From Naegleria gruberi (taxonomy: Eukaryota): DNA of 1,168 nucleotides. Position 1 is the first letter of the stretch; each line of letters opens with the position of its first letter. Below the pieces are notes generated by a model that saw only the letters and a list, made by a program, of their open reading frames with translations, ran no database searches and was not told the origin of the DNA. Shown here one piece after another: positions 1-1,168 of this stretch. The DNA is taken from the NCBI GenBank assembly GCA_000004985.1, contig GG739518.1; one strand, 5' to 3'. A program made the translations under genes and the position numbers.

Positions 1-180
1 GGAATACTTTTTCATGGTTCCATTCTTTTCTTCTTCAGCTCTCTTTAAGAGGGCCCTCTCTTGCATTTCCTTCCACTGGTTCATTTCTCTTTCATGTCTT
101 GATTCATTTTCCTCAATAATTTTTCTTCGTTCTTCCGATTCTGCAACATGACCTCCTTGAGCCCACGCCATTACACATCT
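1..180 (-). other. Charged Glu/Arg/Lys-rich, probably alpha-helical/coiled segment downstream of the LRRcap (continues past the window edge)
   Basis: Translation: [60 protein letters not shown]. The heptad-like spacing of hydrophobics within a highly charged stretch resembles the region after the LRRcap in DNAAF1 as I recall it. Confidence 0.5.
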
Positions 181-1062
181 TCTCTCATCCTTGGATACTG
201 GTTTATCATCCAGATATGTTAAATGTGGTAGTTTTGAAATAAAAGTCTTTCTATAATTCTTAGTTTTGCCTACAAAAGGATTTCCTTTAAGATAGAGCAC
301 AGTTAATTTAGGGAGTTGGGAAAGGATATCTACAATACCAGCATCATCTATCTCATTGCTTGATAAATCCAATACTGATAATCTATTTAATTTACATAAA
401 CTGGAAAGGCTGTCTATCGATGAAATTTTGTTATTACCCAAATTCAAAGTCTCCAATTGAGGGCAACATTCCAAATTTTCTACAACAGTAATTCTGTTAC
501 TGGAGAGGTTCAATGTTTGCAAATTCACTAAATTTTCCAAATTTTCAATTGTAGTGATGAGATTCTGGTTGAGATACAAACATCTGAGCTTATCCAAGTG
601 GCCAAGGTTTTCAATTTTAGTGATGGCATTACCCTCAAGCCATAAAGCTTTCAGTTCAGTGTATAATTCTAAATTTTCAATGACTCTGAAGCCTCGGTGA
701 TGAAGGAAGAGTTTATCATTCAAATAGGGTGTTTGGAACAAACTTTGGCGAGAGCACAAGTCCCTGATAACATCTACAGTTATTCTTGGAGTGTGGTACC
801 TTTTTTCGGCGCTTGAGGGAGAAGATGGTGATTTGTTAGTGTCTTCCATTGCTTGTTGTTTTTTAGGAGTGGAGGTTTGGGATGGATCTTCCCTTGTTTC
901 TGTTGTAGGTTGTGGGGTTGTTGTTGGTGTGGTTGTTATTTCAGTTTCAGAATCAATCTCCTCAATGATTATTTTACTTGATTTTGTATTAGACGTTGTT
1001 GATTCTTCATTATTTTCTGTTGAGGATGAGAGAGATCGAGCCCTAGAGAAGAAGGAGAGCAT
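1..1062 (-). CDS. Partial CDS (N-terminal 354 aa; continues beyond window start) for a leucine-rich-repeat protein resembling axonemal dynein assembly factor 1 (DNAAF1/LRRC50/ODA7 family)
   Basis: Hand translation of the reverse complement gives an uninterrupted 354-codon frame. It starts at ATG (+ 1062..1060) and runs to the window edge. The sequence is [14 protein letters not shown]...[12 protein letters not shown]...[126 protein letters not shown]...[119 protein letters not shown]... An in-frame TGA lies upstream at + 1131..1129, and there is no earlier in-frame ATG. The N-terminal conserved block (LNDxL(F/Y)LHxxGFxxIENLExYTxL..LWL..N.I.KIENL), the SDS22-like LRRs, the LRRcap, the 'AWAxGG' motif and the charged tail match my recollection of human DNAAF1 (…[53 protein letters not shown]… LKHLTYLDDRPV… CAEAWARGGYAAEKEER…). 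The family assignment is from memory, not from a database search. Confidence 0.8.
196..672 (-). repeat. Leucine-rich repeat domain (about 5-6 SDS22-type 22-aa LRRs plus C-terminal LRRcap) with a 66-nt periodicity visible at the DNA level
   Basis: Protein repeats are LxxLxxLxLxxNxIxxIENLxx (e.g. [17 protein letters not shown] / [17 protein letters not shown] / [17 protein letters not shown] / [17 protein letters not shown] / [20 protein letters not shown]), followed by [26 protein letters not shown] (LRRcap). On the + strand, the antisense of the '(I/V)ENL' codons recurs at 66-nt spacing. 'ccaaattttc' occurs at 471-480 and 537-546. 'ttttcaatt(g/t)tagtgatg' occurs at 542-560 and 608-626. 'ttttcaatg' occurs at 674-682. 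Confidence 0.8.
781..1062 (-). other. N-terminal low-complexity (Thr/Ser/Pro/Glu/Lys-rich, probably disordered) extension of the protein, about 95 aa
   Basis: Translation: [93 protein letters not shown]. It has no recognisable fold motifs. Composition is strongly biased and there are no hydrophobic stretches after the first few residues. Confidence 0.7.
901..937 (-). repeat. Imperfect ACA/ACC trinucleotide-like tract on the coding strand (+ strand reads tgttgtaggttgtggggttgttgttggtgtggttgtt) encoding [12 protein letters not shown]
   Basis: Direct inspection. The coding strand reads acaaccacaccaacaacaaccccacaacctacaaca, an A/C-only run of about 36 nt. It is a cryptic simple-sequence repeat inside the low-complexity region. 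Confidence 0.6.
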
Positions 1063-1168
1063 TTTTTTAGATGATAATTCAACTACCTGTTCCCAAGTTG
1101 TAGTGATATTTTTGCGCCAATAGACTGCTCACTGTAATCAACGACTTTGTATGTTGGATTATGAGCAG
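1063..1168 (-). other. Putative 5' untranslated leader of the LRR gene (no ATG anywhere in it; in-frame TGA 23 codons upstream of the start; A-rich 'aaaaaaATGc' initiation context)
   Basis: The reverse complement of + 1063..1168 contains no ATG triplet, so no uORFs. The reading frame of the CDS is closed by TGA at + 1131..1129. The start codon is preceded by an A6 run, typical of AT-rich eukaryotic initiation contexts. Confidence 0.55.

Follow-up and report, generated by a model that had tools for sequence, protein, structure and literature searches.

The window, by which we mean the entire 1,168-nucleotide stretch of DNA analyzed here, contains the front part of a single protein-coding gene on the minus strand, preceded by a short noncoding leader. 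Its features, in order of transcription, are as follows.

1063 to 1168, minus strand: 5' untranslated region plus part of the promoter or intergenic DNA, 106 nt, with stops in all three gene-strand frames.
1 to 1062, minus strand: 5' part of an intronless gene, almost certainly a DNAAF1/ODA7 orthologue; 354 codons, about 60% of the gene, the rest lying beyond the left end of the window.
1060 to 1062, minus strand: start codon ATG, with seven A residues in a row directly 5' of it on the gene strand and in-frame stops upstream.
799 to 1059, minus strand: low-complexity N-terminal extension, rich in Ser, Thr, Pro and Glu, residues 2 to 88; predicted to be disordered and not conserved.
655 to 798, minus strand: DNAAF1-specific N-terminal block, residues 89 to 136, a predicted capping helix and first solenoid beta-strand; aligns to Xenopus DNAAF1 and to a DNAAF1 profile.
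280 to 654, minus strand: six SDS22-type leucine-rich repeats (LRRs), residues 137 to 261, of 22 to 25 residues each, starting at residues 137, 159, 181, 203, 228 and 253.
193 to 279, minus strand: LRR C-terminal cap, residues 262 to 290, assigned from Pfam LRR_9, invariant residues and modeled helices.
1 to 192, minus strand: post-cap charged helix, residues 291 to 354, opening with the family motif ERxCxxAWxxGGxxAExxER.

The reading frame is simple. Translation of positions 1 to 1062 on the minus strand gives 354 codons and zero stops, running from the ATG at 1062-1060 to base 1, where the left edge of the window truncates it; the open frame claimed by the initial annotation is therefore real. 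The same frame continued 5' of the ATG (1063-1167) contains three stop codons, and the ATG at 1062-1060 is thus the first possible start. Judging from homologue lengths, an estimated 180 to 230 C-terminal codons lie beyond the window. The window gene is intronless over its visible part: the protein aligns ungapped, at 75% identity, with residues 144-403 of the 585-residue Naegleria fowleri protein (P0001), and the Naegleria orthologues at loci L005 and L006 are uninterrupted single open reading frames of 550 and 585 codons, respectively. The coding sequence has a GC content of 0.37, and its GC3 is 0.33, versus 0.37-0.39 in the N. fowleri and N. lovaniensis genes.

The 106 nt upstream of the start codon yielded no further gene. 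Scans with Rfam and for tRNAs found no RNA gene. A neighboring gene in 1063-1168 was considered and rejected: the plus strand offers only a 6-codon frame from an ATG at 1151, and on the gene strand a 29-codon frame terminates at 1080-1082. Neither frame resembles the Naegleria neighbor genes, for which a 106-nt piece is too short: the distance from DNAAF1 to the divergent Zn-cluster gene upstream of it is 330 to 470 nt in N. fowleri and N. lovaniensis. When 1063-1168 was compared with those 330-470-nt intergenic regions, no DNA similarity was found except for the A-run at the ATG. A plus-strand open reading frame of 110 amino acids (791-1123) was likewise rejected as a gene, as it has no Pfam match and lies opposite a skewed, low-complexity coding region.

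The protein falls into a disordered tail and a folded core. AlphaFold2 gave a pLDDT below 50 across most of residues 1 to 76, and homologues leave this tail unaligned, such that the best matches cover 73 to 77% of the query. The strong strand skews at 801-1000 reflect the biased codons of the same tail. The core begins with a family pattern, PRxT..L..LC..Q.L..TPYLNDxLYLHxKGF, that stands before the repeats. Within this block, L114, N115, D116 and L120 do not vary among 29 orthologues, and the model places a helix at 96-105 and a strand at 117-119 with a pLDDT above 94. The LxxLxLxxNxI pattern is present at the start of each of the six repeats, and each repeat contributes one modeled strand (at 139, 161, 183, 205, 230 and 255; pLDDT 96-98). 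Pfam searches of the protein returned LRR_4 (4.9e-26), LRR_9 (1e-24) and LRR_8 (1.6e-15).

The end of the solenoid is equally recognizable. LRR_9 covers residues 181-295, corresponding to profile positions 44-156 of 175. Y270, R271, L281, L284, D285 and P288 of the cap are invariant in the 29 orthologues, and helices are modeled at 262-266 and 270-277. The sequence CVMAWAQGG (residues 296-304, nt 151-177) lies near the start of the post-cap region, where the invariant residues are A299, G304, E308 and E311, with W300 and G303 almost invariant as well. AlphaFold2 predicts the post-cap region to be a single helix, 291-346, with a pLDDT of about 98, and this charged helix is likely a coiled coil. 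Overall, residues 90-340 were modeled at a pLDDT of 94-98 as seven parallel strands, the cap and the long helix. In the predicted structure, six or seven SDS22-type LRRs form a short solenoid capped by the family-specific N-terminal block, and the nearest solved folds by Foldseek are SDS22 (1.3e-13), DRC3 and dynein light chain LC1. The parts that the initial annotation had listed from the sequence alone, namely, a conserved N-terminal block, SDS22-type LRRs, an LRRcap, the CVMAWAQGG motif and a charged tail, were all recovered, the tail as a modeled helix.

Sequence comparison points to one family. The top protein match is N. fowleri DNAAF1 (8e-127, 75% identity), and given that E value, the similarity lies far beyond chance. 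A N. lovaniensis protein named "Dynein assembly factor 1, axonemal" follows at 72% identity, and then the DNAAF1 proteins of Willaertia magna and Acrasis kona. Among the matches listed, about 100 proteins named DNAAF1, DAAF1 or ODA7 score 229-250 bits, from vertebrates, molluscs, rotifers, chytrids and Andalucia, and identity to the animal and chytrid orthologues is 44 to 51%. Every functional name among the best 120 matches (229-441 bits) is dynein (axonemal) assembly factor 1, DAAF1 or ODA7, the remaining entries being "hypothetical," "unnamed" or, for one Xenopus laevis entry, "Chc1-b-prov"; LRR_4/LRR_9 domains are found in 120 of the 120. The DNAAF1/ODA7 identity proposed by the initial annotation is borne out by these names and domains.

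The similarity extends beyond the repeats. Xenopus tropicalis DNAAF1 aligns by BLASTP over residues 83-352 (227 bits, 44% identity), and both the N-terminal block and the AW..GG motif fall within that span. A DNAAF1 profile free of heterolobosean sequences matches the window protein at 403 bits in one stretch (profile positions 7-290) that takes in the N-terminal block at one end and the post-cap helix at the other; the helix aligns up to profile position 290. Thus, the LNDxLYLHxxGF block, which might have been left unaligned, aligned both to the Xenopus protein and to the heterolobosean-free profile. In a 25-sequence alignment (A1), the window visibly differs at one invariant column, with Arg123 standing in the LHxKGF block where nearly all orthologues have Lys. 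Nothing in the data contradicts assignment to the DNAAF1 family. We conclude that the 354 codons in the window are almost certainly the 5' part of an ordinary eukaryotic DNAAF1 orthologue (LRRC50; ODA7 in Chlamydomonas), in the nuclear DNA of a heterolobosean amoeboflagellate that belongs to or adjoins Naegleria and is neither N. fowleri nor N. lovaniensis. The gene is known and widely conserved in organisms with motile cilia, and the copy in the window looks entirely typical.

The relationship to Naegleria is seen in both protein and DNA. In a neighbor-joining tree of the core, built from DNAAF1 proteins alone, the window is sister to N. fowleri plus N. lovaniensis (165 of 200 bootstraps) inside Heterolobosea. 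Outward from that group come P0003, Willaertia and Acrasis, and the placement of the window agrees with the species tree. At the DNA level, identity to each of the two Naegleria genes is 68% over about 720 nt, and an A-run followed by ATG-CTx-AGC/TCC, encoding MLS, is common to all three. The N. fowleri and N. lovaniensis cores are 93% identical to one another, whereas that of the window is only 74 to 75% identical to either, and its lineage is thus clearly separate from theirs. No N. gruberi protein was among the database matches, and a protein-guided search of metagenome loci returned best relatives 52 to 55% identical. It is possible, though we would not favor it, that the window is a first glimpse of an unsequenced amoeboflagellate of the Naegleria clade with a DNAAF1 core about 25% diverged, and it may have entered an environmental or "prokaryotic" assembly as a stray contig of eukaryotic DNA.

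LRR solenoids with caps are common, and the window might instead encode a different member of that broad class, such as SDS22/PPP1R7, DRC3/LRRC48, LRRC6/DNAAF11, LRRC56/DNAAF12 or LC1. We consider this very improbable, even though the closest solved structures by sequence and by fold are SDS22 (146 bits), DRC3 and LC1. The SDS22 alignment is confined to residues 126-285 in three overlapping repeat registers, but DNAAF1 proteins align over residues 83-352 at 227-441 bits. Similarly, a comparable profile searched against the PDB gave 178 bits for human SDS22/PPP1R7, in three overlapping LRR-only stretches, and 82-89 bits for DRC3, versus 403 bits for the DNAAF1 profile and the window. The window has six or seven repeats, while SDS22 chains align in several registers, which shows that their array is longer. 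No PDB chain matched either flanking block; searched alone, the N-terminal block found no significant match and the post-cap block no match. PPP1R7 and DRC3, which the initial annotation had named as families that might fit better, reached only 146 and 81 bits, versus 227 for Xenopus DNAAF1. No protein named SDS22/PPP1R7, DRC3, LRRC6, LRRC56 or LC1 was among the best 120 matches; for LRRC6 and LRRC56, the exclusion is indirect, through these names. LRRC6 carries a CS/p23 domain after its LRRs, and the profile alignment and AlphaFold2 model indicate a helix of the DNAAF1 type, rather than a CS domain, in the visible part after the cap. Solved structures are lacking for both LRRC6/DNAAF11 and LRRC56/DNAAF12 (PMC12633730). 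Membership in a different LRR family is largely refuted.

Two further readings accept the DNAAF1 likeness and question what kind of copy it is. One would place the gene in a bacterium, archaeon or giant virus that acquired it horizontally from a eukaryote, and it is the least credible of all those considered here. The window is a short piece of 1,168 nt, and prokaryotes commonly encode LRR proteins, with relatives at 33-37% identity in Asgard archaea and Saprospiraceae metagenome-assembled genomes, among others. However, a protein-guided search of prokaryote genomes returned only distant LRR proteins, whose similarity lies mainly over the LRRs, and the one Asgard open reading frame inspected encodes a plain 276-residue LRR protein without the DNAAF1 N-terminal block or the AW..GG motif. 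Bacterial internalins score only 60 to 96 bits, and not higher than the eukaryotic proteins. A protein-guided search of 2.9 million viral contigs found no relative, and an exact 30-mer (window 162-191) is absent from GTDB species genomes, IMG/VR and JGI metagenomes. Moreover, the protein is placed inside Heterolobosea as the species tree predicts, the A-run start context is common to the window and Naegleria, and a long, disordered, low-complexity N-terminal tail is also found in the Naegleria orthologues. No client of a dynein-arm assembly factor is known from cells that lack axonemes. The eukaryotic origin asserted by the initial annotation is supported by the nesting of the protein in Heterolobosea, the 68% DNA identity to the Naegleria orthologues and the common A-run and MLS start. 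The other reading, that the copy is decaying or nonfunctional, either a pseudogene or an assembly fragment, draws on the fact that only 60% of the gene is visible on a very short contig. It too is very unlikely: all 354 codons are open, family-invariant residues are matched at every position checked except for the conservative Lys-to-Arg change at 123, and the AlphaFold model is very confident. Moreover, in comparison with N. fowleri, protein identity (75%) exceeds DNA identity (68%), as expected under purifying selection.

If the window gene is an ordinary DNAAF1 orthologue, its function may be read from its relatives. Work in Chlamydomonas, zebrafish and humans has established the need for DNAAF1 in the cytoplasmic preassembly and stability of axonemal dynein arms (PMC12633730, PMC4361367, PMC5886296). 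Loss of DNAAF1/ODA7 affects dynein heavy-chain stability (PMC12633730, PMC5886296), and the step assigned to ODA7 is that at which heavy chains fold and coassemble with intermediate chains (PMC4361367). DNAAF1 also associates with RUVBL1/2 and IFT88 (PMC12633730, PMC5886296), although how it works at the molecular level is not yet well defined even for model organisms (PMC12633730). By orthology, the role of the window protein would be cytoplasmic preassembly of axonemal dynein arms. The protein would act in the cytoplasm while flagella are being built, which in Naegleria means the switch from amoeba to flagellate. There, the concave face of the LRR solenoid may serve as a protein-binding scaffold that stabilizes axonemal dynein heavy chains and helps them to join intermediate chains, giving rise to outer-arm and some inner-arm dynein complexes. 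The literature on orthologues suggests that it would probably do so alongside HSP90 and an R2TP-like RUVBL1/2 complex in a relay of chaperones, and that the products might be handed over to intraflagellar transport via IFT88.

Biologically, one more DNAAF1 copy is minor, and the main use of the result is in curation. Should the contig have been binned as bacterial, archaeal or viral, it ought to be flagged as eukaryotic, heterolobosean DNA. The source contains an amoeboflagellate that resembles Naegleria but differs from both N. fowleri and N. lovaniensis, a point that may interest surveys of free-living amoebae. If, as we tentatively raised, the window is a stray contig from an unsequenced lineage, it would mark either misbinning or the presence of a free-living amoeba in the sample. 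A far less likely alternative to a stray amoeboflagellate contig is that a prokaryote or giant virus truly acquired this ciliary assembly gene by transfer.

SDS22/PPP1R7, the top solved-structure match, shares the 22-residue LRR type and the cap with the window protein, but its repeat array is longer and it is without both of the DNAAF1-specific flanking blocks. SDS22 regulates protein phosphatase 1, not dynein assembly, and the window protein is not a member of its family. DRC3/LRRC48 and LC1 (DNAL1) are structurally similar, each having a cap and then a helix behind its LRR solenoid, and they scored 71-81 and 62 bits, respectively, against the window in the solved-structure sequence search. 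Both are structural components of the axoneme rather than cytoplasmic assembly factors. The DNAAF1 genes of N. fowleri and N. lovaniensis have the same intronless structure, A-run before the ATG and MLS start as the window, and they are flanked upstream by the divergent Zn-cluster gene and downstream by a gene for a protein of about 520 residues. Their N-terminal tails are longer, with 143 residues in N. fowleri and about 110 in N. lovaniensis versus 92 in the window, and are unrelated in sequence to that of the window. The tail of the window protein (residues 1-88) is species specific and cannot be aligned to DNAAF1/ODA7, and the C-terminal half of the heterolobosean relatives differs from the vertebrate DNAAF1 C terminus. 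Human DNAAF1 consists of six LRRs, a coiled coil and a Pro-rich region (PMC5886296). Vertebrate DNAAF1/LRRC50 and Chlamydomonas ODA7 have the same visible architecture as the window protein: a variable tail, the TPYLNDxLYLHxKGF block, six SDS22-type LRRs, the cap, the ERxCxxAWxxGGxxAExxER motif and a charged coiled-coil helix.

A DNAAF1/ODA7 orthologue, ordinary and well conserved, is represented in the window by its 5' 60%; the source is a Naegleria-like amoeboflagellate. Translation of the 1,168 nt (approximately 36% GC) upheld the 354-codon minus-strand frame of the initial annotation, as no stop interrupts it from the ATG at 1062-1060 to base 1, and each sub-feature named there could be located. 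Moreover, three in-frame stops lie upstream of the ATG (1063-1167, minus strand), and thus the ATG is the earliest possible start. The gene parts, all on the minus strand, are these:

ATG at 1062-1060, 354 codons, stop-free to base 1: DNAAF1 frame (translation)
Residues 1-88: N-terminal tail, rich in Ser, Thr and Pro
Preceding the repeats: conserved N-terminal block, last letters [15 protein letters not shown]
First residues 137, 159, 181, 203, 228 and 253: six LxxLxLxxNxI repeats (pattern match)
Between the repeats and CVMAWAQGG: cap
Residues 296-304, nt 151-177: CVMAWAQGG
After CVMAWAQGG: charged tail

The LRR_4 and LRR_9 domains predicted in the initial annotation were both found by Pfam (4.9e-26 and 1e-24, respectively), as was LRR_8 (1.6e-15).

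A search of 5.8 billion protein sequences returned 504 matches, led by N. fowleri DNAAF1 (8e-127, 75% identity). N. lovaniensis DNAAF1, named "Dynein assembly factor 1, axonemal" in UniRef, was 72% identical, and next in rank were an ENA protein (67%), a Willaertia magna protein (64%), and an Acrasis kona "dynein assembly factor DNAAF1" (54%). Ranked after these, among the best 120 of the 504 matches, were approximately 100 DNAAF1- or DAAF1-named proteins from amphibians, birds, fish, molluscs, one rotifer, and chytrid fungi, together with an Andalucia "ODA7," at 229 to 250 bits. Functional names among those best 120 all belonged to DNAAF1/LRRC50/ODA7 and none to another family, in agreement with the identity first proposed. 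By BLASTP, Xenopus tropicalis DNAAF1 aligned to residues 83-352 (227 bits, 44% identity), a span that includes both the N-terminal block, as had been anticipated, and the AW..GG motif. Finally, residues 93-352 align to the N. fowleri protein without a gap, and thus no intron lies within that part.

SDS22/PPP1R7 gave the best PDB-chain match to the window, with the human protein reaching 146 bits in three overlapping registers of residues 126-285. A profile of A1, an alignment of 25 diverse DNAAF1 proteins, scored SDS22 at 178 bits, also in three overlapping stretches, whereas a second profile made without the heterolobosean members scored the window at 403 bits in a single stretch (profile positions 7-290). 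We therefore reject SDS22, and likewise DRC3, which scored 81 bits against the window among PDB chains and 89 bits with the full A1 profile. Dynein light chain LC1 reached 62 bits, and the LRR domains of Roco and internalin proteins reached 60 to 105 bits, such that internalin-type bacterial LRRs fell below the DNAAF1 proteins at 229 to 250 bits. LRRC6/DNAAF11 and LRRC56/DNAAF12 were set aside solely by their absence from the best 120 of the 504 matches; neither has a solved structure (PMC12633730). When searched alone against the PDB, the post-cap piece (residues 283-354) had no match at E up to 10, and the N-terminal block (residues 86-136) had chance-level matches only. Thirty-three columns are invariant in the window and 28 orthologues, including L114, N115, D116, C161, Y270, R271, D285, P288, A299, G304, E308, and E311. 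The sole visible deviation from the A1 invariants is conservative, with Arg123 in place of the Lys of "LHxKGF."

The claim that the gene is eukaryotic and not prokaryotic also stood, as the nearest relatives are from Naegleria. One 30-mer taken from the window had no exact match in the GTDB species genomes, IMG/VR, or the JGI metagenomes. A protein-guided scan found four prokaryotic loci (a Saprospiraceae MAG, two Asgard MAGs, and a Clostridiales MAG), 33 to 37% identical to the window protein chiefly across the LRR region, found no viral locus, and found metagenome relatives of at most 52 to 55% identity. The two Asgard proteins were 33 to 35% identical to the DNAAF1 repeat region, and the one Asgard ORF inspected (contig L003, 4902-5732, plus strand) is a plain 276-amino-acid LRR protein without the DNAAF1 flanking blocks. 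We note that this ORF and 5001-5579 of contig L002, both from Promethearchaeota/Promethearchaeia MAGs, encode short proteins composed of 22-residue LRRs of the SDS22 type ("NxIxxIEnLexLxnL"). DNAAF1-like proteins, each 52% identical to the window, are encoded by two contigs of one metagenome assembly, JAESGV01 (L007, 3001-3756; L008, 3-641), indicating that these are eukaryotic (protist) contigs within the "metagenome" record. The contig that holds the window should be handled as eukaryotic if it has been binned as prokaryotic or viral.

In architecture, the window protein consists of a short solenoid of LRRs, family-specific caps, and a helix that follows. An AlphaFold2 model from a 29-sequence alignment had a mean pLDDT of 82, with values of 94 to 98 over residues 90-340. 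Most of residues 1-76 fell below 50, and thus the N-terminal tail is probably disordered. Modeled elements are a capping helix (96-105), seven parallel strands (at 117, 139, 161, 183, 205, 230, and 255), cap helices (262-266 and 270-277), and one long helix (291-346). The nearest PDB folds by Foldseek were SDS22, DRC3, and LC1, consistent with an SDS22-type solenoid plus cap; the families are told apart by sequence evidence and not by fold match.

Naegleria builds flagella de novo at amoeba-to-flagellate differentiation, which would be the natural setting of DNAAF1 action there. Orthology and the literature suggest that DNAAF1/ODA7 would act where dynein heavy chains fold and coassemble with intermediate chains, the step assigned to it previously (PMC4361367). 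Loss of DNAAF1 affects heavy-chain stability, and early action beside DNAAF7 is possible (PMC12633730). Human DNAAF1, with its six LRRs, coiled coil, and Pro-rich region, is a binding partner of IFT88 and also associates with RUVBL1/2, HSP90, and SUGT1; these interactions gave rise to a model that couples an R2TP-like assembly module to intraflagellar transport (PMC5886296).

The upstream 106 nt (1063-1168) have stops in every gene-strand frame and matched nothing in RNA-family and tRNA scans. Positions 801-1000 are strongly strand asymmetric (plus-strand GC skew, +0.45; AT skew, -0.51) because the minus strand encodes low-complexity sequence rich in Thr, Pro, Ser, and Glu. A 110-amino-acid ORF (791-1123, plus strand) is antisense to that skewed coding and had no Pfam match, and thus we consider it spurious. 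At the right edge, an ATG at 1151 (plus strand) opens six codons (MLDYEQ) up to the window end, and a 29-codon minus-strand frame (1080-1168) enters and ends at TGA 1082-1080, 17 nt ahead of the DNAAF1 ATG. Both frames (1151-1168 and 1080-1168) are very short and had no resemblance to Naegleria neighbor genes.

In a neighbor-joining tree of the 253-residue core, 165 of 200 bootstrap replicates placed the window as sister to N. fowleri plus N. lovaniensis; outside that clade fell, in turn, the database homologue P0003, Willaertia, and Acrasis with relatives. Over the core, N. fowleri and N. lovaniensis are 93% identical, whereas the window is 74 to 75% identical to either. Together, placement and identities point to a Naegleria-clade heterolobosean distinct from both. 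The protein matches included none from N. gruberi, and the source may be N. gruberi itself or a relative yet to be sampled. Window DNA is 68% identical to the two genes over approximately 720 nt, and its coding sequence has GC 0.37 and GC3 0.33, compared to 0.40-0.41 and 0.37-0.39 in those genes. Each is a single unbroken ORF, of 550 codons in N. lovaniensis and 585 in N. fowleri. All three start ATG-CTx-(A/T)Cx, encoding "MLS," and an A-run of 7 to 8 nt abuts the ATG (window, 1063-1069; N. lovaniensis locus L005, 3993-4000; N. fowleri locus L006, 3994-4000). Apart from this run, which may be a Naegleria translation-start context, the upstream DNA had no similarity to the intergenic regions of either orthologue. 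DNAAF1 has conserved neighbors in both species, and heterolobosean DNAAF1 proteins have in common a C-terminal region, "I/YWN..R..LL...R...FNF.KV" ... "CR.EYSR," that lies beyond the window:

L005 538-3531 and L006 366-3668: upstream neighbor, divergent, approximately 1,000 to 1,100 amino acids, weak Zn_clus match
L005 5768-7369 and L006 5894-7447: downstream neighbor, same strand as DNAAF1, approximately 520 to 530 amino acids, no Pfam family
N. fowleri P0001 ~475-585, N. lovaniensis P0002 ~440-550, and homologues P0004 ~355-443 and P0006 ~505-607: C-terminal region, no Pfam annotation

The C-terminal region may be a lineage-specific domain, and it looks unlike the C terminus of vertebrate DNAAF1.
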